This document shows positions 1 through 64,000 of a stretch of DNA of 64,000 bases, in pieces. This DNA comes from Candidatus Hermodarchaeum yapensis (lineage in GTDB: Archaea > Asgardarchaeota > Hermodarchaeia > Hermodarchaeales > Hermodarchaeaceae). A program made the translations under genes and the position numbers. The notes below the pieces were generated by a model that was not told where the DNA came from, did not search any database, and saw only the letters and a list, made by a program, of their open reading frames with translations. The stretch is taken from assembly GCA_016840405.1 (NCBI GenBank), contig JAEOSK010000003.1:66917-130916 (forward strand), read 5' to 3'. Position 1 is the stretch's first letter, and each line of letters opens with the position of its first letter.

Positions 1-1
1 A

Positions 2-469
2 GAGGACCCAGGCATCCTTGAAGGCACATCTCTTCCCGATTATGATCGAGGTATTAAGATTGCGACTAGGGGAGCGCTTCGCGAACTTCTTCCAGCAACC
101 ATTGTTACAATCTTCGCCACCATCATCACGGGTATAATACTTGGATTAGAGGCACTGGCGGCGTTTCAGGCAGGTGCAGTTATTGTTGGGCTAATTTTAG
201 CTCTTTTCATGGATAATGCGGGTGGCGCCTGGGATAACACGAAAAAATTCATCGAATCACCGGAATACGATCATACCCAACAAGATTACCATCGTATCCA
301 TTCGGCTTCCATAACGGGTGACACGATTGGTGACCCTTTCAAAGATACTGCTGGTCCGTCAATCAATACCTTGTTGACAGTCATTTCGTTAACAGCGACG
401 CTTTTTCTTCCATTGATTTTTGCAGGGAATCTTTGGCTTCAGACTCTGCTTTTCCTCTTCATACCATAA
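2..469 (+). CDS. hppA: Membrane-bound H+/Na+-translocating pyrophosphatase, 3' part (5' end outside window)
   Basis: Frame is open from base 2; C-terminal motifs DNAGGAWDNTKK and GDTIGDPFKDTAGPS. Confidence 0.95.
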   Translation, partial: EDPGILEGTSLPDYDRGIKIATRGALRELLPATIVTIFATIITGIILGLEALAAFQAGAVIVGLILALFMDNAGGAWDNTKKFIESPEYDHTQQDYHRIHSASITGDTIGDPFKDTAGPSINTLLTVISLTATLFLPLIFAGNLWLQTLLFLFIP

Positions 470-491
470 GCAGAAGCTAGATGAGATAGTA

Positions 492-528
492 ATTCCGAAC
501 CAGAGAGTTCGGAATCTTTTCTTTTTTT
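492..528 (+). terminator. Hairpin plus U-tract terminator after hppA
   Basis: ATTCCGAAC-cagaga-GTTCGGAAT (9-bp stem) followed by CTTTTCTTTTTTT. Confidence 0.65.
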
Positions 529-627
529 ATGAGTGCATGCTTAAATCAGAACTGACCAGATTCCATCAATTGAAATGCATCTAATTTTTATTTAATATCC
601 TCTATCACCAACGATGAGGAACTTGTT

Positions 628-1494
628 ATGACAGAGCCTGAATCGATCCAGAAACATCTCGTCCCTCCTATTCTCCTCGCAATCGTATTTTTCATCATCG
701 CTATGATATTTCGAATAATTGACATCTTCATTCTCCAGCTTCACATGACGCCGTTTAGCATCATCTCTTCTAAGGTCATTCCTCTCATCATCCTCCTTGT
801 CTATGTATGGATTGCTTATCGAAAATTCAACTTGCTTGGGATTCACTATCATTATCTACTCTCGAACTTAGTGCTCGGATTCTTTGTTTACTTGGCATAC
901 TATTTACTGCCTTTTTTGGCGGAGTTCTATATTGAACTGGGGCTTGGTTTAGAACCCATGCTACAACTTGCCTTCTACCCGACGGGTTACATTATTTACT
1001 TCATTTTCTTCTATATCATTAATTCATTCATGGAAGAAGGTGTCTTCCGAGGACTGATGATGCGTTGCTTCATGACCAAATACAACGTAAATATTGCAAA
1101 TGTCATTCAGGCAATCTTCTTTGGCTTCTGGCACATCGTTTGGCCAATTAATTACCTCATCAATGGATGGATGGATCCAATAACTGCTGGATGGTTTGCC
1201 GTCTATTACGTAGTGTCTTCTTTTGGATTTGGAATTGTGACAGGTTATATGTTCCAGAAAACGAGTAGTCTCACCGGTCCTATTGTCCTTCATACTCTCT
1301 GGAATTTCACAATTTTCATGAGTGTCATTACTTACGGTGCCCCGCTTGGATGGGCGGTAAACATTTTCCTCTATGGCACGATGTTAGCTGTAGAATATAT
1401 CGGTCTTGTTATCGTTATCCTAATTATCAAAGAATTCAGTCGTCAGCGAAAACTGCCGGAACTTACACCCTGGAATGCCACTTTACCTAAATGA
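628..1494 (+). CDS. CPBP/CAAX (Abi) family intramembrane glutamic protease
   Basis: Multi-TM protein with EEGVFRG, FGFWH and HTLWN motifs. Confidence 0.9.
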   Translation: MTEPESIQKHLVPPILLAIVFFIIAMIFRIIDIFILQLHMTPFSIISSKVIPLIILLVYVWIAYRKFNLLGIHYHYLLSNLVLGFFVYLAYYLLPFLAEFYIELGLGLEPMLQLAFYPTGYIIYFIFFYIINSFMEEGVFRGLMMRCFMTKYNVNIANVIQAIFFGFWHIVWPINYLINGWMDPITAGWFAVYYVVSSFGFGIVTGYMFQKTSSLTGPIVLHTLWNFTIFMSVITYGAPLGWAVNIFLYGTMLAVEYIGLVIVILIIKEFSRQRKLPELTPWNATLPK

Positions 1495-1609
1495 AACGAA
1501 CTACACTAATTACCTCGAAACGATAACTGGTCAGGGCGAACCGCTTAAATTAGTGAACCACATTGATACACCTACACTTTGAGTGCAAAGGCTATACGAG
1601 GTCCCTTTC

Positions 1610-3007
1610 ATGACTACTAAAGACACCGACGCTATCCTCGCAACACCCCGAAGCCGCGTTACGAAACATGTGATATGCCCCTTCTGCGGTTGTTTATGCG
1701 ACGACATTGAAGTTGCAGTAACTTTGACTGGTCCACTTCCACGTGTCCCCGAAGGTACAATTGTGGAAGCCTTGAATGCATGCCGGATTGGTCATACGAA
1801 GTTCTTGAAAGTCCGGGATGAATACCGCATCTATAAACCCGAACTTCGTTCAGGTCCAGATAAGTCAGAGGTTAAGCAAGTCTCCCTTGAGGAAGCTGTG
1901 AAAGCTGCTGCGAAAATCTTGGTAGAAGCCAAGCGACCAGTGATTTATGGGCTAGCGAGTACGTCGAATGAGGCGAACGTGAAAGCCTTGGAACTCGCCG
2001 AAGTGTCAGGTGCGATTGTAGATAACACTTCGTCCGTATGTCATGGTCCAGGCATCGAAGCGGTTCAACGTGTAGGGATTGGTACCTGTACTTTGGGTAA
2101 GATCAAGAATTACTCAGATTTGATTATTTATTGGGGTTGTAATCCCATCGCGGCTCATCCACGTCATACACGCCGCTATTCACAGTTTATTGAGGGTCTG
2201 TTTCGGCAGGTGGAGGATCGGAAAATTTACCATGTTGATGTTCGTCCCACCCGATTTTCAGACCAGGTGACGAATTTCATCCAAGTTGAACCAAACAAGG
2301 ATTATGAGCTGATGCAAGCGGTCCGGGCTCTCCTGCGTGGTCATGAGTTACAGGTATCAGAAGTTGCTGGAGTGCCGATGCGTCAGATTCGTGAGTTTGC
2401 CTCTGACTTGAAGAATGCACAATTTACTACAATTTTCTTTGGACTGGGATTAACACAGAGCCATGGAAAAGATCACAATATTACAGTTGCCATTGATTTG
2501 ACAGCAGACTTGAATCATCACACAAAGGCAGTGATTATGCCATTAAGAGGACACTTCAACGTGACTGGTTCGAACCACGTTTCAACTTGGACATATGGAT
2601 ATCCGTTTTCGGTAAGCCTTGAGCAGGGTTCTCCCTACTACATGCCGGGCGAAACTAGTGCCGTTGATGTTTTAGTCCGAGGAGAAGCAGACGCCTTCTT
2701 TGCCATTGCAGCTGATCCTGCAGCTTCATTCCCCGCCCCAGCTGTAAAGAACATGCTCAACATTCCTGTAATCATCTTAGATCCCAAACGATGCGCAACC
2801 ACTGAAATCGCTGATGTCGTGTTGCCATCGTCATATGTCGGCATTGAAGCAGATGGGGTTCAGACTGCATACCGGATGGATGGCATTCCATTACAGCTCA
2901 GTAAAATTGTAGATGCTCCTGCCGGTGTGAAAAGCGATGATCAAATCCTCGACATGTTGGTCCGTGAAGTCTGCCGTCTGAAAGGAATCAAACGATATCC
3001 CCACTAG
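1610..3007 (+). CDS. fwdB: Formylmethanofuran dehydrogenase subunit B (Mo/W-bisPGD)
   Basis: CPFCGCLCDD Fe-S motif, SSVCHGP (Cys, not Sec), RGHFNVTG, TAYRMDG; ATG 1610 preceded by GAGGT. Confidence 0.93.
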   Translation: MTTKDTDAILATPRSRVTKHVICPFCGCLCDDIEVAVTLTGPLPRVPEGTIVEALNACRIGHTKFLKVRDEYRIYKPELRSGPDKSEVKQVSLEEAVKAAAKILVEAKRPVIYGLASTSNEANVKALELAEVSGAIVDNTSSVCHGPGIEAVQRVGIGTCTLGKIKNYSDLIIYWGCNPIAAHPRHTRRYSQFIEGLFRQVEDRKIYHVDVRPTRFSDQVTNFIQVEPNKDYELMQAVRALLRGHELQVSEVAGVPMRQIREFASDLKNAQFTTIFFGLGLTQSHGKDHNITVAIDLTADLNHHTKAVIMPLRGHFNVTGSNHVSTWTYGYPFSVSLEQGSPYYMPGETSAVDVLVRGEADAFFAIAADPAASFPAPAVKNMLNIPVIILDPKRCATTEIADVVLPSSYVGIEADGVQTAYRMDGIPLQLSKIVDAPAGVKSDDQILDMLVREVCRLKGIKRYPH

Positions 3008-3038
3008 TCAAGGGCCTTCTAAACTCCAGGACCCAAAA

Positions 3039-3722
3039 TTACCCTCCAAGCTGAAAGTGTAATTTTGTGGCAATTTTTTGGAGAGTCCACCCCTCAAAAT
3101 TAGGAATTATGAGATCAGCTTCGGAGAGGTCTTCAGATGGATTTGTTGTGGTCAAGGCAACGCATGTCATACCTGCAGTCTTTGCTGCAGACACACCAAT
3201 TGGTGAGTCCTCAAAAACAAGACAATGAGCAGGAGGAACACCTACAGTTTGTGACCCCATTAAATAAGCCTCAGGATCTGGCTTAAGACGCGTCACTTGG
3301 GTACCATCAATTACAGGATGTTTGCCTCTTAGTCTCAGGCTTTCCAAGGCAGCGGAAAGGTTCTCAGGGTGTCCAGTACTCACAAATGCTGTTGGTAGAT
3401 TTGCGTTTTGAACAGATTGATAAAATGAGAGAAATCCGTGTACTGGTTGTAGGTTACCCTGCGCTACACGCGTTTGGTAGAGTTTTCGTCGTCGACTCAC
3501 CCACGGTGTTGGATCATCAGTGATTCCATTTTCTTTGAATAGAGTATTCATGATTGCAGCTGATCCTGCACCGAGAAATCGTTGCTTCCATTCTTCTTCA
3601 GTGACGTGGATGTTGAAAGATTTCAAGAGCTCGTTAAAGGTTTGTAGATGAAGCAGTTCGCTCTCCACAACAACGCCATCCACATCAAATAATACAGCCT
3701 TGATTATTCGCGACTTGAGCAT
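3039..3722 (-). CDS. HAD family phosphatase (beta-phosphoglucomutase/CbbY-like)
   Basis: FDVDGV, KPDPEAY and FEDS motifs. Confidence 0.9.
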   Translation of the reverse strand: MLKSRIIKAVLFDVDGVVVESELLHLQTFNELLKSFNIHVTEEEWKQRFLGAGSAAIMNTLFKENGITDDPTPWVSRRRKLYQTRVAQGNLQPVHGFLSFYQSVQNANLPTAFVSTGHPENLSAALESLRLRGKHPVIDGTQVTRLKPDPEAYLMGSQTVGVPPAHCLVFEDSPIGVSAAKTAGMTCVALTTTNPSEDLSEADLIIPNFEGWTLQKIATKLHFQLGG

Positions 3723-3734
3723 CCTACTTCACAT

Positions 3735-4496
3735 TCATCTTTTCGTCCCAAAAAGAAATCTTTCTAAATCCTGTAATGTTCCTGAACCATCAATCGGGTA
3801 TTGGGGATAGACCACTTTTTTCTTGGTTCTTTCCTCGATTTCTTTAGAGAGAATACCAAGACGTCCCTTCTCTTGATCCAAATCAACGAGAAAGGTCTTG
3901 ATACCCAAGACTGAGGCAGCCATATCGCTAATCGGATCATTCCCTGCCATGAGACAATCTTCAGGTTTCTGATTAATGTGATCCAGAATAGAGCGATAAT
4001 ACTCAGGACGCGGTTTGCAATATGACATATTTTCAGCATGAGTGCTCATGGTGATATCCAAATCACCCAAATTTGCCCATTCAAGCCGAATCTGGGTTGC
4101 CAGCTCAGGAAATATGGGATTCGTGGCAATTACCACTTGAAGGCCTTTCTGCAGAACACGTTTGATTAATTTCCGCCCATAGGGTACAACGTGCACTTGA
4201 TTTCCAAGCTGGCGAAAGGATTCTGCATAAAACTTGCGTAACCGATTATGACACTCTTCATAACTGAGCTCTGAACCTGAGATAAAATGGTTAGTAAACA
4301 ATTCTACATTCGTCATGCTACCATCATTACGAATCATGTTTACAGTCGATTGGAGAAGCTTTTGGAAAAACGTTGATTGATCGAAATAATCAGCCATATA
4401 CGGGTATGCCTTTTCAGCGTAATTGACGAGGAATTCGTCTTCATTGAAGAGGACCAATGTATTGTCAAAGTCGATTAGAAGTGCTTTGATTATCAA
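3735..4496 (-). CDS. HAD family hydrolase
   Basis: DFDNTL, ATNP, CKPRPEYY and GNDPISD motifs. Confidence 0.88.
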   Translation of the reverse strand: MIIKALLIDFDNTLVLFNEDEFLVNYAEKAYPYMADYFDQSTFFQKLLQSTVNMIRNDGSMTNVELFTNHFISGSELSYEECHNRLRKFYAESFRQLGNQVHVVPYGRKLIKRVLQKGLQVVIATNPIFPELATQIRLEWANLGDLDITMSTHAENMSYCKPRPEYYRSILDHINQKPEDCLMAGNDPISDMAASVLGIKTFLVDLDQEKGRLGILSKEIEERTKKKVVYPQYPIDGSGTLQDLERFLFGTKR

Positions 4497-4551
4497 AGGT
4501 AGTTACACCATGCCTACAAGAGAGTCTAGCGGCTGAATCTGTTATTTATTT

Positions 4552-4983
4552 TCAGGATTCGCCAAAACCCGCTACTTCAATGTCAAGCATCGAAGCAATA
4601 TTCTCGATGAAATAAGAAACTGCAAATGGAAGAGCGTTGTATTCTTCCTGGAAGCCTTCAAAGCTGAGAGTAGTTATTCCCTCATGACCAATTACACCCA
4701 CACTTCCTTCGTCAGTAATGTAATACTTGACCTCAGCTAATTCTCCATTAGCTCCCAAAAGCGCACTATAGAGTTTGAGCTTATCCACGTTCTTAAGAGC
4801 ATCTTTCTCCACGATGGTTACGAAAAAGCGGATCCACTTATCACCCCTATCAACTACTAAGAAGAAACGGCGGTCTTTAATTGAATAGGGGAGGATTATG
4901 CGATCTTCAGCGGGAATTACGCGGTAGGTTAAATTCATCTCTTTGAGATAACCTTCAATCTTTTCCATTGTTGATGTCATCAT
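4552..4983 (-). CDS. YbjN/T3SS-chaperone-fold-like protein (acidic paralog)
   Basis: 143 aa alpha/beta pattern with LLxANxxLxxxKY; clearly paralogous to the next ORF. Confidence 0.6.
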   Translation of the reverse strand: MMTSTMEKIEGYLKEMNLTYRVIPAEDRIILPYSIKDRRFFLVVDRGDKWIRFFVTIVEKDALKNVDKLKLYSALLGANGELAEVKYYITDEGSVGVIGHEGITTLSFEGFQEEYNALPFAVSYFIENIASMLDIEVAGFGES

Positions 4984-5040
4984 GCTTACCTCATTTGGTT
5001 CAAATCTATCATTGGGTTTCCTACATTAAACTATACTCAC

Positions 5041-5505
5041 TCACGTGTAGAATGAGAGTTCATCAGTGGATGGAAGTGTGAGAGAAATCTTGGTTTTCTT
5101 TGCAATGACCGTAGTGAAATAGACGATGCCGTAAGGGATAGCCCGAAATTCATCGCGAAAACCGTCAATGGTCAGAACCTTGATTCCTTCATGACCGACG
5201 ATTCCCACATCTCCTCGTTTTGTGATGAAGTACTTGATTTCAGCAAGATGACCATTGGCTTGTAAGAGCTCGAGATATAATTTCTCACGTTTTTTCTTAC
5301 TTCGAATCTTATTATGAAGCATTAGTAATGTCCAAAACCGTACGAAGTTCCCTGATACATCGATTACCACATCAAATTGAAGATTTTGTTCTGGGACCCT
5401 ATAGGGAACCTTAATCCTGTTGATTTCTCCTTTAATAGGTTTAATCTCATAGGACAGATGCATAGACTTCAGATAGGTAATTACAGTATCAAGGATTTCA
5501 GACAT
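5041..5505 (-). CDS. YbjN/T3SS-chaperone-fold-like protein (basic paralog)
   Basis: Shares LLxANGxLAExKYxITxxGxVGxxGHEGI with 4552..4983; ATG 5505 follows GGAG. Confidence 0.6.
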   Translation of the reverse strand: MSEILDTVITYLKSMHLSYEIKPIKGEINRIKVPYRVPEQNLQFDVVIDVSGNFVRFWTLLMLHNKIRSKKKREKLYLELLQANGHLAEIKYFITKRGDVGIVGHEGIKVLTIDGFRDEFRAIPYGIVYFTTVIAKKTKISLTLPSTDELSFYT

Positions 5506-5637
5506 ATCAGTTTCTCCATGACTTCCAGTATTCAATTGAAACCGACCAACTTAGAAAAAGCTATCTGCATCAGAAAAAATGGCTCTGAGAAAAAAAGGAA
5601 AGATGTGAGGTGCATTTGCACCTCACTGCTATCCATT

Positions 5638-6924
5638 TTATTCTGTTGTCTCGTATTCTTCGCCAGCTTCACCGCGCTTGACGAAGAACATTGCAATTAG
5701 GGCTAAGATTAGAAAAACGATTGAATAGGGCCAAAGAATAATCCATTTTGTTGTAAGTGTAAATCCGAAGAAGATTTCCAAAAGGTCTGCTAAAAGTCCG
5801 AAGACTATGGGACCGAGGGCTGCAGCAAGCTGACTGAAAATATAATAGATGCCCGTGTAGGTTCCCTGTTTTTTCCGACTGACTTCCCAGAGCATGACAA
5901 TACTGTTGACATTTATAAATGCCCAGAAGAAGCCGCCTAGTCCAAGGATAGCCATTAGTGGAAGTTGCACTGTCACAAAGCTAGCAGCGGCCAAAGTTAA
6001 GATCAGTCCCACTAGACCAATCATGATTGTGCGTCGTCGACCGAACTTTAGGGCAATTAATCCGCCTGGTACTGCGAAGAGAACGAAGATCAGAGCGAAT
6101 AGAGTCATGGTAAATGAAGCGGTTCCTGGTGTCCAACTTAAAGTGAACACACCATATGAGGTGAACCAGGTTTCCAGTGTGTAAAACGCCACGAACCATG
6201 CGAAAATTGCAAAGAGAATGGCAAGAATTGAGCGATCACTTCGAGCTTCTTTGAAAGCCTCCCGAAGGGGTGATTCTACTTTTTCAATCTCTTGAGGAAT
6301 TTCAGGTTCACGAATCAGGACTACAAGAATTGCTAGACAGATTAGCATTATCCCAGCTGTGACTCCGAACGCCAAAATCGGATTGATATCGTATAGAAAT
6401 GACCCAGCCACAAAGGCTATGATTGATCCTATTCCTGCCATGAGGTTTATGATCCCATTGGCAGGACTTCGTTTTTCAGGGGGTGTAAAGTCGGGCATCA
6501 TTGCTACAACTGGCGCTCGATAGATTGCCATAGCGATGTCAAAACCAAGGATTAGAATCACTAAGCCAGCCAGACCAAGAAATCCTGGTACAGCAGCCAC
6601 GATTGGGAGTCCGATAAGGAATCCGGCAGCAAGAGGGATGCCTATGATAATATATGGCATTCGTCGACCAAAGCGGGTCCACGTTTTATCCGATTTTGAG
6701 CCCATGAGAGGATTCATGAATAGGGCAATGAAGTTATCGAGCCCCATGATGAATCCAGCAAGTGAAACGACGAAGAGAAATCCCGGAATCGTACTGAGAA
6801 TTGACGCCTGAAGGAAGAGTGGTATATAGGAATTGAAGAGAGACCAAGAAATTCCAGTTGTGAAGAACCCGAGACCGATGAGAAGAATTGTTACCCAACT
6901 GAACTTGTACTTTTCCTCACTCAT
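5638..6924 (-). CDS. MFS sugar transporter (GPH/SLC45, maltose-permease-like)
   Basis: 12 TM segments, GSKSDKTWTRFGRRMPYI motif, second GRRRT loop. Confidence 0.88.
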   Translation of the reverse strand: MSEEKYKFSWVTILLIGLGFFTTGISWSLFNSYIPLFLQASILSTIPGFLFVVSLAGFIMGLDNFIALFMNPLMGSKSDKTWTRFGRRMPYIIIGIPLAAGFLIGLPIVAAVPGFLGLAGLVILILGFDIAMAIYRAPVVAMMPDFTPPEKRSPANGIINLMAGIGSIIAFVAGSFLYDINPILAFGVTAGIMLICLAILVVLIREPEIPQEIEKVESPLREAFKEARSDRSILAILFAIFAWFVAFYTLETWFTSYGVFTLSWTPGTASFTMTLFALIFVLFAVPGGLIALKFGRRRTIMIGLVGLILTLAAASFVTVQLPLMAILGLGGFFWAFINVNSIVMLWEVSRKKQGTYTGIYYIFSQLAAALGPIVFGLLADLLEIFFGFTLTTKWIILWPYSIVFLILALIAMFFVKRGEAGEEYETTE

Positions 6925-7200
6925 TTATTAATACACCTAACAATATACTGTGAAGACAGAGAATTAGTGTGCCCTTACCATCTGCTATCCACTTAAGTTT
7001 AAAGGTCATTAGAAAAGAGAACCAATCGTTTTTAGGGTCGTCGTTAGACTACCTATTAGCTTCGGTGTCCAAATACTGCTTCTGAACTAATCAGCTAAAG
7101 ACTGATGTTGGGATGTTTTTTAATACACTCGATTAGAAAGATGGAGCTAGGCGTAAGAGGCTAGGATCTGAAATACGTGATTTAGGTTCAATGATAGCAA

Positions 7201-7386
7201 TTACTTCGTGAGGGGTATGGACCGCCCACAATTGCGACACCGAGCTTCCTTTTCTTTTGAAAGGAGCCAGTTGTAGTGCTTGCGTTTAAGGAGGTTGAGC
7301 TGTCCGCAGGCGGGACATGTGATGGGTTTTGAGGTTGAGCGCTGCACGGAAGACACCGCGCCGGACTCCAACAACGTTATCGGCAT
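7201..7386 (-). CDS. Small C4 zinc-ribbon protein
   Basis: CPACG...CRNCG; own TATA box (TTTAAATA, minus strand, 7431-7438). Confidence 0.6.
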   Translation of the reverse strand: MPITLLESGAVSSVQRSTSKPITCPACGQLNLLKRKHYNWLLSKEKEARCRNCGRSIPLTK

Positions 7387-7442
7387 CACTTCCCTATTTG
7401 TTTCTCTCAAGCTAATCGGTCCAAAAAAGGTATTTAAACCCT

Positions 7443-7480
7443 TGGATTTAGGTATGGGGCGACTATATCCCCTAAATCCA
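7443..7480. promoter_or_regulatory. 10-bp inverted repeat next to the TATA box of the Zn-ribbon gene (candidate operator)
   Basis: TGGATTTAGG-N18-CCTAAATCCA. Confidence 0.45.
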
Positions 7481-7701
7481 GCAAAACAGGCATAATATGT
7501 TTATTTAACGAATTTTAGCGATTTAAGCCGAATTAAGGACGCGTTGGAGATTTAAGGAATTCTAAAAGCCCCATTTATAAAGCCAGTAATACCCGAAAGG
7601 GATTCTTACCTACTCAATCACTCCGAAAAACCGTCGAGCTCTTATAGGTTGTACACATGGAAACGGCTAGTAATTAACGAATTTTTTCAGGAGTTACGCG
7701 A

Positions 7702-8112
7702 ATGCCTCCCAACGATGAAGAGCTAATAACGCGAGCACGCAACGCCCAAAAAAATGCTTACGCCCCATTCTCCCAATTCAAAGTTGGAGCTGCTCTGCTC
7801 ACAGATAACGGGAAGATCTATTCTGGATGTAACGTGGAGAACTCAACCTATGGTGCGACCAATTGTGCTGAACGGACTGCAATATTTACGGCTGTTTGTG
7901 ATGGAGCACGCAACTTTCAGAAGATCGTTGTTGTGACCGACCGTGAGGATCCCGTGATGCCATGTGGTATCTGCCGGAACGTATTGTTTGAATTTTCTCC
8001 CAAAATGGAAATCATTGCTGTTGGCGCATCAGGGAATACTGAACGGATTCAGCTGTCGGCACTCTTTCCGAAGGGTTTTCGTTTAGAGAAGAAGCAGGAA
8101 AAAGAAGTTTAG
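7702..8112 (+). CDS. cdd: Cytidine deaminase (homotetrameric type)
   Basis: AYAPFSQFKVGA, NCAERTA and PCGICR motifs. Confidence 0.95.
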   Translation: MPPNDEELITRARNAQKNAYAPFSQFKVGAALLTDNGKIYSGCNVENSTYGATNCAERTAIFTAVCDGARNFQKIVVVTDREDPVMPCGICRNVLFEFSPKMEIIAVGASGNTERIQLSALFPKGFRLEKKQEKEV

Positions 8113-8149
8113 AAAGTTGTACTCCGTTCATTGTGTTGAAATGTAGAGA

Positions 8150-8509
8150 TTAGGCATTTCGAGTCATGATGACGCGAATATACTTGAAGACGAGAACAAG
8201 AAGCTCATAATCAAGAAGTGGGCCAAAGGCGATGCGTTGATTGTCGTTGGCTTCAGCGTAGAGGAAGACGTTGACGTTCTTTTTTACAATGACACTTGCT
8301 TGGTTGGATTCAGCATAGACATCCATCCCTTGGAAAAACTGCTTCACGAATTCGATGTCGAGAGGGCGACTGATTTGGATGTTAGCGTAGCCGGATTCAG
8401 TGCAGTGGATTTTCATTTTACCAAGAAAAAGGGCATCATCGGTGACGGAGGGTTCGGCCTCTTGGAGGAGTGACAGGAGAGTCTGTTTGACTAAATCTTT
8501 CCTCGCCAT
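8150..8509 (-). CDS. Hypothetical protein
   Basis: 119-aa ORF filling the gap, globular composition, family not recognised. Confidence 0.55.
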   Translation of the reverse strand: MARKDLVKQTLLSLLQEAEPSVTDDALFLGKMKIHCTESGYANIQISRPLDIEFVKQFFQGMDVYAESNQASVIVKKNVNVFLYAEANDNQRIAFGPLLDYELLVLVFKYIRVIMTRNA

Positions 8510-8687
8510 GTTCCGATCCCGCCTTCTTGTTTTAGGTTGTCCACACCTCGTGGTGTCATTCTATGCCTGTACGTGCGTCCAATTAAGTTTTCTTATGATG
8601 CATCAGTCGGGTTTTAATATAATAGAATTATGCAGGAGGGAAGCTAGTACATTCTGTATTTAAGTCTTGAATTTTGGGTGACAAATC

Positions 8688-9029
8688 GTGATTACTGGTC
8701 GATATGATGAGCGTCCGGAAGAACCAGTGACAATGTATGGATCGACGGGTACAACCATTCGGTGGCTCATCAACAAAGAGAATGGTGCTCAAACCTTTGC
8801 GATGCGTCGGTTTGTGATTCAACCAGGTGGAGAAATTCCATTACATGGACATGAAGCGGATCATGAGATTTACATTCTCTCAGGTGAAGGTATCGCTTTT
8901 ACAGAAAACCAAGAAGTTGTTGTCAAAGAAGATATGTTTGTGTATATTCCGTCGAATGAACCGCATGGTTATCGCAACTCGAGTGATTTACCATTCGTGT
9001 TTCTGTGTGTCATTCCGATTCTTGATTAA
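8688..9029 (+). CDS. Cupin domain protein
   Basis: PLHGHEADHEIYILSG and PSNEPHG metal motifs. Confidence 0.9.
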   Translation: MITGRYDERPEEPVTMYGSTGTTIRWLINKENGAQTFAMRRFVIQPGGEIPLHGHEADHEIYILSGEGIAFTENQEVVVKEDMFVYIPSNEPHGYRNSSDLPFVFLCVIPILD

Positions 9030-9031
9030 GG

Positions 9032-9892
9032 CTAGGCTAGTTTTCGACGAAGGCGTACTCCGGTGGGAGTATTAGCGAGCCCTCCAAGGCTGGTTTCACG
9101 AAGACTCTCAGGAAGGGCCTCTCCCACTTCACGCATTGCACCAATAACTTCGTCAACGGGAATTCGGCTCTTTATGCCAGTAAGTGCTAGGTCAGCCCCG
9201 AGGAGAGCCTGCATTAGAGCACCGCCGTTCCGTAAAACACACGGGACCTCCACTAATCCGGCGACAGGATCGCAGACTAATCCTAACATGTTACTCAGTG
9301 TTAGCGCTACTGCATGACCTACCATGGTGGGACTTCCTCCTGCTAATTCAGTGAGAGCCCCTGCAGCCATAGCAGCAGCTACTCCACATTCGGCTTGACA
9401 TCCCCCTTCGGCACCAGAAATGGATGCGTTGAGTGAACACACGATTCCGATTCCTGCAGCAGTAAAGAGAGCTTTAATGATAGCAGCTTCGTCGAGTTCA
9501 AGTTTCTCTTTTGCTAACAGTAACGCAGCAGGTACGATGCCACAGCTTCCTGCGGTGGGGCAAGCGACGATACGCCCCATAGAGGCATTCACTTCAGCTA
9601 CTCCCAAAGCCCTAGCCACAGCGTTACTTACTTCAGAACTCAGAAATTTTGGTTCACGAGAAAAGAGAAGTTTGGCATCGCCACCGCTCAATCCACTAAC
9701 TGAGCGAATATCCTCTGTAATGCCCCGTTCGAGGGCTAGTTTCATGACCTCCCAAGAAATGACCATTTGCCCACGAATTGTGCTTGGAGATTCGTCTTCC
9801 TGCTCAGCTTCGACAGCTAACACAATATCGCCAATGCACTTTTTCTGACGTCCTGCAAGCCTAATGAGCTGTTTCATTGAATCATAATACAC
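9032..9892 (-). CDS. sdaAA: L-serine dehydratase, Fe-S dependent, alpha subunit
   Basis: PTAGSCG, SISGAEGGCQAE and GLVCDPVAGLVEVPC motifs. Confidence 0.95.
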   Translation of the reverse strand: MYYDSMKQLIRLAGRQKKCIGDIVLAVEAEQEDESPSTIRGQMVISWEVMKLALERGITEDIRSVSGLSGGDAKLLFSREPKFLSSEVSNAVARALGVAEVNASMGRIVACPTAGSCGIVPAALLLAKEKLELDEAAIIKALFTAAGIGIVCSLNASISGAEGGCQAECGVAAAMAAGALTELAGGSPTMVGHAVALTLSNMLGLVCDPVAGLVEVPCVLRNGGALMQALLGADLALTGIKSRIPVDEVIGAMREVGEALPESLRETSLGGLANTPTGVRLRRKLA

Positions 9893-9903
9893 AGCAAATC
9901 ACC

Positions 9904-10584
9904 TCAGTATATTGGAGGAATAATTCGCACAATCTGTGCCTGATCCTCCAATTCGCTGATAACACTAGGGGGGAGTGGTTGATCCATCTCCACTGCCATT
10001 GCCGCTAAACCACCTCTTCGTTGGCGACTTACATGCATGGTAGAGATGTTAACTTTGCTTTGGGCAATAAGCGATGACGCTTTAGCGACAATTCCCGGTC
10101 GATCATTATGGATAGTAATGAGGGTATGATATTCACCAGACAAGTAGATGGGAAGCCCATTGATTTCGATGATACTGATATTTCCTCCACCCACAGAGAC
10201 CGCCGTGATTTCAAAATGCGTACCACTAGTTCCCGCTATGAGAAGGCGAAGAGTATTCGGATGGTAATCTTCACCCAAGTCGACATTCTGGAATTTGACC
10301 TTCATTCCTTGCTCCTTTGCAATTGCTAACGATTTCTTGATTCGTTCATCAGCAGCATCGTATCCTAAGAGTCCTGCAATAATTGCTTTGTCTGTTCCGT
10401 GTCCTTTGCCTGTGAGGGCATAGGACCCATGAAGTTGAATGATGGCTTCGACAACGGGTTCACCCATGACTGCTAAACTAATCTGTCCAATCCGTACAGC
10501 AGCCGCCGTGTGAGAACTGGAGGGACCTATCATAATTGGTCCAATGACTTCAAAGACGCTGTCAGCTTTGCCCATTTCATCCAC
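9904..10584 (-). CDS. sdaAB: L-serine dehydratase, beta subunit (C-terminal ACT domain)
   Basis: IMIGPSSSHTA, GHGTD and SVGGG motifs plus ACT domain. Confidence 0.95.
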   Translation of the reverse strand: MDEMGKADSVFEVIGPIMIGPSSSHTAAAVRIGQISLAVMGEPVVEAIIQLHGSYALTGKGHGTDKAIIAGLLGYDAADERIKKSLAIAKEQGMKVKFQNVDLGEDYHPNTLRLLIAGTSGTHFEITAVSVGGGNISIIEINGLPIYLSGEYHTLITIHNDRPGIVAKASSLIAQSKVNISTMHVSRQRRGGLAAMAVEMDQPLPPSVISELEDQAQIVRIIPPIY

Positions 10585-10681
10585 CTGTTTATGCTGGGTT
10601 TAGTTTCTTCTTAAACGATTCGTAGGACAAATGAAATATTACACAATCTGCAGGAAGTAGCGGAGAATTGTCTGTATAGTT

Positions 10682-11509
10682 TCATATTAGCTGTGGGAGT
10701 GGCATTATGAAGAGAAAGTACCAAAGGGAAAAGACTGTGACGAAAATACTTGTTATTGCGATCCCCCAATCTTTTGCGGTAAATTTTGGATAGGAAAGAA
10801 AGGTTCGGGTTTTAGCAAAACCAAAACCACGCCCGTCCATTGCTAGAGTAAGTGCATCAACACGTCCTAGAGCTGAGAAAATTAAGGGGATGAAAGTGTA
10901 GCGGATACGACGCATGAAACTACGGATGATACCGCGGTCGATAGGAATACCTCGGGCCCGTTGAGCCGCTTGAACTGTATTGGATTCGTCATCAAAGAGA
11001 GGTACTAATCGAAGAGCAAGGACGAGAGTGTAGCCATACCTGTAAGGGATACGGAGTTGTGTGAGGGAGGCGGCAAATCGGCTAGGATCTGTTGTGGCAA
11101 CAAACAGGGCACTAACCAAGACTATGTTGATGAGCCGGAAGACAAGATTAAGGGCGTTAGTTATTCCCATGGTTGTGATGGGGAGGAAAGGACCGAATCC
11201 TGGTGCAAGAGTTGGAATGAGATAGAAGAGAATAGATCCATAAGGTGTGAATAAAATTTGGACTACTGCTATTAGTATGATGAATGCGAGGAGGCGAAGC
11301 AGTCGTCCAAGGGCATAGCGTAATCGAATTCCAGCTCCGTAAAATCCAAGTAAGATGAAGCAGAAGATAGCAATTGCCGTGAGTACGGAAACCAGCGTGA
11401 CGGTGAGAATTGCTACAAGAATCAGGACCAGGAACTTGGTAAGTGGATTAAGCCGATGAACAAAGGAATCACGTTGAAGGTATCCAAAAGAAGAGGTTCG
11501 AGTTTTCAT
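10682..11509 (-). CDS. ecfT: ECF transporter transmembrane component T
   Basis: HRLNPLTK, AQRARG and AMDGRGF coupling-helix motifs. Confidence 0.92.
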   Translation of the reverse strand: MKTRTSSFGYLQRDSFVHRLNPLTKFLVLILVAILTVTLVSVLTAIAIFCFILLGFYGAGIRLRYALGRLLRLLAFIILIAVVQILFTPYGSILFYLIPTLAPGFGPFLPITTMGITNALNLVFRLINIVLVSALFVATTDPSRFAASLTQLRIPYRYGYTLVLALRLVPLFDDESNTVQAAQRARGIPIDRGIIRSFMRRIRYTFIPLIFSALGRVDALTLAMDGRGFGFAKTRTFLSYPKFTAKDWGIAITSIFVTVFSLWYFLFIMPLPQLI

Positions 11510-13131
11510 CCGACTTGTTCCACCTCCAATTTATTCAATTCTAAACGGTAGGCAGAATCCCCGAGATTTTTCATGTAATCGAGCCCTTGCTGGACTGGAG
11601 CATCAATGAGAAGTTGCCCAGCATAGAGGAATAGCAGCCGATGACAATAGCTCTTAACAATTGATGCATCATGGGTAGCAAGTAAAATTGCGGCACCGTT
11701 CTCTGCAGCCTGTTGTTGAAGACGCATTATTTGGTGGACATTTCGGTAGTCTTGACCGATGAAAGGTTCATCAAGAAGGAGTAATTGGGGATGATGAAGG
11801 AGGATTGACGCAATAGTGAGGCGTCGTTGTTCACCCAGGCTCAAAGAAAACGGCGATTGGTCGCGATAGTTGGATAAGCCCAAGACCTCTAGTAATTCTT
11901 CTGCTCGATCACGGGCCACGTTCGGTTCAGGGATTTTCAAATGCTCTGACGCTAAAAGGACCTCCTCCCATACAGTTTGGGTAAAAAGCTGATGAAGGGG
12001 ATTCTGAAATATTATGCCCACTTTTTGGGCTAGCTTGGACACAGGTTGTTTTAGGAGATTCTCTCCATTTAGTTGAATGAATCCCGTATCTGGGTGTAAG
12101 AGTCCCATTAGGTGGAGAAGAAGGGTGGATTTGCCCGATCCATTGGCACCCATAATTGCAATAATCTCTCCAGGTTGGACAGAAAAGGTGACATCCTTGA
12201 GCGCTGGCAAAGACGGAGCGAATTCTTCCACTCGAGGATATGAGTAAGTTAAGTTGAAAACGTCAAGTAAGGTTGATTTGGGGGCAACAGACATGCTCTG
12301 TGGTTCTGGTTGTGTAAGAACTGAAGGGTGGAGTACGACTCCCAAGCCCGTTAAGGTTTGGGGAGTTTTTTGGAGTTGATCAGGAGTACCATCAAAGTGG
12401 ATTTGCCCTTCATTCAAGAGGATAATACGTGAAGCTACTGTGAGAAACGGTTGAATTCGATGCTCAACAACGAGAATAGTAATCCCACTTCTGTTGAGCT
12501 GATGTAAGGTGTTGACGACTCCTAGTGTTGTGGGTGGGTCGAGCCGCGCTGTAGGTTCGTCAAAAATTAGAATGGGTGCCCGAATTGCGAGAAAAGAGGA
12601 GATAACAACCTTTTGTTTTTCGCCTCCTGAGAGTGAGTGAGTGCTACGTGAACGAAGATTGCTAGCCGTAATGGTGTTTAGCGCCCATTCAAGTTGAGTC
12701 CTAATTTCGTCAGGAGGGACTTGGAAGTTTTCTGGACCAAATGCGACTTCGTTAAGAACTTTCAATGTTACTAGTTGACTATCCGGGTCTTGTTGGATGA
12801 GACTCACATTTCGGGCAATATCTCGAACGGAGAGGGTTCGAGTATCTTGATCATTGATTTTCACTGAGCCTTGAAATGTGCCGTTATACTCGTGTGGTAT
12901 AAATCCTGCAACGGAACGTGCAAAGGTGCTTTTCCCGCTCCCACTGGGTCCAGCGATAACTATGAATTCGCCTGGTTGTATCTTTAGTTGAATATCGGTT
13001 AGTGCAGCTTTCTTGGATCCCTCGTATGTATATTCTAGGTTGTTGATTTCCAATGCCGGAGGTCTACCACGCAGTGTTGTTTGACTAGGTGATGACAAGG
13101 CTGACGACCTTCTGGACCCAATATGAGCCAT
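11506..13131 (-). CDS. ECF transporter fused dual ATPase (A-A'); true start may be slightly downstream
   Basis: Two Walker A motifs (GPSGSGKS, GANGSGKS), LSGGEKQ/LSLGEQR signatures, QDP/QNP Q-loops. Confidence 0.9.
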   Translation of the reverse strand: MAHIGSRRSSALSSPSQTTLRGRPPALEINNLEYTYEGSKKAALTDIQLKIQPGEFIVIAGPSGSGKSTFARSVAGFIPHEYNGTFQGSVKINDQDTRTLSVRDIARNVSLIQQDPDSQLVTLKVLNEVAFGPENFQVPPDEIRTQLEWALNTITASNLRSRSTHSLSGGEKQKVVISSFLAIRAPILIFDEPTARLDPPTTLGVVNTLHQLNRSGITILVVEHRIQPFLTVASRIILLNEGQIHFDGTPDQLQKTPQTLTGLGVVLHPSVLTQPEPQSMSVAPKSTLLDVFNLTYSYPRVEEFAPSLPALKDVTFSVQPGEIIAIMGANGSGKSTLLLHLMGLLHPDTGFIQLNGENLLKQPVSKLAQKVGIIFQNPLHQLFTQTVWEEVLLASEHLKIPEPNVARDRAEELLEVLGLSNYRDQSPFSLSLGEQRRLTIASILLHHPQLLLLDEPFIGQDYRNVHQIMRLQQQAAENGAAILLATHDASIVKSYCHRLLFLYAGQLLIDAPVQQGLDYMKNLGDSAYRLELNKLEVEQVG

Positions 13132-14143
13132 GGTAGTTTTTCGCCACTAGCCGTAACCCATTATCAACAATGAGAATAATCTCAGAATCATCGAGTACTT
13201 CATCAATGGAGAAGGGAGCACTAAAGCCATCTGAAGATAAAACTTGGAGAGTTTCGGCAAAAGTCAGGGGTTGAGCTTCTGCTAAGATGACAGAAAGAGG
13301 GATTCCAGTGTAATTTTGTGGTGGAACATATGTGACAGATCCAATGAGTTCTGCTTCGATAGTAATTTCATGTTCAGTAAACGCAATGTAGGAAAAGCGA
13401 TATGGTTGGCTAACTTGCCCTACAACTTCACAACTTAATGGATCAATCACTGGTCGCCAGACAAAGACTGCATAAAGACTCGTCCCAAACGCTATTGTGA
13501 TGAGAAAAACGATGGCGGAAAGCTTGTATGGACCTAGTCTTTTCCATGGCGACAAGGATTTGCTTCGTGATGTTGCTCCATTGGGTAAGCTTCGAAGGAT
13601 ATTAGAGGTGATAACTAAACTGGTCGTGGCGTGACCAAAGTAGCCGGCGAAGATAATACCTGAACAAAAGGCAAGGATCACGAGAAGCATTATGAAGAGC
13701 CCAGGAGTACCTGAGAAGAAGAGGAGTTGGAAAACGAGAACGTTAGATGCGGCAGCAAAACCTCCTACTATGCTGTAAACAGGGAGCGAATCTCGATGAC
13801 GGAATGCACTTAGTCCAATATCGACGATGATGCCTTGGATTAGGCTGACAAAGACGATTACAAGACCATGAGTGCTTCCCGTGAAAAATTCTACAAAGCC
13901 TTTGAGGAACCCTGTTGCGGTGGCAGCTCCAGGTTTGCGGGTGATACCGGTTGCGAGAATAATCCAGAAGACGTGTAATCCACTTAGGAATTGTCCAGCT
14001 CCAAATGGTGTGCCGATTGCAGAATTAAGGAGCAAGCCTAGGTACCCGACGAATGTACTGAGTACTCCACCCAAGGCGCTTAGCACCGCGATTGTGGCAA
14101 GATTCCGGGTGCTGAAATAGTACGAGGGATCGGAGCTATTCAT
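13085..14143 (-). CDS. ECF S-component (YkoE-like) fused to a C-terminal sulfite-oxidase/molybdopterin-binding-like domain
   Basis: TRKPGAAT..G..VE S-component motif, an extra TM, then YTGIPLSVIL...SSDGF...LRLV...WVQKV. Confidence 0.75.
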   Translation of the reverse strand: MNSSDPSYYFSTRNLATIAVLSALGGVLSTFVGYLGLLLNSAIGTPFGAGQFLSGLHVFWIILATGITRKPGAATATGFLKGFVEFFTGSTHGLVIVFVSLIQGIIVDIGLSAFRHRDSLPVYSIVGGFAAASNVLVFQLLFFSGTPGLFIMLLVILAFCSGIIFAGYFGHATTSLVITSNILRSLPNGATSRSKSLSPWKRLGPYKLSAIVFLITIAFGTSLYAVFVWRPVIDPLSCEVVGQVSQPYRFSYIAFTEHEITIEAELIGSVTYVPPQNYTGIPLSVILAEAQPLTFAETLQVLSSDGFSAPFSIDEVLDDSEIILIVDNGLRLVAKNYHGSYWVQKVVSLVIT

Positions 14144-14164
14144 TTCGTCACCTTGAATAATTTG

Positions 14165-15292
14165 CTAGGGGGGAAGACCATCACGAATAACACGGATTGT
14201 GAATACGTTTGAAACCCAGAAGGCTCCTGCACTCCCGGTGAACCATGTTGGGTGAAGGGTCTGACTGGCATCATCATTACTGAAGCCACCATCGGGGGCG
14301 AGAAAGGCGATTTGAGGACCATTAGTCCAGCTCGGTGCCATGGTCCCATTGAAGATGTAGGCTAAGATGAGATCGCCTTGGATTGAGTGCATCGAAGTGT
14401 TAGGATAGAGGTTGTCATAGGCAAAGGATTGCGTGTAGCCATCATTGGCACTAACATTGACAATGTCATTGCTATCAATTGTGGTAACTAATTCTATCAA
14501 GGCAGACAGTAGAACCCCTGTGTAGGTTCCATTACCTCGCCAATTGTCAAACCGATTCTGGTAAGCGGTATAGGCTCCGAGGTTGTTCATCATTGCTAGA
14601 TCCATGAGATAGACGTCCTGTTCATCTTCTCCGTCAATGACTGATACGTGGAATCGGCTGTCGATGTAGGCATCTTGAAGGACTTCGATGGCTGCCACGT
14701 TGCGAACCCAGCGTGCACCTGCGCTACCGAAAAACCAAGCGGGGTGAGTGGTTTGGTTTGCGTCATCGACGCTATATGCATTATCAGGTGGGAGAAAGAC
14801 TATGCGGGGTCCATCTGCCCAGGCTTCAATGTGCGGACCGGGGGTTGTGTAATTGTAGGAATACGCAAGAATGAGGTTACCCTGAAGCGGTGCATATGAG
14901 GCGTTGGGATAGACGTTGGGGTATGAGTAGTATTGTGTATATCCATCTGAAGCATTGACTTTGATAACATCATTTGCACCCATTCCCCCGACGAGTTCAA
15001 TGAGGGTTGCTAGGGAAACACCAATATAGACTCCATTATCCCGCCAGTTCTCGAAACGATTCTGGGCGGTTGAAGTTCCGGATGATTCGCCTGTTGTCAA
15101 GGGCGCTAAATCAGAGAGGGTGAGATTTTCTACTGTGCTGCCCTTTATCACTTGGATGTTAACTTCGCCCTGAATGGGTGTGGGCATGAGGCCAGGTAAG
15201 AAGTTGATGGCTGCGAGTGTGCCCGTGGAGATGATTATGGCTGCCATGACAATGGTAAGCCCGATTTTCATGTTGTTTGAAGTGTTTGGCAT
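14165..15292 (-). CDS. Membrane-anchored extracellular protein with two tandem molybdopterin-oxidoreductase-like domains
   Basis: N-terminal TM; repeats QNRFxNWRxNGxYxGVxL...AxDGYTQ...LILAY...GP...GSAGAxWV; many N-x-S/T sequons. Confidence 0.7.
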   Translation of the reverse strand: MPNTSNNMKIGLTIVMAAIIISTGTLAAINFLPGLMPTPIQGEVNIQVIKGSTVENLTLSDLAPLTTGESSGTSTAQNRFENWRDNGVYIGVSLATLIELVGGMGANDVIKVNASDGYTQYYSYPNVYPNASYAPLQGNLILAYSYNYTTPGPHIEAWADGPRIVFLPPDNAYSVDDANQTTHPAWFFGSAGARWVRNVAAIEVLQDAYIDSRFHVSVIDGEDEQDVYLMDLAMMNNLGAYTAYQNRFDNWRGNGTYTGVLLSALIELVTTIDSNDIVNVSANDGYTQSFAYDNLYPNTSMHSIQGDLILAYIFNGTMAPSWTNGPQIAFLAPDGGFSNDDASQTLHPTWFTGSAGAFWVSNVFTIRVIRDGLPP

Positions 15293-15326
15293 TCCGGTTC
15301 AAACTCTATCATGATGGCAATAATAA

Positions 15327-15348
15327 GATATGCACAACCGTGCATATC
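15327..15348. promoter_or_regulatory. Perfect palindrome in the leader of the ECF operon (candidate operator or RNA hairpin)
   Basis: GATATGCAC-aacc-GTGCATATC, lying between a minus-strand CTTAATAA box and the start codon. Confidence 0.55.
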
Positions 15349-15448
15349 ACACCTTAGGCTTCAGAAACCTGTTATTAAGCCTTGCGCTTACTTAGTGTAA
15401 ATTTAAGAAAATGGAGAAAGGACACCGATTTGAAGAAAGATAAGCTTC

Positions 15449-16489
15449 CTATCTTCTTCGGTGCCAGAGCTCTTCGCGGCGCTTCTTATCTAAGTTTGGT
15501 ATATCATGCCAGAAGATTGATTTGCTCTTGATAGGTGCTACCTGTTTGAGCTTGAAAACAAACATAGCCACGATATTGATGAACAAAATGTTCAAGATTA
15601 CTAAGAGGAAACTGAGCCCAGAGATAACCATGTGTAAATTGTAGGCTGTAGAATTACCCATACCTAGCATCAAGAACGCGAATACGAAGTTCATACCAGC
15701 GTTAACAGCTGGTGGCATTAATGAGGCGGCTATGGCAACACCAACGAGACTACTCAAGTCGCCCCTGGTGGCTGCTAGGGCCACTCCCGCACCTGAGGCA
15801 GCTGCAACGGCCATTCCGAGGATTAGCACCCATAGTATAGCACGAGAGGCCATTTCAGGAGTGGGCCATGCCCATTCAGGTGGCCAAGAAGGTAGAAAGG
15901 TTAGAAACATTAGAATTGCGCCCATTATGACCCCCATTAGGATGGCAATTGCTAATCCAAATGCTTCATTTTTGATTCCTGTTTCTATGAGTCGGCGATC
16001 TTTAATAATGACACCGAAGCTTAATCCTAAGATTGGACCCATCAGTGGAGCAAGAAGCATGCTGGCTACTATGATTATCGAGCTATTGGTTGCTAGCCCT
16101 ATGGCTGCAATGATACAGGAGACGAGTAGAAGTGCTAGAAAGTCGAATGAAAGACGGGTGCCAGCGGCGATTTTACTATAGATTTCTTCAACGGAAAGAC
16201 GTTCGGTTGGAGTGATAGTGGCTGCTTCTTCAGTCATTGGTTTGCTAGCTTCAACAGGGAGAACGTCAATGATCCCGAAGTGCACTCCAACGCCAATGGA
16301 TTCAAGGTCTGCCAGGATTTTTGAACTTCTCGCCGGTGAGACACGGAAAATGAGCATGAAGCCAGGGGCAGTATGAATCTTGGCTATATTACGGATTTGT
16401 GCTTTTTCTTCGAGAAATTCCATGACCTGTCCAACTTTTTCTTCGGGGATTGTTATCTGGAATTGACGCATATTGAATCCCTCGCTCAT
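15449..16489 (-). CDS. DUF389/TIGR00341 family membrane protein
   Basis: IAAIGL...IIVASMLLAPLMGP and LVGVAIAASLMPP motifs. Confidence 0.85.
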   Translation of the reverse strand: MSEGFNMRQFQITIPEEKVGQVMEFLEEKAQIRNIAKIHTAPGFMLIFRVSPARSSKILADLESIGVGVHFGIIDVLPVEASKPMTEEAATITPTERLSVEEIYSKIAAGTRLSFDFLALLLVSCIIAAIGLATNSSIIIVASMLLAPLMGPILGLSFGVIIKDRRLIETGIKNEAFGLAIAILMGVIMGAILMFLTFLPSWPPEWAWPTPEMASRAILWVLILGMAVAAASGAGVALAATRGDLSSLVGVAIAASLMPPAVNAGMNFVFAFLMLGMGNSTAYNLHMVISGLSFLLVILNILFINIVAMFVFKLKQVAPIKSKSIFWHDIPNLDKKRREELWHRRR

Positions 16490-16662
16490 ATTCGAGTGAA
16501 TACCCCCCTAATGTTATCTATCTATAAGGATTACGTTTTTAACTAAAACATCGAACCTGTAGGGCGAAATTCGGAACGGCAGAACGCTTAATTAGCTGTA
16601 AAACTGTATTGCGTCGTATTACCCCAAACCCGCAGTCAATCTGCTACGTTGGTGTAACAGCC

Positions 16663-18372
16663 GTGACAAAACGAAACAAACTCATCAAAAACGGATTCGT
16701 CGTTGATCCACAACAAAAAATCCATGAAATCAAGGATATCGCCATACAAGATGGAAAAATTGTCGAATCCGTTGATCCTGAATCGGCAGAAGTTATTGAT
16801 GCTGAAGGTCGGATGGTGGTTGCCGGGGGTGTAGAAATCCATGCTCATCTCGCAACACCTAAAGTTGATTCTGGTCGAGTTCTTCGTTGTGACCAATCGC
16901 GAATGGACCCTTACACTTACTCAGATATCTGTCGAGCTGGCGTCTGGGCTAGCGTTCCACCAACTTTTATGACTGGTTACAAGTACTCTCAGATGGGATA
17001 CACCTTTGTTACCGAAGCAGCTTCTGCAGGACTGGTTGCCCGACATACACACGAGGAACTCGGTGAAATCCAACCTCATGATAAAATCATGTTCCCACTT
17101 TTTGGCAACTATCAACTCGTCATGGATTATGCTCGCGAAAAAGCGTATGACAAACTAGCAGCATTTGTCGCTTGGATGCTCGCAGCAACCAAGGGATGGG
17201 CGATAAAGGCCGTTAATCCCACTGGCGTTTGTGACTGGAGTTGGGGAGGTAACGTTGAATCGTTAGATGAGCAAATTGCGTGTTTTGATGTTACAGCCCG
17301 AGATGCTGTTACAGCGTTGTTAGAGGGTGCAGAAAGACTAGCTCTTCCGCATTCCCTCCATCTCCATGCGAATATGTTGGGTCGACCGGGGAATACGGAT
17401 ATCACCATTGAAACTATGGAGCTGGCTAGTAACCGACCGGCAACCAAGCGATCATCAGGTTACAACTTGCACATGACACATATTCAGTTCCATTCATATG
17501 GTGGTGATAGTTACGTCACTTTCCAGTCAGGAGCTGAGCCCATTGCGAAATATCTCAAGGGACACAAAAACGTGAGTTGTGATTTAGGGCAGGTTATCTT
17601 TTCTGATACAACCACGATGACCGCTGATGGTCCTTGGGAGTGGATTCTTCGTGGGATTTCAGGAAGCCGATGGGTAAACGATGATATCGAAGTTGAGTGT
17701 GGCGGCGGGGTTGTCCCCTATGTCTTTAAGAAAAGCTCACGAGTTAACGCGATTCAATGGGGCATTGGTCTTGAGATAGCTTTGATGGTTAATGACCCGT
17801 GGCGAGTTATTCCCACTACGGATCACCCCAATGCAGGAACCTTCATCAATTATCCACTGATTGCAGCGTGGTTAATGAGTAAGAAAGCCCGTGAAATTGT
17901 TTTAGACGATATTCGCCGATCTGCTAAGAAACGAATGGACATTCCTGCCATCGATACTGAATGGTCCTTAGAAGAGTACATTATTTCAACTCGAGCAGCA
18001 CCAGCACGAATTCTTGGCTTGCCAGAGAAAGGACATCTAACTCCGGGTGCTGATGCAGATATTGCCATTTACAATCTTGACCCGAAGGAGGATTTTGCTA
18101 AGCATCCTGATAAGCTCATTCGTGGCCTATCAGGAGCATGGATGACAATAAAGGGTGGGCATGTTGTTCAGAAGAAAGGAGAAATGGTCGCTATTCCGAA
18201 AGGTAGTACACATTGGATTGATGCAACTGTTGAACCCGAATTGGCGAAAGAAGTGGAGAAGGACATTCGTGAGAAATTCATGAGCTCCTATACTATTGCC
18301 TTTGAGAACTATCCTGTATCGAAGCGTTATCTTCACCGATCCGCGCCTATGAAACTGGAAGCTAGTTCATAA
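16663..18372 (+). CDS. fwdA: Formylmethanofuran dehydrogenase subunit A
   Basis: GGVEIHAH, IKAVNP, LHLHANMLG, HIQFHSY and TTDHPNAG motifs. Confidence 0.95.
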   Translation: MTKRNKLIKNGFVVDPQQKIHEIKDIAIQDGKIVESVDPESAEVIDAEGRMVVAGGVEIHAHLATPKVDSGRVLRCDQSRMDPYTYSDICRAGVWASVPPTFMTGYKYSQMGYTFVTEAASAGLVARHTHEELGEIQPHDKIMFPLFGNYQLVMDYAREKAYDKLAAFVAWMLAATKGWAIKAVNPTGVCDWSWGGNVESLDEQIACFDVTARDAVTALLEGAERLALPHSLHLHANMLGRPGNTDITIETMELASNRPATKRSSGYNLHMTHIQFHSYGGDSYVTFQSGAEPIAKYLKGHKNVSCDLGQVIFSDTTTMTADGPWEWILRGISGSRWVNDDIEVECGGGVVPYVFKKSSRVNAIQWGIGLEIALMVNDPWRVIPTTDHPNAGTFINYPLIAAWLMSKKAREIVLDDIRRSAKKRMDIPAIDTEWSLEEYIISTRAAPARILGLPEKGHLTPGADADIAIYNLDPKEDFAKHPDKLIRGLSGAWMTIKGGHVVQKKGEMVAIPKGSTHWIDATVEPELAKEVEKDIREKFMSSYTIAFENYPVSKRYLHRSAPMKLEASS

Positions 18373-18462
18373 GTCGTAAAACTAATAACCCGCCAAACCG
18401 TGCTGTGTCTCGCTCCAGTAGAAAATGTCATTATTGGGAGGCTGGAGCGAGGGTGCAAAACA

Positions 18463-21400
18463 ATGCGAAAAGTTCGAGAGTTTACACCAGCTGATGCAGA
18501 AGAGCTAGCTCAATGCATAAACGAAAGCGAAGGTGGTTGGCCAGGCGGACTCACACAGGGCGTACAACATACGGTTCAGCATGTCATGGAAGACTACGAA
18601 CGAGAAGTAAAATTCAGCTGGCTCATCGCCGTTGATGAACATGATCAAGTTGCGGGAATATCGACTTTGCATCCTCATTACGAAGATCAAGAAGCCGCAT
18701 ACTTAGGTTTTCTAAATGTTGCTGATGCGTTTAGAAAGAAAGGGTTTGGCAAAGCCCTGCTCATTGAATCAGTAGAAAGAACAAGAGAATTAGGATACAA
18801 ACGACTCTTTCTGGGCACTTGGGCAGGAAACCTAAACGCGGTTCCAGTGTATAAACGAACAGGATTCTTCTGGCGACCAGATACTCAAGTTGAGATGGAT
18901 AATTACATTCCAATGATACTCGAAATGCCCATTGCTCAATCCTTCTTTCAGAAGCATAACTGGTATGATAGTTATGTAAGGAGAATCGAAATCGTTCCTG
19001 ATGAAATGGAGTACCGGGGTCTTCATGTATATGAGTATCGTTGGCAAGAAGAGTCTGATTCTTTGCGTATAGTTATCGACCGAGAAAGTCGCGGACCCAC
19101 CGTAATTGAATCTGATGAAGTGTTAGTTGAATGCTGGGTGGCTGATCCAGAACCAACCTTGGGCCTTCCCATTCCCGTTGAATGGACAATTCGTAATAAA
19201 GTTGCATCCAAATCACTCCAGTGTCAATTGAGAGCGAAGTTACCAAAAGGATTCCAGATGATTGAAGCACCTCCATCGAAAATTACTGTCCAGCCTAACG
19301 ACACTATAACGATCAAAGGCGTCATTCAGGGTAAAGTTACAGTAACCCCACCAATTGAGGAAAAGGCAGCTCTTTCAATAAAGTCCAAGCTGCAACTGGA
19401 AAAGATTCCAGTTGAATTAGAAACGGGTTTACGTGTAAAGCACCCCATTGAAATCTCAACAGTTCCTCCATCACTGTGGTGTCGACCTGGAAACGAACTT
19501 AATCTCGATATTACCCTGAAGAGCAACCTCAAAATGCCTGCACAAGGAACTCTTCGTCTTCGCCTACCTCGAGGGCTCAAAGTACCACAGAAACAGTTTG
19601 AGGTAAATTTCACACCTGAAGGATATTCAGGAATTAGCGTGAAGGCGTTGACCGATTCAGGCTTGAAGACTATTGCCTTGTCAATCCGAATGCACTTAGA
19701 TCTTCTGGTGGAGGGACAACAACTTCGCACGCGTACAGAAACTATCAATGTACACTGTTTGGACAAAGGAGGAGTGTTAGTTACTTCTTTTGATGACAAA
19801 CGACGATTACAAGTTCATACTGATACTCTGCACTTTACAATTAACCTGATGAAAGGAGCTCATATTGATCGCCTCAATAATAAGATAACTCGACGAGAGC
19901 ATCTGCGGTCACATTGCCGTGAGAGTATTGGCCCCCCATTTTGGCCATCGGAACAAATGCGGGCTCAATTCAATTATGAAATTGACTACGAAAAAAATGG
20001 AACCACTAATATCCGGACGTGGATGGAAAGCCAACGATATCCCGGCGTAACGTTTACAAAAACATACAAAATATTTGGGAGTTCAGATATTCTTCGCATT
20101 GATTACCAGTTCGAAAACAAACATCCCACCAATACGTATGATTTCCGATTACAGGTATCAAGTTTACCTGGAGTTTGGGATCATTTACACATACTCCCTT
20201 TGAAGAATGGACTTCTCCGAGCAGAATTTATTGAAGATGAGTTTTTTGCGAGTCCTCGAGAAGTGCCCAAGAAGCGTGAAGAGTGGGCTGAAACTTGGTA
20301 TTGTGCGGAACGTCCGCATAAGGGTGAGATTACAGCAGTTCTCTGTCACCCAGCAATTTTCCATGAAGCACGAGGTGTCACGCTAATTGATTTTCTATTA
20401 AAGCCCCCGCCGCTTCCCCCTAATACACATGTAGATCTACCACCCTTTTACTTAGTGAGTGGGGTAGGTACCTGGCAACATGTACGTCAGTTATGGTATC
20501 AATTCTACTCTCCTCATCCTGAAGCAAAAATGCCAGAGTTTCCAGTATTCGATTACTTAGATGTTCGATTAATAGATCACCCCCCGCTCTATGATGCACT
20601 ACCTAAGATTATAGTTCCATTACAGGTGCAACATCTTGTGCATCGACCACTTCAAGGTAGACTAAGGTTATCAACATCCAAAGGTTGGAAAGTCACTCCA
20701 CGAACAAAGAAGTTCAAAGACTTGACACGTGATAGCCCCCTTACGTTTCCCATCGAACTGTCTTCAACCTCTACGAAATTCGTTGAACCTGGAATCTTAT
20801 CGATTCAAGTGAAGGTTGAAACACCTCTCACGGACTATCATTTCAGTCTGCCAATTATTCTACATCGAAAACCTGGTAGCGTCTCCATTTCAACAATTCA
20901 GGAACAGGACCACAAAATTACCATCATTGATAATGGAGCCTACCAACTCAAAGTTGCTCCCGATTTTGCCGGGAGTGTGATAGCCTTAATCAACAAGATA
21001 ACAGGTACGAACTATCTAAAATCGAGCTTTCCAAAGGCAGGACCCATGGCATGGTTTAACCCCTGGTATGGCGGAATCCGGTTTGAACCTTTTTCACCAA
21101 AACAGCCTGGATGGTTCCCCACAAAGTTGGACCAAGAACCTTGGTCACTTGAAACAATCCAACGTCGTGAATGGGAAGGAGTTAGCATTAGTTCTACACC
21201 AGATAAGCAAGCCCCGAAACTGCGTGGTTACCAATTAGAATTGCAAGTGTTGACTCAGCCTTTCAGCAATATCTTTGCGCTAATAGGGCGTGTCACTAAT
21301 CTCACAAAAGCACTACGCATTATTCGTCATCGAATCAAAGTCGCGCTACCCCCAGAGGGATCTCCAACCGGGCTACGGACAGTCATTCCTCGAGCAACAA

Positions 21401-21693
21401 TGACTTACCACCGCCGTCAAGGAGAGTCTCATGCTTGGCCCACAACAACACAGTACTATTTTGGCGTGGAACATATGAAAGATGATGCTACGCTGCTCTT
21501 CATTAAAAAACAGGGTCCGATGGGTGAGCTCTACGAGGGGATTCTTGGTCAAGACGTAATCCAAATTCTTAATGAAGATTATCTCCGAGTCTCCCCGGAC
21601 AGTGCAAGTGAACAAACGAGTTTCCTAGTTATTTCTAAAGAGCCTTGGGAACAGGCAAAAGACTATGCAATTCTCTCAGAGCTTACATTGTAG
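18463..21693 (+). CDS. Large GNAT N-acetyltransferase with Ig-like and beta-supersandwich C-terminal domains
   Basis: LNV...RKKGFGK and TWAGNLNAVPVYKRTGFFW at the N-terminus; about 900 further beta-rich residues. Confidence 0.8.
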   Translation: MRKVREFTPADAEELAQCINESEGGWPGGLTQGVQHTVQHVMEDYEREVKFSWLIAVDEHDQVAGISTLHPHYEDQEAAYLGFLNVADAFRKKGFGKALLIESVERTRELGYKRLFLGTWAGNLNAVPVYKRTGFFWRPDTQVEMDNYIPMILEMPIAQSFFQKHNWYDSYVRRIEIVPDEMEYRGLHVYEYRWQEESDSLRIVIDRESRGPTVIESDEVLVECWVADPEPTLGLPIPVEWTIRNKVASKSLQCQLRAKLPKGFQMIEAPPSKITVQPNDTITIKGVIQGKVTVTPPIEEKAALSIKSKLQLEKIPVELETGLRVKHPIEISTVPPSLWCRPGNELNLDITLKSNLKMPAQGTLRLRLPRGLKVPQKQFEVNFTPEGYSGISVKALTDSGLKTIALSIRMHLDLLVEGQQLRTRTETINVHCLDKGGVLVTSFDDKRRLQVHTDTLHFTINLMKGAHIDRLNNKITRREHLRSHCRESIGPPFWPSEQMRAQFNYEIDYEKNGTTNIRTWMESQRYPGVTFTKTYKIFGSSDILRIDYQFENKHPTNTYDFRLQVSSLPGVWDHLHILPLKNGLLRAEFIEDEFFASPREVPKKREEWAETWYCAERPHKGEITAVLCHPAIFHEARGVTLIDFLLKPPPLPPNTHVDLPPFYLVSGVGTWQHVRQLWYQFYSPHPEAKMPEFPVFDYLDVRLIDHPPLYDALPKIIVPLQVQHLVHRPLQGRLRLSTSKGWKVTPRTKKFKDLTRDSPLTFPIELSSTSTKFVEPGILSIQVKVETPLTDYHFSLPIILHRKPGSVSISTIQEQDHKITIIDNGAYQLKVAPDFAGSVIALINKITGTNYLKSSFPKAGPMAWFNPWYGGIRFEPFSPKQPGWFPTKLDQEPWSLETIQRREWEGVSISSTPDKQAPKLRGYQLELQVLTQPFSNIFALIGRVTNLTKALRIIRHRIKVALPPEGSPTGLRTVIPRATMTYHRRQGESHAWPTTTQYYFGVEHMKDDATLLFIKKQGPMGELYEGILGQDVIQILNEDYLRVSPDSASEQTSFLVISKEPWEQAKDYAILSELTL

Positions 21694-21723
21694 ATAACAA
21701 TTGAAACCATACGAGGAGAATCC

Positions 21724-22596
21724 CTAGCCTTCATCCTGAGAATAGAAGGTGTACCACCGTTCAATGGAAAATTTGAGCCGGGGATCCGCCTTCAAGTCAT
21801 ACGGTGGCGTGGGCGAAGAATCAACCGTCTGTAAAACCTTTTCAAGGGAAATCTCTTCACTTAGTTGAGCCTTAATCCAAGTTTCAAGCTTTTTGAAGTA
21901 TGCCAGTTGAATTTGGATTTCTTCTTTCCCACATAAAGGTCCATGACCTGGGACAATGATTTCTACAGGCATTTTCAGGATTTCTTCAAATGCACGCATC
22001 CATTCCAGGGGATTATTCGTTTGATCACCAGCATAGGGATACTGTTGACAAAATACCAAGTCTCCGGCGAAGAGAACACGTTCCGTGTTCAGATACACGG
22101 TTGAGTGCCCAGCAGTATGACCACCCGTATGCTGAATGTGAACTTCGTTTTCCTTCCCAAGGGTCATGGAATCTTCAAACGTCTGAGTTGGCGTAATGAT
22201 ACGCAGATCTTTTAGTTGCTCTGCAAAGGCTGGGTCGTTCTGAACGTAATATTCCTTTAATTCTTGGATCCCTTCCGGTGACCACCGATTATTGAGCAAT
22301 TCAGGATATATCGCCGCCATCGCGGACGAAGCGATCAAAGTACAATCTTGAAAAACCTGAGTTCCGAAAACATGATCGGAGTGATAATGGGTCAGTATGA
22401 CATCCGTGATGGGTTCACCAACTTCTTTGTGAATAAGCTTACGAAATTTTTTAGCAAGTGGAGGAGTCATTCCTGTGTCAATTACAATAACGCTTTTGGG
22501 TAGTTTGATACAGCCTACATTGCCATAAGTTGAGGCGTCAACTATCGCCCAAGTGGTTTCGCTAACTTGTTCGAGTTTCAATTTAGCTAACTCCAT
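21724..22596 (-). CDS. Metallo-beta-lactamase fold hydrolase (cyclase-like)
   Basis: THYHSDH, GHT, GD and PGHG motifs. Confidence 0.9.
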   Translation of the reverse strand: MELAKLKLEQVSETTWAIVDASTYGNVGCIKLPKSVIVIDTGMTPPLAKKFRKLIHKEVGEPITDVILTHYHSDHVFGTQVFQDCTLIASSAMAAIYPELLNNRWSPEGIQELKEYYVQNDPAFAEQLKDLRIITPTQTFEDSMTLGKENEVHIQHTGGHTAGHSTVYLNTERVLFAGDLVFCQQYPYAGDQTNNPLEWMRAFEEILKMPVEIIVPGHGPLCGKEEIQIQLAYFKKLETWIKAQLSEEISLEKVLQTVDSSPTPPYDLKADPRLKFSIERWYTFYSQDEG

Positions 22597-22723
22597 TCTT
22601 CAATAGATTCTGACAATTGACAAACCATATATGATATGTGCATATAGGTTTTCATAATCTAGTATTTGGGAAAGATGTTAAGAAGCATTGGTGTTCAATA
22701 CTTGATGAATATTTGATAAGGAG

Positions 22724-23170
22724 ATGTCGGAAGTGTCCAGGGTAGAAAAGAAACGCCAGCCGTTCAAACTTCAAATAATGGACTTACTTATAGAGATAGG
22801 GCTCTCATCTGGTATCGCTGATGAAGTCGCCATTGAAGTTGTGAAAAACTCTGAAGAAGATACACCCATTGAAACAATTCGAATTATGATTCTCAAAAGC
22901 CTTCGAAAATATGACGCGAAAGCTGCACAAAAACTCGCGCTGCGGTTTCAGTACATTGAGAAGCAATTAGAAGATGTTCGACGAAAAGCAGAACGAGGCG
23001 ACGAAATCTACGATGAACAAGCAGTCGTCGAATTGTTGAACGCTGATGAAATAACTGCGGCTGAACTCTTCTTTATGGAAGGACGTGCTGGACGAAGCTG
23101 GCAACGAAAAACAGACCATCGCGATGCTGGGTCCACTGAGTTAAGTCGCGAGGAATACTATGAAGATTAA
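22724..23170 (+). CDS. ATP-cone-like domain protein with acidic C-terminal domain
   Basis: VEKKRQPF...IADEVAIEV...IETIRIMILKSL resembles an ATP-cone. Confidence 0.55.
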   Translation: MSEVSRVEKKRQPFKLQIMDLLIEIGLSSGIADEVAIEVVKNSEEDTPIETIRIMILKSLRKYDAKAAQKLALRFQYIEKQLEDVRRKAERGDEIYDEQAVVELLNADEITAAELFFMEGRAGRSWQRKTDHRDAGSTELSREEYYED

Positions 23171-23609
23171 GGAAATACCTTCGAATGGAGAGCTATTTCC
23201 CACCATTGCTTTACCTGACGCGGACATCCCCACACCAAAGCTTCGACTCTTCATCACCATTATTGTCACAGTTACAATTTCTACACTCATTTTCATAGAT
23301 CAAATTCTTGGATTATGGACCGGCGGTTTCTATTGGATTTTGTTTGTTCTAGGCATTCTATTGAGTTGCCTGATTATCGGACTCTTACTTGTAATAAATG
23401 AAAAACGCCGGAAAGGAGCTGAAGAAACGTGGTTAGAAAAATTTGGGAACGAGATTGGATGGCCCGTCACGATTCTATCCTTTACTATATAGTTTCTGTT
23501 TCCACAAAGCCGCCCCTTCCTCCTTGGGTCAATTTTAGGGGCATGCTGGCTCGTTTTCTTGTGGCACCATAGGAAAAAACAAAAAGAAGCGCTAATGGCT
23601 AATTCTTAA
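23160..23609 (+). pseudogene. Four-TM membrane protein interrupted by an in-frame TAG at 23490-23492
   Basis: Frame continues 38 codons past the TAG (FLFPQSRPFLLGSILGACWLVFLWHHRKKQK...) to TAA 23609. Confidence 0.6.
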
Positions 23610-23611
23610 CC

Positions 23612-23977
23612 TCAACCTGCTTTGGTAAGCTTGGTGATTATTTCGAAAAGTGCACTAGCACGAACTGGTTTAACTTGGAACATATCTGCCCCAGCTTCAA
23701 GAGCCGCTTCACGAACAGTCTCATCGGCACTAATGAAAACAATCTTACTTTTTCTGCTAATCTCGTGGATCATTTTCGTCGCGCTTATACCATCCATGCG
23801 TGGCATACGGTGGTCCATAATGATGATATCAGGTTTTGGATTCAGCTGAAGAAAAGTTTGAACTGCTTCATCTCCATCGAAAGCACATCCGATGACCTTA
23901 TGTCCTCTTAATTCGAAGAGAGCCTTGTAAACTCCATGAAGGTTCTCCTCATCATCAACTATGAAGATCGATGCCAC
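23612..23977 (-). CDS. Single-domain response regulator (CheY-like receiver)
   Basis: IVDDE, MDHRMP.MDG, ISA and KP motifs; paralog of 52935..53300. Confidence 0.92.
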   Translation of the reverse strand: MASIFIVDDEENLHGVYKALFELRGHKVIGCAFDGDEAVQTFLQLNPKPDIIIMDHRMPRMDGISATKMIHEISRKSKIVFISADETVREAALEAGADMFQVKPVRASALFEIITKLTKAG

Positions 23978-24197
23978 GGATTGCACTGTCCATCTCACTT
24001 TGACTTCATTTGAGGATATACGTGGGAGTCAGCCGCTGGTAACTGTCTCCTCCGCACCCAATGCAACACATTTTGCTTCACACTGCAGTATTTAGAGTCT
24101 TCTGTTCAGTTAGCTGAACATGTCTTCCCATTGCGAAAGTCTTTCAGGAATCCTGAATCCACTTGAAAACCAAATGTGGACCGAAAGCTTGGGGATT

Positions 24198-26867
24198 TTA
24201 CTGGGTTTCTTTAATTGTATCCATGTCTTCATATTGAAGAGGGATTGCATCAAAAGTAGTTTTGCAGTGGGTGCTACAGAAGAAGTATCGTTTCCCTTTG
24301 AAGTCACTAAACAAGTCCGTTGTTGTTTTCACCTTCATTTTACAAATGGGATCAATAGCTAGTGTAGGTTTCTCTGTTGGTTCTTGTTTGGCAATAGAAG
24401 TTGTTTGAGTGCCTTTAATTGGTTTGAAGCGTCCGAGAAGCAGTGCATTAGTCACTACGCTAACACTTGATAAGGCCATAGCAAGTGCAGCCCATTCAGG
24501 TCGGAGCATAATGTAAGGGTAAACTAAACCTGCTGCAACGGGAAGGAGAATGATGTTATAGATTAATGCCCAGAAAAAGCCTTGGCGAATTTTTGAGAGA
24601 GTTTTTCGTCCGAGTTGAATGGCTGTGACAACATCAAGGAGATTGTCCCGAACGAGTACAATATCACCTGCTTCGACTGAAACATCAGTTCCTGACCCCA
24701 AGGCTATACCGACGTCGGCTTGGGCAAGGGCAGGAGCGTCATTAATTCCATCGCCAGTCATCGCTACTTTATGATTCTGTGATTGAAGGCGCTGAATTTC
24801 TCTCGCCTTTTCATCGGGTAAAACTTCAGCGATAACTTCATTGATTCCTGCTTGGTGTGCAATAGCCTGGGCAGTCCGCTCCTTGTCGCCGGTGAGCATT
24901 ACCACATCAATGCCCATCTTCTGGAGGTGTTCAACAGCCTCTGCTGAATTGGGCTTGAGAGTATCAGCAATAGCAACCAAAGCTAAAGGCGTATGATCTT
25001 TGGCAACAAAGATGGTTGTCTTGCCTTGTTGTTGAAGGAGCGCCACATGCGGTTCTAATTCACTGACATCAACATTGCTTTCAGCCATGAAGGCATCATT
25101 GCCAACTTCAATTACAGATCCTGCTACTTTGCCTCTTACCCCCCTTCCTGTAATGGAGTTAAAATCATCAGGATCAGGTACTCGAACTTCTCTTTCTTCA
25201 GCATATTCTACAATTGCATGTGCAAGTGGATGTTCACTCCACTTCTCAACACTGGCAATAAGAGAGATTACTTCCTGTTCATCTGAGTTTCCAGTGATAA
25301 TGATATCGGTGACTGTGGGTTTTCCAATGGTAAGTGTTCCAGTCTTGTCAAAGACGATTTTATCGACTTGCGGAATGATCTCTAATCCTTCTCCCGTTTT
25401 TACGAGAACACCCAGTTGAGCACCCCGACCGATACCTACCATTAGTGCTGCAGGTGTAGCCAAGCCAAGGGCACAAGGACAAGCAGCAACAAGAACAGCG
25501 ATAGAAAAGCTGAGGGCTGAAACCCAATTGAATTCAGGATAATTAGGAGTGAACGCGATGAGTACAAACCATATGCTAAACACGACGAGTGATAGTATGA
25601 GAATGAAAGGGACAAAGCGCTCAGCAATTGCATCAGCCCTCCGCTGAATGGGAGGTTTATGGGTTTGTGCTTCTTCAACCATTTGAATAATCTGCGCAAG
25701 GACTGTATCCCGTCCAACTTTCATCGCTTCAATTGTGAGAACGCCGGTTTGGTTCAGCGTACCACTAACAACGGAATCGTCAATTTTTTTGCTTACAGGC
25801 AGAGATTCCCCGGTAATCATTGCTTCATTAACAGAAGATTGCCCATCTATGACGAGACCGTCAACCGGAATTTGAGCACCCGGTCGCACCAGGAGATGGT
25901 CACCGACTTCAACATCGTCAGTCGGAATCGTCACCTCCTGACCATCGCGGAGCACAACAGCCGTAGGGGGCTGAAGGTCCATCAGCGCTCGAATCGCTTG
26001 GGACGTACGACCTTTAGCCATTGCCTCAAGTGTACGCCCAAGGAGGATGAATGTCATCAACATCGCTGCAGATTCGAAGAACACCATCGACACTGAAAGG
26101 AGGAAAGTAGCCGCGACTGAATAGAAGTACGCTACACTCGTTCCAATCATGATGAGTGTGTCCATGTTCGTCTTTCCATGTCGCGCTGCATTGAGAGACG
26201 ATTTGTAAAACGGATACCCTCCATAGAACTGGACGGGAGTCGTTAAGAGGAAGAGTACAAACGCAGGAGTAATTCCTAACGGAAGGTATGGCAATATCAG
26301 ATGCGGGAGAAAGGAAATAATCACAATGGGAATCGTAAAAATGAGAGTGAAAGCGAACCGTTGGGAATAAAACCGAATTTCTCGTTCACGGGTCATTGCT
26401 TCGCGATCAATATCCGTGGTCATCTCAGCTACGATATCGAAGCCAATAGCATTCAGCGCTGTCCGTACGGTCTTGGTTGCAACTAGTTCCTCATCATATT
26501 CGATGACCAAGCGACCGGACATGGTAAATTCAGCGACAGAGAGAATTCCCGCGATATCTTCCAGGGCTTCTTTGATATAGGACCACTCATCAGTTCGTGG
26601 AGTAGGGGATAGGGTAACAGTCATTGTGGCACGTTGAGGTTGATAACCCGTCGAAGCAACCGCATCTTCGAGTTCCTCCCGTGAAATCTGATCTGGATCG
26701 AAATCCACCTTAGCCTTTTCTTCCAAAAGATTCACTGAAACCTTTGCCACACCTTGTTGTTGAAGCAAAGCTTTCTCAATTGTAGTCACGCATGCAGCAC
26801 AATGCATGCCTTCTATTCGCATGGATAGTCGTTGGGTTTTTTGACCTGCATCACGGGTTTCATTCAT
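24198..26867 (-). CDS. copA: Cu+-exporting P1B-type ATPase with N-terminal HMA and C-terminal YHS/TRASH domains
   Basis: GMHCAAC, TGES, CPC, DKTGT, GDGIND, YN and MALSS motifs; C-terminal DPICKM...FCSTHC; ATG 26867 follows GAGGTG. Confidence 0.95.
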
Positions 26868-26883
26868 CCAAAAGCACCTCAAG

Positions 26884-27945
26884 CTACTCTCTTTCTGCGA
26901 CCTTGAGTTGCCGTTTATAGGCTCTTGCACAATGATGGCAGCAAAAGGCCATTTGTTTACCATTGATTTCCTCGATATGAGCACCTTCGTAGACTTTGCA
27001 GCCGCAACTGGCACAGACTTGCAAATTTGTTTCAAAAGCCGCAGCTGTAATAGAAGCAAATCTTGAGAAGAGTAATTCAGCTCCTTTTCGACCCTTCTCA
27101 GTGAAACTAACCACTCTCCTTGGTCGTTTTCCAGTTGGATTACTCTCCGATGTAACAAAACCATGTTCTTCTAAGTACTCAAGAAATGGGTATAATGTAC
27201 CTGCACTTAGAGAACGGCCAGTTCGATTTCGGTATTTCGCCATAATTCCATAGCCATGAGAAGGAGATTCGTATAGGAGCAGTAATATGTAAACCTTAGC
27301 AAAATCATCAAATGGTACGCCCAAAGAGGTTTTTTTTGATATCGCCCCACTTTTCCTTACTTCCTTAATCTCATCAAATGGTTCAGTAGTTTCATCAGAT
27401 TCAATTTGATGAGGAAGGGCTTTGGCAATTAGCTCTGATTCAATATTCAGTATATTTTCTCTTGAAATCATCTGAAGGTACTGGATTGACTTTGGAAGTT
27501 TCAAGTCACTTAAATCGATTTTCCAAAGAATTCGATCTCTTAATTTTGTACCTTCTTTGAAAGTCTGAAGAAGTATCCAATGTCTACCATCTGTAATAAT
27601 CCCGTACTTCACTCCCTCACTAGAACAATATCTAGCAAGTTTTTTTAATTGTTCAAGCTTTGTAATATCAATTCCTAGCTTTTTGACTTCAACGATTAAT
27701 TCCGGTTTACCATCAATAGTCAATGTGATATCTGGAATACCTTCGGGAGTAAGATAACCATGTTGAACTTCAGAAGGATCTAATGTTTTCCAACCTAAGT
27801 GGGTTAGGAGTGGTATTATAATTTGGGATTTTACGGCTTCTTCGCTATCCTCATAGTACTGTATATTTGCCTGAATGGTCTCCCAAAATTTAATTAGTTC
27901 TGAAGTGATTTTTGTAATTTTTCTTACTTCCTGGTTTGGATACAA
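26884..27945 (-). CDS. Fusion protein: HsdR-N-like PD-(D/E)XK nuclease + PadR wHTH + TRASH metal-binding domain
   Basis: [27 protein letters not shown]; then HGYGIM...SAGTLYP.L; then CASC...FCCHHC; single uninterrupted frame. Confidence 0.85.
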
Positions 27946-27963
27946 AATTATATGCTAATGATT

Positions 27964-28026
27964 GAATTGACAGCAATTCTTATAAACATAACATATTGGA
28001 TATATCTTGATGGATAGTAACATCAA
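27964..28026. promoter_or_regulatory. Two palindromes in the divergent cop promoter region (candidate operators)
   Basis: GAATTG-acag-CAATTC (27964-27979) and TTGATG-N8-CATCAA (28007-28026). Confidence 0.45.
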
Positions 28027-28076
28027 CGAGCCATATAACCTTTTATGAATTATTAAAAAAAATGGAGATGAGCTTT

Positions 28077-28223
28077 ATGGCGATTGATCCCATTTGTAAA
28101 ATGACGGTAAATGAAAAGACCGCTAAATGGACTTCCAAGTACAAAGGTAAGACTTACTACTTCTGTGCCCCAGGCTGTAAAGCAGAATTTGACAAGAATC
28201 CTGAAAAATATGTGTCCAAGTAG
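28077..28223 (+). CDS. Stand-alone YHS/TRASH copper chaperone (48 aa; absent from the ORF track)
   Basis: Hand translation [48 protein letters not shown]; GGAG upstream. Confidence 0.9.
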
Positions 28224-28253
28224 GCTTGGAATCTTAGGACAACATTTCAGTGC

Positions 28254-30458
28254 CTAGGTTTCTTCTAGAGGCAGGACGATTCGGAAGGCGGCGCCTTTCT
28301 TTGGTGATGATTCGAGAAGCTCGATTGACCCGCCATATGCTTCAAGGACACGCTTACTGAGATTCAGTCCCAGGCCACTTTCAGTTGTTGCAGCGCCTCG
28401 TTCGAAAAGTTTGGGCAAGAGTTTCTTAGGAATACCAGGACCGTTATCAACAACATCAATTTTCACATGATTATGGTCTCGTGTGATAGAAATGTTCACA
28501 ACGGGTTTGGTTCCTGCATGTTGGGCAGCGTTACGGAAGAGATTGTCGAACACCATCGGCAGAAGCCTTCCTCCAGTTACGCGTAATCTTCTGATTTTCA
28601 GCGGAGCTTTCACTTTAATCTTGAGTTGCTTGTGGGCGGTACTTGCTTGATCTGCGACGCGTTCAATGAGGGCAACGATTTCTTTTTCTGCTTCTTTTTC
28701 GGGTCGACCAAAGACGTCTAGGAGTCGTGTCATTCGTTCAGCTGATGCCCTTGTTGCCGTGAGAAACTCGTAGAGTTCTGAATCTTCAGGTGTTACCATT
28801 TGAGCAATTTCTGTGGTACTGAAGATCACTTGGAGGTCGTTGCCGAGGTCGTGCCGTAGAAGTGAAGCATAGAGTTCAAGGTCACGGTTAGTGTTTTTGA
28901 GCTCCATTTCGGCGAGTTTGCGGTCGTGGATGTCACGAACTAATGTGAAGAGAGCGATGACTTGTCCGTCTCGCCTTATTGGGGTGCTGCTGACTTCACC
29001 CCATTTTCGAGATCCATCCTTGGCGATAAAGGCGTATTCAGCTGGAGGAACAGGTTTTCCTTCTAAAAGGCGTTTAGAGCTTTCAAGGACTTGTGGTAGG
29101 CTTTCAGGTTCCATAAGGTTTAGTTCAGGAAAGAATTTGCCCTTAAGCTCGCCTGGATGATAGCCGAGGTGTTTTTCGACGGAGGGTGACACATCAACGA
29201 TACTAAGACTTGAGTCAATATAGAGAATGACATCACTTAATTTTTCGAAGAATAGGCGATAACGTTCTTCGCTTGCGGCGAGGGCCTCTAGGGCATTTTT
29301 TCGATCGGTGATGTCTTCGATTGTTCCCTCATAGTAGATGACGTTCCCTCTAGAATTTCGAATTGAACGACTATTCAGAAGGACCCAAATAATTCGTCCG
29401 TCAAGTCGGCGAAATTGGGTTTCAAATCCACGGATTACTCCTTCTTGGATAACCCCTCGCGTGAATTCACTTCGAGCATTTGGATCAACATAGAATGTAG
29501 AGGAGTTCTTGGTTCGCAAGGAATCTTTGTCGGGGTATCCGAGCATATTAACGAGCGAGGGATTGACATCAAGGATGGATCCATCAGGTGTCGTTCGGTA
29601 TAATCCGACGGGAACACTTTCAAAGAGGCTTCGGTATTCAGCTTCAGCTTCTTTCACTTTAGTGATATCAGTTATGGTCGCCATAAGATGGCTCGGGGTT
29701 CCTGTTTCATCGGTGATTAATGTGGCCGTGATGTGAACGTCAATGAGGCGTCCGTCTGACTGGTATCTGGAGTATTCACCACTATAATGACCTTTCTCGA
29801 TAATCTCCTCGAAAATTTTAGGACCTATGTCTTCATAACCAATAAGATCTAGGGCATTTCCTCCAAGCAGTTCCCCTTCCTCTTTATCCCCAATGATGTC
29901 TACAAATGCGTCATTCGAATAGGTGATTTTCCCTTTAAGATCTGTAATCACAATACCACTCGGCGAACTCGCCATAGCCTTTTCATGGAGTAGGCGTGCG
30001 GTTTCAGCTTTTTTACGTTCAGTTGTGTCCCTCACAATAGCAAGAAAAGCCTTCTTTCCGCGATATTCTATCAGACGTGCGCTAATTTCAACGGATATCT
30101 GTTCTCCCTTTTTATGTTTGATTTGAGTTTCAAAAAGGATCGACCCTTTTTCTTGGACTTCTCGAACATGTTCAGGTATTAACGGAAAAGCATCAGCACC
30201 ACCAAAATCATAGGGCTTCATCTGAAGTAGTTCATCATAGTTGTAGCCTGTGAGTTCACACGCACCTCGATTCACATCAATGAACCGTCCCTCAGAATCA
30301 ATGAAGAAGAAGGCATCACTGGCATTATTGAAAATTGTTCGAAACTTTTCTTCGCTCTCACGTAAAGCATTCTCGACACGATTCGGTTTTGTACTACCGA
30401 TCGTAGTGATTTTTCCCTTTTGTGAACGGGTCTTCGACTTTTTCGGTGCCATCATCAT
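28254..30458 (-). CDS. Cytoplasmic sensor histidine kinase with four PAS/PAC domains
   Basis: Four PAS repeats ending in RDT/DIT/DIT/RDI; H-box RHDLGN; N-box FRNA; DNGPG and GLGL boxes. Confidence 0.92.
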   Translation of the reverse strand: MMMAPKKSKTRSQKGKITTIGSTKPNRVENALRESEEKFRTIFNNASDAFFFIDSEGRFIDVNRGACELTGYNYDELLQMKPYDFGGADAFPLIPEHVREVQEKGSILFETQIKHKKGEQISVEISARLIEYRGKKAFLAIVRDTTERKKAETARLLHEKAMASSPSGIVITDLKGKITYSNDAFVDIIGDKEEGELLGGNALDLIGYEDIGPKIFEEIIEKGHYSGEYSRYQSDGRLIDVHITATLITDETGTPSHLMATITDITKVKEAEAEYRSLFESVPVGLYRTTPDGSILDVNPSLVNMLGYPDKDSLRTKNSSTFYVDPNARSEFTRGVIQEGVIRGFETQFRRLDGRIIWVLLNSRSIRNSRGNVIYYEGTIEDITDRKNALEALAASEERYRLFFEKLSDVILYIDSSLSIVDVSPSVEKHLGYHPGELKGKFFPELNLMEPESLPQVLESSKRLLEGKPVPPAEYAFIAKDGSRKWGEVSSTPIRRDGQVIALFTLVRDIHDRKLAEMELKNTNRDLELYASLLRHDLGNDLQVIFSTTEIAQMVTPEDSELYEFLTATRASAERMTRLLDVFGRPEKEAEKEIVALIERVADQASTAHKQLKIKVKAPLKIRRLRVTGGRLLPMVFDNLFRNAAQHAGTKPVVNISITRDHNHVKIDVVDNGPGIPKKLLPKLFERGAATTESGLGLNLSKRVLEAYGGSIELLESSPKKGAAFRIVLPLEET

Positions 30459-30625
30459 TCCCCTTTTGTGGGGTAGCTTTACGGAGGGGTGCCTGAATTC
30501 CCCAACCTCTTCTCAAATTTGGTATCTAGTTAGTGGTAATAAGTGTCTTTCGTTCAATCTTTTAGAAAACTCTAAGAATTGCGAAAAGAAATGCTAGGCA
30601 AATGATGGACCAGATGTGGGTTTTT

Positions 30626-31522
30626 CTAATCTATGATGGCTTTTAGGTGGAATTTGTGTTGACCGAGTTTGCCTCCGAAGTTCGCAGCGGTAACACGAAC
30701 CAGATCGGACACTTGGACAGCCGCATGAAGCGCTGCACGCATTCCATCTTGAACGGCGTTCTTGCTAAGACCGTTGAGTACAATTTCGAGAACGCTGTTG
30801 ACATTTGGAGGAACCAGAGAATCAGGAACTTGCTCACGCAGGGTCGGGCAAAGGCGAACGTTTGTCGAGGCTTTCAGGAAATCGTATTTCGATCCTACTT
30901 GACTCCCACTGCGACAGATACCCCCTGGAAACGGTGCTACGCAGCCATCGACAGCTTGAATGGCTTCAACCGCAGCCTCTGTAGCTTTTAGTGTACCTTT
31001 TCGTGTTTTACCCATCAGGATTAGATTTCCACCACCCACACCTTTCCTAATTCCGAATTTTTCTTCGATGAGAAATTCACCTTCAATGACTGGAATCCGC
31101 CACAAGAGCAGTTTGTCACCTACCCGTTTTCGATCTTCGTATCCATCTCCGAAATAACGCAGTTGATCACCCACATCCACCCATTCTTCGGCATCATCCA
31201 ATGCATTGAATACGGCAGATGTTGGACAGGTGAGAATACATTGTCCGGTTCGCTTACGCAGCTGCTTCGCTAAATCTTTGGATTTCAAAGCAGCAAAGAG
31301 CAACGTGATGCCGGGACGCTTATCGGGTGTTTCGGTTTTGGGTATGATTTGGTCAATACCCGCTTCAACTTTACATTCAATCACAGAGGTTGCGAATCCT
31401 GCCGCGGATTGAGCACAGATTTGAGCCCATTTTGCCGTATCGGCAGTCATCAAAATTCGTGCAACCTGCATATCAAAGGCTTCAGCGAAGGTATCTTCGA
31501 TTTCTACTCCATTCAATTCCAT
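30626..31522 (-). CDS. ftr: Formylmethanofuran:tetrahydromethanopterin formyltransferase
   Basis: NGVEIEDTFAEAF, GQCILTCPT, GGICRSGS and NFGGKLG motifs. Confidence 0.96.
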   Translation of the reverse strand: MELNGVEIEDTFAEAFDMQVARILMTADTAKWAQICAQSAAGFATSVIECKVEAGIDQIIPKTETPDKRPGITLLFAALKSKDLAKQLRKRTGQCILTCPTSAVFNALDDAEEWVDVGDQLRYFGDGYEDRKRVGDKLLLWRIPVIEGEFLIEEKFGIRKGVGGGNLILMGKTRKGTLKATEAAVEAIQAVDGCVAPFPGGICRSGSQVGSKYDFLKASTNVRLCPTLREQVPDSLVPPNVNSVLEIVLNGLSKNAVQDGMRAALHAAVQVSDLVRVTAANFGGKLGQHKFHLKAIID

Positions 31523-31654
31523 TGTTAGTACACCAGACCAGAGTCGTAATGAAAATAATCATAAATAAGGTTACCATACAACCTAAAGTTCTTTAGGCTA
31601 GTTCAACGAATTGCGAATACCCTAACCAATTACCCAGAAGTGGAGTTACCAAAA

Positions 31655-32548
31655 ATGGCAACCTCAAAAGTTGTGCTTCGACCCACCATTGATCCGAGCG
31701 AACAAGTTCCCCTAAATCTTGGAAATGTTACACCAGATACCTTCGCAGGGAAGTCATTGGAAAAAATCAACAAAATCAAGATTTGGCACGGAAATCGACG
31801 TCTCACCCTTAGCAAAGTCTTTGAAGTTACTGGAAAAACTGTCAAAGCCCCTGAAAAGACGGTAATAGAGGTTCAAGGGGACATTCCATATTGTCGTCAT
31901 TTGGGGGAGGATATGACAGCAGGGAAGATTCTCGTAAAGGGAGACGTTGGTATGCACTTAGGCGTCCGCATGAAGGGAGGAACCATCGAAGTGAAAGGAA
32001 ACGCAGATCATTGGCTGGGTGCGGAGATGTCTGGAGGAGCTATCCGTGTTGGAGGGAACGTTGGTGATAAAGCCGCGTCGGCCTATCTTGGAAGTAAATA
32101 TGGTATGAATGGGGGAAGCTTGCACATTAAGGGCAATGCAGGACAAGAACTTGGAATGGGTATGCGTCGTGGTGTAATTGTCGTGGATGGTGACACTGAA
32201 TCTTTTACTGGCACGCAAATGCTTGCAGGTACGATTATTGTTAGAGGACAACTGGGTGACCGGGCAGGTGCAGCGATGCGCTACAAAGGCACGATTATCG
32301 CCCTTGGTAAAGCAGAATCCCTAATGCCAACGCATTTGTTCAATGGTGAATATTCAGAAATGCTCGTCCTTCGGTTGTTAATGGATGCAATTGAAGCAGA
32401 AATTCCTGGCGTAACCTTTTCTGAAAAAGAACGAATCGGCCCCTATCTTAGATATACAGGCGACTTTGGCTCCGGGGGTCGTGGTGAATTGCTGTTATTC
32501 AAACCAAAGAATACACACATTCTCGAGGCAAGAAATAATGGCGATTAA
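31655..32548 (+). CDS. fwdC: Formylmethanofuran dehydrogenase subunit C
   Basis: GxxMxGG beta-helix repeats; PDTFAG motif. Confidence 0.92.
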   Translation: MATSKVVLRPTIDPSEQVPLNLGNVTPDTFAGKSLEKINKIKIWHGNRRLTLSKVFEVTGKTVKAPEKTVIEVQGDIPYCRHLGEDMTAGKILVKGDVGMHLGVRMKGGTIEVKGNADHWLGAEMSGGAIRVGGNVGDKAASAYLGSKYGMNGGSLHIKGNAGQELGMGMRRGVIVVDGDTESFTGTQMLAGTIIVRGQLGDRAGAAMRYKGTIIALGKAESLMPTHLFNGEYSEMLVLRLLMDAIEAEIPGVTFSEKERIGPYLRYTGDFGSGGRGELLLFKPKNTHILEARNNGD

Positions 32549-33515
32549 GACGAAACCCAGTGTCAATAAACTGGCAATGAACCTGGTCAATCGACTAATC
32601 AAAGATAGTGATGTTCTTCGAGTTAAGGTTCACAAAACCAAAGGAAAAACGACCATTATTGACTGCGGAATTGATGTTCCTGGCAGTCTTGAAGCAGGAC
32701 GATTAGTCTCCGGAATCTGCATGGGTGGATTAGGAACTGTTACAATAGAAACAACAACTGTAAATGACAAAACCTTTCCCGCCACTCGGGTAGCAACTGA
32801 CACTCCGCCACTAGCCTGTATCGGTTCCCAAGCAGCTGGGTGGGATATTAAGGTCGAAGGATTCTTTGCCTTGGGATCAGGACCAGCTCGCGCCCGATCT
32901 CGAGTGGAGAGCAAACTTTTCGATAAACTCAACTATAAAGACAATCACAAAGAAGCGGTTCTTGTATTAGAGACACGAACCATCCCTAATCCGGCTGTGT
33001 GTGAATACGTGGCAGAAAAGTGCCAAATCGATGAAAAAGACCTGTACCTTCTCGTGGCGCCTACAGCCTGTATTGTTGGCTCTGTACAAATTGCGGCACG
33101 GATTGTAGAAACTGGAATTCACAAACTCAAAATTCTTGGCTACGATATCCAAAAGATACTCAGTGGAATTGGATTATGCCCTATTGTCCCAGTTGCCCGA
33201 AAAGATATGCGAGCCATGGGTATCACCAATGATGCCATTCTGATGATGGGTGAAACTTTCCTTTCCATCCAATCAACTGAAGACGATGGACTAGCAGACC
33301 TGATCAAACAAGTGCCATCGTCAACTTCTTCGGATTATGGGAAACCCTTCCGCCAAATCTTCAAAGACGCTGAAGGAGACTTTTACAAAATCGATAAGAT
33401 GCTGTTTGCGCCAGCGCACATTGCCGTTAATGACTTACGAACAGGGCTATTCCATTCCGCGGGTCAACTTGATCCTAAACTTTTCTTCGAGGCATTAGAA
33501 TCAACCCTTGGCTAG
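32538..33515 (+). CDS. mch: Methenyl-tetrahydromethanopterin cyclohydrolase
   Basis: ICMGGL, GSQAAGW, GSGPARA and DFYKIDKMLFAPA motifs. Confidence 0.95.
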   Translation: MAIKTKPSVNKLAMNLVNRLIKDSDVLRVKVHKTKGKTTIIDCGIDVPGSLEAGRLVSGICMGGLGTVTIETTTVNDKTFPATRVATDTPPLACIGSQAAGWDIKVEGFFALGSGPARARSRVESKLFDKLNYKDNHKEAVLVLETRTIPNPAVCEYVAEKCQIDEKDLYLLVAPTACIVGSVQIAARIVETGIHKLKILGYDIQKILSGIGLCPIVPVARKDMRAMGITNDAILMMGETFLSIQSTEDDGLADLIKQVPSSTSSDYGKPFRQIFKDAEGDFYKIDKMLFAPAHIAVNDLRTGLFHSAGQLDPKLFFEALESTLG

Positions 33516-33590
33516 ATTAGGATTTTTGGCAAAAGCCTAAAATCTGTAAAAGCCTCTTTAGAGGAACAAGAAAATCGAGGAGGCTTTTTC

Positions 33591-33944
33591 TTGAAGAAAG
33601 GAATCGCTCCAAGTGAAGTAGCCAAACTCTTTTACAAATACCTTCAACAGAAAAATTACGAAAAATGGCTGTTAACATTCCGAAAATATCATCAAGATCA
33701 AGCGGAACGCTATGGTTCTTCTCCAGACTTGTATTGGCGTGCGGGGCAGAAAATGCAGGAAAAATACGGGTATGTCTACAAACATGTGCCTGAAAAGGAC
33801 ACACAATTAGATGAGTCTCGGTGGAAGTTCTTTTTTCAGCGCTATAGGTCCGATGGGAAAAAGAGTGGAAGTCCTGCACCCATCACGATTATACGCGATG
33901 AAGAGTTAGATGGCGAATGGCGTGTTGATGTAGCGACAGTATGA
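33591..33944 (+). CDS. Hypothetical protein, NTF2/cystatin-like pattern
   Basis: Strong GAGGAGG RBS; PSEVAKLF...GEWRV pattern. Confidence 0.6.
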   Translation: MKKGIAPSEVAKLFYKYLQQKNYEKWLLTFRKYHQDQAERYGSSPDLYWRAGQKMQEKYGYVYKHVPEKDTQLDESRWKFFFQRYRSDGKKSGSPAPITIIRDEELDGEWRVDVATV

Positions 33945-33975
33945 ATTACTGAGCTCCTTAGATGGAGAGTGGACA

Positions 33976-35394
33976 ATGACGTGGGATGTAATTACGTTCG
34001 GGCTCGTACTCGCGGGGTTCATTGTTCTCGTGGCTTGGTTCAGTGAGCTATTAACCAGAATCACACGGATTCCCAACATTGTCTTTTACCTTCTATTCTC
34101 ATTACTGCTCGCACCCTTTATTTTTCTCTTTGGAGCTGGCCTTATTGATCAACAAATTCTGGAACTGATTATTGGTCTGTGTATAGCCATTGTTGTGTTT
34201 GAAGGGGGATATAGTTTCAATAGGTGTATATCAACAATTGAATCCCATCTGCCTGGACATCGACGGAGAGACTGTAAACCGCTTCCTTTCCGCCATCTAC
34301 TTCGACGTATCCTTCGATTATCTGTTATTGCAGGGATAATAACCGCTATAGTCATGACGTTCATCTTCATATTCATCGCTGGATTTCCACCAATTCTTGC
34401 AGCACTTGCTGGAGCCCTTTGTGCAATCACCGGTCCAACAGTGATCAATCCGATTCTCCGTGAACTTAATATCAAAGAAGATATCGCAGAAACACTTCAG
34501 GGCGAAGGCGAATTAAATGACCCAATATTTGGAATCGTAGCTGCTGCAATCTTTACTGCCTTCACTATTGAAGCAATCGTAGGAACAACTCATTTAGTTT
34601 TAATTATAGTCTTATCCGCAGTCGATTTAGTTATCGGCATCCTTGTTGGCTTAGCCATTGGTGGAATTGGAATCTTTTTGGGAAAATATATTCGACCTTG
34701 GGCAACAATACGTTATGGTCACCGATTCAATCAAACTGTTGTAGTGACATTAGATATGCTTGGTCTGCTTTGTGCAGCCCTTATTGCCTATGGTTTGGGA
34801 AAAATATTCGGAATTGAAGCAGCTATTACAGCTACGTTAATTGCAGGAGTATTACTAGGTCAACGTCACCGCTTTGAAAGACATATACACAATCATAGGA
34901 CAAAAGAAGAGCTAGAAGAATTGGAGGAACTAATTGAGGCAGAAATTCATACCTTTCAGTTACCTTTGACTCACATCGCTGTAGCTACAATTTTCATAGT
35001 GTCAATCTCGTTTACATTGCCGTTTCTTGTAACTGTTGCCTCACAAATAAATTCAGTGCTTCTAGCACTTACCGTTGTCTGTCTTCTGATATTCGTTGTT
35101 CGACCAATCGCGATTTTTGTAGCGACAATGAGATCGCCCTTATCTTTTCGTGAAAAGCTATTTTTGAGCTTTCTTGCCCCACGGGGTGTTATTATATCAG
35201 CATTGGCTTTGTTTTTTGCTTTTGATATCACACTTCATCCGTTAGGTTCCACGAATCTTGCAGCAACGCTTCTATGGTTTATCCTAGTCATTGTTTTTGT
35301 GACAGTTCTCGTTCAAGGAAGCTTAGCATCCTGGATGGCTAGGAAAACTGGCGTAATCGCATCCGAACCCGAAGAAGATTCAGAATTACTTTAG
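33976..35394 (+). CDS. CPA1 (NhaP-like) cation:proton antiporter
   Basis: VVFEGG, TGPTVI, GEGELND and PRGV motifs. Confidence 0.88.
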   Translation: MTWDVITFGLVLAGFIVLVAWFSELLTRITRIPNIVFYLLFSLLLAPFIFLFGAGLIDQQILELIIGLCIAIVVFEGGYSFNRCISTIESHLPGHRRRDCKPLPFRHLLRRILRLSVIAGIITAIVMTFIFIFIAGFPPILAALAGALCAITGPTVINPILRELNIKEDIAETLQGEGELNDPIFGIVAAAIFTAFTIEAIVGTTHLVLIIVLSAVDLVIGILVGLAIGGIGIFLGKYIRPWATIRYGHRFNQTVVVTLDMLGLLCAALIAYGLGKIFGIEAAITATLIAGVLLGQRHRFERHIHNHRTKEELEELEELIEAEIHTFQLPLTHIAVATIFIVSISFTLPFLVTVASQINSVLLALTVVCLLIFVVRPIAIFVATMRSPLSFREKLFLSFLAPRGVIISALALFFAFDITLHPLGSTNLAATLLWFILVIVFVTVLVQGSLASWMARKTGVIASEPEEDSELL

Positions 35395-35478
35395 TTGTTA
35401 GAAAGTCCAATATCGTTGAATCGAGGAAATTTAAACAAGAACGTGACTTTATGAGTCAACCAACAGAAAGGGATACAT

Positions 35479-36900
35479 ATGGCACTTGAGTTTGCTCTGC
35501 TCATTGTGATCTTTGCAGCAATAGTTGTAAGTGCTACTTTTTTCTCACACATATTTTCTGAACTCACACGACTTCCACGCCTAATTTTCTATATCATCGT
35601 TGGACTGAGTCTTGGACCACTTGTCTTGAATTTACTAAACCCTGAAATTCTCACAATCAACGAAGGTCAGTTCCTTGAGGCTGTTATTGCCGTTGCGGTT
35701 GCAGTGATAGTTTTTGAGGGCGGTTACAGTTTCAACCGCTGCCTCCCACACGAGCAAGCGTGCTCTCCTATAGAATTTCGACAGCTTATCGGGAATGTCC
35801 TCCGACTATCACTCATCGGTGGATTGATCACAGCGACGCTTATGACCCTCGTCTTCTTGTTCGTCGCCGCCATTATTCCACCCTTAGCACTGTTGATGGG
35901 CGTGTTGACTATGATTACCGGACCAACCGTAATCAATCCCGTTGTTCGCCGATTAGGAATTAAAGAAGATGTCGCGTTCACCTTGGAAGGAGAAGGACTA
36001 ATTAATGATGCAATAGGTGTGATTCTAGCCTCCGCCATTTTTACTGCTATACAGGCTTCTTTGTCAGGCGTTCCCATTGCCTTGCCTGTAATAGTCACAG
36101 TTAACCTCTTGATTGGAGTTTTAGCAGGTTTAGCAGTAGGTAGTATTGGAGTATTCATCTCACAATGGATTGGTCCCCGATTTAATGCCCGCTACAAAGA
36201 CCAAATTGACACGCACAGCATTACCCACCTCTCTCGGATTGGCATGCTAATCGTAGCATTCGCTGCCTTTGCACTCGCTGAAACCTTTGCTCATCACGCT
36301 GGAATCGTTGCAGCATTGATTGCAGGTATTATGTTGGGAAATCGAGACAAATTTGGCATCGGACCCGAAATCGACTGGGAGGACTACGAATCCTATGATA
36401 TGAAGCGACATATCGAAGAAGGCGTACATACTTTTCAATCAGACCTAGTTCAGCTAGCTATCGCTGCCGTTTTCCTCCTCCTCACCTCATTCATCACTTG
36501 GGATCTCCTCTATGTGACGCTTTTCACGCCTTTCTTTCTGGCAGGTTTGGTTGCAGTGGGATTACTCATCATTGTCATTCGCCCCTTAGCGGTGATGGTG
36601 TCCACCCATAGGACGGGATTTACACTTCGCGAACGCATCTTCATGAGCTTCTTTGGTCCCCGAGGAATCGTTATCGCAGCCACAGGGGTCTTCTTCTCCA
36701 TTACGCTATCACTGAACTATGCCTTTGTGTACCCCCAGCTCACCGGTTACATCTTTCTCATCGTCCTACTGACAGTGATCATTCAGGCTGGATTAGCTCC
36801 CTTTTTGGCAAAAACCTGTGATGTCTGCACAGTTGAATACGGCGAACCGTCAGCTGCTGAAAAAGAGGCTAATTTAAATGAAGCTAGAGAGGGAAGCTAA
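35479..36900 (+). CDS. CPA1 (NhaP-like) cation:proton antiporter, tandem paralog
   Basis: IVFEGG, TGPTVI, GEGLIND and PRGI motifs. Confidence 0.88.
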   Translation: MALEFALLIVIFAAIVVSATFFSHIFSELTRLPRLIFYIIVGLSLGPLVLNLLNPEILTINEGQFLEAVIAVAVAVIVFEGGYSFNRCLPHEQACSPIEFRQLIGNVLRLSLIGGLITATLMTLVFLFVAAIIPPLALLMGVLTMITGPTVINPVVRRLGIKEDVAFTLEGEGLINDAIGVILASAIFTAIQASLSGVPIALPVIVTVNLLIGVLAGLAVGSIGVFISQWIGPRFNARYKDQIDTHSITHLSRIGMLIVAFAAFALAETFAHHAGIVAALIAGIMLGNRDKFGIGPEIDWEDYESYDMKRHIEEGVHTFQSDLVQLAIAAVFLLLTSFITWDLLYVTLFTPFFLAGLVAVGLLIIVIRPLAVMVSTHRTGFTLRERIFMSFFGPRGIVIAATGVFFSITLSLNYAFVYPQLTGYIFLIVLLTVIIQAGLAPFLAKTCDVCTVEYGEPSAAEKEANLNEAREGS

Positions 36901-36982
36901 CCAAAAAAAGCTACTTCACTTATCATAACCCCTCTCTCGCTTTATAGAGACCGGTTTCCAAATAACTAATGGCGGTGCGGAT

Positions 36983-38368
36983 GTGAGGCAACTTAAGAGC
37001 AGAGGCTCATCAAAACGGGTCAAGCTCGTGAAGAAAGTCCGCAAAGTCGCACCCTATCTAGCCCCTGTGGTGGATGGCGTAGAAGCCGCCCAGGATCTAG
37101 ATGTAACCATGCAGACCCTGTCACCTGATTCCAGTCAGACCCGCTGTCTTGTCTGCAAGGGTGGCAAGATGCTCTGTGGGAAGTCTTCCTGTCCTCTCCT
37201 GCACCGACTTTATTCTTTTTTGAAAATTAAGCCCCTCCTTAATAAAACAGATTTAGAGGGATCATCACCGCCAGGGGTCTTCGTTGGACGTTTTGGATAC
37301 CCCAAAGTCTACGCTGGCCCCTTGGTCCCACCCATCATTGGGGATACTTCCATTTATGATTCCCCTGAAGACTGGATGTACCTTGAGCTTAACCAAATTC
37401 TGGAGTATCGATACTCCCTAGTTCGTGGTATGCACAGAGTCACTGTCACTGAACCGGAACAGTCTGGTCGGATAATTGATGACACGCGAGATATGACACT
37501 CGCATCGGGTCCGGTGGAAACCGAAGTAATGTTCAAGAAGCGTCCTCGACGCCCATTACGCCTTGAATCAGAGGTTCAACCAATGGGACCGTCTGCAATG
37601 CTTGAGAAATTTGTACTGGGAACGATGAAAGGCCATAGACGTCTTGAACGGGCGTACGAAGATCGTGACTTGAAAGCAGCTCCAGCAATTATTGACCTCT
37701 ATGACAATGATGTGAACCTCACAAAAATCACCCGGGCCTTCAGTATGGGAAGTTTTGGTATTGGTCCCAACAGGCGTATGGTTCCCACACGATGGAGCAT
37801 CACAGCTGTGGACAGCACCGTTGGCCGCCATTTCCGTTCAAAAGTCAAAGAGCACCCGCTTATCAATGAACATCGTGTCTACGAACATAATTTTCTTGGT
37901 GACCACTTTAAAATCCTCATGAGCCCCGAAGCTTGGAGCTACGAACTCTGTGAAGCCTGGTTTCCAGGTACGTCTTGGAATCCCTCTGGACACCATGTTG
38001 GCATATGCAGTGATTGGGAACCCTACAAGGGTCGTACCACCTATGCCTCCATAGGTGGCTGTTACTATGCTGTCCGTGCAATGGCGACTGAACATCTCGC
38101 CAAGGAACGTCGACAGGCATCCGTTGTTGTCCTCCGAGAATCTCGACCCTCCCACCTGATGCCCTTAGGTGTATGGAAGTGTCGAGAAATTGTCCGAGAG
38201 GCATTACAACAACCATACTTACACTTTGATACTCGAGAGCAAGCCATTCATTATATGATGTCCGATTTTAAGATTGATTTGAAATCGTGGATTGAGGGAG
38301 GAAGCTTGTTGGCACGTCAGCTATATCAGCGACGGCTAACTGATTTTATATCTAAATCCAAAAACTGA
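36983..38368 (+). CDS. nreA: Archaeal Nre family DNA repair protein
   Basis: CLVCKG..LCG..CP, GSSPP.VFVG..GYPKV, VPTRWSITAVD; C-terminal PIP box QRRLTDFI. Confidence 0.9.
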   Translation: MRQLKSRGSSKRVKLVKKVRKVAPYLAPVVDGVEAAQDLDVTMQTLSPDSSQTRCLVCKGGKMLCGKSSCPLLHRLYSFLKIKPLLNKTDLEGSSPPGVFVGRFGYPKVYAGPLVPPIIGDTSIYDSPEDWMYLELNQILEYRYSLVRGMHRVTVTEPEQSGRIIDDTRDMTLASGPVETEVMFKKRPRRPLRLESEVQPMGPSAMLEKFVLGTMKGHRRLERAYEDRDLKAAPAIIDLYDNDVNLTKITRAFSMGSFGIGPNRRMVPTRWSITAVDSTVGRHFRSKVKEHPLINEHRVYEHNFLGDHFKILMSPEAWSYELCEAWFPGTSWNPSGHHVGICSDWEPYKGRTTYASIGGCYYAVRAMATEHLAKERRQASVVVLRESRPSHLMPLGVWKCREIVREALQQPYLHFDTREQAIHYMMSDFKIDLKSWIEGGSLLARQLYQRRLTDFISKSKN

Positions 38369-38451
38369 GTTAGGATGTTGAACTATGGAAGCACCTTCCC
38401 ACTTGGGAAGTCAGAGGACCTAAGCTTGTTTAGAATAAATTCTCAGCATTG

Positions 38452-39669
38452 TTAGAAGAAGATGTTCATACAGGCAATACCGCGTGCCACGGGATTGCTG
38501 AGCGGATGAGGGAGATTTTCGATGACATGAATGGTTAGGTCATGTACGAAAAATCGTCCTTTTTTCGTTACTTCTTCTCCATCAATATAACCAGCAAGTT
38601 TGAGGAGGTTTGCCACTACTTTAAGGCGTCGAGGGAGGGTTTTAAGAAAAGATTTTTTGAGTTTTAGATCATAGAGACGATGTGCAAACTCACGCCACGC
38701 ATTGAAGATATCACTAAATTCGATTCTATAGCCATAGGTTTGATTTTCATTCAAGCATAATATGTATTCATCAAGAAAAGGGTTTACAACTTGGACATTC
38801 TCTATCTTACTGAAAGCAGAGGGGCCAAAACCGAAATATTCAGCAGGATGTTCACCCGGAGCTTTTTGTGCGAGTTCTGGCGTGGAAAACACCCACACAT
38901 TTTCTCGTTCATACCCCATACCTGTTAAGATTTCAGCGGCGGTTTCAATCATTTCAAAGCAGTCATGAGAACTGACACCGGGCTTGGCACGTGCACCAGG
39001 CGCATTAGTAAATGGATAAGTTGTTATTTGGTCTAGACCGAGATCAGCTAACCGTGTAATGTCAAATAAAAAATCCCCACGGTGTTGCTTTGGCAATCCC
39101 ACCATGAGATCCGCGTTGACAGCTATCCCAAGATCGTGAGCATTTCTAATGATATCTCGAATCATCGGCACATCTGTTCTGTCACGTAGAACATTCTCAA
39201 GAACTTTCTTGGTTAAGGATTCAACGCCCATACTTATTCGCGTCACATCCAATCGATGGAGTGCCTTGAGATATTTTTCTGTAAAATAGGGGGGCTTACC
39301 TTCCAGTGTAATATCTTCGAGTTGTACATATTCTTTTAATTTCTGTAATATTTGACCAATCTCTTCTCCACTAAGAAGATTCGGGGTACCTCCTCCAAAA
39401 TATACCCATTCTATATCCCCTTCTAATTCTCTGAGGTCGATTTCACGGAATAAAGCTTTCAAGTACTCATCCTTTAGACCTGGTTCAAATAATACACGGT
39501 GAAAAGGACAAAAGGCGCAAAGGCGTTCACAAAAGGGAACGTGCACATAAAGCCCCACATGAAATGTAATTACATCCTTCCAATCAATGACACAATATTC
39601 ATAGTTGAGTTTTGAAAAACTCGATGCAACCATTCTTTTAGCAATTTTGGGAATCACCGTAGTATACAC
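38452..39669 (-). CDS. HemN/HemW-like radical SAM protein
   Basis: YVHVPFCERLCAFC, YFGGGTP and RISMGVES motifs. Confidence 0.85.
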   Translation of the reverse strand: MYTTVIPKIAKRMVASSFSKLNYEYCVIDWKDVITFHVGLYVHVPFCERLCAFCPFHRVLFEPGLKDEYLKALFREIDLRELEGDIEWVYFGGGTPNLLSGEEIGQILQKLKEYVQLEDITLEGKPPYFTEKYLKALHRLDVTRISMGVESLTKKVLENVLRDRTDVPMIRDIIRNAHDLGIAVNADLMVGLPKQHRGDFLFDITRLADLGLDQITTYPFTNAPGARAKPGVSSHDCFEMIETAAEILTGMGYERENVWVFSTPELAQKAPGEHPAEYFGFGPSAFSKIENVQVVNPFLDEYILCLNENQTYGYRIEFSDIFNAWREFAHRLYDLKLKKSFLKTLPRRLKVVANLLKLAGYIDGEEVTKKGRFFVHDLTIHVIENLPHPLSNPVARGIACMNIFF

Positions 39670-39749
39670 ACCTTTCCAAGCATAAACCCAAGAATGTGGG
39701 ATACATTCTGAGAAACTAACCGCTTAAAGAATAATTAGGAAAGTAAACG

Positions 39750-40226
39750 TTACCCGCCAGGGCCGCCATGCCATGGAACATCTTTCCAAGTAAGGTCCCA
39801 GAGGTCTTCTTCGGTCAGAGTTTCCTTCTCAATCACAAGCTCGTATAGACGTGTCAGAAGAAGATGATGGCGTTTCTCATCGTCTAGAATGTATTCGAGA
39901 ACCTGTTTTGAACCAGGATCATCGGTTTTCGGGATCAGTTCTGAATAGGTCTTAATGGCTTTAGCTTCCATTTCGATGTGTTCTTGAATATCCCTACCGA
40001 GTTCATCACGCTTCTTTTCTTCAATAAAAGGCGTTTTCGACTCGAGACGAGCTACGAGTGCGTTAAGCAGGAGAGCATGTTTATTTGAGTCAATAGCAAC
40101 GGCCTGAATCAAATATTTGACCAGCTGATTTTCGGTATCCTCGACACTTTTTTTGACCATACGTACAATCCTTTCTTCCAGGGCAATTTGTTCCTTATAG
40201 AATGCCTTGAGTTGATCCTTATCCAT
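39750..40226 (-). CDS. Ferritin/rubrerythrin-like four-helix diiron protein
   Basis: Duplicated E...D(S/E)xxH motifs (DSNKH, DEKRH); C-terminal WHGGPGG tail. Confidence 0.8.
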   Translation of the reverse strand: MDKDQLKAFYKEQIALEERIVRMVKKSVEDTENQLVKYLIQAVAIDSNKHALLLNALVARLESKTPFIEEKKRDELGRDIQEHIEMEAKAIKTYSELIPKTDDPGSKQVLEYILDDEKRHHLLLTRLYELVIEKETLTEEDLWDLTWKDVPWHGGPGG

Positions 40227-40360
40227 AGGCAGGTCACCGTCACCTCCTTCTGACGTGATGCCTTTTCTGTGTTGCCGTTTTTTCAAGTTCCTGGATTCTC
40301 AGTTATCCGAGGGGGTTAAGAGGTTTTTTACCCAAGTTAATGAGTATAGCGTGAGGAACC

Positions 40361-41191
40361 TTGCCCACAAATCTTCAAATCACCGAGGTTATGGCAAAAA
40401 GCATTCTCAATCTAAGCCGAATTAGCGGCGTAACATATGCCATCAACCCCTATGTAGGTTGTCAGCATGCCTGCGTCTATTGCTATGGTAGATTTATGAC
40501 CCGCTATACTGGTCATCAGGGTGAAGATTGGGGAAGCTTTGTTGATGTAAAAACGAATGCCCCCCGTGTTCTCCAACAACAACTAAGGCGTCGAAAAAAG
40601 ACCTCAAAAGACCCAGTCTTATTCTCTAGCGTAACTGATGCGTATCAACCCCTCGAACGCCGGTATGAACTGACACGAAACTGTATCGAATTGCTGACTA
40701 GGCACGAGTTCCCCATTACAATTCTCACAAAATCAGATTTAGTCTTACGCGATGCAGATCTCTTGGGAAAATCAACTAAAAATGAAGTAGGGATGACAAT
40801 AATATCCCTGAACGAAAAGGTGCGTCGCGTCTTTGAAGCGGGGGCGCCCCCCAGTAATCGTCGTCTAAAGGCATTAGCTGAACTGAATTCACAAGGACTT
40901 TGCACCTACGCCTTTGTAGGTCCGATAATACCGCTTTTGAGTACTCCAGATCTCGAAGACTTGATTCGCCAACTTGGAGATTGTGGAGTGGCTTACGTGC
41001 TCTTTGACCGTCTGAACGTAAAATATGGGAATCGTCCAATAATTAAGAAGGCACTCGAGAATCAGTTTCCGAGTCAAGCAAAAGCAATTCTTGAAGCACT
41101 TCGACCGGGTAGCCCATATTATGAAAATGTCCGAACAAAAATTATAGACCTTTCAGTGCAGTATGGCGTGGAGGCAGATATCATTTTTTAA
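40361..41191 (+). CDS. Spore-photoproduct-lyase-like radical SAM protein
   Basis: INPYVGCQHACVYCY, SSVTDAYQPLE and LTKS motifs. Confidence 0.88.
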   Translation: MPTNLQITEVMAKSILNLSRISGVTYAINPYVGCQHACVYCYGRFMTRYTGHQGEDWGSFVDVKTNAPRVLQQQLRRRKKTSKDPVLFSSVTDAYQPLERRYELTRNCIELLTRHEFPITILTKSDLVLRDADLLGKSTKNEVGMTIISLNEKVRRVFEAGAPPSNRRLKALAELNSQGLCTYAFVGPIIPLLSTPDLEDLIRQLGDCGVAYVLFDRLNVKYGNRPIIKKALENQFPSQAKAILEALRPGSPYYENVRTKIIDLSVQYGVEADIIF

Positions 41192-41197
41192 AAGTGT

Positions 41198-41458
41198 CTA
41201 CTCTTCAGTGGGTTGTGTAACTCCAGGAGCCCACCATAACCAAGTCTTTCGCTTGATGCTAAGTTTCCCATGAATTTTACCTTCCAGGCGGAGTTGGTTC
41301 AGTAAACGACTGGGAGAGTCTGGACAGCCGATTTCGTGAAACAGTTTTGTAACCTCATAAGTCGTCATTGGTCGATTGGCGTCGCTGAGGATCATCTCAA
41401 CAGCCAACTCGGATTGCGATTCCTTGCGTTTCGGCTTGGCTGAAGGCTCTTGGGTCAC
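41198..41458 (-). CDS. Small winged-helix protein
   Basis: RPMTTYEV...LNQLRLEGKI...WLWW pattern. Confidence 0.6.
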   Translation of the reverse strand: MTQEPSAKPKRKESQSELAVEMILSDANRPMTTYEVTKLFHEIGCPDSPSRLLNQLRLEGKIHGKLSIKRKTWLWWAPGVTQPTEE

Positions 41459-41554
41459 AATTACTTTCTCCAGATAGTGTTTTTGACAGTAAAAAGAAGG
41501 AGGTTCGGGGACATAAAAATCCCCGTCTTGCGATTATTAATTACACATAGAAAC

Positions 41555-42040
41555 TTAGATTGTCTTAAGGTCGCCTTCCAGCATATCACGCGTATCTTTG
41601 TCTTCGACTTCTGCAGTAGCCTTTTTTGCGAGGTCAAGGTGTTTGGCTTTGTTCTTTTCATCACCAGCAACCGCATAACCACGAGCGATAGCTTCGTAGG
41701 CGTAGGCAAGATCCCAGCCTTTGATGCCTTCTTTTTTACAAATATCTAGGTAGGTTTTTCCGTAGTAGACGGCACGGTGACCGTCACCAATGATAGCATA
41801 GACGCGGGAGAGTTGCCAGTCACCACGTCCGAGATTAATTGGGCTCGCATCCCAGTTGTTCTCAACTCGAACACCCCAGTGATAACGTGAAGCGTGAGAA
41901 AGGTTGACCATTGTATCGTCTTCTTCTTTGGTCCGTTTTTCCTTGTCTAAATAAGTCCAGGTAGCGTTGAAAAGGTCGACCGCCTGTTTTCTATGCCATT
42001 TTTCTAATGTGAGTTTCTCTTCTTTGGGCATATGAACCAC
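41555..42040 (-). CDS. Conserved helical (TPR-like) hypothetical protein
   Basis: HRKQAVDLFN..W, HASRYHW, W.LSRVYA and AYAYEAIAR motifs. Confidence 0.7.
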   Translation of the reverse strand: MVHMPKEEKLTLEKWHRKQAVDLFNATWTYLDKEKRTKEEDDTMVNLSHASRYHWGVRVENNWDASPINLGRGDWQLSRVYAIIGDGHRAVYYGKTYLDICKKEGIKGWDLAYAYEAIARGYAVAGDEKNKAKHLDLAKKATAEVEDKDTRDMLEGDLKTI

Positions 42041-42319
42041 CCCTTGTGACAGTCAATCTTTTAGGCGAACTTAAAAATGAATGGGTCTTTCCACTGGGTT
42101 TCAACTAAAAAAAGCCCAAAAGATCTGCACGGTTCTAACGTCGTCTCCTGCCATTATTTGCGAATATTCCAATGGAAATTAAGGTTTCTCCATTTAGACG
42201 AAGCACTTATTCTTGACTAGTAAGAGAATAACACAGAAAACACAACTCTACCTGAAATATTCAATTGGAGACATCAAAGAGAGTTCCATCAACTGGCGAA
42301 ATTGGAGAAAGCGAAAACA

Positions 42320-43087
42320 ATGATTAAAGCAATCTTCATTGTCCTAAACGGAGCCTATGCCTTTTCACGCCAGTATACAGAACAAATCGACCCCCACATG
42401 CTATCAGGCTTACTCACAGCATTCCGAGTATCGTCTAAGGAATTCGCCACTGGCGATTTCCGCCAAGCCAAATTCGAAGGTTCCGAAGTGCTCGTTGATG
42501 GATTGACTGAACGACCAAATGACTTTGTGGCCATCTTCGCCACCCCCGATGAGCGAGCAACAGATCTTACGAATCTCATGGCACTCATTAAAACCACTTT
42601 TATTGAGCTCTATGGCGAACGCCTTCATACTTGGAATTCCTTAGATGGCCCATTCTCGGATTTTGAACCCCAGATAGATCAGATAATCGCAGGATGCATT
42701 TGGTGCGATACGGAAAAACTGATGGCCCCTCCGAAGGTGACCTTCACAGCAGACTTGATCCCTGCAAAAGAAACCGTGTTCCGTGGCAATACTGTCAATG
42801 TCAAATACTACATTCATAATAGTAGCAGCCACCCAATCAAATTAACAGCAATCGTCAATGCCATTCCCCACCTCTTTGACCTTGATGGTTTAACTCGTAC
42901 CGTAATTATTCGAGATACTGCGTTCCTCCGTAACTGGGAATTAAAACCCGAAGAAGAATACGACCTCATCCTCCCTATCAAAGCCCGCCGAATCGGACAC
43001 ACAAGTATCGCACCGATTCTCTTTGTTATACAAAACGGGCAGGTGTTTACCATTCTTGGTGAAAGCCATGAGATGGATATCATCTAA
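42320..43087 (+). CDS. Longin-like domain fused to an Ig-like beta-sandwich (Asgard ESP-like)
   Basis: IKAIFIV..G...DPHMLSGLLTAF...F.ELY...W....F..FEPQIDQII, followed by a beta-sandwich. Confidence 0.65.
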   Translation: MIKAIFIVLNGAYAFSRQYTEQIDPHMLSGLLTAFRVSSKEFATGDFRQAKFEGSEVLVDGLTERPNDFVAIFATPDERATDLTNLMALIKTTFIELYGERLHTWNSLDGPFSDFEPQIDQIIAGCIWCDTEKLMAPPKVTFTADLIPAKETVFRGNTVNVKYYIHNSSSHPIKLTAIVNAIPHLFDLDGLTRTVIIRDTAFLRNWELKPEEEYDLILPIKARRIGHTSIAPILFVIQNGQVFTILGESHEMDII

Positions 43088-43143
43088 TGTGTGAACCTTG
43101 AACGACACCCACCTTTTAGGCTTGAATCGCATAATGAAACAGC

Positions 43144-43326
43144 ATGCTCCAACCCTTACTTCAGTTGATAGCTACGTTCTTGTTAATTGGAGTGGGTGGA
43201 GTGTTCTTGTTGCTCCTGATTCGAATTCGCTATCCGTTATGTGGAATGCTAATCGGAGTTTTTAACCCCTATGTGTGGGTGGGGGCGTGGGTACTAAAAT
43301 GGTTACTCAGGCAAATTGGACGTTAA
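43144..43326 (+). CDS. Small membrane protein
   Basis: 60-aa ORF with two hydrophobic segments filling the intergenic gap. Confidence 0.45.
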   Translation: MLQPLLQLIATFLLIGVGGVFLLLLIRIRYPLCGMLIGVFNPYVWVGAWVLKWLLRQIGR

Positions 43327-43342
43327 TTCCGCTTTTGATCGA

Positions 43343-44719
43343 CTAGTAGTCCTTAATGAGCTCAATCATGTGGACCGAACAAGAAATACATGGATCGTAT
43401 GCCCGAATAAGCGGTTCGATTTTTGCTAGGGCATTTAAACTTTCAGGGCGTGGTTTCAACAGGTCAGGGAGGAGTTCTTGAGCCTTGGCTTGGACGGCGT
43501 GCTCAATGGTGCGGACGTTTTGGCCTGTGGCAATCACGCAGTTGACTTTGGTGATGATGCCATCTTCGTTGGTCCAGTAGTTGTGGAAGAGGGTGCCACG
43601 GGGGGCTTCGACGACGCCGACGCCTTCGCCCGCGCGGGGTTCGACGGGGATGCGGTGGTTGTCTTCTTGGAGGCTGGAGTCTTCGATGAGGGTGATGGCT
43701 TGTTCGACCGTACTTAGTAGTTCTATGGATCTGGCAAGGTTATAGGCTATAGGATCATGGATTGGTCGCGTACCGAAGAATTCGAAGAGTTCGTCTGCAA
43801 AGCCTTGGGCTTCTTCGCTGGCTATTTTCCTTGCGACATTTAGTCTTGCTAGGGGTCCAACGCGGTAATTGCCCTTTTCAGGACCCTGTTCTTTGATGAA
43901 AGGGTATTTGACAGTGGTGTAGGGCATGGCATTCTCTGCGATGTATTGTGCGTAGTCGGCTGGTTTGAAGTCATGTAATGTTTTACCTGTTGGAGTGATG
44001 AATCGTAGAGTGCCTTCATAGATGTCGTGGACATCTTTGTTATGTAAGGCCAAGTAATGGGTGGGATCGCTTAGATAGTAGCCAACCCTACCAATATCTT
44101 TCTGTTTGGCAAGTTTGAAATAGAGTTTGGCAATAGCTCGAGCTGTGGTAAGAGCCTTAGGTGCCTGTTTGGCAAGTTTTGTACGCTCTTCTTCTAGAAG
44201 AGGACCTGCCATGCCTCCAGGGACGGCTGTACATGGATGTATCATCCGTCCACCGACAGCTTTGATAATGTTTTGTCCAAACATGCGAAGTTCAATGCCT
44301 TTCTTGGCTAAGGTAGGATCCTTGGCTGCGACGGCAAGAACGTTTGGAGTTTCAGGTGTGAGAAAATCGGGAAGTGCAAGATAAACTTGGCTAAGAGTGT
44401 GACTATGAATGAATTCACCAAAGTTTTCAAGATGACGCAGCTTCACCGCTTGTTCTGGTGGAGTGACACCCCATGCAGCTTCAACTGCTTTAACCGATCC
44501 AAGATGATGGGCGACTGAACAGATACCACAGATGCGTTCCGAAAGTTGTGGAGCTTCCTCTGCGGGGATGCCTTCCATGAATCGCTCGAATAGGCGTGGA
44601 GATTCAATGATGTGGAAGTGACATTTATTGAGTTTTCCTCCTGTCACGTCCAGACTAATTTTGGCATGACCTTCAAGGCGAGTCATGGGTTCAAATTCGA
44701 TATGTTTTGGATTGCTCAT
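43343..44719 (-). CDS. mvhA: [NiFe] hydrogenase large subunit, group 3c
   Basis: TRLEGH, L1 RICGICSVAH, L2 DPCISCSVH; operonic with mvhD and mvhG. Confidence 0.92.
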   Translation of the reverse strand: MSNPKHIEFEPMTRLEGHAKISLDVTGGKLNKCHFHIIESPRLFERFMEGIPAEEAPQLSERICGICSVAHHLGSVKAVEAAWGVTPPEQAVKLRHLENFGEFIHSHTLSQVYLALPDFLTPETPNVLAVAAKDPTLAKKGIELRMFGQNIIKAVGGRMIHPCTAVPGGMAGPLLEEERTKLAKQAPKALTTARAIAKLYFKLAKQKDIGRVGYYLSDPTHYLALHNKDVHDIYEGTLRFITPTGKTLHDFKPADYAQYIAENAMPYTTVKYPFIKEQGPEKGNYRVGPLARLNVARKIASEEAQGFADELFEFFGTRPIHDPIAYNLARSIELLSTVEQAITLIEDSSLQEDNHRIPVEPRAGEGVGVVEAPRGTLFHNYWTNEDGIITKVNCVIATGQNVRTIEHAVQAKAQELLPDLLKPRPESLNALAKIEPLIRAYDPCISCSVHMIELIKDY

Positions 44720-45597
44720 TTCTTTTTCAATCCCTTTCGTAAGTTATCAAGTTTAGAGGAGGCGTAGGTGTAACGGGCAAAGGTTCCAGCTAGTCGAGAT
44801 AATTTGAAATTAGTTATTTCGTCTTTTTCCATGGCTGCTAAGGCATCGAGCATGACAATGCCTTGATCCCAGACTGTTTCAGAGGGACCTCGGCAGCCAG
44901 TGCAGGGCATTAGGCGTCGAGTACATTCAGCACCGCAACCGGCACGTGTGGCAGGACCCATACAGAGAAACCCTTGTGAAAGGAGGCAAATACCTTGCTC
45001 AGGAATTTCATGTATGCGACGGAGTTGTTTGGGAGGTTCGGTTAATCGTTCGAGAGGGCATTCATCGCAGATGCTCTTGGATGAGAGTTTCGGTGTCTCT
45101 CCTGCTAGAAGTGTTGTAATAATTTGGGCTATTTCGTCAGGGTGGGGCGGACAGCCTGGTATAATGAAATCGACTTTGACTACGTCACTGAGTCGGAGGT
45201 TTTCGGGGAGGATTTGTGGTACGTGTTCTGAGGGCACTTGTTTTTGAGCCATTAAGAGGGTTTTGTGGTAGACATATTCTACACCTTCTTGAGCATCGAA
45301 GGTGTTGGCGAGTCCGTTCACTCCGCCATGGGCTGAGCAGGCGCCAAAGGCGATCACGAATTTCGCCTGTTTGCGCATGGCTTTTGCCATTTCCTTATCA
45401 TGGTTGGTGCGAATACTACCTTCAATAAGTGCAACGTCGATATTAGGGGGGATTGGATTCTTTGCATCGACGATGGGATAAGAGTAAACCAGCTCGACGT
45501 CTTTGAGGAGATTGAGGAGTTCTACACCAGTGTCGAGGAGAGCGATGTGGCAACCACTACACCCCGCCATGCCCATGGTTGCAATTCGAACAGTCAT
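44716..45597 (-). CDS. mvhG: [NiFe] hydrogenase small subunit
   Basis: GCSGC, GAC, PGCPP, CDEC, CMGP and CTGC motifs. Confidence 0.92.
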   Translation of the reverse strand: MTVRIATMGMAGCSGCHIALLDTGVELLNLLKDVELVYSYPIVDAKNPIPPNIDVALIEGSIRTNHDKEMAKAMRKQAKFVIAFGACSAHGGVNGLANTFDAQEGVEYVYHKTLLMAQKQVPSEHVPQILPENLRLSDVVKVDFIIPGCPPHPDEIAQIITTLLAGETPKLSSKSICDECPLERLTEPPKQLRRIHEIPEQGICLLSQGFLCMGPATRAGCGAECTRRLMPCTGCRGPSETVWDQGIVMLDALAAMEKDEITNFKLSRLAGTFARYTYASSKLDNLRKGLKKK

Positions 45598-46082
45598 TCA
45601 GACTTCACCCCGGTTTTGACTCGCTTTAGTGGATTAGGTCCTAATTTCAAAATCTGATCATAAAACGATGATGCAGTTTCCACCCATTTGCTGGCCATAC
45701 CAGCACTCATTAATTCAAAGACTAGTCGTCCACCGAGACCGATGGCTTCGAGTTCTTTGGCTAGTTTCTGCATTCGCTTTTCAGCATAGATATTACCGCT
45801 CACAAAGTGACATTGGTCTTTAAGGCAACCGGTAATCATGACTCCATCTGCTCCTTCTTTGAAGGCACGGAGAACATGAAGGGGGTCAACGCGGCCAGAA
45901 CAAGGCACCCGGATAATTTCTACATTGATAGGGTAAGACATTTTGCTTGTACCAGCAAGATCTGCTGCTCCGTAAGAGCAATAATGACAGCAAAAACTGA
46001 CTATCCGTGGTTTAAAGGTCAGCAGCGATTTAGCAAGTGCTTTTGCAGGTTTCGTTTTGGGTTTTGATTTGACCTTACTCAT
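45594..46082 (-). CDS. mvhD: Hydrogenase [2Fe-2S] delta subunit
   Basis: FCCHYCSYGAADLAG, PCSGRV and GC...CH motifs. Confidence 0.93.
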   Translation of the reverse strand: MSKVKSKPKTKPAKALAKSLLTFKPRIVSFCCHYCSYGAADLAGTSKMSYPINVEIIRVPCSGRVDPLHVLRAFKEGADGVMITGCLKDQCHFVSGNIYAEKRMQKLAKELEAIGLGGRLVFELMSAGMASKWVETASSFYDQILKLGPNPLKRVKTGVKSE

Positions 46083-48067
46083 TTTTTGGATGCCCCCACA
46101 TTGGCGAGCAAACCTTCAATCTGATAGAAAATCTGTTTGTCACGATAGTGCCGTAATTGAATAGCTTCTGCAGGGCATTCGACAACACAGATGCCACAAC
46201 CCTTGCAGGCGACTTCGATGACTTTAGCTACGCCCCCTTCCATGTAGATGGCGCTATACGGACATACAGCGTAGCAGTTGGCGCAGCCAATACATAGTGA
46301 TTCATCGACAATAGATTTCGCAAGATCAACTTCGACTTCTCCTTTACTCATAGGGATTGCGGCATGGGAAGCTGCTGCGGCACCCATAAAGGAAGCTTCC
46401 GCAATATCTCGAGGACTACTACAGGCACCAGCAAGATAGATTCCATCAGTTGTTGTGTCAACAGGAGCAAGTTTCAGATGATATTCTCGGAAGAACCCAT
46501 CTAAATCAACTTCTAAGTTTAGGGTGCGAGCTAATTCCTTCGCGCCCTTTGCAGGAATCATTGCAGCGGATAAAACTAGCAAATCTACTGGGAAACTTTC
46601 TTTCGTTCCATTATGGTGGTCGACTGTTAATTTTAGACTCTTTCCGCTATCTTCTTCAACTTCAGCGATGTCAGCACGATAGAATTTCACACCTAATCGT
46701 TGAGCGTCGAGATAGTAGCGTTCATACTCTTTGCCTTGTAATCGGATGTCCTTATAGAAAATCGTAACCTCCGTTTCAGGCCAATGTTCTTTGATATAGA
46801 CAGCATGTTTCATAGCAACTTGACAGCAGACACGGGAGCAGTGGGAGTAGTAATTCGGGTCCCGACTCCCTACACACTGAATCATCCCGACCCGTTTCGG
46901 AAGTTTCCTATCTGAGATGCGCAATAGTTGACCATCTGTTGGGCTCATTGGATCTAGAATCCGAGCAAGCATAAGTTGCGTAATTACATTCGGATACTCG
47001 CCATATCCGTACAAACCTTCCGGTTTAAAGACATCAAAGCCCGTTGCAACAATTACAGTGCCAACAGTGATGTCGGCTTCTTTGAATTTTTCATCAAGAT
47101 TAATCGCGTTGACAGGACAGGCGTGTTCACATTTGCCACATTTCGTACATGAATCAAAATCGATAACTGGTGCACGTGGAACAGCTTGGGGAAAAGGGTA
47201 ATAGACGGCCTTACGATTTGCTAGGCCGAAATCATGTTCGTTTGGCACTTCAACTGGACACACTTCCATGCATTTACCACATAGTGTACAGGTTTCGATA
47301 TCGACCCCCCGAGGCTGGCTATGGAGCCGAGCTTGGAAGTTACCAATATAGCCACTGAATTGTTTTACTTCCGTTTGCGTATACACATGAATTTTAGGAT
47401 CATTAAGAATAACCCGTTTTGACAAACATTTGCGAGCCATTTCACCGTGGCGTGGGGGCACACAAACGCCACAAGTATCAGTCATAAAAACAAAGCCTAA
47501 TTGAGCAGATTTCCCACCAAGCGCAGGGCTCCGTTCTACAAGGTGAACTTCATATCCATTATCCGCTAGAAGTGTTGTAGCTGCAATCCCCGCAATCCCT
47601 GCCCCAATAACCATACATACCGGAGGCACCTTTTGAGTCGTAGCGCCAATCGACTCAAGCCGTGCGGCACGATACACTCCTGCACGAACAAGATCTTTCG
47701 CTTTTTCAGTCGCTTCAGCATACTCATCTTTTTGTTTCATATGAGCCCAAGAGACTTGTTCCCGGATATTCACCATTTCAAAATAAAATGGGTTAATTCC
47801 AGCCTCCATCACGGTTCGGCGGAATGTGGGTTCATGTAATTTAGGGCTACAAGAAGCAACAATTACGCGACTAAGTTTATGTTTCTTGATATGTCTCTTG
47901 ATGATGTTTTGGCCTTCTTCTGAACATGTGAATATTTGCCATCCAGCATAGACCACGTTGGGTAAGCTTTTTGCATATTCAGCTACTTCAGGGACATCAA
48001 CTACCTTAGCAATATTGGTGCCACATTTACACACAAACACCCCAATGCGTGGATCTTCATTAGTCAT
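46079..48067 (-). CDS. hdrA: Heterodisulfide reductase subunit A (FAD, Fe-S)
   Basis: RIGVFVCKCG, CSPKLHE, NIREQ, GAGIAG, QCVGSRD...CSRVCC and ferredoxin inserts. Confidence 0.92.
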   Translation of the reverse strand: MTNEDPRIGVFVCKCGTNIAKVVDVPEVAEYAKSLPNVVYAGWQIFTCSEEGQNIIKRHIKKHKLSRVIVASCSPKLHEPTFRRTVMEAGINPFYFEMVNIREQVSWAHMKQKDEYAEATEKAKDLVRAGVYRAARLESIGATTQKVPPVCMVIGAGIAGIAATTLLADNGYEVHLVERSPALGGKSAQLGFVFMTDTCGVCVPPRHGEMARKCLSKRVILNDPKIHVYTQTEVKQFSGYIGNFQARLHSQPRGVDIETCTLCGKCMEVCPVEVPNEHDFGLANRKAVYYPFPQAVPRAPVIDFDSCTKCGKCEHACPVNAINLDEKFKEADITVGTVIVATGFDVFKPEGLYGYGEYPNVITQLMLARILDPMSPTDGQLLRISDRKLPKRVGMIQCVGSRDPNYYSHCSRVCCQVAMKHAVYIKEHWPETEVTIFYKDIRLQGKEYERYYLDAQRLGVKFYRADIAEVEEDSGKSLKLTVDHHNGTKESFPVDLLVLSAAMIPAKGAKELARTLNLEVDLDGFFREYHLKLAPVDTTTDGIYLAGACSSPRDIAEASFMGAAAASHAAIPMSKGEVEVDLAKSIVDESLCIGCANCYAVCPYSAIYMEGGVAKVIEVACKGCGICVVECPAEAIQLRHYRDKQIFYQIEGLLANVGASKK

Positions 48068-48071
48068 TTTT

Positions 48072-50423
48072 CTAACTCCTATTACTTCTTTGGATACTAG
48101 CAACCGCTTTTTGTGCAATAGCAGCGAATTCTTTTGCATCCCGACCGATTAGTTGAGCAACCTGGACCAAATTCGGGTCTTTACCAGATTGTGTTAGAAC
48201 ATTTCGTACCACTTGAGCACGGCTATTCGCCATTCGTGCTCCACGACCATAATGGCAAAGTTTTGAATCACATGCAAACAGTATCACCCCGGTGGCACCA
48301 TCTTCTATTGTCTGTAGGACTTTGGGTGTCGAAACACTTCCCGTACAAGGAACTTCTAGAATGTGCAAATCAGCAGGATATTGCAGTCTTTCCTCTCCAG
48401 CCTCATCAATTGCCCGGTAAACGCATTCATTACAGGCAAAGCCAACAATCACTGAATCAGATCCCTCAATGCTGTTGCTTAATAAGCCCTCGAGGGCGGA
48501 ATCTAAAACCGTTGGATTTGTATTTAGGGGACCAATTGCACCCACTGGACAAATCGCCATGCATTCTCCACATCCCTGGCAACGAACTTCATCAACAATC
48601 ACGCATTCATTCTTCTTATCAAGCGAAATCGCTTGTGAAGGACAGGCAGAGATACATAACCCACAACTATTACACAAATCGGTATTTACGATAGCAGTAT
48701 CCAAATCCTTTGAAACTGTTTGTGTAGAAAGCCATACTGATGCTTGTTCTGCTGCAGCACCAGCGAGTTCAACAGATTCAGGAATGTCTTTAGGACCGTG
48801 ACAGGTTCCAGCGAGATAAACACTATTAACATCCGTCCGGGAGAGAGCCACCTTCTCATCTAATGCTTTATAAAATCCGAGCGAACCCAAAGGAACACCA
48901 AATAAATTGGCTAGTTCTTGTGTTCCTGGTGAAGGAGTCATCGCACAAGAGAGAACCACCAAATCAGCTGCAAGAGATTTCGTTGAACCATCTGGATCAG
49001 AATACCTCACAACTAGCTTGCCATTCTTTTGGACAATTTCTAAATCATCACCACGGTACACTACTTTGATATTATATTCATCCCGAGCACGTACATAGAA
49101 TTCTTCAAAACCTTTTCCTCCCGCCCTAATGTCTCGTGCAACGATGGTAATATCAATATTAGGATCATATTCGAGCTTAGCAAGTTCTGCATGTTTTATT
49201 GCAGCCATGCAACAGTAAGATGAACACTGCCAGCTATACCGTTCATCACGGCTCCCCACACACTGAAGCATCACAATTTTCTCTGGCTTTCGACCATCGG
49301 AAGGAACTTCTAATTTCCCACCAAAAGGACCAACTGAATCCATCATCCGAATAAACTGCATCTGCGTGATGACATCTGGATTCTCTTCAAAGTGTAGTTC
49401 TGGGACAACAGAAGGATCAAACTCTTTGAATCCCGTGGCAAGAATAACACATCCAACTTCCACTTTTATAATTTCATCTTTCATCTCATAATCGATAGCT
49501 TCAGCAGGACAAATTTTAGCACAAACACCACATTTTCCATCCGTAAGCATTTTACAATGTTCAGCATCAATTGTGACTTTTCGTGGTACGCTCTGCGAAA
49601 AGGGCATATAGATTGCCCTTCGTTTTGCGATATTCCAAGACCATTCATCATCCACCCGTGTCGGGCACTTTTCTGTACATTGCATACATCCCGTACACTT
49701 ATCCCAATCCACATAGGTTGCTTTTTTGTTAAGCGTCAACAACCAATCTTTACCCAAATTCTCAGCATCCACTAAATCCGTGTATGGATACAATTCGATA
49801 TTCGGATGGGTCGCTGCCTCCGCCATCTTTGGACCCAAAATACAAATAGAGCAGTCCAAGGTGGGGTAGGTTTTGTTAAGAACAGCCATATGTCCGCCAA
49901 TTGTGGGTTCCTTTTCAACTAGATGAACTTTAATGCCACGATCAGCTAAGTCCAAGGCAGCTTGGATACCTGCAATTCCAGCGCCAAGGACGAGGACTTC
50001 TTGTGTGACTGGGAAGGTTTTTGTGGTAGTAGGGCTTTGGGCTGCGACTCTAAATACGGCTGAACGAATTAAGCGCTTTGCCTTGGCTGTGGCCCCTTGA
50101 GGATTCTCTTTATGAACCCAGGCGCAGTGTTCGCGAATGTTAGCGAAAGTGATTTGCCCACGAGTCATTCCGGCTTCTTCAGCAGCATCATAAAAGCGGG
50201 TGCCAAAAAGGTGGGGGCTACATGCGGCGATGACGAGTCGATCGAGTTTCTTTTTAGTGATGGTTTGAGTGAGGATTTGGAGTGATTCGCGTTGGCACCA
50301 GTCGCCACGTGTTTCGGCGTATTTTACATTAGGGAGTGTTTGGATGAAAGAGGTGAGGGCTTCGTAGTCGAGAGTGGTGCTGATGGTGTCACCACAATTA
50401 CAGAGAAGGACGCCGATTTTCAT
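48072..50423 (-). CDS. hdrA: HdrA-like protein with fused C-terminal MvhD domain
   Basis: KIGVLLCNCG, TLDCSICI, QCVGSRD; C-terminal FACNEC...PCTG...CHY. Confidence 0.9.
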   Translation of the reverse strand: MKIGVLLCNCGDTISTTLDYEALTSFIQTLPNVKYAETRGDWCQRESLQILTQTITKKKLDRLVIAACSPHLFGTRFYDAAEEAGMTRGQITFANIREHCAWVHKENPQGATAKAKRLIRSAVFRVAAQSPTTTKTFPVTQEVLVLGAGIAGIQAALDLADRGIKVHLVEKEPTIGGHMAVLNKTYPTLDCSICILGPKMAEAATHPNIELYPYTDLVDAENLGKDWLLTLNKKATYVDWDKCTGCMQCTEKCPTRVDDEWSWNIAKRRAIYMPFSQSVPRKVTIDAEHCKMLTDGKCGVCAKICPAEAIDYEMKDEIIKVEVGCVILATGFKEFDPSVVPELHFEENPDVITQMQFIRMMDSVGPFGGKLEVPSDGRKPEKIVMLQCVGSRDERYSWQCSSYCCMAAIKHAELAKLEYDPNIDITIVARDIRAGGKGFEEFYVRARDEYNIKVVYRGDDLEIVQKNGKLVVRYSDPDGSTKSLAADLVVLSCAMTPSPGTQELANLFGVPLGSLGFYKALDEKVALSRTDVNSVYLAGTCHGPKDIPESVELAGAAAEQASVWLSTQTVSKDLDTAIVNTDLCNSCGLCISACPSQAISLDKKNECVIVDEVRCQGCGECMAICPVGAIGPLNTNPTVLDSALEGLLSNSIEGSDSVIVGFACNECVYRAIDEAGEERLQYPADLHILEVPCTGSVSTPKVLQTIEDGATGVILFACDSKLCHYGRGARMANSRAQVVRNVLTQSGKDPNLVQVAQLIGRDAKEFAAIAQKAVASIQRSNRS

Positions 50424-50505
50424 AGTCGAGCACCAAGAGTAGGAGGAGCAAGACTAGCGATTTGTGATGTTACATATATACTTCTTGTCTGTACTACTTT
50501 GCGTT

Positions 50506-51312
50506 ATGTTGGAAGTTACCCCCTTCGTTGACCAAGTAACATGTATCAAGACGGCTTCGCCGTTGGGTGATCAAGCAATTATGTGGGTGTGTGCCTATTT
50601 GGTGGGGGATGTGTTGTTTGATGCGGGGTGTGCAAATGCTATCAGCGAGCTGCAAGAGTATTCCAAGAAGCGTTCAGTGCGACGAGTGTACGTGACTCAC
50701 AATCATGAAGACCATTATGGAGGATGTGCCGCGTTTGTACCGAAAGCAGAAGTGTTCGCCGGACCTGTCACAGTAAAGTCAGTGTATAAGCCGTATCCGT
50801 TACCTCAATTTTTCCAGTGGGTATGGGGTGAGCCAAAGCCTGTCAAAGAAGCTCATAAATTTGAAGAGTCAAGTATTTCGGTTGGGGAACTGAATTTTGA
50901 AGTTGTGGATTTGTCAGGGCATTGTGAAGAGATGTTTGGATTTTGGGAATCTGAGAAAGGCTGGTTTTTCTCCGCAGATGCCGTGCCCTTACCTTCTCGT
51001 AAGCAGATGGCGATGCCTGAGGAAAACATCCCCAAAATGATAGCCCGTATGAAGGAAATTCGTGATCTGGGTGTTAAGGTCTTATTTGATGGTCACCTAG
51101 GACCAATCCCAAATCCCCGAGAGCACATTGAAACACGAATCAACTATTTGTCACAGCTTCAGACACAGGTCTTGAGTATGGTTGAAACCGGAAAAACCAT
51201 TCCAGAGATTAAGACCGAGTTAGGGTTTCCGGAACCGTGGTATCTTCCGAATACAGAAGGGCGTTTTGCGATTGAACACCTGATTCAATCACTACTCGAA
51301 GACTCTGTTTAG
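50506..51312 (+). CDS. Metallo-beta-lactamase fold hydrolase
   Basis: THNHEDH, GH, D and GH motifs. Confidence 0.85.
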   Translation: MLEVTPFVDQVTCIKTASPLGDQAIMWVCAYLVGDVLFDAGCANAISELQEYSKKRSVRRVYVTHNHEDHYGGCAAFVPKAEVFAGPVTVKSVYKPYPLPQFFQWVWGEPKPVKEAHKFEESSISVGELNFEVVDLSGHCEEMFGFWESEKGWFFSADAVPLPSRKQMAMPEENIPKMIARMKEIRDLGVKVLFDGHLGPIPNPREHIETRINYLSQLQTQVLSMVETGKTIPEIKTELGFPEPWYLPNTEGRFAIEHLIQSLLEDSV

Positions 51313-51462
51313 ATTCTCAGAAAAGAAAACCAAGAATTTTGGATCGCAGAAAACACTTAATGAGGCTTTTTTCAATAGTTTCTACTAGCCAGAGATGGGA
51401 AAGAACAGCCACAGAGGAAGTGGATTTTCCATTTCGGTTACCTTCCGTGGGGATGAAACACC

Positions 51463-52935
51463 GTGTCCGAACAAGACCATCAAGATAAATTCCAGCGGCT
51501 GGTGGAAGCGGCTGATGTGTTAATCATTGGATTAGATGCACGCGGCCGCGTTACCTTGTTCAACCAAAAAAGCGAAGAGGTAACAGGATATTCACGAGAC
51601 GAGGTGCTGGGTAAGTCGGTGTTCACGCTACTGATTCCAACAGAAGAACGGAAGGAGGCGCGTCAACGGTTTAAGAAATTACTCGTGGGCGAGAAACCGA
51701 AATTTGCACCCTTGACTAGTTGGATGACCAAGAGTGGTGTTCAACGTTTTATCCGGTGGAAAACTGCTCTTTTCACGGACACCGATGGGCAAATAAGAGA
51801 GATTTACTCGTTAGGAATTGACATCACAAAGCAGCGAGAAGCAGAGGAAAAACTGCGAAAGAATGAAGAACGTTTTCGCGTGCTAGCCGAAAATGCTCAA
51901 GATGTAATTTACCTCTATTCAATAATGCCTGAGAGGAAGTTCGAGTATGTTAGCCCCGCTGTTACCCGAGTAACTGGCTATACTCCCGAAGAATTCTATG
52001 ATGATCCTGATTTAGTTGTTAAAATCGTGTACCCTGAAGATCTGCCAATTCTCCAAGGTGCGCTCCAAGACCCTGCCTCATTTACTGGTCCAAGTGAAAT
52101 TCGATGGATCCGGAAGGATGGGGACGTTATATGGACCGAACAACAAAGTTCGGTAGTTCCGGATGCGCAAAGAAATTTGATTGCTGTACAGGGAGTGGTT
52201 CGAGATATCACTGAACGAAAGCAGGTCATTGACGAGATGGAGCGGGCTCGAAATCTTGCTGAATTTCTTGTCGATTTAATGGCCCATGACCTGAACAATA
52301 TCAACCAGGGCATCATGTCAGCGATGGAAATTTTACAACATGATTCCAGTTTCCCTGAGCCTTTGCAAGGCAGACTCAATGATGCACTATCTCAAGTTGA
52401 GCGGAGTGCAAACCTAATTGATAACGTTAAACGATTTCAACGCGTGGACATTGAACCCGTCACACTACGACGAATAGACGTATATCCTCCACTTCAATCC
52501 GCAATTGAAGCCGTCGAACGCAACTTCCCAGCGAAGTCAATCTTAATCACTAACAACATTCACGAACGCCAGTACTACGTGACGGCAGACCAATTTCTCT
52601 CTGAACTGTTCTTCAATATTCTCCACAATGCTGCCAAGTATGACCGCTCTGAACGTGTCACGATCGATGTTCGAGCCGACCTTACCTCTGATGAACGATT
52701 TCTCCGTGTAAACATAATGGACCATGGCCCAGGAATATCGGATGAAGAAAAAGCTAGAATTTTCTCGCGAATGACATCCCGAAAAACGGGTGTGAAAGGC
52801 TCTGGAATGGGGTTGACACTCGTTGGTCAAATCCTACACCGATATGGTGGAAATATCGTGGTGGCGGACCGGGTCGATGGGGATTATACCCAGGGGGCAA
52901 GTTTTGTTATTCTTTTGCCCAAGGGGGAGGTTTAA
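51463..52935 (+). CDS. Sensor histidine kinase with two PAS domains
   Basis: H-box AHDLNN, N-box HNAAKY, DHGPG and GSGMGL boxes. Confidence 0.92.
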   Translation: MSEQDHQDKFQRLVEAADVLIIGLDARGRVTLFNQKSEEVTGYSRDEVLGKSVFTLLIPTEERKEARQRFKKLLVGEKPKFAPLTSWMTKSGVQRFIRWKTALFTDTDGQIREIYSLGIDITKQREAEEKLRKNEERFRVLAENAQDVIYLYSIMPERKFEYVSPAVTRVTGYTPEEFYDDPDLVVKIVYPEDLPILQGALQDPASFTGPSEIRWIRKDGDVIWTEQQSSVVPDAQRNLIAVQGVVRDITERKQVIDEMERARNLAEFLVDLMAHDLNNINQGIMSAMEILQHDSSFPEPLQGRLNDALSQVERSANLIDNVKRFQRVDIEPVTLRRIDVYPPLQSAIEAVERNFPAKSILITNNIHERQYYVTADQFLSELFFNILHNAAKYDRSERVTIDVRADLTSDERFLRVNIMDHGPGISDEEKARIFSRMTSRKTGVKGSGMGLTLVGQILHRYGGNIVVADRVDGDYTQGASFVILLPKGEV

Positions 52936-53300
52936 TGGTTTCGATATTTATCGTCGATGATGATGAGAACCTCCACCAGGTCTATCGATCATTCTTTACT
53001 ATGAAAGGCTTCAGTGTGGTTGGTAGTGCCTTCGATGGCGCTGAAGCCGTGGAACTTTTTATAACACTTAATCCAAAACCCGATATCCTACTAATGGACT
53101 TTCGGATGCCCATCAAGGATGGAGTAACCGCCACAAAGGAAATCCGAGGTATTGATCCAGCAAGCAAGATTATCTTTTTAAGCGCTGATGAAACAGCACG
53201 CGAGCAAGCCTTAGCCGCCGGAGCCCTTTCATTCTTAGTTAAGCCCGTAAAATTTGTGCATTTACTTCAAGCCATTGATACCCTTCTAACCAAGCACTAA
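52935..53300 (+). CDS. Single-domain response regulator
   Basis: IVDDD, MDFRMP and KP motifs; TAATG overlap with the kinase. Confidence 0.93.
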   Translation: MVSIFIVDDDENLHQVYRSFFTMKGFSVVGSAFDGAEAVELFITLNPKPDILLMDFRMPIKDGVTATKEIRGIDPASKIIFLSADETAREQALAAGALSFLVKPVKFVHLLQAIDTLLTKH

Positions 53301-53414
53301 GCTGTTTTTCCGTTTGAGATTTTTTCCGAAAGAGGATAAGGCGTATATACCCAAACTCTATACGTTTGAGTCACGAGTCCAAAGGAAACCTTCTGCATCA
53401 TTCGGTGATAAAGC

Positions 53415-54071
53415 ATGATTATTCCCAAACAAATGCCTCTCGAAAAAATCTTGAAAACCATCGAAGGCATCGAAAACATCCTCGTCGTCGGCTGCGACGG
53501 GTGTTCCGGAATTTACCAAGTTGGTGGCATCAAACAGGCAGAAACCCTAGCCACACTAATCAAAATGCACAGACAACTGAACAACGAACCCGGCGAAATC
53601 CGACATACAATTGTCTTACGACAATGTGACCAGCAACTAGTGGCCACAACACTTCGTCCACAAATGGAAAATATTGATGCATTACTCTCACTAGCCTGTG
53701 GCGTAGGCCCACAAACCCTCATCGACGTCTTTCCAGACCATAAAATCCTAACAGCGGTTGATACATTCGGCATGGGTGGCAAAGATCGAGAACTGGGACA
53801 TTTCTTCGAATATTGTAGCGGGTGCGGTGACTGCCTGCTTAACGACACCGGTGGCATCTGCCCCATGACCCGCTGCCCCAAGGCACTCGTCAACGGCCCA
53901 TGCGGCGGAATGCTTGACGGCAAATGCGAAGTAGGCGACTACAAAAATGACTGCGCTTGGTTTCTCATCTATGAACGGCTAAAGAAACTGGGTCAACTCG
54001 ATAAGTTCAAGAAATATCGTGAACCCCGTGATTGGCGGGTCGCCCAATCACCACGTAAATTGGAGATTTAG
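53415..54071 (+). CDS. metV: Methylenetetrahydrofolate reductase-associated Fe-S/Zn subunit
   Basis: GCDGC, RQCD, ACGVG, CSGCGDC...GGICPMTRCPK.L.NGPCGG...CE...CAW. Confidence 0.9.
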   Translation: MIIPKQMPLEKILKTIEGIENILVVGCDGCSGIYQVGGIKQAETLATLIKMHRQLNNEPGEIRHTIVLRQCDQQLVATTLRPQMENIDALLSLACGVGPQTLIDVFPDHKILTAVDTFGMGGKDRELGHFFEYCSGCGDCLLNDTGGICPMTRCPKALVNGPCGGMLDGKCEVGDYKNDCAWFLIYERLKKLGQLDKFKKYREPRDWRVAQSPRKLEI

Positions 54072-54087
54072 GTGACGGTGAAACGAA

Positions 54088-55017
54088 ATGGCAAAACGTG
54101 AAGCCTATAGCAAACTGATGGAAGAAATTCATGCTGGTAAATTCGTGTACACTGGCGAACTTGAACCCGAAAAAATCGGGGACATGGAAGAAGTCATCGA
54201 AGGCGCAAAGAAACTCGTCGGTCATGTCGTCGCTGCCAACGTCACTGACATCCCCCAAAGCTTCGCCTACATGAACTCCCTCGCCCCCTCCTACATGATT
54301 CAAGAAATCGCAGGTTTAGAAGCCGTCTGCCAAATGACCTGCCGAGACCGCAACCGACTCGCCATGTTTGCAGACCTCCTCGCCGCGGGTGCATTAGGTA
54401 TCAAAAACATTCTTGCACTAACAGGAGACCATCCGAGTCTAGGTGATCAACCTGAAGCCAAACCTGTTTTTGACTTGGATTCTGCCAGCTTAACTGCCCT
54501 CATTCGAAAAATCACCGATGAAGGCATTGACCTCAATGGCCACGAAATTGAACACCCACCCAAGTTCCACGTGGGCGTCGCAATCAATCCTGGAGCAGTA
54601 CCCCTAGAACCAGAAATTTTGAAGCTCGAACGCAAGGAAGCAATTGGAGCCGAGTTCGCACAAACCCAAGTCGTCTTCGAAATCGAATCAGCAAAAGAAT
54701 TCATGAAAGCCATCAAACACGTGAAAGTCCCCACCCTCATCGGTATATTCCCTTTAAAGAGCTTCAAAATTGGTCAGTGGATGAATAATTTTGTTCCAGG
54801 TGTTACAATTCCTCCAAACCTCCTTGATCAACTAAAAGAGCTAAAGAAAATCGAAGACAAACCGCGTCGAAAAGAAAAGATAGCAGAGATGAATGTCGAG
54901 TATTTTGGTGAGATTATCAAAGAAATTCGAAAGACTACCCAGGCGGCCGGGTGTCATATTATGGCTGTTAAGTGGGAAGAATTAATACCTCAACTAATAG
55001 AGGTTGCAGGCAGATAG
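54088..55017 (+). CDS. metF: Methylenetetrahydrofolate reductase
   Basis: NVTD, TCRDRNR, ALTGDHP and AQTQ motifs. Confidence 0.92.
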   Translation: MAKREAYSKLMEEIHAGKFVYTGELEPEKIGDMEEVIEGAKKLVGHVVAANVTDIPQSFAYMNSLAPSYMIQEIAGLEAVCQMTCRDRNRLAMFADLLAAGALGIKNILALTGDHPSLGDQPEAKPVFDLDSASLTALIRKITDEGIDLNGHEIEHPPKFHVGVAINPGAVPLEPEILKLERKEAIGAEFAQTQVVFEIESAKEFMKAIKHVKVPTLIGIFPLKSFKIGQWMNNFVPGVTIPPNLLDQLKELKKIEDKPRRKEKIAEMNVEYFGEIIKEIRKTTQAAGCHIMAVKWEELIPQLIEVAGR

Positions 55018-55026
55018 GGATTGGAA

Positions 55027-55933
55027 TTAACAATCCCCAGCCAACGAAAGATCCACCGGAACTACATCAGATTTTCTTACCTCTGTTGATCGCCAGTCTT
55101 CTACGTCTTTCTTTTTGTATCCGCTTGAAGGCGGAGCGAGCAAGGCCCATTTAATTGCGTCATTTCTTCCCTTAGTTATTAGTTCCCAGCTAACGCTCAT
55201 CCGACCGGTTTGATAGAGTGTTATTCGCATAGGAACGATTCGAGTTTTTACACCAAGACTAGCGAGCAGTATTTTTTCACTAATTAGTAGTTCAGGTGGA
55301 TTATCATAGATCAATTTTCGAAGCTTCCTGATTCTTTCAGTGAAACAGAAGTGTCGGGGATATTGGGAAGCTTTCTTCAGTCTTCCCCAAGACAGCTTCA
55401 TATCGAAATGGGCAATGGTATCACTATTTTTCTTGCGGGTATTTTTTATTGCTAGACGCAAAGACTTCTTTCAATTCATCAGAAATCTTAGGTGTGAAGG
55501 TGTATTCTTCAGCTTTTTCTCCTGCATCCAGCACCACGCTCCAACCTATTCGGAAAATTACCTTCCTGCCATATATTCCAAAGGCTCCATCCTCGGGAAT
55601 TACTTCTTCAAGATAGGCGCTTCGTTCGCGAATACATTTCTTTTATTAGTTCCCAGGATCCGACCTACTACTAAGAATCTGCTGTAATCTAGTCTCAGCA
55701 TAATCTGAGTGATTTATTCCAACTGGAACTCTGTTGTTGTCAGTTCCAATAATTAAATATCCTTTTCCGCTTGTTTGATAAAGATGGTTCGCAATCGCAC
55801 AAACATCCTTTGCAAACTCATCCCTATTCTTTCTAGTTCTCAAATGAGCTGAGTATTGTGCTTTGAAATCTTTTTTCGATGATTCGTTAGTTGAATGAAG
55901 TTCACGTATTTTTTTGCGATAAAACCACTCCAA
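55027..55933 (-). pseudogene. Decayed cargo: Schlafen/AlbA_2-like N-terminal fragment plus downstream ORF fragments
   Basis: ESSKKDFK...EFAKDVCAIAN...GYLIIGTD...VGI (55646-55933), then stops and frame breaks. Confidence 0.65.
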
Positions 55934-56071
55934 ATCACAAAGAAGTATATGTGTGTGAAAAGAAAAAGGTTGAGGAGAGGTAGGTAATGGATTTTTGAAT
56001 CTTCGTATGTATCAAAAATTGAGGGTAGTTTTCGGAATATTAAGAGACCAAAAATCCTAAGTGACTAAATA

Positions 56072-56299
56072 TTCGTTCCAGGTGTGACGATTCCTGAGCC
56101 GATGATGACTAAGTTAAAGGAACTAAAGGGTATTGAGGATAAACCGACGCGGAAGGCGAAAATAGCTGAGTACAACATTGAATACTATGGTGATTTCCTT
56201 CGTGAACTGCGGAAGACGACACATGCGGCGGGCTGTCACTTGATGGCCGTTAAATGGGAGGAATTGATTCCTCCGATTATTGAAGCTTCAGGCGGTTAA
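56072..56299 (+). pseudogene. Orphaned metF 3' fragment (75 codons plus stop)
   Basis: 51/75 aa identical to the MetF C-terminus by hand alignment, no indels. Confidence 0.9.
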
Positions 56300-56307
56300 T
56301 TAAAGTC

Positions 56308-57435
56308 TTATTTCCGATTGGTGTTGAATTCCGATACGACATCACGTAGTCGTGTTAGATTTTCGAGTACCATAGTGTCGCCGTGTTTCCAGTCCCAAGA
56401 TCCGAGTCCGCATTCGGGTCCTGCGAAGGGGGTGCGGCCGGTTCCGTATCGTTGGATGGCGGTGTGGAGGCGTTTTTGCATGTCGGTTCTCGGTTGTAAG
56501 TATGGGTGGTATTGTCCGGATTGGATTTGTGTCCAGACGGTTTTGAGGTCAGCGTTGGGTGGAATGGTGGGTCCGTCGGTTCGCATGATGGCGGCGCGGA
56601 TGTATTTGTCGTGGTCCATTAGCCATTCTCGGTTTACGATGACATGAAGGTGGGCTTCAAGGAGGTTCCAGTTGGCTCGGGCGAGTTGGTGGTAGGGGGA
56701 TGCGTGGAGGTGGAGTCCACGATAGTGTTGTTGTGGAGTGGCGGAGAAGATTTTGTTCCAGTGGGTGATTAGATGTGAGAGGTTTTCGTCTGTTTCGGTG
56801 TCCATGAAGAGGTCGCCAACGCCAGTTACGCCGATGGATGGTTCTTCGAGGGTGAAGATTTCTGGCTTCAGATACTTGGTTTCGACGTTGGAATTTTGCA
56901 TAAAGTGTTGAACTATAGTTGAGAAGGCTTCGATGAGAGAAGTATCATATCGTGAACTGACACCCATGCTTCGCCAAATTCGTGTTAGTAATTCAAAGGG
57001 ACCGGTGACGCACACGCGATATCTGATACAGTCGAGTTCAAGTTCTTGGCAAAGGGTTTTGGCATGTTGTTTCAAGGCGATAAGTTCGGCGATGTTCGCG
57101 TGGTTGGGTGGGAGTTGAATGGTTGAGCCATCCCAGAGATAGTTGTCTTTGTGTTTTTGTAAGCCACGCCCGTGTCGGATGATGGGATCGAGAAATTGGT
57201 TGACCATGTCGCGTGTGTGACTGCTTTGTACGTAGCTTGGGGTACTGAGGTGGGGACCTAATGCTGTGAGTTTTTGTTTGAAGGCCATGTTGTGACTGTG
57301 TGTGAAGTAGTCTGCGTCGTTTGTGCTTCTTCCATCTTCGGTGTCAGCAGCGCCTTGTGCATAGCGTGTTGCATTGATGTTTATGAGTGGAAAGCTGCCT
57401 ACATCGGTTGTTCGTATGGAAGAGAATCCTTTCAC
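56308..57435 (-). CDS. Core (single-barrel) MetE-like methionine synthase / methylcobamide methyltransferase
   Basis: TTDVGSFP, VTGPF, EEPS, LHLH and GPECGL motifs. Confidence 0.7.
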   Translation of the reverse strand: MKGFSSIRTTDVGSFPLININATRYAQGAADTEDGRSTNDADYFTHSHNMAFKQKLTALGPHLSTPSYVQSSHTRDMVNQFLDPIIRHGRGLQKHKDNYLWDGSTIQLPPNHANIAELIALKQHAKTLCQELELDCIRYRVCVTGPFELLTRIWRSMGVSSRYDTSLIEAFSTIVQHFMQNSNVETKYLKPEIFTLEEPSIGVTGVGDLFMDTETDENLSHLITHWNKIFSATPQQHYRGLHLHASPYHQLARANWNLLEAHLHVIVNREWLMDHDKYIRAAIMRTDGPTIPPNADLKTVWTQIQSGQYHPYLQPRTDMQKRLHTAIQRYGTGRTPFAGPECGLGSWDWKHGDTMVLENLTRLRDVVSEFNTNRK

Positions 57436-57510
57436 GAGTATCTAGCCTCAATTGAATTAGGGTGAAGTGAATATTCTAGCAAGAAGGAGCAAGGGCACTT
57501 TAGTTTTTGT

Positions 57511-58650
57511 CTAAGCGCTTGCCTTTTTGGCTGTAAATTTTTTGGTGGGTTTCTTCGCAGGTTCTTTGGCGGGCCATCGGCTGCCATGTTCTAATGCACG
57601 GTCGATGGCAATTTCTGCGATAGCGCTGGAATGTTCCAAGATTTTGCCAAAGGCGGAAAAGATGTTTTCGAGACAAAACATGGCTTTCTGATGAGGGCCA
57701 AAGAGGGCACAACTTTCCGGGGTGAGTTTGGGGAGCATTTCTTCGCAGAGCTTGACGAGATGTTGTTCCATGAGTTTTTCGGCGGTTTGACGCATGGGGA
57801 GAAAGTTGTCGATTTCGTTGATGACATGATTTGCGGCTTTATCGTCTCCAAGTAGCATGGCTTCTGCGGAGGTTGCGTAGATGCGATGGACATGGTTGCC
57901 GGTTTTGAGGGCAAGGTTGAGGAGATCTTTGGGGCATTCTTCTTTATCTAAAGAAACGACCGATTCGGCAATGGATTTGGCGTGGTCCGCTACATTTTCG
58001 ATGCGTTGAATGAACATTAGATATGTGAGGCAATCCATTGAGTCAATGCTTAGTTCATTCATGAATCGTGGATCTAGCAGGGCAGCGCGTAGCTGTTTGA
58101 ATACTAGGAAGTAGAACTGGTTAACATCTTCATCGAGCCCGATGACGGTTCGGGCTAATTCAGTGTCGCGAATTTGAAGGGCGGAGAGGGCATCTACGAG
58201 CATGGTGGAAGTGATTCGATGGGCTAGTCGCATGCTTTTGGGAAGGTCGAGTTGGTTTAGTTTCATGAGCGATTGGATGACGATTTCATTTGTGCTGGCA
58301 TCGATGATTTGTAAGCCGGTGAGCATTCGGACGCGCTGTCGGACCAGTGATTGTTGTTCTGGTGTGAAAACCCCAGTCGAACGGATATGGATAATTCCGA
58401 AGTTATTGAGATAGGCGGCAATTAGACGGCGTTCTAAAATGCCTGGTTCGTCTTCTGGATCAACGATGATTTCTTGTTCCGGAGGTGTATCGGTGACCCC
58501 TTTTACAGGGTAAATGGCGAGGGAACCATCGCGTTGGGGAAGCAGTATCACATGATCCGAGGAATCGAGCTTGTATTTCCCTGCCCATGTTTTAGGGATT
58601 GAGATAACGAGCGAGGATTTGCCAAGCCGCATGATTTTTCGTTTTTCCAT
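57511..58650 (-). CDS. phoU: AbrB-PhoU phosphate uptake regulator
   Basis: RKIMRLGKSSLVISIPK.W AbrB domain; D.DVN and IENVADHA PhoU motifs. Confidence 0.9.
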   Translation of the reverse strand: MEKRKIMRLGKSSLVISIPKTWAGKYKLDSSDHVILLPQRDGSLAIYPVKGVTDTPPEQEIIVDPEDEPGILERRLIAAYLNNFGIIHIRSTGVFTPEQQSLVRQRVRMLTGLQIIDASTNEIVIQSLMKLNQLDLPKSMRLAHRITSTMLVDALSALQIRDTELARTVIGLDEDVNQFYFLVFKQLRAALLDPRFMNELSIDSMDCLTYLMFIQRIENVADHAKSIAESVVSLDKEECPKDLLNLALKTGNHVHRIYATSAEAMLLGDDKAANHVINEIDNFLPMRQTAEKLMEQHLVKLCEEMLPKLTPESCALFGPHQKAMFCLENIFSAFGKILEHSSAIAEIAIDRALEHGSRWPAKEPAKKPTKKFTAKKASA

Positions 58651-58839
58651 AGCTCTACCCTTCAAGCACTATAATTTGGGGCTTTGGATAGCTACCCATT
58701 AGGATTGTCTATATATCTTGCTCACCGTCAATATTTTGTATACCAAATCTATGCTGACAATACTTTCACCAAAATTTTGTAATAGGCAATCATTTTAAGA
58801 AAGATTAACAGCCAGCTACCTGATTGCGTTTGAACGTCG

Positions 58840-59139
58840 GTGATAATGTTGGGACAGATGCAGTGTGTTGAAATTATTATTCGTGGTGATCTGTTGTTAC
58901 GTCAGGTCATCAGGAAGGTTGGAGAGCGGTTACAGGAATTGGATATCGATGCAGATTTCAGTTCGACTATTGTAATTCCTCCTTGGCGCATGGCAATTAA
59001 GCTCCAGTATCCCTCTCTGGGCGTTCTACATGCAGAGGTTGATGCTAAAGACATGTTTCGGTTCGAGTCCGTGCTACAAGAGCTTCTTGAACAAGAAAAG
59101 TGTCAGCTTCTTTCGTTCGATAAATTGGAAAAACGTTAA
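58840..59139 (+). CDS. Hypothetical protein
   Basis: About 95-aa ORF directly upstream of the DASS transporter on the same strand. Confidence 0.55.
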   Translation: MIMLGQMQCVEIIIRGDLLLRQVIRKVGERLQELDIDADFSSTIVIPPWRMAIKLQYPSLGVLHAEVDAKDMFRFESVLQELLEQEKCQLLSFDKLEKR

Positions 59140-59170
59140 AACTCTGAGGTACGAACAGGGGTGAGAGGAG

Positions 59171-60628
59171 TTGGCAGATGTCTATAAAGAATCAGAGGGA
59201 ATCCCTCCTGATTCGATAGATACCATCGACGAGGAGGATGAAAAAGCGGAGCAACGTCACTATAGTCCATCCCCGTGGCGACCAAGTAGAAATAAATTCA
59301 TTAAATTACTCGTGAGTTTGATTGTGGCTGTTATCACTTATTTACTCACATCTATGCTTGACCATCAACTACGCATGGCGCTAGTCTTACTTGTGTTAGC
59401 AGCAGCATTATGGATTACCGAATCCATCCCTCTTGCTGCCACTGCGTTGCTGATTGCCCTTCTACAGCCCCTATTTGGTATTCAGGATTTTTCATCAGCT
59501 CTTGCGCCTTTTTTTAACCCAGTCGTAGTACTCCTGCTTGGTGGTTTTCTACTCGCCATCGCTGTCGATAAACACGATTTAGATGAGCGGTTGGGAGAAG
59601 CTCTTCTTTCACGTATGGGCTCTAACCCTCACTGGATTGTCCTGGGACTAATGCTAAGTACAGCCTTTCTTTCCATGTGGATTTCAAACACGGCAGCTGC
59701 AGCTCTCATGATTACTGTGGCGATACCGATTGCTAATCGCGTACAAGATTCTAAAGGGAACCTCCAGAAAATCATGATTTTAGCCGTCGCCTATTCAGCA
59801 ACGTTGGGGGGATTTACTACATTGATTGGAAGTCCGCCTAATGCTTTGGCCGCTGCATTCCTGTTTCCAATCCAACCTATTTCCTTTCTTGGATGGTCCT
59901 TGTACACGCTGCCCCTAGCCATTTTGTTAATTTTCATTACTTGGGGAATGCTGTTTGCTCGATTTCGAACTGACGTGAAGTGGATTCCGCGAGTGAAATC
60001 TACGACCAAACATGATTTGACGGGTATGCAGAAAGGCACACTAGTCATTTTTCTTCTGGCTGTAGTCCTTTGGCTTACTGAATCCTTCCATGGATTAAGT
60101 TCAGCTATGGTTGCGGCATTTATCGCAATTCTCCTCTTCGTCGTCGGACTGCTTGATAGGAGGGATGTAAAGAAGGCAGATTGGAATACCTTACTTCTTT
60201 TTGGTGGTGGTCTTAGTCTAGGAGCGGCTTTGGTGGTTTCAGGATTAACTGATATGTTAGCTGACGGGATAATGCTCTTCGCTCCCGTTTTTGGCTATGT
60301 TGGTGTTGTGGCAATACTAGCGGTGAGCACTTTGTTGGTGAGTATGGTTGCAAGTAACACGGTGAGCGCAAGTATCTTCATTCCGATTTCTATTAGCGTC
60401 GCTGGCTCAATTGGTGCAAACCCCGTAGTCTTTGCTGTGCTCATTGCCATCGCTTCAAGCATTGATTTTATGCTTCCAATAGGAACACCCCCCAATGCTA
60501 TTGCTTATAGCTCTGAAAGAGTAACAATGAAAGATATGGTAACAACTGGCTTTGCCTTGAATATCATTAGTTTGTTGATTTCCCTGGCCTTTGCGTATTT
60601 CCTCTGGCCATTAGTCCCACTGTTATAA
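59171..60628 (+). CDS. DASS/SLC13 family anion transporter
   Basis: MWISNTA, GSPPN, ASNT and PIGTPPNAI motifs. Confidence 0.92.
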   Translation: MADVYKESEGIPPDSIDTIDEEDEKAEQRHYSPSPWRPSRNKFIKLLVSLIVAVITYLLTSMLDHQLRMALVLLVLAAALWITESIPLAATALLIALLQPLFGIQDFSSALAPFFNPVVVLLLGGFLLAIAVDKHDLDERLGEALLSRMGSNPHWIVLGLMLSTAFLSMWISNTAAAALMITVAIPIANRVQDSKGNLQKIMILAVAYSATLGGFTTLIGSPPNALAAAFLFPIQPISFLGWSLYTLPLAILLIFITWGMLFARFRTDVKWIPRVKSTTKHDLTGMQKGTLVIFLLAVVLWLTESFHGLSSAMVAAFIAILLFVVGLLDRRDVKKADWNTLLLFGGGLSLGAALVVSGLTDMLADGIMLFAPVFGYVGVVAILAVSTLLVSMVASNTVSASIFIPISISVAGSIGANPVVFAVLIAIASSIDFMLPIGTPPNAIAYSSERVTMKDMVTTGFALNIISLLISLAFAYFLWPLVPLL

Positions 60629-60647
60629 TCCAAGGGAAGACAAAACG

Positions 60648-61421
60648 ATGTTTGCTGAATATGATCCTGATCATTTAATTAAACGCCTTTTTGGCATTTC
60701 CCCAGAAAACATTGCATCGACTGTGATTCTAGCCCCTACGAGAAGAATTGTTGCAGAATTGGTAAATCAACTTCAGAAGCCACAAACCTTTGGCACCTGG
60801 TTTACAGGTGTGTCAGGGTTTCTGGAAACCGATGTGTTTGTTACTGTGTTGGATAATGTCCGCTATGCCCCTGGCATGGCGGATTGCGTATACTTCCTCC
60901 AATTTGCAGGTGTCAAGAATCTCATTTACACCGGATCCATTGGTGGCCTAGCTAAAGGAATGAAAATTGGGGATTTTATTCTGGTCAAAGAGGCTGAACG
61001 AGGCGACGGGGCCTCGGGCTATTTTTCTCCCATCTATGACCCAGCTATTGCAAATCAGGAATTCCTTGACCAGATTCGCCCAATACTGCAAGCTACTGCG
61101 AATGAGGAAGGCTACCAGCTTTTCGAGGGACGTATCTTTACCACAGATTCGCTGGCTGCTGAAACTGTGGAGTTTCTCACGGCACTTCAAACCCGCGGTT
61201 TTCTAGGTATTGAGATGGAAACGAGTGCCCTGTATGTTGTTGCACGATGCGCAGGAATGCGAGCGGTTGCAGCGCATGTGATTTCGGATTTACCCTTGGA
61301 TAGGAAGACGCTCTTTGATGAATTCACGGATGTAGAAAAAGAAAGGAGAGCAAGCGCGTATTCTCATCTCGTCAACACGTGGGTGAAGGTTGCACGTATC
61401 TTGGCGAGTGAAGAGAGATAG
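60648..61421 (+). CDS. Purine/uridine nucleoside phosphorylase family protein
   Basis: GSIGG, TTD, IEMETSA and VISD motifs. Confidence 0.85.
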   Translation: MFAEYDPDHLIKRLFGISPENIASTVILAPTRRIVAELVNQLQKPQTFGTWFTGVSGFLETDVFVTVLDNVRYAPGMADCVYFLQFAGVKNLIYTGSIGGLAKGMKIGDFILVKEAERGDGASGYFSPIYDPAIANQEFLDQIRPILQATANEEGYQLFEGRIFTTDSLAAETVEFLTALQTRGFLGIEMETSALYVVARCAGMRAVAAHVISDLPLDRKTLFDEFTDVEKERRASAYSHLVNTWVKVARILASEER

Positions 61422-61432
61422 GCGCTGCTGAG

Positions 61433-61765
61433 TTAGGCTTTGCCAACGAAGATTAAGATGACGCCGATGAGCATCAGAATTCCAATGAGAGCGGTGAGGC
61501 TTAGACCTATTCCGCCGACGATGAGGAAGATAATGGCGAAGACGAGAAGTAGGATGAAGTAGGTTGAGTTGTACCGTTTGTTAAGGCGTACACAGAAGAG
61601 GAGTGAGAGGAGTCCGAGCGCTAAATAGAGTATCCCGTAGGCGATACCCATTAAACTCATACCAGCAATCATTGTGATTCCTAGGAAGATAGCGATTATT
61701 GCAGCGATTGCACTAAGAACGATCCCTGTAAATACAAGCGTTTTATTTGAAGCCAATTTTGTCAC
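61433..61765 (-). CDS. Small four-TM membrane protein
   Basis: 110-aa hydrophobic ORF with GAGGTGA RBS. Confidence 0.65.
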   Translation of the reverse strand: MTKLASNKTLVFTGIVLSAIAAIIAIFLGITMIAGMSLMGIAYGILYLALGLLSLLFCVRLNKRYNSTYFILLLVFAIIFLIVGGIGLSLTALIGILMLIGVILIFVGKA

Positions 61766-61830
61766 CTGTCACCTCAATGCTCCTGATGTTCCCTTAAAGG
61801 CTTACGCTGATAGAGAACGAGTGAACGGAT

Positions 61831-63099
61831 TTAGGCTCCAAACATGGGAGACCGGTCGAGATAGCTCATGAGGAGGGGCATTACAGCCATACCGAGGAGG
61901 TGTCCTAATCCGCCTTTGGCACACGCTCTTTCACTGAACTCTTTGACATCATCATTGCGAACCGCATGTCCTACAAGGAGCAGGGGAACGGGATTGCCAG
62001 TATGTTTACCGTTGGTGCTGGAGGTGGTGTGATCACCGGTGATGGCAATATGTGTATAATCCATATCGATGAGTGGGAGAAGCGTCGCCACCATGTGGTC
62101 GAATTTTTCAACCATCTCCATTTTCTTCTTGGGGTTTTTATCATGGGCAGCACTGTCGGTTGGTTTGAAGTGGAGAAAAACGAAATCATGGGTTTCGAGG
62201 GCTTTAGCGGTGGCACGGGCTTTAGCTTCGACATCTGTATCGTAGGTGGCTGTTGCCCCCGGCACGGTGAGTATTTCCATGCCCACGCTACGGGCAACGC
62301 CTTTGTAGAGTGCTCCACCAGCCACACATGCAGCAGAAATGCCGAACATTGTTTTTAATGGGGGAATAACAGGGAGAACACCAGCACCGCGTACGAGAAC
62401 GATATTCGCTTCAAGTTGTCCAGCTTTTTTTCGAGAGGAATTGATGGGGCTTTTTGAAAGAATGCGATGAACTTCACGGGTGAATTCGTTTATTATCTGG
62501 GCTGTTCGTTTGGCTTCTTTTGAATCATCGAGAGGTGTTGCAGCAAGTACTGAATCGCTGAAACCATGTGGATCCGTATCTGAGATTGCGGATGAGAGGT
62601 TTTTTCCACGCAGCACCACGACACAACGATGTTCCACGGTATGTCCGACAATCACTTCAACTTCTGGATGGTTGGGGAGTTTGAGTCCGTTGATGAGTTT
62701 CGCGAGCTTCCGACCTTCAGGGAGGTTCCGTCCGGCTCGTCGATCTAGAACTTCGAAACTGTCATCGCCAGATACTTTGACGGTGGCAAAATTTCCACGA
62801 AATGCCACGTCCGTAGGTTTGAGATCAAGTCCTGCACCGAGGGCTTCGAAGGGTCCACGGCCTGTATAGCAATCCCGAGGATCATATCCGAAAAGAGAGA
62901 GATGACCTGTATCGCTTCCTGGAGGAATGCCCGGTGAAAGTACATGAAGGAGTCCTGTTGCACCCTTTGCAGCAAGTTTATCTAGTGTGGGTTTGGTGGC
63001 TGCTTCCAGGGGGGTTTTGCCTTTCAATGTCGGAATTGGACGGTCGCCAATTCCATCACAGACAATCAGAATCGCTTTTTCAGATTTTTTCGATGGCAT
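61831..63099 (-). CDS. apgM: Archaeal 2,3-BPG-independent phosphoglycerate mutase
   Basis: DGIGDRP, TPLEAA, PGSD, YTGRGPFEA and TGDHTT motifs. Confidence 0.95.
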   Translation of the reverse strand: MPSKKSEKAILIVCDGIGDRPIPTLKGKTPLEAATKPTLDKLAAKGATGLLHVLSPGIPPGSDTGHLSLFGYDPRDCYTGRGPFEALGAGLDLKPTDVAFRGNFATVKVSGDDSFEVLDRRAGRNLPEGRKLAKLINGLKLPNHPEVEVIVGHTVEHRCVVVLRGKNLSSAISDTDPHGFSDSVLAATPLDDSKEAKRTAQIINEFTREVHRILSKSPINSSRKKAGQLEANIVLVRGAGVLPVIPPLKTMFGISAACVAGGALYKGVARSVGMEILTVPGATATYDTDVEAKARATAKALETHDFVFLHFKPTDSAAHDKNPKKKMEMVEKFDHMVATLLPLIDMDYTHIAITGDHTTSSTNGKHTGNPVPLLLVGHAVRNDDVKEFSERACAKGGLGHLLGMAVMPLLMSYLDRSPMFGA

Positions 63100-63208
63100 C
63101 GTGGAGTCTAGCCCCTATGTGCTGGTCCCTCATGAAGGGTTAAAAACCTACTCCCATTACCGAAACAGCAAAAAAGCGGGAAGGGAACAGAGTGGTGGCT
63201 ATTTTGTT

Positions 63209-63283
63209 GCCGAGGTGGCGGAGTGGCCACGCGACAGCCTGCAGAGCTGTTTTATATGGGTTCAAATCCCATCCTCGGCTCCA
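63209..63283 (+). tRNA. tRNA-Cys(GCA), intronless, CCA encoded
   Basis: Acceptor stem GCCGAGG/CCTCGGC, anticodon arm ACAGC-CTGCAGA-GCTGT, T-loop TTCAAAT, U73 then CCA. Confidence 0.95.
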
Positions 63284-63357
63284 CTCTACTTTTGCTACTC
63301 ATAGTTAGGAAAGACCAAATTCTCCTTTCAGAGCGCATCCTCACGAAGTTGAATGTA

Positions 63358-63999
63358 TTAGGCTGCGGAGGTGTCTGGTGGGGTTATGGGTTCGAGTTGG
63401 ATTGGGACGAATACGCCCTTGATGCGCAGTTGGTAGATAGAGATGAGGGCTTCGCGTTTGTCTGTTTTCGCGGCGGTGAGATAGGTGCTCAGGATTTGCC
63501 CTAGGAATACGTATTCGCGGTCGAGGGTTAGTTCTTTGGAGAGTTTGTAGATGTCGGATTCGAGGGAGGTGAGTTGGACGTTGCGTGGTTTGCGTTTAGC
63601 GACGGAGTGGGGATGTCGAAGGGAGATGAGGAAGATTTCTTCGACGAGGTCTGAGGCGCCATTGAATTGGTCAACACGTCCAGCCCAATTCTCGAAATCT
63701 TTGTGGTAGCGTTTTTCGAAGGCGGTGGTGAAGTTTTCGAGGCGGTTCCGTAATTGGTCACTGGGTTGGCCGCTGAGTACGAGGGCGTTGCGGACAAAGT
63801 GTCCGTCATGAATGAGGATGCGGAAGCCTTCGTAGGTGAGTTCTCGGAGGGTGGCTTCTTCTTTTTTGCCGTTGGCGAGACCAGGGCTGTCGGCTAGGTC
63901 GTGTCCGAAGGTGGAAATGGCTTGGAGGAAGCCGGCAACGAGGGTGGCATCCTGGCTTTCTGCGGCGAAGGGATCGAAGACACATATTCCACTTTCTTT
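63358..63999 (-). CDS. C-terminal part of a large Asgard-type protein: longin-like domain plus winged-helix-like tail (5' end outside window; absent from the ORF track)
   Basis: Hand translation KESGICVFDP...DATLVAGFLQAISTFG...FEKRY..DFENWAGRVDQF...EALISIYQLRIKGVF, ending at TAA 63358. Confidence 0.8.
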   Translation of the reverse strand, partial: KESGICVFDPFAAESQDATLVAGFLQAISTFGHDLADSPGLANGKKEEATLRELTYEGFRILIHDGHFVRNALVLSGQPSDQLRNRLENFTTAFEKRYHKDFENWAGRVDQFNGASDLVEEIFLISLRHPHSVAKRKPRNVQLTSLESDIYKLSKELTLDREYVFLGQILSTYLTAAKTDKREALISIYQLRIKGVFVPIQLEPITPPDTSAA

Positions 64000-64000
64000 G

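Follow-up and report, generated by a model that had tools for sequence, protein, structure and literature searches.

The question raised by this locus is why metF of Candidatus Hermodarchaeum yapensis is followed by a second copy of its own end. We analysed a window of 64,000 nucleotides (the whole stretch of DNA under study) from this genome, G000, together with related genomes bearing numbers up to G018. The last 75 codons of metF (54790–55017; the gene encodes 309 aa, Pfam MTHFR E 2.2e-36) recur 1282 bp downstream, and we observed exactly two copies of this tail in the genome. The two tails are identical at 51 of 74 residues and similar at 63 of 74 (BLASTP E 4e-40), with no gaps or stop codons, and their DNA is 65% identical. 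Both contain the 11-mer GTTCCAGGTGT, which corresponds to metF nt 706–716 and codes for V-P-G-V within the conserved FVPGV motif. Upstream of this 11-mer, the copies are no more alike than shuffled controls (local alignment z < 2), and hence the duplication starts abruptly. Some upstream matches in a MAFFT alignment of the two tails were lost in the shuffle test and are due to chance. The GC content is 0.39 for the attached tail (54800–54999) and 0.455 for the downstream tail (56100–56299). The preliminary description of this locus had reported both an abrupt duplication from a shared core and a more AT-rich attached copy (about 39% versus 45%), and our measurements agree with it on both points. 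The features of the locus are given in Table 1.

Table 1. Features of the metF locus (positions in the window)
Feature	Position	Strand	Evidence or remark
metV-like partner gene	53415..54071	+	Pfam DUF5981 'Methylene-tetrahydrofolate reductase C terminal' E 9e-34; context, outside the element; syntenic in all relatives
metF, now hybrid (host N-part + foreign A-type 3' module)	54088..55017	+	Pfam MTHFR residues 11–307; 930 nt, indel-free in 9/9 complete relatives
Host-derived metF part, nt 1–671	54088..54758	+	88% nt identity to sister genome G005
A-type module, metF nt 672–930 (replacement end + 31-nt upstream tract)	54759..55017	+	A/B diagnostic columns
11-mer GTTCCAGGTGT, copy 1, left edge of duplication	54793..54803	+	
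Putative homing-endonuclease gene wreck, C-terminal ~185 residues	55027..55639	-	Frameshift near 55424–55461, two frames
AlbA_2/Schlafen-domain gene, 5' fragment	55646..55933	-	Pfam SLFN_AlbA_2 E 2.8e-9, profile 1–64 of 118 only
AT-rich spacer, element side of right junction	55934..56071	.	GC 0.34–0.36; no similarity to any metF sequence
Tail B, orphaned native metF 3' end, codons 235–309 + stop, intact	56072..56299	+	
11-mer, copy 2	56075..56085	+	
Conserved 375-aa neighbour, marks insertion end	56308..57435	-	Normally directly after metF

The origin of the two tails became apparent from the related genomes, among which metF ends fall into two allele classes, A and B. The downstream copy (tail B) matches the functional tail of G005, the closest genome and a sister species, at 96% of residues and 87% of nucleotides, with a dN/dS of 0.03, and it is B-type at all the diagnostic columns. 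The attached copy (tail A) is only about 63% identical to the G005 tail at the nucleotide level; it shows 75–78% identity to the A-type tails of G004, G010 and G012, compared with 63–65% to B-type tails. Only 2–3 columns separate the two classes in the host part of the gene (nt 1–671), and 36–45 diagnostic columns lie within the 256 nt of the A-type module. We concluded that the host's own tail is the downstream one, and that the attached tail derives from a second allele class seen in congeneric species. The earlier proposals that the downstream copy is native, and that a mobile element had swapped the 3' end of metF, are both supported by these allele classes and by the native tail left downstream. 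The duplication is not common to all relatives, nor is the cargo constant: the latter differs among G000, G012, G016 and G018, and G005 has a single B tail and no insertion.

The edges of the foreign module are also informative. A-type sequence in G000 starts at metF nt 672, 31 nt before the duplication boundary, and six of the eight diagnostic columns in nt 672–702 are in the A state. The left edge of the A tract lies before nt 672 in both G000 and G010, and between nt 674 and 686 in G011. The orphan tails of G000 and G012 begin at the identical nucleotide (nt 703–705) despite their different cargo. The A tails of G012 and G004 differ by a dS of 0.64 while the N-parts of the same genes are saturated at synonymous sites, which indicates horizontal spread of the tail module. 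G012 carries both tails at its metF locus; G004, G008 and G010 have an A-type tail and no orphan. The 375-aa neighbour comes directly after the metF tail in G001, G003, G004, G005, G007, G008, G009, G010 and G013, and after the orphan tail in G012. An HMMER extension of the G012 remnant to residue 185 failed the shuffle test and was rejected.

Next, we examined the insert between the tails, whose cargo DNA is unique within the genome. The 1.05-kb gap encodes the frameshifted C-terminal third of a protein of ~640–770 aa, belonging to a family that we named Xfam. Positions 55424–55639 match residues 556–627 of an intact G016 protein, P0002 (47%, E 1e-17), and include the LAGLIDADG motif 2 'AYLEEVIPEDG'; positions 55027–55461 match residues 639–739 of the same protein (47%, E 2e-29). 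The N-terminal ~450 residues are missing, and the stop codon of the wreck lies 9 bp from that of metF in convergent orientation. The fragment is 53–61% identical to P0003–P0006 (56–57% to P0004), 47% to the metF-linked copy of G016, and 31–47% to hydrogenase-linked copies; this identity pattern hints at target-specific lineages. The truncated Schlafen-domain fragment adjoins the wreck; it is followed by TAATAA and then by the endonuclease fragment in the same frame, and could be either cargo or a deletion junction.

Pfam assigned no family to Xfam (P0002 had no match at E ≤ 1, P0004 none at E ≤ 0.001; LAGLIDADG_1, _2 and _3 remained unmatched), and sequence and profile searches of the PDB returned nothing significant. 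We therefore turned to structure. An AF2 model built from a 31-sequence alignment (pLDDT 87.5) was used in Foldseek, where all the matches at E ≤ 0.001, and nearly all the matches listed, have the LAGLIDADG fold; they comprise homing endonucleases, intein endonuclease domains and WhiA. In VIA-align, residues 358–636 of the model gave Z scores of 16.6 with the TliVMA intein endonuclease domain, 15.7 with PI-PfuI, 15.3 with I-Tsp061I (179/204 residues, rmsd 2.8) and 14.5 with I-DmoI (168/191 residues, rmsd 2.5). WhiA, a non-cutting regulator with the LAGLIDADG fold, was also among the structural matches (Z 12–15). The predicted model contains two alpha-beta-beta-alpha-beta-beta-alpha half-domains arranged as a pseudo-dimer. 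D375 and E466, invariant in the 31 sequences, end the helices 358–375 and 453–466 C-terminally and are followed by G ('SDG' and 'PE[DE]G'); in the model they sit where the catalytic pair of a LAGLIDADG enzyme is expected. With D in the first motif and E in the second, the arrangement matches that of I-DmoI, in which D21 and E117 are the candidate equivalents. Xfam is too diverged for current profiles, and as the LAGLIDADG profiles miss it, its membership rests on the predicted structure and the two conserved acids. On this basis, Xfam is most likely a previously undescribed family of double-motif LAGLIDADG homing endonucleases. The N-terminal 345 residues modelled alone reached a pLDDT of 89, with nothing in Foldseek at E ≤ 0.001 and a best VIA-wide Z of 5.3; there are weak hints only of small HTH or winged-helix modules, and our guess would be that this ~350-residue region takes part in DNA binding.

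Xfam is not confined to this locus. The family comprises 786 cluster representatives without Pfam annotation and is common in Hermod- and Thorarchaeota. We found 6–7 matches in G000 and 11 in G016, while four genomes of the genus have none; many of the copies are fragments, carry stop codons or lie at contig ends. At metF itself, G000 has the wreck, G016 (a sister genus) an intact 766-aa gene convergent with metF and 3 bp from its stop, and G017 a fragment together with a tail remnant after metF; no trace was detected at the metF loci of G004, G005, G008, G010 and G012. A fixed-site polymorphism in a conserved gene, together with decaying copies, is the pattern of a homing cycle. In a scan of JGI metagenomes, only ~10 metF loci were close, and none of them carried the element in intact form.

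The same arrangement recurs at other genes: a host gene, a convergent Xfam gene 3–99 bp from its stop, and an orphan host C-terminus beyond. Among the 15 loci examined, 11 have Xfam and the host gene in convergent orientation, and the other four have no usable convergent neighbour or lie at a contig end. At a FAD-linked oxidase (G016:C73) and a [NiFe]-hydrogenase large subunit (G007:C37), Xfam makes up the entire element. A 403-aa group-4-type hydrogenase large subunit shows this layout in six species, with one to four serial decayed remnants; the best-preserved hydrogenase remnants all start at the DPCFSC motif. Such hydrogenase-tail remnants also survive in G001 and G013, genomes with no Xfam match. 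Two Thorarchaeota copies, by the AdoHcy hydrolase and ribosomal protein S19 genes, have no detectable tail remnant.

Taken together, we consider it probable (about 0.7) that metF was invaded by a cassette built on a free-standing LAGLIDADG homing-endonuclease gene (HEG), and that the 1.28-kb stretch is its decayed footprint. This cassette would have consisted of a replacement metF 3' end, the A tail, placed stop-to-stop with a convergent endonuclease gene. In the sequence of events that we infer, the endonuclease would cut a B-type allele not yet invaded, with the break falling in the codons of the conserved FVPGV motif, near metF nt ~703, and the invaded donor allele would then serve as the template for break repair. 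Through resection and copying, a tract upstream of the cut would be converted too, in this case starting at nt 672, and the A tail, the HEG and the donor DNA behind it would be copied as well. Variable co-conversion tracts of this kind would give the differing left edges of the A tracts. If the far flank of the donor was too diverged, the copied strand would be joined to the right-hand end of the break, and the native tail, severed at the cleavage site, would stay behind as the orphan tail B. As the cassette supplies a tail, which is probably resistant to cutting, metF would remain functional. The HEG would subsequently decay, here by loss of its N-terminal part and frameshifting of the rest, and recombination between the tandem tails may finally delete the cassette, leaving the A-to-B mosaic tails of G010 and G011.

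Some observations do not sit easily with this homing scheme. The differences between A and B flank nt 703–726 and never touch it, so that there is no obvious basis for immunity of the A allele. The low dN/dS of tail B reveals no relaxed constraint beside a wrecked HEG. G012 has both tails with no trace of Xfam, and the A tails of G004, G008 and G010 are accompanied by neither Xfam nor an orphan. WhiA, which does not cut, has the same fold. The Pfam LAGLIDADG profiles miss the family, its N-terminal region resembles no known fold, and the two Thorarchaeota copies beside conserved genes lack a remnant. Nor did the contigs of four runs, which drop rare variants, contain an empty-site joint skipping the insert.

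Other origins of the arrangement have to be weighed against an invading HEG. A chimera of two co-occurring strains, created by assembly, is scarcely credible. The variant-strain contigs that stop near metF nt ~640 in two runs and the contig breaks within metF of several relatives would fit it, but a single Logan contig of run X1 (3915 nt) spans 53841–57600 with 0 differences. Run X6, from a different sample and study, has one contig joining metF, tail A and the insert (54282–55576) and a second joining the insert, tail B and the next gene (55578–56650), and contigs of run X7 (an estuary sample, another year) also span both junctions. As both junctions are bridged without mismatches in independent per-run assemblies from different studies, the duplication is not a co-assembly artefact, and this objection, foreseen in the preliminary description, fails. 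Had the metF 3' end been duplicated locally in tandem, with divergence in place and later arrival of unrelated DNA between the copies, two intact copies in the same orientation would be left, as seen here; this origin is nevertheless very improbable, since tail A belongs to the class of G004, G010 and G012, tail B is orthologous to the single B tail of G005, and the synonymous sites are saturated between A and B as against a dS of 0.66–0.82 between G000 and G005. We also regard as improbable the earlier proposal that metF served as attB for a circular integrative element, which brought a substitute 3' end by recombination at the 11-mer and later lost its integrase and most of its cargo. In E. 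coli, e14 is such an integrative element, which brings a substitute 3' end of its target gene, icd. The order of a complete hybrid gene, the element and a native 3' fragment is the same here, resembling attL and attR around the shared 11-mer, and the cargo varies between G000, G012, G018 and G016. However, that type employs a site-specific recombinase and a fixed crossover. Here, no integrase was found at this locus or at ~25 related loci, with no tyrosine recombinase at any related locus examined; both PF00589 matches in the whole of G000 are away from the locus (contigs C16 and C53), no recombinase gene was seen among the insert ORFs of G000, G012, G016 and G018, and structure comparison detected no serine-recombinase or transposase fold in Xfam. 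Donor sequence is present on both sides of the supposed core (A states at nt 672–702, the 11-mer at nt 706–716), and a crossover at the 11-mer cannot generate A sequence from nt 672; moreover, its start differs in position between genomes. What the gap contains is not a remainder left by integrase loss but the putative LAGLIDADG wreck, an intact relative of which abuts metF in G016, and the minimal elements at other genes are the LAGLIDADG gene alone. The suggested search for metF tails in viral contigs found none (IMG/VR scan with the tail alignment).

It is also conceivable, though unlikely, that an island already in existence, made up of A tail, cargo and B remnant, is passed between species by ordinary homologous recombination, and that Xfam is not the agent but only travels along or is a domesticated DNA-binding protein of the WhiA kind. 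The variable left breakpoints and the A-to-B mosaics are recombination products, the structural matches include the non-catalytic WhiA, Xfam is missing from several A-type loci, and the structure is found in several samples although the Xfam copy of G000 is dead. This explanation does not account for the repeated duplication at the same codon in at least four genes, always with Xfam stop-to-stop with the new tail. Domesticated LAGLIDADG proteins such as WhiA typically lose the catalytic acids, and both predicted catalytic acids are invariant across the 31 diverse members of Xfam. The multicopy, pseudogene-rich and patchy distribution is also the signature of a selfish gene.

The closest known parallel is that of the mobile endonuclease ORFs (mORFs) of fungal mitochondria, which make hybrids of atp6 in Allomyces macrogynus, of atp6, atp9, cox2 and nad3 in Glomus sp., and of cob and atp6 in Endoconidiophora (PMC3630166, PMC6279837). 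In both systems, a gene core is followed by a foreign C-terminus, an endonuclease ORF (LAGLIDADG or GIY-YIG in fungi) and a remnant of the native C-terminus. Of the two tails, it is the native remnant that lies much nearer to the sister species, with 91–98% versus 64–81% in Glomus, and 87% versus 63% here. In contrast to the organellar setting of the mORFs, the host here is an archaeal chromosome. The fungal endonuclease lies on the strand of the host gene and is often fused to it in frame, whereas Xfam is convergent, is 640–770 aa long with an N-terminal extension of ~350 aa, and has no Pfam LAGLIDADG match. In addition, up to four serial remnants pile up at one site in the archaea, with ordinary genes interleaved. 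The predicted double-motif fold is shared with I-DmoI, I-Tsp061I, PI-PfuI and TliVMA (Z 14.5–16.6, 165–186 residues aligned, rmsd 2.3–3.3), as is the single acidic residue ending each LAGLIDADG helix. Unlike the archaeal monomeric, rRNA-intron-encoded I-DmoI and I-Tsp061I and the inteins, Xfam resides outside introns and inteins, has no Hint domain (no Pfam match), carries a large extra N-terminal region, and shows a sequence identity of 12–18%. The free-standing Seg and Mob endonucleases of T4-like phages perform 'intronless homing', a process that co-converts markers on either side and can mobilise defunct copies in trans (PMC2790892, PMC2988022). Like Xfam in the proposed scheme, they are intergenic genes that spread with flanking DNA through break repair; unlike it, they belong to the GIY-YIG and HNH families, carry no replacement gene end and leave no orphan gene ends. 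Our literature searches turned up no account of elements like these in archaea, Asgard or otherwise.

The homing-endonuclease reading accounts for the odd finding that a core enzyme of C1 metabolism has two allelic forms of its end, and turns a one-off scar into a general, testable phenomenon, in which a family without Pfam annotation gains a predicted fold and a likely activity. Gene-end swapping, as in the mobile ORFs of fungal mitochondria, would operate on archaeal chromosomes too. The fossil tails directly reveal candidate natural targets, at nt ~703 in metF and at the codons for DPCFSC in hydrogenase large subunits. This would make cleavage assays straightforward and the family a new source of long-site meganucleases. 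For users of metagenome-assembled genomes, it offers a reason for the contig breaks inside these genes. The archaeal loci would also present dated layers of past invasions, with ordinary genes imported between the layers. It is possible, although we hold this only tentatively, that giant free-standing LAGLIDADG endonucleases form a large family, so far overlooked, in Hermod- and Thorarchaeota, that they repeatedly overwrite the 3' ends of central metabolic genes (those of metF, [NiFe] hydrogenases and FAD oxidases) and drag in neighbouring donor genes on each occasion, and that the intact orphan tails may be spare alleles for target-site switching. If gene ends are overwritten and donor genes imported in this manner, such endonucleases would, among the archaea related to eukaryotes, be engines of island building and of gene flow between species.

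The duplication of the metF 3′ end claimed in the preliminary description was borne out. The last 75 codons of metF reappear downstream without gaps or stop codons, with 51/74 identical residues (E 4e-40) and 65% identity at the DNA level. Both copies, tail A attached to metF and the orphan tail B, open with GTTCCAGGTGT, upstream of which the similarity between them was not above that of shuffled controls; their GC contents are 0.39 and 0.455, respectively. Within its 2.7-Mb MAG the window is contig C42, and all the relatives compared are also MAGs. Logan contigs assembled per run from X1, X6 and X7 (different samples and studies) span both junctions with 0 mismatches; an assembly artefact is therefore ruled out, and so is the mixing of co-assembled strains allowed for earlier. 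A conserved 375-aa gene without a Pfam family follows metF in the relatives of the genus whose contigs reach past the tail (60–92% aa identity).

Throughout the genus, metF has a length of 930 nt without indels, and its N-part is 78–90% identical between species; the tail splits into two classes, A and B, which are 58–67% identical. The closest genome, G005 (88% nt identity in the N-part and 98% aa identity in metV to the window's genome, G000), has a single tail, of the B-type. Tail B is 87% nt and 96% aa identical to it, versus only 63% nt for tail A; therefore the downstream copy is the native tail, as had been supposed. G012 shares the architecture but not the cargo: three paralogous ORFs of unknown function separate its attached A tail from an orphan B tail that begins at the same nucleotide as that of G000. 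Three metF tails stand in series in G018, from the sister genus.

We compared substitution rates. Tail B against G005 gave a dN/dS of 0.03 and a dS of 0.82, similar to the N-part (dS 0.66); this orphan has not drifted. Synonymous sites are saturated between A and B tails. Between G012 and G004, dS is 0.64 for the A tails despite saturated N-parts, which indicates that the tail module has spread horizontally. The orphan metF tails of the window and of locus L022 keep intact reading frames (dN/dS 0.03–0.04), each with a possible GTG start (56084 and 6893, respectively), unlike the hydrogenase remnants described below, which are full of stops. The orphan metF tails are either very recent or maintained by selection.

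The gap between the two tails holds, in two frames of the minus strand, pieces that match a 766-aa ORF product, P0002, whose gene in G016 (sister genus) is convergent with metF and lies 3 bp from its stop; a fragment of such a gene also follows metF in G017. Among the members of this family, Xfam, the fragment in the G000 gap is closest to P0003–P0006 (53–61%); the copy next to metF in G016 follows (47%), and those linked to hydrogenase genes are more distant (31–47%). Xfam matches no Pfam family. Searching 1.84 billion representatives with a profile gave 786 members at E ≤ 1e-3, 239 of them at E ≤ 1e-30. Xfam is present in 63 of the 301 sampled genomes of the phylum, nearly all in two families: the window's own (14/18 genomes) and a second, Thorarchaeota (44/76). 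It is multicopy (6–7 matches in G000, 11 in G016), and many copies are fragments, bear stops or lie at contig ends.

The AF2 model of Xfam (31-sequence alignment) had a pLDDT of 87.5. In Foldseek, every match at E ≤ 0.001 was a LAGLIDADG-fold protein, as were almost all of those listed. VIA-align gave Z-scores of 16.6 for the TliVMA intein endonuclease domain, 15.7 for PI-PfuI, 15.3 for I-Tsp061I and 14.5 for I-DmoI, with alignments taking in nearly the full length of the small LAGLIDADG enzymes. Invariant acids, D375 and E466, close the two LAGLIDADG-type helices. The N-terminal ∼350 residues are confidently folded, with no convincing structural match and no recombinase fold among the matches. 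Thorarchaeota proteins have two to five copies of the first ∼100-residue module; at L179 and other Thorarchaeota loci these repeats stand in tandem before the LAGLIDADG domain of proteins of 1200–1600 aa, and partners convergent with Xfam include AdoHcy hydrolase (L182) and ribosomal protein S19 (L181).

The same layout was observed at other genes. The convergent partner is a conserved enzyme gene with its stop 3–99 bp from Xfam, and beyond Xfam lies a second, orphan copy of the C-terminus of that enzyme. The 403-aa hydrogenase gene has one to four decayed remnants in series per genome, the best preserved beginning at the DPCFSC nickel-site motif; genomes without an Xfam match, G001 and G013 among them, have remnants as well. 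In G011, ordinary genes lie between successive remnants, so each invasion appears to have brought in donor DNA. At L166 of this genome, four remnants are spaced by ∼2 kb, with ORFs of 676 aa and 335 aa, 330 aa, and an MsrB-like one between them (functions assigned by eye, not Pfam). At L174, an intact Xfam gene has a uvrB 5′ fragment (residues ∼27–117, 79% identical) 112 bp from its 3′ end, and the complete uvrB follows after another 4 kb; this suggests a possible mirror-image case, with the 5′ instead of the 3′ end replaced.

Features of the metF region and of related loci
Feature	Location	Basis or remark
metF	54088–55017	309 aa; Pfam MTHFR
Tail A	54790–55017	attached; GTTCCAGGTGT at 54793–54803
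Xfam fragment	55027–55461 (−)	P0002 residues 639–739
Xfam fragment	55424–55639 (−)	P0002 residues 556–627
AlbA_2-domain gene fragment, truncated	55646–55933	Pfam
Tail B	56072–56299	orphan; GTTCCAGGTGT at 56075–56085
375-aa gene	56308–57435 (−)	
A-type tail	G000, G004, G008, G010, G012	
B-type tail	G001, G005, G007, G009, G013, G003	partial tail in G003
FAD-linked oxidase	G016:C73	element = Xfam alone
[NiFe]-hydrogenase large subunit	G007:C37	element = Xfam alone
403-aa Complex1_49kDa-type hydrogenase large subunit	G000, G003, G010, G011, G012, G014	Xfam + orphan C-terminus
L022 orphan metF tail	6881–7108	
L046	386–4039 (G016:C177)	metF tail remnant
L057	10329–11352 (Ga0190363_1000776)	same in L056
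L166	2350–8567 (G011:C45)	hydrogenase remnants
L174	9438–16068 (G004:C119)	Xfam, uvrB fragment
L179	4985–9406 (G060:C42)	Xfam

The preliminary description had proposed an integrase-bearing element with metF as its attB site. None of the inserts examined (G000, G012, G016 and G018) has an integrase gene, and both PF00589 matches in the G000 genome are away from the metF locus. The columns distinguishing A from B number 2–3 in metF nt 1–671 and 36–45 from nt 672 to the end; the A state begins at nt 672 in G000, 31 nt before the start of the duplicated stretch, and between nt 674 and 686 in G011. If the crossover fell at a fixed core, donor sequence could not lie to the left as well as to the right of it; variable-length co-conversion in break repair can produce this. 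The integrase proposal was thus not sustained. The observations are best explained by homing, in which a free-standing LAGLIDADG endonuclease would carry a replacement gene end with it; the endonuclease activity, the cleavage site and the immunity of the A allele are all inferred. Some A-type metF loci have no trace of Xfam. In G010 and G011 the tail passes from A-type at its 5′ end to B-type at its 3′ end, as expected if the insert is lost when an A and a B tail in tandem recombine.

Other variation was observed at these genes. MAG contigs often end inside the two target genes near the invasion sites: within metF in G010:C12, G013:C421, G002:C28, G003:C4 and G005:C8, and within the hydrogenase gene near residue 313–316 in G011:C31 and G005:C337. 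Variant-strain contigs of runs X1 and X6 end at window 54723–54727. Together, these breaks suggest that tails differ between strains within samples. In the sister genus the region downstream of metF is variable, and its cargo at L046 is defence-like: a metF tail remnant adjoins genes for a protein kinase, an AAA/SMC-type ATPase and a NucS-like nuclease. In L057, from a distant organism with tails ∼45% identical, an intact metV–metF pair is followed 120 bp on by a partial, frameshifted second copy, from metV residue ∼110 to the metF end; this 'orphan' is much longer than the others, with hardly any DNA between the copies.

We found no description of such elements in the searched literature on Asgard or other archaea. 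The mobile endonuclease ORFs of fungal mitochondria show the same triad as metF, an inserted C-terminus, an endonuclease ORF and the native C-terminus (PMC3630166, PMC6279837), and in T4 flanking DNA spreads through free-standing endonucleases (PMC2790892). Unlike in these known systems, the host of Xfam is an archaeal chromosome, the gene is convergent with its target, the proteins form a new family and are much larger, and the remnants pile up in series.
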